DNA from: Candidatus Poribacteria bacterium
Lineage (GTDB): Bacteria > Poribacteria > WGA-4E > PCPOR2b
NCBI GenBank assembly: GCA_022567695.1
Contig: JADFGN010000173.1
Span: forward strand, 1-12,912
Reading direction: 5' to 3'
DNA: 12,912 nt
The position numbers and the translations under genes were made by a program. The notes under the pieces are model-generated. The model searched no databases. It was not told where the DNA came from and saw only the letters and a program-made list of their open reading frames with translations. Shown piece after piece: positions 1 to 12,912 of this stretch. The stretch's first letter is position 1. Every line of letters starts with the position of its first letter.

Positions 1-1
1 G

Positions 2-178
2 GCAGTCAATCTCCCCGTCATTGAGATTCATCTTTCCAACATCTACGCGCGTGAATCCTTCCGCCATCACTCCTATATTTCGGCCATTGCCATCGGCGTG
101 ATTGGTGGTTTTGGAGCGTACAGCTACGACCTTGCGCTGGACGCGATGATTCATATCTTAAAACAACCGAATTCGTAA
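2..178 (+). CDS. aroQ: 3-dehydroquinate dehydratase type II, C-terminal fragment. The 5' end lies outside the window.
   Basis: Frame 2 is open from the window edge to the TAA at 176-178. The translation ...[58 protein letters not shown] matches the conserved type II dehydroquinase C-terminus, including the HLSNIxAREx-FRHHS block. Confidence 0.8.
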
Positions 179-254
179 GCGTTCAGGGGTAGACTAGAAA
201 CCGAAGTTTTTCTTCGTAACGAGCCGAAATACCGGCTACAGATAGTTTTCCTGT

Positions 255-265
255 GTGAAGATTGA
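255..265. repeat. 11-bp direct repeat copy 1 (gtgaagattga). It is in the intergenic region upstream of the MTase operon and pairs with 4821-4831.
   Basis: The exact 11-mer is shared by the two non-coding regions that flank the three-gene module. This could be chance. Confidence 0.25.
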
Positions 266-312
266 TTTTCCTCGTATGAAAAAATCGTCAGAGAATACTG
301 TGATGAGAGATT

Positions 313-2343
313 TTGAAGAGATGTCTCAATATGCCTAAAAATCGAATTGCCGAAATCGGCGTAAAAGATATTCACGCCTTATGGTTGCTTACCCAAAATG
401 GGGAAGCGTTCCATAAAGAAGAAATCTACCAAATCTCACAGGAAGTCTTGAAATATTCAAACCAGTGTGACCTTAGAAGACTATTGGAAATTGGTGAGTA
501 TATAGGGCTTGTGTCACGACAAGGTGAGAGATGGCTATTAACTGCTGAAGGAGAAAACTTTAAGAAAGCTCTCCATTGGCGACTTTGGGTGCCTGCCGAA
601 TCGACTAAAACTATCCTACAAGCCAGTAGAATACTTCACTTCTTCATAGATCAACAAGCCTACGGAAAAAGACCTGTTGTTATTGACTTGTTTGCTGGCG
701 TTGGTGGATTAAGTCTGGGCTTCGCTGCGGCTGGATTTCAGGTTGCATTAGCAGTGGAGAACGACCAACAGGCATACGAAGCACATACCGAAAATTTCCC
801 TGAAACGTTGGTCCTTCAAGATGACGTCAACAAATTCGCTGACAATCCCAGAGAGTATATCGAAAAAATCAATCAACTCAACGGTGTCAAATTCGCGGGG
901 ATTATTGGCGGTCCGCCCTGCCAAGGTTTTTCATACATTGGTGAGCGAACAGCGCGTGATGAGAGGAACTTACTTACCTCTAGATTTATGGATATTGTTC
1001 TGGAGCTCAAGCCGGACTTTTTCGTCATGGAGAATGTGCCGGGGATAGCAACAACTGGTATTCCGCCGAAGTTTAGTGTTTACATCAAGCGGCTTGCAAA
1101 ATCCAATAGCGAACCTGCTTCATCAATCGTTGATAGATTGCCTTCTGTCCCAAAAAAGGTTGCCCAACGTGATAGGCAGTTTAGAAAAAGACAGATTAGT
1201 AACGTGATCGATGGCTTGAAGTCGAGAGTTAATGCGTGTTTCAAAAAAAACAGGTTAGTGAGCCCGAAAGATGTCCAAAAGGCTATCAGATTTTCCCATA
1301 ACGAACTTGAAAAACTGATTTCAAATATTGTCTCTGAGGTTTATAACGACGAACAACTCCCCCGCAGAATATTACAGGAAAGCGAAAACGAGGTCTGCAT
1401 AATCGCAATCGCAATAGTGTTTGCACAGCTCTTGGATAACAAGATGTTGGATTATGGTCGTGGCAAAGAGTTCTGTCGAGGATTCCGGGAGAAACCTCAT
1501 TATTCAGAGACCCTCCATCGAGCTATTCTGCAAATATATGACGACTACGATAACGCACCTTTCGTTGGTGAATATAAAGGGCAAGAAGTCGGTCCTGTAC
1601 TTCTTCACCTGCTTGAAAGAGCGGGAGAATTTTATGATGTTCCCGCGCCCGAAGTCCTAAACGCCGCTTCTTTTGGAACTCCCCAAAACCGAGAACGCAT
1701 GTTCATCGTCGGCATTCATAAGCGATTGAAAAAGACATTCGTTTACCCGGAACCGACACATTGTTGGAACGGCGCAAATGGCAAAGCTCCCACGCCCACA
1801 GCATACGATGCTATTCATGACCTACCCGACATTGACCAAATGCCGCACCTTATCGAAGATTACAAATTCAGCGTAAAAGAGCTCACCAAGCCGGAGTCGG
1901 ACTTCGTTCGGCAAATGCGGTATGAAATCATTGAAGACGGCGACCTATCCTTGTCCCGGAAAAGTTGGAATCCCTATTCCGTCGATTGCAGTAACCGAAC
2001 CACGCACGCTGAACATGTTGTAGAAAGAATGAAAACATTGGAATATGGCAAGCAAGACCCGGTCAGTCGCCGGTCAAGGTTACACCCAGACCGACCTTCT
2101 CCAACAATACGTGCAGGAACCAAGCAAAACAAAGGATCGCATACTGCGGTTCGACCCATTCACTACAAATGCCACCGCGTGATTTCAGTTCGGGAAGCCG
2201 CAAGACTGATGGGGTATCCTGATTGGATGACTTTTCATAAAGCAAAGTGGCACGGATTTCGACTGATTGGGAATGGCGTACCTCTGCCGCTATCACGCGC
2301 AATCGCGAAGCAGATTAAGGGACTTTTGTATGAATCATCTTAA
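313..2343 (+). CDS. Atypical DNA (cytosine-5)-methyltransferase. It has an N-terminal ~115-aa winged-helix-like extension and a ~210-aa basic insertion between motif VI and motif VIII. The ATG at 331 is the more likely start; the ORF opens at a TTG at 313.
   Basis: Canonical C5-MTase motifs were read directly. Motif I is VVIDLFAGVGGLSLGF (FxGxGG), motif IV is GGPPCQGFSYIG (PCQ), motif VI is FFVMENVPG (ENV), motif VIII is QNRERMFIVG (QxRxR), and motif X is RLIGNGVPLPLSRAIAKQI (GN). The C-terminal RVISVREAARLMGYPDWMTF matches the conserved RE-x-RLQGFPD block. A weak GAAGAG Shine-Dalgarno sequence precedes ATG 331. Confidence 0.85.
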   Translation: MKRCLNMPKNRIAEIGVKDIHALWLLTQNGEAFHKEEIYQISQEVLKYSNQCDLRRLLEIGEYIGLVSRQGERWLLTAEGENFKKALHWRLWVPAESTKTILQASRILHFFIDQQAYGKRPVVIDLFAGVGGLSLGFAAAGFQVALAVENDQQAYEAHTENFPETLVLQDDVNKFADNPREYIEKINQLNGVKFAGIIGGPPCQGFSYIGERTARDERNLLTSRFMDIVLELKPDFFVMENVPGIATTGIPPKFSVYIKRLAKSNSEPASSIVDRLPSVPKKVAQRDRQFRKRQISNVIDGLKSRVNACFKKNRLVSPKDVQKAIRFSHNELEKLISNIVSEVYNDEQLPRRILQESENEVCIIAIAIVFAQLLDNKMLDYGRGKEFCRGFREKPHYSETLHRAILQIYDDYDNAPFVGEYKGQEVGPVLLHLLERAGEFYDVPAPEVLNAASFGTPQNRERMFIVGIHKRLKKTFVYPEPTHCWNGANGKAPTPTAYDAIHDLPDIDQMPHLIEDYKFSVKELTKPESDFVRQMRYEIIEDGDLSLSRKSWNPYSVDCSNRTTHAEHVVERMKTLEYGKQDPVSRRSRLHPDRPSPTIRAGTKQNKGSHTAVRPIHYKCHRVISVREAARLMGYPDWMTFHKAKWHGFRLIGNGVPLPLSRAIAKQIKGLLYESS

Positions 2344-2382
2344 CGCCATTTGATTTAGCAATTCCAATGGCTGGAGGAGAAA

Positions 2383-3807
2383 ATGGCAAACATTGTCGTC
2401 GCATCACCGAGCAAGATGTTTTTCGTTGAAATGTTGACCCGAGACATTGATTTGAAAGACGCCATCTTGGATTTATTGGATAACTGCGTAGACGGAATAC
2501 TGAGGCAACTTAACGATCAACGACGGGAAGAGGTACTCAAATCGGAGAAACCATACGACAGCTATTGGGCTAAAATCACTGCGAATCCTGAGAAATTTTC
2601 AATAGAAGACAACTGTGGAGGTATATCACGAAAGATTGCTATCAACAGCGCATTTCGCCTTGGTCGATCGTTGGAGGACCTACAACGGGATAAGGACATC
2701 GCCACAGTTGGAGTACATGGCATTGGTATGAAGAGGGCACTTTTCAAGATGGGACGGCATTCCAAAGTCATTTCTCAACACAAGCGTAAAGCTTATTGTG
2801 TTGAAATTCCGCCGGAGTGGCTTGATGATGACAAAAATTGGAATCTGGAATTGAATGACACAGATATGGGTTGGGAATCTGACGGCACTTCTATAACCGT
2901 CACGAATTTGCATCAGCGCATAGCGTATCAGTTTGATGCCGATAGTAACCCTTTTCTAAAGGACTTACAAAAGGAGATTGCCAATCTCTTTGCAGTTAGT
3001 ATTAAGAAAGGCTTCCGAGTGTCTTTGAATGGAAAAGAAATTGAACCGGTTCGGCTTGAAATTTTATTTCCGAAAGATCTGACACAAGAATCTGCGATTC
3101 AACCCTACGCCTATAAGGGCACCGTAGACTATGTAGACATTGAACTCGCCATCGGTTTCTACAGAGAACTTGCCTCAGAGTCTGAACTTGAAGATGAGCA
3201 AAAGATACCGCGCAAGACAGATAACGCGGGATGGACGGTCATCTGCAATGACCGTGTGGTTTTGCATCATGACAAGATGCCAATGACGGGATGGGGCGTG
3301 AGAAACGTGCCCAAATATCACACTCAATTTATCGCCATTGCTGGTGTTGTCCAGTTCTCAAGTAACGATTCGCTCAAACTGCCCATCAATACGACGAAGC
3401 GTGGACTCGATACGTCATCTGCTATCTACTGGCACACACTCAACTATATGATGGAGGGGCTAAAGAAATTCACCGACTTTACAAATCATTGGAAAGGACG
3501 AGAATCGGAGACAGCAAGCTATTTTAGTGATATGTCTCCCAAAGATGCGACAGAAGTCCCCGAAGCGATTCCACAGAATATGTGGAAAGAAGTGCGGGGA
3601 TCGGGGGCAGATAACGAAAGGCGGTTCACCCCAAATCTCCCAAGACCGCCTAAAGACAAACTCAAACACCGTATTTCTTTTCTAAGACTCAAGGAAGAAA
3701 TCGAGATCGTTGGTGAAGATCTTTTTGGTAACCCAGAGGCTCCTCCAGCAGAGATTGGGAATCGGTGTTTTGAAGATGCTCTCAAAAAAGCGAAGGGGAA
3801 AGCATGA
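2383..3807 (+). CDS. GHKL-superfamily ATPase, MORC/MutL-like histidine-kinase-type ATPase fold, with a ~270-aa C-terminal region of unknown fold.
   Basis: The Bergerat-fold motifs are present. The N-box is AILDLLDNCVDG (ExxxNxxD), the G1 box is IEDNCGGIS (DxGxG) and the G2 box is VGVHGIGMKRALF (GxxGxG). A GGAGGA Shine-Dalgarno sequence lies 7 nt upstream of the ATG, which is 39 bp downstream of the MTase stop. Confidence 0.75.
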   Translation: MANIVVASPSKMFFVEMLTRDIDLKDAILDLLDNCVDGILRQLNDQRREEVLKSEKPYDSYWAKITANPEKFSIEDNCGGISRKIAINSAFRLGRSLEDLQRDKDIATVGVHGIGMKRALFKMGRHSKVISQHKRKAYCVEIPPEWLDDDKNWNLELNDTDMGWESDGTSITVTNLHQRIAYQFDADSNPFLKDLQKEIANLFAVSIKKGFRVSLNGKEIEPVRLEILFPKDLTQESAIQPYAYKGTVDYVDIELAIGFYRELASESELEDEQKIPRKTDNAGWTVICNDRVVLHHDKMPMTGWGVRNVPKYHTQFIAIAGVVQFSSNDSLKLPINTTKRGLDTSSAIYWHTLNYMMEGLKKFTDFTNHWKGRESETASYFSDMSPKDATEVPEAIPQNMWKEVRGSGADNERRFTPNLPRPPKDKLKHRISFLRLKEEIEIVGEDLFGNPEAPPAEIGNRCFEDALKKAKGKA

Positions 3808-4805
3808 GAGGTGGAAATGTCTCCTACAATTTGCGACCCAATAAATTCGTTGAAAGACAACTGTTTGTTGAACTACTGGGCAAGGTCTGTGATCAACCAC
3901 CCGACCAGTATGTTTATGTTTCACTCGGTGGACCCCAACTCGAAGATCAAAGGCTTGTACATCAACGTCTAGGGTTCACGAAACTCGTTTCGCTTGAAGC
4001 AAATCTGGTCGTATATCAAAGACAATTATTCAATCTACGTCCGTCGTACATAGATTGCAGGAATGACTCCACGGAAGATTTCGTGCGTGATTTTGACGTC
4101 TTTACGAATTTATACAGTGAGGAAGAATTCATCATCTGGTTTGATTATGCAGAAGCTAATGCGAGACGGGAACAGCTTATTGAATATGAGACACTACTGA
4201 GTCAACTCAAAGATCAGGACATCCTCAAAATCACAATGAACGCGAATCCCAACACCCTTGGCGAGATACGAAGTGGGGAAAAACAAGAGGATGCCCAGAA
4301 GAGACGTCTCGACGCTTTGCAGGGGCAGCTTGATGTCTATCTCCCCGATGCAATTGAACACACAGAGATGACGAGTCGTGGTTTTGTGCCGATTCTGTGC
4401 AATGCAATTGAGAAGGCTTCCCTGAATGCCGTTCAAGATGACCCCCGTTCGCAGCCGATTCCCGTAGCCATCTTCGCATACCAAGACGGCTACCATCAGA
4501 TGCTAACCGTCACGGTACGCCTCACTCGAAAAAACGAGGTCGATTCGTTCCGTCAAGACCTTCAGGCACAGGGATGGCAGTATCTACCAGCCGATTGGGA
4601 GGATGCGACCCAAATTAACGTGCCGAATCTGACGGCGAAAGAGCGGCTGTATATCGAAGGGTTGCTTTTTTCAAAAGACCACGAGACGCTTCACGAGGAA
4701 CTGCCTTTCCGCTTCCACCAAGACAACGAGTTGTCACTTAAAATACTGGAAGCATATGCAGAACACTATCGGAGATACCCCAGCTATTTTCAGGTCATGC
4801 TATGA
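3804..4805 (+). CDS. Hypothetical 333-aa protein, the third gene of the MTase/GHKL operon. It is translationally coupled, with its ATG overlapping the upstream TGA as ATGA.
   Basis: A long uninterrupted ORF begins in the 4-nt ATGA overlap with the GHKL gene's stop. I recognise no catalytic motif; there is no clear PD-(D/E)xK, HNH, PLD or Walker motif. Confidence 0.6.
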   Translation: MRGGNVSYNLRPNKFVERQLFVELLGKVCDQPPDQYVYVSLGGPQLEDQRLVHQRLGFTKLVSLEANLVVYQRQLFNLRPSYIDCRNDSTEDFVRDFDVFTNLYSEEEFIIWFDYAEANARREQLIEYETLLSQLKDQDILKITMNANPNTLGEIRSGEKQEDAQKRRLDALQGQLDVYLPDAIEHTEMTSRGFVPILCNAIEKASLNAVQDDPRSQPIPVAIFAYQDGYHQMLTVTVRLTRKNEVDSFRQDLQAQGWQYLPADWEDATQINVPNLTAKERLYIEGLLFSKDHETLHEELPFRFHQDNELSLKILEAYAEHYRRYPSYFQVML

Positions 4806-4820
4806 TAGAAAAGCGAAGGA

Positions 4821-4831
4821 GTGAAGATTGA
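4821..4831. repeat. 11-bp direct repeat copy 2 (gtgaagattga). It is in the intergenic region just downstream of the three-gene module.
   Basis: This is an exact match to 255-265. Confidence 0.25.
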
Positions 4832-4941
4832 AAGGCGCACGCCCTTTGACACCACTCGAAAATAGCGGGAACGATTTGCTGGTGACTCAAAAGGCGTTGC
4901 GCCATACCAGTATCGAGACGATGTGACATCGGCTATGCCGG

Positions 4942-4960
4942 ACTTCCATTTTATGGAAGT
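4942..4960. promoter_or_regulatory. Perfect palindrome acttccat-ttt-atggaagt, with an 8-bp stem and a 3-nt loop. It may be an operator or RNA hairpin and is not a classic terminator.
   Basis: The inverted repeat was read directly. No T-tract follows it on either strand. It lies ~140 bp upstream of the DHDPS-family gene and inside a possible 30-codon ORF at 4935-5027. Confidence 0.3.
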
Positions 4961-5098
4961 ATACCTTGAGAAGTTGTTGTCTTTATCATTATCATCGGCC
5001 ATCGTCGAGAAGTTTACCAAAAAGTAATTCAGAGAATAAAGAACATGAAGTGACTCTGGCAAAAAATATCCCACACGAATAAACAACAAGGAAAACCA

Positions 5099-5983
5099 AT
5101 GAATGAAATCTACGGCATTGTGCCGCCGATGACCACACCTTTTGATCCAGCTGATCAGTTGGATGAAGATGCCTTTCGTGCGGATGTGCGCTATTTGGTT
5201 GAGACGGCGAAGGTTCACGGTCTGGCGGTCTGCGGCAGTACGGGCGAGGGGCACACGTTAACCACCGAGGAGACGAGGCAACTCACCGCATGGGCAATTG
5301 AGGAAGCGGCGGGACAAGTCCCTGTCATCACAGGGATTATCACCGATAGCACGAAGTCGGGGATTGAGCGTGGCAAAGCTGTCGCAGACCTCGGTGTCGC
5401 AGCGTTACAGGTGACGCCCGTTCACTACCTTTTCCGTCCCGACGACGATGCGATGCTTCGTCACTTCGCAGCACTCGTCGAAGGCACAGGCTTACCGTTG
5501 ATGATTTATAATGTGATTCCATGGACGTATCTTTCGCCGGAATTGCTCACCCGAATCATTACCGAAGTTGACGGAGTGATTGGCGTCAAACAAAGCGCAG
5601 GTGATATGAAACTGCTTGCAGACCTGCTCTTGATGCTCGGAGACGGCGGCCGCATCATGTCTGCTGTGGATGCCTTGCTCTACCCATCGTTTGCACTTGG
5701 CGCGCACGGCGCAATTGCAGCAATTCTTACGGCGGTACCGACACTCTGTGTCCAACTCTGGGACGCGGTCGAAGCAGGCGATCAGCAGACAGCGCGGGCG
5801 TTGCACGAAAAACTACTCCCCATCTGGAACGCAATCTCCGATGACAATCTTCCCGCGAATGTGAAATACGCGATGCAATTGCAAGGGCGTCCGGCAGGTG
5901 CCCCCCGTGCTCCGATGCCAGCAACTTCGTCGAAGCAACAGCCTGCGATTCGTCAGGCGTTGGATAATGCCGATCTACTCTGA
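5099..5983 (+). CDS. Dihydrodipicolinate synthase / N-acetylneuraminate lyase family class I aldolase (DapA-like).
   Basis: The family motifs are CGSTGEGHTLT (GxTGE), MIYNVIP (the YN catalytic Tyr region) and IGVKQSAGD (the Schiff-base Lys in GxK-[DEQ]-[AS]-[ST]-GD). An AAGGAAAA Shine-Dalgarno sequence lies upstream. GC and GC3 are noticeably higher than in neighbouring genes. Confidence 0.8.
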   Translation: MNEIYGIVPPMTTPFDPADQLDEDAFRADVRYLVETAKVHGLAVCGSTGEGHTLTTEETRQLTAWAIEEAAGQVPVITGIITDSTKSGIERGKAVADLGVAALQVTPVHYLFRPDDDAMLRHFAALVEGTGLPLMIYNVIPWTYLSPELLTRIITEVDGVIGVKQSAGDMKLLADLLLMLGDGGRIMSAVDALLYPSFALGAHGAIAAILTAVPTLCVQLWDAVEAGDQQTARALHEKLLPIWNAISDDNLPANVKYAMQLQGRPAGAPRAPMPATSSKQQPAIRQALDNADLL

Positions 5984-6047
5984 CCCACCTATATGAGTTG
6001 TTGGGTAAGATTTACTTGACAGCGACTAGAAATTCAAGGAGAATTTT

Positions 6048-6605
6048 ATGGCAGCACTCAATGATTTACGAAATGGTTTGGTGATTAGACTTAATGATGT
6101 GATTTATACCATCGTGGATTGCCAACACGTTAAACCCGGCAAAGGTGGGGCTTTTGCCCGTACCAAGATCAAGCGAGTAACCGGGGGAGCCGTAATCGAT
6201 CGGACCTTTCGCGCAAATGAAACGGTTGAAACTGTCCGTCTTGAAGAGCGTGAAATGCAATATATGTACAACGATGGAAGTTTGCTATATTTTATGGATA
6301 ACGAGACTTTCGATCAGCATTCATTGCCTGACAGTCTACTGGGAGATGGAATCAAATTTCTCAAAGAAGGGGAAAACGTCAAGGTCAAAGTTGACGGAGA
6401 CGTTCCGATGACTGTTGAATTACCGACTTTTGTTGTGCTAAAGGTCGTTGAGACCGATCCCGGATTGCGTGGTGACACTGCTAGCGGTGGTTCTAAGCCC
6501 GCGCAACTCGAAACTGGTGGAGTGGTTCAAGTTCCCCTGTTCATTAAGAAGGGTCAAATGATAAAGGTAGATACCCGTAAAGGAACGTATGCAGAGAGGG
6601 CTTGA
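6048..6605 (+). CDS. efp: Elongation factor P.
   Basis: The 185-aa protein has the conserved KPGKGGAFARTK loop, which is the modified-Lys region, and an EF-P-like three-domain layout. An AAGGAGA Shine-Dalgarno sequence lies 6 nt upstream. Confidence 0.9.
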   Translation: MAALNDLRNGLVIRLNDVIYTIVDCQHVKPGKGGAFARTKIKRVTGGAVIDRTFRANETVETVRLEEREMQYMYNDGSLLYFMDNETFDQHSLPDSLLGDGIKFLKEGENVKVKVDGDVPMTVELPTFVVLKVVETDPGLRGDTASGGSKPAQLETGGVVQVPLFIKKGQMIKVDTRKGTYAERA

Positions 6606-6608
6606 CTT

Positions 6609-7085
6609 ATGCCTGAAGATAAATCACCATCCACTTTGGATTTGCTCAAGCAAGTTTGTGACATTATGGAGAACCACGACCTAGCGGAAGTTTACCTGCG
6701 TGAAGGCGAGGTGACTCTTAGAGTCCGGCGATCCGGCACATCGATGCCTGGTCCTCTCGTCATACAACCCCCTTCGTATATGCATTCACAAACGGAACCT
6801 ACGGAGTCTAACTCTGCACCATCGGTTCAATTGCCGCATGAAGTAGAAGAGGTCATAAAATCACCGATGCTTGGCAGATTTTATCGGGCTCCTAATCCAG
6901 ATCAACCTCCCTATGTTGAGGAGGGAGATACTGTAGCAGAAGAAACGGTACTGTGCCAAATCGAAGCGATGAAGATTTTCAATGATATACCGGCGCCTTT
7001 CTCTTGTGAAATCCTTGAGATCCTTGTTGAAGACGATAGCGTTGTTGAGTACGATCAACCCTTGTTCCGAGTCAGACGAACATAA
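6609..7085 (+). CDS. accB: Acetyl-CoA carboxylase biotin carboxyl carrier protein.
   Basis: The C-terminal biotinyl domain has the EAMK biotin-attachment motif (CQIEAMKIFNDIPAP) and a Pro/Ser-rich linker. It sits immediately upstream of accC, as in the conserved accBC operon. Confidence 0.85.
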   Translation: MPEDKSPSTLDLLKQVCDIMENHDLAEVYLREGEVTLRVRRSGTSMPGPLVIQPPSYMHSQTEPTESNSAPSVQLPHEVEEVIKSPMLGRFYRAPNPDQPPYVEEGDTVAEETVLCQIEAMKIFNDIPAPFSCEILEILVEDDSVVEYDQPLFRVRRT

Positions 7086-7107
7086 AAAACATGTTCAATG
7101 AGAGCTT

Positions 7108-8484
7108 ATGTTTAATAAGATTTTGATTGCGAATCGTGGCGAAATTGCTGTTCGGATTATTCGGACCTGTCGAGACATGGGTATCAAAACCGTTGCAGTG
7201 TATTCGACCGCCGATCAAGACGCTTTGCATGTCAAGTATGCTGACGAAAAATATTGCATTGGCCCGCCCTCTCCAACTGAGAGCTACCTCAAGCATCTCA
7301 GTCTTATTACGGCTGCCGAACTCACCAATGCGGATGCAATTCATCCCGGCGTCGGTTTTCTGGCGGAGGATGCGCTTTTTGCCGAGATTTGTAAAGAGCA
7401 CAAAATCACGTTCATCGGTCCTTCAATAGATAACCTGACTGAAATGGGGGATAAGGCAGAGGCACGCGAAACGATGGCAAAAGCGGGGCTAGAATTGGTT
7501 CCCGGTAGCCGACGTCAGAAGGGTGGTATCTTAAAGAAAAACCCTAAAAAGGGAGTGATTGAAAGTGAAGAGGAAGCTTTAGAACTTGCTGAGAAAATAG
7601 GTTATCCGGTGGGGATTAAAGCCGTATCTGGCGGTGGCGGACGTGGCATACGAATCGCGTATAATGACATGGCCCTGCGCAACCTTTTCTACACGGTAAA
7701 ATCGGAAGCTGAAGCGGCGTTTGGCAATGCCGAGGTATACATAGAGAAGTGGATTGAGAACGCACGACACATTGAGATGCAGGTGCTTGCCGACAATCAC
7801 GGTAATGTCATCCACCTTGGCGAGCGAGAATGTTCAATCCAACGAAAACAGCAGAAGTTAGTAGAGGAAGCCCCATCCCCGTCGTTGTCTCCTAAAATTC
7901 GTAGTGAAATCAGCAGGGCCGCCATTAGAGCTGTGAGATCAATCGGGTTTTCAAATGCCGGGACAATTGAGTTTATCGTTGATCCGGAGGATAGTTTTTA
8001 TTTCCTTGAGATGAATACACGGATACAGGTAGAACATACGGTGACGGAGATGATTACCGGAATCGATCTCATTAAGGAGCAGATTCGTTTAGCAATGGGA
8101 GAGGAACTCGGATACGATCAATCAGACGTGGACGCAATGATGAATGGTCATGCCATCGAGTGCCGGATCAATGCTGAAGACCCTGACAATAACTTTACGC
8201 CTTCTCCCGGTAAAATCGACGGGTATCTTCCTCCTGGAGGAATCGGTATACGGGTGGATAGCCACCTCTATGATGGTTACGTTGTGCCTCCTTTTTACGA
8301 TTCACTGGTTGCAAAACTGATCGCTCATGGCCGGGACAGAACGGAAGCAATTGCCAGAATGAAGCGCGCGTTGGATGAGTTTACAATTGGCGGAATTAAG
8401 ACAACTATCCCTTTATGCAAGCGGATTATGAATGACGAACGTTTCTTGAACGGCCTCGTCTATACCAACTTTTTAGAGGGATGA
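7108..8484 (+). CDS. accC: Acetyl-CoA carboxylase biotin carboxylase subunit.
   Basis: The N-terminus [19 protein letters not shown] matches the biotin carboxylase start. It carries the ATP-grasp glycine-rich loop [14 protein letters not shown] and the conserved [14 protein letters not shown] block. Confidence 0.92.
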
Positions 8485-8562
8485 GATCAAAACGTGGAAC
8501 GTGCAATGAAGGCGTATTCCTAATTCACCCCAAACTTCCAAAGTCAGTCTGAAATTAAGCTT

Positions 8563-9285
8563 ATGTGCTTATCTATTGATGTTGTTTTTACGCCAGACCT
8601 TCTACCTTTTTCCAACCTCGCAGGTAAAACTGTTGTTGTCACCGACATCCTTCGTGCCACAACGACCATCACAGTTGCCATCGCAAACGGCGCACAGCAC
8701 ATCACACCGGTTCTTACACCTGATGATGCATTTTGTCTCGCCGCGAGCCAATCTGATACGCTGATCGGCGGTGAGCGTCACGGCGTAAAGGTTGATGGCT
8801 TCCAGCTCGGGAATTCGCCGCGTGAATATACCCGAGATATAGTTTCAGGCAGACAAATTGTTTTGACGACAACCAACGGCACTCGTACCTTGCAGGCGTG
8901 CGGAACTGCCAAGCAAGTGCTTGTCGGGTCATTTCTCAACCTTCAAGCGGTCGTCAATCTGTTGGCGAAAGACACAGAGGATGTAGTCTTTGCGTGCGCC
9001 GGGCGTGAAGGAGGCTTCTGCATGGAAGATACAGTCTTCGCCGGAGCGTGCGTGGATGCCCTGAGCACAGGGGGTATGACTGCCAACCTGACTGATGCCG
9101 CGGAGGCGGCGCGGCTTCTTTACCGTGAGCATAGCAATAATTTAACCGGCATGTTGCAAAATTGCTATCACGGTCGATACCTTGCCAGCATAGGGTTAGC
9201 AGCCGATGTTGAATTTTGCGCGCAATTAAATCTGGTTGATATAGTACCTCGCCAAATTAAAGGACAGGTTAAACTGAGCAATTAG
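8563..9285 (+). CDS. comB: 2-phosphosulfolactate phosphatase (ComB) family protein.
   Basis: The N-terminus IDVVFTP...GKTVVVTDILRATTTITVAIANGA matches the ComB-family signature (VVVIDVLRA[ST]T[ST]I). The length of ~240 aa is typical of the family. Confidence 0.6.
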   Translation: MCLSIDVVFTPDLLPFSNLAGKTVVVTDILRATTTITVAIANGAQHITPVLTPDDAFCLAASQSDTLIGGERHGVKVDGFQLGNSPREYTRDIVSGRQIVLTTTNGTRTLQACGTAKQVLVGSFLNLQAVVNLLAKDTEDVVFACAGREGGFCMEDTVFAGACVDALSTGGMTANLTDAAEAARLLYREHSNNLTGMLQNCYHGRYLASIGLAADVEFCAQLNLVDIVPRQIKGQVKLSN

Positions 9286-9378
9286 GAAGTTGATGCGGAA
9301 ATAGATTGAAAGGTTGTTGAATTGAGTGATTGAGGGATGGTGTGTCGTCGCACAAAAAATAAACCATTCCTTTTTTTA

Positions 9379-9406
9379 TTGACTTTTTGCTTAACTATGG
9401 TAAAAT
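9379..9406 (+). promoter_or_regulatory. Sigma70-type promoter with an extended -10 element, driving the tandem lipoprotein genes.
   Basis: TTGACT at 9379-9384 is followed by a 16-nt spacer and TAAAAT at 9401-9406. TGg lies immediately upstream of the -10 hexamer, giving the extended form TGnTAAAAT. An AT-rich UP-like tract (aaaaaataaaccattccttttttta) precedes it. Confidence 0.5.
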
Positions 9407-9505
9407 GGGACACAATATGATTCTACCGTGTCCTAAAGAGAAACCGAATGCCAATTTCTCGGGCGATTTGAATCGTCCACAGCAATTTGAAATAAGGAGT
9501 CTAAG

Positions 9506-10087
9506 ATGCAGAGACAATCGATTTGCCACCTAATCATCGCCCTATTTGCAATCGGGTTGATTGCCTGCGGCGATTCCGACGATGATAAAGACATTCAACA
9601 GGATGTCCCCGCGAAATCCACAACCCAAACCCCGATAGATAGCGAGGATATTGCTGTCCGCGAAGAGGTCGATTTTAACGTTGAAGAGGGGGCGATTCGC
9701 GATTTGTTCACCTCCCATGCCGCTGCCGTCACTGAACGTAAGGTTAATAAAATCATGGATCACTGGTTGAAGCTTGAAACGCGAGATGTGTTCATGGCAT
9801 GGAATTTCTGGAACGCTTTTACCCGGATCGAAACGTGGAAAGGGGTAAAAGGGTCCTTTGCTGGGACATTTGAGAAATTCAATAATGCAATGAATGTTAC
9901 CATCACGGAGGTCGGAATCGATAAGCGGGGAAAGGAAGCGACACTTCAGGCGGATTACCAATGGTTACAGAACGGTAAGCTTATCGCCGCGTTCAAGAAG
10001 GATAATAAAGAACAGTGGAAAATCCAAGCAATTGATTTTTCAAACAAGGATCTGATTAAGTGGATTAAAACCCCAGAACCTCAATAA
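9506..10087 (+). CDS. Lipoprotein with an NTF2-like (SnoaL/DUF4440-like) domain; first member of the paralog pair.
   Basis: A signal peptide precedes the lipobox LIAC|G, and the mature protein begins with an acidic, low-complexity segment. The NTF2-like core runs IRDLFTSHAAAVTERKVNKIMDHWLK...DVFM. An AAGGAG Shine-Dalgarno sequence lies upstream. Confidence 0.7.
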   Translation: MQRQSICHLIIALFAIGLIACGDSDDDKDIQQDVPAKSTTQTPIDSEDIAVREEVDFNVEEGAIRDLFTSHAAAVTERKVNKIMDHWLKLETRDVFMAWNFWNAFTRIETWKGVKGSFAGTFEKFNNAMNVTITEVGIDKRGKEATLQADYQWLQNGKLIAAFKKDNKEQWKIQAIDFSNKDLIKWIKTPEPQ

Positions 10088-10130
10088 TAACAGTGTTCAG
10101 CACACATAAAAGCTGAAATAGGAGGAAACG

Positions 10131-10742
10131 ATGAAACGCCAATCCATCTTTTACCTAATCGTCACTTTATTTGCAATTGGGTTGATTTCCTGCGGTGGCT
10201 CGGATGATAATGAAGAAGCTGAATCAAATCTGACCACGAAACCAACAGGCCAAACATCACCTTCCGACGACGAAGGGCCTGCTGTAAAAACGATAGAAGT
10301 TGACTTCCTAGCTGCGGAAGCAGAAATTAAAAGGGTGTTTACAGAACATGCTGACGCCGTTGGCGAGGGCCAAAAAGCACTCGACAAAATCATGAGTTAT
10401 TGGTTGGAAAGCAATAACGAAGATGTATTTACCTCTTGGACATTTTGGGCGGGAGCTTTTGAGAAAAACGTCGGCTGGGACGATATCAAAAATGGCTGGG
10501 TCGGAATTTTTCGTCTTCGCAGTGGTAAGATGACCGTTGACATCTCAAGCCTCTCAATCGATTCAAAAGGCAAAATCGCAACGTTACGTGCGACATATAA
10601 ATGGGCCGTCAGCGGCGATTTGATTGCGGCGATGCAAAAGGATGAAGGCGAATGGAAAATTCGCGCTATCGATTACACGAATGCAAGATTTGGAAAACAG
10701 ATTAAAGAACTTACCAAGCCCGGCTATAAAAATCCAGCGTAA
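10131..10742 (+). CDS. Lipoprotein with an NTF2-like (DUF4440-like) domain; second member of the paralog pair.
   Basis: A signal peptide precedes the lipobox LISC|G. The protein is clearly paralogous to the upstream gene, sharing LFAIGLI(A/S)CG.SDD, IM.(H/Y)WL and DLIAA..KD...WKI.AID(F/Y). An AGGAGG Shine-Dalgarno sequence lies upstream. Confidence 0.7.
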   Translation: MKRQSIFYLIVTLFAIGLISCGGSDDNEEAESNLTTKPTGQTSPSDDEGPAVKTIEVDFLAAEAEIKRVFTEHADAVGEGQKALDKIMSYWLESNNEDVFTSWTFWAGAFEKNVGWDDIKNGWVGIFRLRSGKMTVDISSLSIDSKGKIATLRATYKWAVSGDLIAAMQKDEGEWKIRAIDYTNARFGKQIKELTKPGYKNPA

Positions 10743-10770
10743 ACCCATCTCATTTCGGAAGTTGGGTGTA

Positions 10771-10813
10771 GTGCATTGTAAAATTATGCACCTTGCGAAC
10801 TTTTGCAAGTTCG
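10771..10813 (+). other. Two adjacent short hairpins, gtgcat-N9-atgcac and cgaactt-ttgc-aagttcg, in the intergenic region. They are a possible transcript-end or processing structure. No U-tract follows.
   Basis: The inverted repeats were read directly (6-bp and 7-bp stems). Confidence 0.25.
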
Positions 10814-10880
10814 GCTACGTGGCAAGACATATTTAACAATGTGTCGCATCGGCTATCCAACTTCCGACAACCTAATCGTT

Positions 10881-11525
10881 ATGAATCGCCCTGTTCAAAT
10901 TTCAATTTTACTCATTTGTATATTGTTGATTGCCAGTTGTACCGAGAGTGAAAACACGAAAGTAGACCTTTTGCCGCGGACAACGCCTGGTTCAATTAAC
11001 GGTAATATTTCGCCCATCAACGTCTATGATGCAGAGGTAACGGTCTTACAAGCTGGAGAGGTTATCGCCGTTGTAGGCGTTGATGATGGCATCTTTCGGA
11101 TCGATAATCTCCTACCCGGTGCATACGATCTCCGTGTCTCGGCGCTCGGGTATGTGACAAATGATGCCATCAGAAGTGTACAAGTTGTGGCAGGTGAAAC
11201 GGTTGAGGTTGGACGTGCCGTCATCTATCCTCAAGATGCAAGCGGGTATACCCCAACCCAACTCACGGGAATGGTACTTGATGCCGACAAAGGTGTACCG
11301 ATTGCCGACGCATCAATCGAGATTGAATGTACTGAAGGGCTTTGTAGCACGATTGAAAGCACCTCCAATCCCGATGGGAGGTTTGAAGTTGCCATTTGGG
11401 CAAATCTGGCTTCAATCGTCATCGTCGAAAAAGAAGGGTATCGGACAGCTCGGGTTGAGGTCGTTGGCATTCCGACCGCAACTGCTAAATCAATCGAAGT
11501 CAAGTTACAGAAAATCAATAAGTGA
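10881..11525 (+). CDS. Lipoprotein with two carboxypeptidase-regulatory-like (CarboxypepD_reg / Cna-B-like) beta-sandwich domains.
   Basis: I chose the start at ATG 10881 (MNRPVQISILLICILLIASC|TESEN), which gives a typical signal peptide and lipobox. The upstream in-frame extension from 10803 has no signal-peptide logic. Two repeats carry the CarboxypepD_reg signature (G.I.....A.V.V...G......DG.F.I.NL.PG.Y.L.VSA.GY and GMVLDADKGVPIADASIE......NPDGRFEV). Confidence 0.65.
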   Translation: MNRPVQISILLICILLIASCTESENTKVDLLPRTTPGSINGNISPINVYDAEVTVLQAGEVIAVVGVDDGIFRIDNLLPGAYDLRVSALGYVTNDAIRSVQVVAGETVEVGRAVIYPQDASGYTPTQLTGMVLDADKGVPIADASIEIECTEGLCSTIESTSNPDGRFEVAIWANLASIVIVEKEGYRTARVEVVGIPTATAKSIEVKLQKINK

Positions 11526-11535
11526 TTTAGATTAG

Positions 11536-12306
11536 TTAAGATTCCAAATTTCCTTGCTTCTTTATGAATGGTGTCAAGAGATCAATTGGAATTGGGAAGA
11601 TTAGAGTTGAGTTCTTCTCAGCGGAAACTTCAACGAGTGCCTGGAGGAATCGAAGTTGAATGGCAACTGGCGTTTTACTAAGAACCATTGCTGCCTCCGT
11701 CAGAGCCTTGGAAGATTCTAATTCACCCTCCGCATGCGTTCTTTTGGCTCGCCTTTCTCTTTCCGCTTCTGCCTGCTTTGCCATCGCTCGCTGCATTGCC
11801 TCAGGTAGGTCTACATGTTTAATCTCCATGGCAAGTACTTGAACACCCCACGGTTCACAGTGCTGCTTGATAATGTTCCCAAGGTCCTGATTCAGCTTAT
11901 CCCGCTCTGACAAGAGATCATCAAGGTCCGCCCTGCCAAGCACACTTCTAAGCGTGGTCTGGGCGAGCTGTCCGATTGCGAATCCAAAATCCTCTACCTC
12001 GATTACGGCTTTATCAGGGCCATCAACTCGAAAGGACAAAACAGCGTTAACGCTCACAGAGACGTTGTCCTTCGTAATCACGTCTTGAGGGGTCACATCC
12101 TGGACTATTACACGTAGGCTCATTCGTTCAATCCGCTCAATCCAGAATGGGATGAGAAAAACAAGCCCAGGCCCTCTCACCCCGCAAAACCGTCCAAGCC
12201 GAAAAACAACGGCCCTCTCATACTCTTTCATAATACGCACAAAGGTCATCAACGCAATCATCAGAAGCCCCATCCCGACAACCTCGATAACTCCTATATT
12301 TGGCAT
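11536..12306 (-). CDS. SPFH/band-7 family protein (stomatin/slipin-like).
   Basis: An N-terminal transmembrane hairpin ([20 protein letters not shown]) is followed by the band-7 core ([13 protein letters not shown]...[11 protein letters not shown]...) and the conserved coiled-coil tail ([19 protein letters not shown]). A strong Shine-Dalgarno sequence (AAGGAGAAGTGA before ATG) is visible on the - strand at 12307-12320. Confidence 0.85.
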
Positions 12307-12430
12307 TCACTTCTCCTTACATGTATTTTTGAGACTTATCACAGACTTTGGGCAAGAGCTGGTATTGAGTAAACTTCCTAAATCATCTCCTACTCCAAGG
12401 ATTGAGGAACGCTCGTAATAAAGCAGATTT

Positions 12431-12460
12431 ATCTTAGCACACTTACAATTTCCAAGTCAA
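12431..12460 (-). promoter_or_regulatory. Candidate sigma70 promoter for the stomatin-like gene, on the - strand.
   Basis: The reverse complement reads TTGACT (12455-12460), an 18-nt spacer, then TAAGAT (12431-12436). It lies just downstream of the stop of the preceding - strand ORF and leaves a ~118-nt leader. Confidence 0.3.
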
Positions 12461-12475
12461 TCTCGAAATTGGCTT

Positions 12476-12912
12476 CTATGCGCTATTCCCCACCATTTCT
12501 CGAACCTTCTCGAAAAAGGCTTGTTTGCGCGGCGTGTTTATTCCCCACTGGACAGGAACGCTTTGATAGCCATCACGGTAGTTATTTTCCCCCGGATCGA
12601 AATATCCCCACGAGGCATACTCGCTAATCGCCGCGACGAAATTGTTGAACGGCTTATCAAAATCAAAGTGATCATCTTCGTTGAACAGAATCGGCATCGG
12701 TCGATAACCCGGCACATTCCGCGCACTCCGAATCATCTCTGCAATACGGTTCGGATCGCTCACGCCGTTGCCATGCATCAATAGAAAGTCGGAGGCTCTC
12801 ACAACGTTTTCGCGTGAAACGGTTCCACCCCCGTAGCTTGTCCCAACAAGCAATCGTTGCCCATCACGGCTTGTCTCTTTCACCCGTTCGATGAGTTCGT
12901 GGACACGCTCTG
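12476..12912 (-). CDS. Hypothetical protein, C-terminal part. The reading frame stays open to the window edge, so the N-terminus lies outside the window.
   Basis: The - strand frame runs stop-free from 12912 to the stop at 12476. The translation ...ERVHELIERVKETSRDGQRLLVGTSYGGG...MHGNGVSDPNRIAEMIRSARNVPGYRPMPILFNEDDHFDFDKP... shows no family I can name with confidence. Confidence 0.5.
   Translation of the reverse strand, partial: ERVHELIERVKETSRDGQRLLVGTSYGGGTVSRENVVRASDFLLMHGNGVSDPNRIAEMIRSARNVPGYRPMPILFNEDDHFDFDKPFNNFVAAISEYASWGYFDPGENNYRDGYQSVPVQWGINTPRKQAFFEKVREMVGNSA

Follow-up and report, generated by a model that had tools for sequence, protein, structure and literature searches.

The motif order of C5 cytosine DNA methyltransferases (C5-MTases) is among the most rigidly conserved of enzymes; variation is normally limited to the TRD, which separates motif VIII from motif IX, and to terminal extensions. 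In the plant chromomethylases (CMTs), a chromodomain that recognizes H3K9me2 is inserted between motifs I/II and motif IV. An additional N-terminal domain is known from M.SsoII, in which the regulator (residues 1 to 71), an HTH of the 434-repressor/Xre kind, is attached by a flexible, Pro-rich linker (PMC3978073); this regulator binds a palindrome located where the R and M genes diverge (PMC3978073, PMC2760811). At the level of gene context, an HATPase_c_3-type GHKL gene lies beside a cytosine methylase gene in Dcm-linked MORC/paraMORC restriction-modification neighborhoods, mobile and sporadic cassettes that typically include SFII helicases and recognizable nucleases (Iyer, Abhiman, and Aravind 2008, PMC2292703). 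Our analysis of the window, the whole 12,912-nucleotide stretch of the Candidatus Poribacteria contig JADFGN010000173.1 (assembly GCA_022567695.1), revealed an enzyme of this known kind with two unusual additions: an N-terminal winged helix-turn-helix (wHTH) and an internal insert that has no detectable relative among 1.84 billion representative proteins.

The methyltransferase is encoded on the forward (+) strand, as are all features given below, by the open reading frame at nt 331 to 2343 (670 amino acids from the ATG at 331, with an alternative TTG start at 313), and the product is identical to NCBI MCH8292726.1. The protein scored above threshold with PF00145 (198.2 bits; cutoff, 22), the match being split into two stretches, and with TIGR00675 dcm (164.2 bits; cutoff, 100.65), and every catalytic motif is present. 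Motif I (FAGVGG; residues 121 to 126, nt 691 to 708) is preceded by the N-terminal extension and followed by motif IV (PPCQGF; residues 195 to 200, with PCQ as P196-C197-Q198), motif VI (ENV; residues 234 to 236, nt 1030 to 1038), motif VIII (QNRER; residues 452 to 456, nt 1684 to 1698), and the GNGVP of motifs IX-X at residue 647. In an alignment of 46 homologs, F121-A-G-V-G-G, P196-C197-Q198, and E234-N235-V236 are invariant, as are Q452, R454, R456, G647, N648, and V650, and motif VIII, the TRD, and motifs IX-X stand in canonical order. Motif search and alignments place the catalytic N-half, with motifs I, IV, and VI, at residues 116 to 240 (nt 676 to 1050). The C-half with the TRD, at residues 421 to 670 (nt 1591 to 2340), aligns to residues 142 to 369 of PDB 3g7u and comprises a helix before motif VII, motif VIII QNRER, the TRD, and motifs IX-X, in that order. 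Judged by its sequence, the protein is a C5 cytosine DNA methyltransferase with a normal-looking catalytic core, as the initial annotation had stated. The TRD itself is normal-sized and homologous to that of 3g7u, and extra recognition elements are not obviously needed, a point that tells against a role of the additions in DNA binding.

Between the two halves lies a segment with no counterpart in these relatives. The distance from ENV to QNRER, put at about 212 residues when the gene was first inspected, measures 215 residues; the nearest relatives have 39 to 46. A phmmer search of the PDB aligned residues 117 to 240 with residues 5 to 124 of 3g7u and residues 434 to 668 with residues 142 to 369, leaving about 193 query residues opposite 17 in 3g7u, and M.HaeIII gave the same two-block alignment. 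Because QNRER aligns to motif VIII of both 3g7u and M.HaeIII, its original assignment as the true motif VIII is upheld, and the extra segment precedes motifs VII and VIII and lies outside the TRD. The architecture thus varies from the canonical VI-VIII spacing of about 40 residues, and no catalytic feature has been lost.

The inserted all-alpha domain was placed at residues ~243 to 420 (nt 1057 to 1590) by the gap in the alignments with 3g7u and M.HaeIII and by AF2 models of both the full-length protein and the insert alone. It begins just after motif VI (ENVPG) and has a net size of about 175 to 178 amino acids (170 to 198 across the family). The predicted fold consists of eight helices, including long ones at residues 281 to 306 and 312 to 338, and a short beta-hairpin at the end. 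Modeled on its own, the insert was predicted with confidence (pLDDT, 92.7; pTM, 0.86), which supports the earlier suggestion that it is an independently folded domain. The accompanying description of the insert as Lys/Arg-rich holds for a stretch at residues 253 to 310, where its basic residues cluster, and not for the insert overall, which carries a net charge of +7 over 188 amino acids versus +10 over the 237-amino-acid C-terminal part. By column composition, the best-conserved segment is a basic patch, K275-x3-(K/Q)-R-D-R-Q-F-R-K-R (residues 275 to 287, nt 1153 to 1191), in which positions 280, 286, and 287 are K/R in 100% of the sequences and Q283 is retained in 43 of 46. The patch sits where the long helical hairpin starts; the middle helices are variable. 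A conserved patch of this kind might just as well bind RNA or an acidic surface on a protein, which again counts against a DNA-binding platform.

Arginine codon usage had been taken to indicate that the insert is of separate origin. A contrast in AGR/CGN codons is indeed seen between the insert (9/7) and residues 434 to 670 (3/16; Fisher P = 0.03). However, AGR codons are equally common in residues 1 to 114 (5/8) and in the catalytic N-half (3/5), so that the codon boundary falls at about residue 434 and not at the insert, and the contrast does not recur in homologs. We therefore do not take codon usage to indicate that the insert is foreign. A profile of the insert, compared with the same 1.84 billion (1.84e9) representative proteins, matched this methyltransferase family only; no relative or donor was found by PDB profile, Pfam, or tblastn against phages and plasmids, and no match to the fold was found in the PDB or BFVD. 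With the boundary misplaced, the pattern not reproduced, and no donor domain found, the idea that codon usage reveals a separate origin is not supported.

The two additions strictly co-occur and are confined to one family. All 68 retrieved family members combine a long ENV-to-PQxRxR spacing (207 to 235 residues) with a late motif I, whereas the next 50 relatives have a spacing of 39 to 57 residues and none of them shows either feature. A full-length alignment search found one insert-bearing genome, a Chloroflexota MAG, among the best 80 loci. Apparently longer insertions in Firmicutes and Pelagibacterales loci (tblastn, ~2.1 kb) proved to be two adjacent C5-MTase genes in different frames, with a spacing of 40 to 42 residues in each. 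In a crude neighbor-joining tree, the insert family forms one clade relative to the short methyltransferases, and partner types are interleaved within it; both additions were probably gained once and then kept together. Our results define a rare, uncharacterized enzyme family by its wHTH and insert. Given the rigidity of C5-MTase motif order, a stably inherited, self-folding domain at the motif VI/VII junction is unusual.

The N-terminal addition is a predicted wHTH at residues 11 to 70 (nt 361 to 540; AF2 pLDDT, 84 to 96) with the elements H11-22, E26-28, H29-38, H45-57, E61-64, and E67-70 (H-S-H-H-S-S). The segment initially noted as winged helix-like corresponds to helix 3 and the beta-wing of this predicted topology, in agreement with that description. 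Pfam gave only scattered subthreshold matches of the wHTH to winged-helix families, no sequence relative of the region was found in the PDB, and no Xre or HTH_3 match at an E value of ≤1 was found by Pfam in 30 family members. The connector from the wHTH to motif I is predicted to be structured (pLDDT, 93 to 96) and contains an HWRLW motif (residues 82 to 86, nt 574 to 588), identified in the 46-sequence alignment, in which W83 is invariant and H82 and R84 are nearly so. In the putative recognition helix (residues 45 to 57), no polar or basic position is conserved; a specific DNA contact common to the family is thus not indicated, a further point against a platform role.

We tentatively propose, rating the reading as a whole a little short of even, that the protein may be a functional type II-like C5-MTase of the 3g7u subfamily with two lineage-specific additions. 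To the same guarded degree, we suggest as the likeliest mechanism that the wHTH and the insert might together provide an accessory platform for DNA binding, adjoining the catalytic cleft. In the established C5-MTase fold (M.HhaI, M.HaeIII), strand beta-5 terminates in motif VI, at the edge of the active site, so a domain emerging 7 to 10 residues later should lie near the DNA cleft. By its place right after motif VI, the insert would lie on the side of the Rossmann sheet that borders the active site. The full-length AF2 model (pLDDT, 88; pTM, 0.86) argues for fixed rather than floppy packing of the domains. The patch K275...KRDRQFRKR287, at the start of the hairpin, may contact the DNA backbone flanking the target site, and such contact could raise affinity, processivity, or site selection. 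From these considerations we infer that the additions would contact DNA and act as a clamp or platform; binding of DNA by the insert is plausible.

An alternative that we consider unlikely is transcriptional autoregulation, in which the N-terminal wHTH would bind an operator at the promoter of its own system, as the N-terminal regions of M.SsoII and M.Ecl18kI do, and the insert would dimerize or switch the protein between methylation and repression. Fusions of C5-MTases to DNA-binding regulators at the N terminus are well established (PMC3978073, PMC2760811), the variable surface of the putative recognition helix would suit system-specific operators, and a separate C-protein gene beside the methyltransferase gene was present in none of the loci examined. 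The upstream DNA speaks against it: no inverted repeat with arms of ≥10 nt was present in the 330 nt upstream here or in seven of eight homologous loci, a search that operators with shorter arms or imperfect operators would escape; the upstream regions of nine loci contained no consistent palindrome; and upstream regions are not conserved between homologous loci. The operon is co-directional, with no R gene here. The initial annotation had likened the N terminus to the SsoII type, a comparison that fails because the prediction here is of a winged helix whose connector is structured and conserved (HWRxW), whereas M.SsoII carries its 434-repressor/Xre-like HTH on a linker that is flexible and Pro-rich. 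Autoregulation also leaves unexplained why the insert is constantly paired with the wHTH.

A second alternative, which we regard as somewhat less probable again, is that the long helical hairpin (residues 281 to 338) dimerizes the methyltransferase or gates its active site as a means of autoinhibition, without direct DNA contact. Two antiparallel helices of 26 to 27 residues within a helical bundle are a common dimerization device, and the location of the insert after motif VI adjoins the catalytic pocket. In DNMT3A, a subunit interface is built from the helix that follows motif VI. However, conservation is lowest in just those helices of which the interface would consist (column conservation, 0.19 to 0.41), and the conserved element is the basic patch rather than a hydrophobic stripe.

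The genes downstream suggested a third possibility: that the insert is a docking surface for a GHKL ATPase, as put forward when the gene was first inspected, for the product of the gene that follows the GHKL gene, or for both, coupling methylation to an effector. The GHKL (HATPase_c_3) ATPase (474 amino acids; nt 2383 to 3807; PF13589, E = 1.5e-9) is followed by a PF20553 gene (Methyltransf_35, "putative O-methyltransferase"; 333 amino acids; nt 3804 to 4805; Pfam, 236 bits), the start of which overlaps the GHKL stop by 4 nt and which adjoins the GHKL gene at every locus examined. Searches with Pfam, NCBIfam, and PADLOC revealed no nuclease or helicase domain in any of the three gene products. 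The C-terminal 315 amino acids of the GHKL protein had no Pfam match, and the protein had no sequence relative in the PDB. Our literature search on Methyltransf_35/PF20553 found nothing, and papers on MANTIS and on V. cholerae VcSduA proved unrelated. The GHKL-MTase neighborhood is kept in eight independent loci, the triad with PF20553 persisting in two gene orders from 71% down to 37% methyltransferase identity, and the crude tree places the GHKL-linked state in both deep and crown clades, such that it may be ancestral within the insert family. The GHKL gene is a conserved neighbor, yet it is not specific to insert-bearing methyltransferases. Five distinct insert-bearing lineages lack GHKL and instead have a homologous PD-(D/E)XK-like (D...EAK) nuclease-like gene of ~400 to 424 amino acids together with Vsr or HhH-GPD; the insert and its basic patch are intact in these REase/Vsr-linked lineages as well as in the GHKL-linked ones of both gene orders. 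Conversely, GHKL orthologs (48 to 49% identity) with PF20553 adjoin methyltransferases of 362 and 381 amino acids that have a VI-VIII spacing of 39 to 40 residues and neither N-terminal extension nor insert. Docking is therefore contradicted from both directions, and we consider it very improbable. As the additions are kept whatever the partner module, their role is intrinsic to the methyltransferase. Since coupling to GHKL and PF20553 does not appear to run through the additions, that module must recognize either a feature common to long and short methyltransferases or the methylated DNA itself.

That the segment is an artifact or selfish element (a gene fusion, an assembly error, an intein, or a misassigned TRD) is scarcely credible: its one attraction is a QxRxR-like decoy, QFRKR (residues 283 to 287, nt 1177 to 1191), at the canonical motif VIII distance from ENV, which might initially make the residues after it look like a giant TRD, but this decoy lies within a predicted long helix and matches over 8 columns only (hhalign P = 0.055), whereas QNRER and its motif VII context align properly to 3g7u and M.HaeIII; the reading frame is continuous, and its architecture is shared by the 68 homologs from independent ENA, JGI, Logan, and NCBI assemblies; and the segment is all-alpha, without Hint or splicing motifs or Cys/Ser...His-Asn flanks. 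Internal duplication as a source of the insert was likewise rejected, as hhalign comparisons with the preceding, following, and N-terminal segments were not significant.

Returning to the DNA-binding platform, we mention a broader version of it that would be a long shot: the methyltransferase with its wHTH and orphan insert might be a self-contained DNA-clamping or target-marking subunit into which unrelated effector modules have repeatedly been plugged. One such module would be the PD-(D/E)XK-like nuclease accompanied by Vsr or HhH-GPD; the other would be the pair of GHKL and PF20553, which is nuclease-less. If so, the additions would be a generic adaptor or regulatory platform, and methyltransferases with a domain lodged where motif VI meets motif VII would make up an architecturally new class of C5-MTase, a bacterial counterpart of the chromodomain embedded in plant chromomethylases. 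If the additions were to touch DNA or to control access to the active site, they would represent a new mode of control of cytosine methylation and a natural scaffold for methyltransferase engineering.

Among known systems, the closest in its core is 3g7u, a putative C5 DNA methyltransferase from the Escherichia coli O157:H7 prophage CP-933R, which matches the protein described here over the catalytic core and from the TRD through motifs IX-X (E = 2e-65 by phmmer; TM-score by Foldseek, 0.85, target normalized). The C-terminal signature KGSHTAVRPIHY..RVISVREAARLMGYPDWMTFH..KWHGFR.IGN.V is common to this methyltransferase, 3g7u, and compact relatives of 360 to 440 amino acids. Unlike our protein, 3g7u lacks an N-terminal extension, and its motif VI is separated from the helix that precedes motif VII by only 17 residues rather than about 193. 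M.SsoII and M.Ecl18kI share the presence of an extra HTH-type domain ahead of motif I; the winged helix, structured connector, co-directional operon, and internal domain set our protein apart from M.SsoII as that enzyme has been described. The locus resembles MORC/paraMORC loci, to which it is likened by gene neighborhood, in having a GHKL gene beside a DNA methylase gene and, in related loci, Vsr-type repair genes; it differs in its third gene, PF20553, a putative methyltransferase, and in having no recognized nuclease or helicase. Like the plant chromomethylases (ZMET2/CMT3), finally, the protein carries a whole folded domain within its C5-MTase catalytic domain. The high rank of ZMET2 among the Foldseek matches reflects the common core. 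In contrast to the chromomethylase insertion, however, the domain described here is an orphan all-alpha domain, lies between motifs VI and VII, and is bacterial.

The 670-aa C5 cytosine methyltransferase (MTase) encoded at nt 331-2343 on the forward strand (NCBI MCH8292726.1, annotated only as DNA cytosine methyltransferase) contains motifs I (FAGVGG, residues 121-126, nt 691-708), IV (PPCQGF, 195-200, nt 913-930), VI (ENV, 234-236, nt 1030-1038), VIII (QNRER, 452-456, nt 1684-1698) and X (GNGVP, 647-651, nt 2269-2283), all on that strand and in agreement with the initial annotation. Because none of the catalytic motifs is disrupted or varies among the homologues, m5C methyltransferase activity is almost certain. 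The Pfam match to PF00145 is broken into two separate stretches. The closest solved relative, PDB 3g7u from Escherichia coli O157:H7 prophage CP-933R, aligns in two blocks (residues 117-240 with chain residues 5-124, and 434-668 with 142-369), and the M.HaeIII alignment splits at the same place. The spacing from ENV to PQxRxR is 207-235 residues in 68 homologues (37-71% identity), whereas the 50 relatives that follow have 39-57. This difference corresponds to a net insertion of about 175 aa, for which residues 243-420 (nt 1057-1590) are the best limits. These alignments and the family spacing bear out the large insertion previously proposed between motifs VI and VIII, and QNRER is motif VIII, not a misassigned string. 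The QxRxR-like string QFRKR (residues 283-287, nt 1177-1191) lies 46 residues after ENV, the usual place of motif VIII, and is highly conserved family-wide, but we treat it as a decoy and not as the relic of a duplication: it sits inside a predicted 26-residue helix, and when the insert profile was compared with that of the segment after it, only the 8 columns at QFRKR aligned, which was not significant (P = 0.055, probability 1%).

An AlphaFold2 model built from a 46-sequence alignment (mean pLDDT, 88; pTM, 0.86) predicts the insert to be all-alpha, with helices at residues 248-256, 261-269, 281-306, 312-338, 343-350, 352-369, 378-386 and 393-407 and a small terminal hairpin; the canonical helix preceding motif VII restarts at residue 422. 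Modeled alone, residues 236-440 gave a confident fold (pLDDT, 92.7; pTM, 0.86), and the insert is thus predicted to be an autonomous domain. Its conservation is uneven, the central helices being poorly conserved and the end and first ~45 residues well conserved. The start has the consensus RLAKSIGxPAxxIVxxLPxVPKxxAKRDRQFRKRLVS, in which P271 is invariant, the positions of R280, K286 and R287 are 100% K/R, and Q283 is found in 43 of 46 sequences. In the N-terminal extension, residues 11-70 are predicted to follow the classical winged-helix order (H-S-H-H-S-S), the segment earlier singled out as winged-helix-like forming helix 3 and the wing. Searches of this region against Pfam returned just scattered subthreshold winged-helix matches (AAA_assoc_C, WH_AprA, Mrr_N, and HTH_45), which agree with the predicted fold without proving it. 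The putative recognition helix (45-57) is conserved solely at hydrophobic and glycine positions. Helix 1 carries a conserved H15-x-x-W18 motif, and further short helices at residues 72-112 (pLDDT, 93-96) bear a nearly invariant H82-W83-R84-x-W86-x-P88.

Both additions occur in 68 of 68 retrieved family members and in none of the nearest insert-less relatives. The insert measures 170-198 aa across the family, which forms one clade relative to the short MTases in a crude neighbor-joining tree without bootstrap. An insert-only HMM run against 1.84 billion representative proteins gave 24 matches at E ≤ 1e-3, 21 of them at E ≤ 1e-10, the strong ones being members of this MTase family, either whole or truncated at contig ends; the best 80 loci listed from species-representative genomes include at least one gene with the insert, from a Chloroflexota MAG. 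From the co-occurrence, the single clade and the confinement of the insert to one family, we conclude that this lineage probably acquired the additions only once. The inserted domain is an orphan, a status that neither establishes nor excludes the separate origin suggested earlier from composition. The claimed Lys/Arg richness holds locally, whereas the overall charge is only +7 over 188 aa, compared with +10 over 237 aa in the C-terminal catalytic part. Likewise, the arginine codon contrast is real (AGR/CGN, 9/7 in the insert versus 3/16 in residues 434-670; Fisher p = 0.03), but AGR codons are as frequent in residues 1-114 (5/8) and the catalytic N-terminal half (3/5), so the break lies near residue 434 and not at the insert borders; the pattern is inconsistent across seven homologous genes. 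Many genomes (L067-L089; Firmicutes and Pelagibacterales) have two adjacent 3g7u-like C5-MTase genes in tandem, which only in tblastn appear as a single long gene.

In the C5-MTase fold, strand beta-5 terminates with motif VI at the sheet's active-site edge, from which the target recognition domain (TRD) also departs; with only a few residues separating it from motif VI, the insert would be expected to lie next to the DNA cleft. The additions are partner independent and always occur together, rigid packing against the core is predicted for them, and their best-conserved elements are the Lys/Arg/Gln cluster and the His/Trp/Arg motif. On these grounds we tentatively favor, at somewhat less than even odds, a model in which the winged helix and the insert together form an accessory DNA-binding platform or clamp.

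Transcriptional autoregulation by the N-terminal domain, as implied by the earlier analogy to SsoII-type enzymes, seems rather unlikely. In M.SsoII, residues 1-71 make up a regulatory region that shares homology with the phage 434 repressor (PMC3978073); a flexible, Pro-rich linker tethers this region, whose binding site is an inverted repeat within the promoter region (PMC3978073; cf. PMC2760811). Here, in contrast, a winged helix and a structured, conserved connector are predicted. Inverted repeats with arms of ≥10 nt were absent from the 330 nt upstream of the MTase gene and from 7 of 8 homologous upstream regions, and the upstream regions do not align with one another. Operators that are short and imperfect would escape a scan of this kind, so the result makes autoregulation less likely, not impossible. 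Just ahead of the MTase start codon, nt 254-269 (TGTGAAGATTGATTTT) and nt 299-314 (TGTGATGAGAGATTTT), 45 nt apart, make up an imperfect direct repeat; this family has two copies and could have arisen by chance. Oligomerization or gating is a distinctly unlikely reading.

Downstream and codirectional with the MTase gene are genes for a HATPase_c_3 (GHKL) protein (474 aa, nt 2383-3807) and a PF20553 (Methyltransf_35, "putative O-methyltransferase") protein (333 aa, nt 3804-4805), the latter starting within the former by a 4-nt overlap. The window is a 12,912-nt contig of a Candidatus Poribacteria MAG, in which the cassette (~nt 178-4805) resembles an island within a run of conserved housekeeping genes, lying between an aroQ-like 3' end (nt 1-177) and dapA-like, efp, accB and accC genes (nt 5099-8484); its GC content is mostly 41-47%, reaching at most 52% near the 3' end, and that of neighboring genes is up to 55%. 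Farther along, tandem paralogous genes (nt 9506-10087 and 10131-10742) code for small proteins whose signal sequences are of lipoprotein type and almost the same (…LFAIGLI(A/S)CGxSDD…).

That the insert is a docking surface for the GHKL ATPase, as first proposed, is very improbable, given a double dissociation across 13 loci sorted by MTase type and partner genes. Insert-bearing MTases accompany GHKL and PF20553 in the order M-G-35 (the window, L001, L009, L011 and a decayed copy, L010; contigs of equal length in both hit lists suggest nine more cases) or G-35-M (L012 and L095). At L002/3, L004-6, L007, L008 and L096, with insert and basic patch intact, they instead adjoin a nuclease-like gene (~400-424 aa) plus Vsr or HhH-GPD. 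Conversely, short MTases of 362 and 381 aa (L092 and L094), with neither addition and canonical VI-VIII spacing (39-40 residues), stand beside GHKL and PF20553, their GHKL proteins being 48-49% identical to that of the window. Partner types are interleaved on the crude tree, and effector modules have therefore been exchanged around a constant MTase architecture. That the insertion is an artefact, against a spacing shared family-wide, is scarcely credible.

The nuclease-like genes (minus strand; L002, 10035-11273; L004, 9039-10310; L007, 2854-4050; L008, 9102-10376; L096, 8008-9264) are convergent with the MTase gene, with overlapping 3' ends in several loci. Their products, 33-56% identical to one another, have no Pfam match and share a conserved D-x12-14-E-A-K motif; they probably make up a family of type II restriction endonucleases not yet annotated as such. 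HhH-GPD DNA glycosylase genes adjoin C5-MTase cassettes (L094, 2751-3461; L093, 7117-7788; L096, 9331-10041) where other loci have Vsr, possibly as an alternative T:G mismatch repair partner. GHKL and PF20553 form a conserved two-gene module (nt 2383-4805; also L001, L009, L011, L012, L092, L094 and L095), accompanying long and short C5-MTases in two gene orders. It matched no recognized nuclease or helicase domain, PADLOC or NCBIfam model or PDB sequence relative, and the literature searched did not mention PF20553; the pair may constitute a previously undescribed module, linked to Dcm, for effector or modification functions. One metagenome holds two cassette copies with identical MTases (L010, 9033-9968; L011, 6758-9165); the L010 copy seems to be decaying or rearranged, with its GHKL gene shortened to 311 aa and AAA/nSTAND and NB-ARC genes in place of PF20553.

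Judged by its defining motifs, all present, the MTase is catalytically a C5-MTase of the 3g7u-like subfamily, the VI-VIII spacing being its sole departure from the norm among the features tested. No family member appears to have been characterized, going by the NCBI record and the source names of the homologues ("hypothetical protein," "site-specific DNA-cytosine methylase," and "DNA cytosine methyltransferase"). Known architectural departures among C5-MTases comprise TRD variation, terminal extensions (SsoII, EcoRII, and MspI), circular permutation and split enzymes, and plant chromomethylases embed a chromodomain between motifs I/II and IV. To our knowledge, they do not include a folded domain lodged between motifs VI and VII together with an obligatory winged helix, and the predicted combination makes this a clear and unusual architecture.
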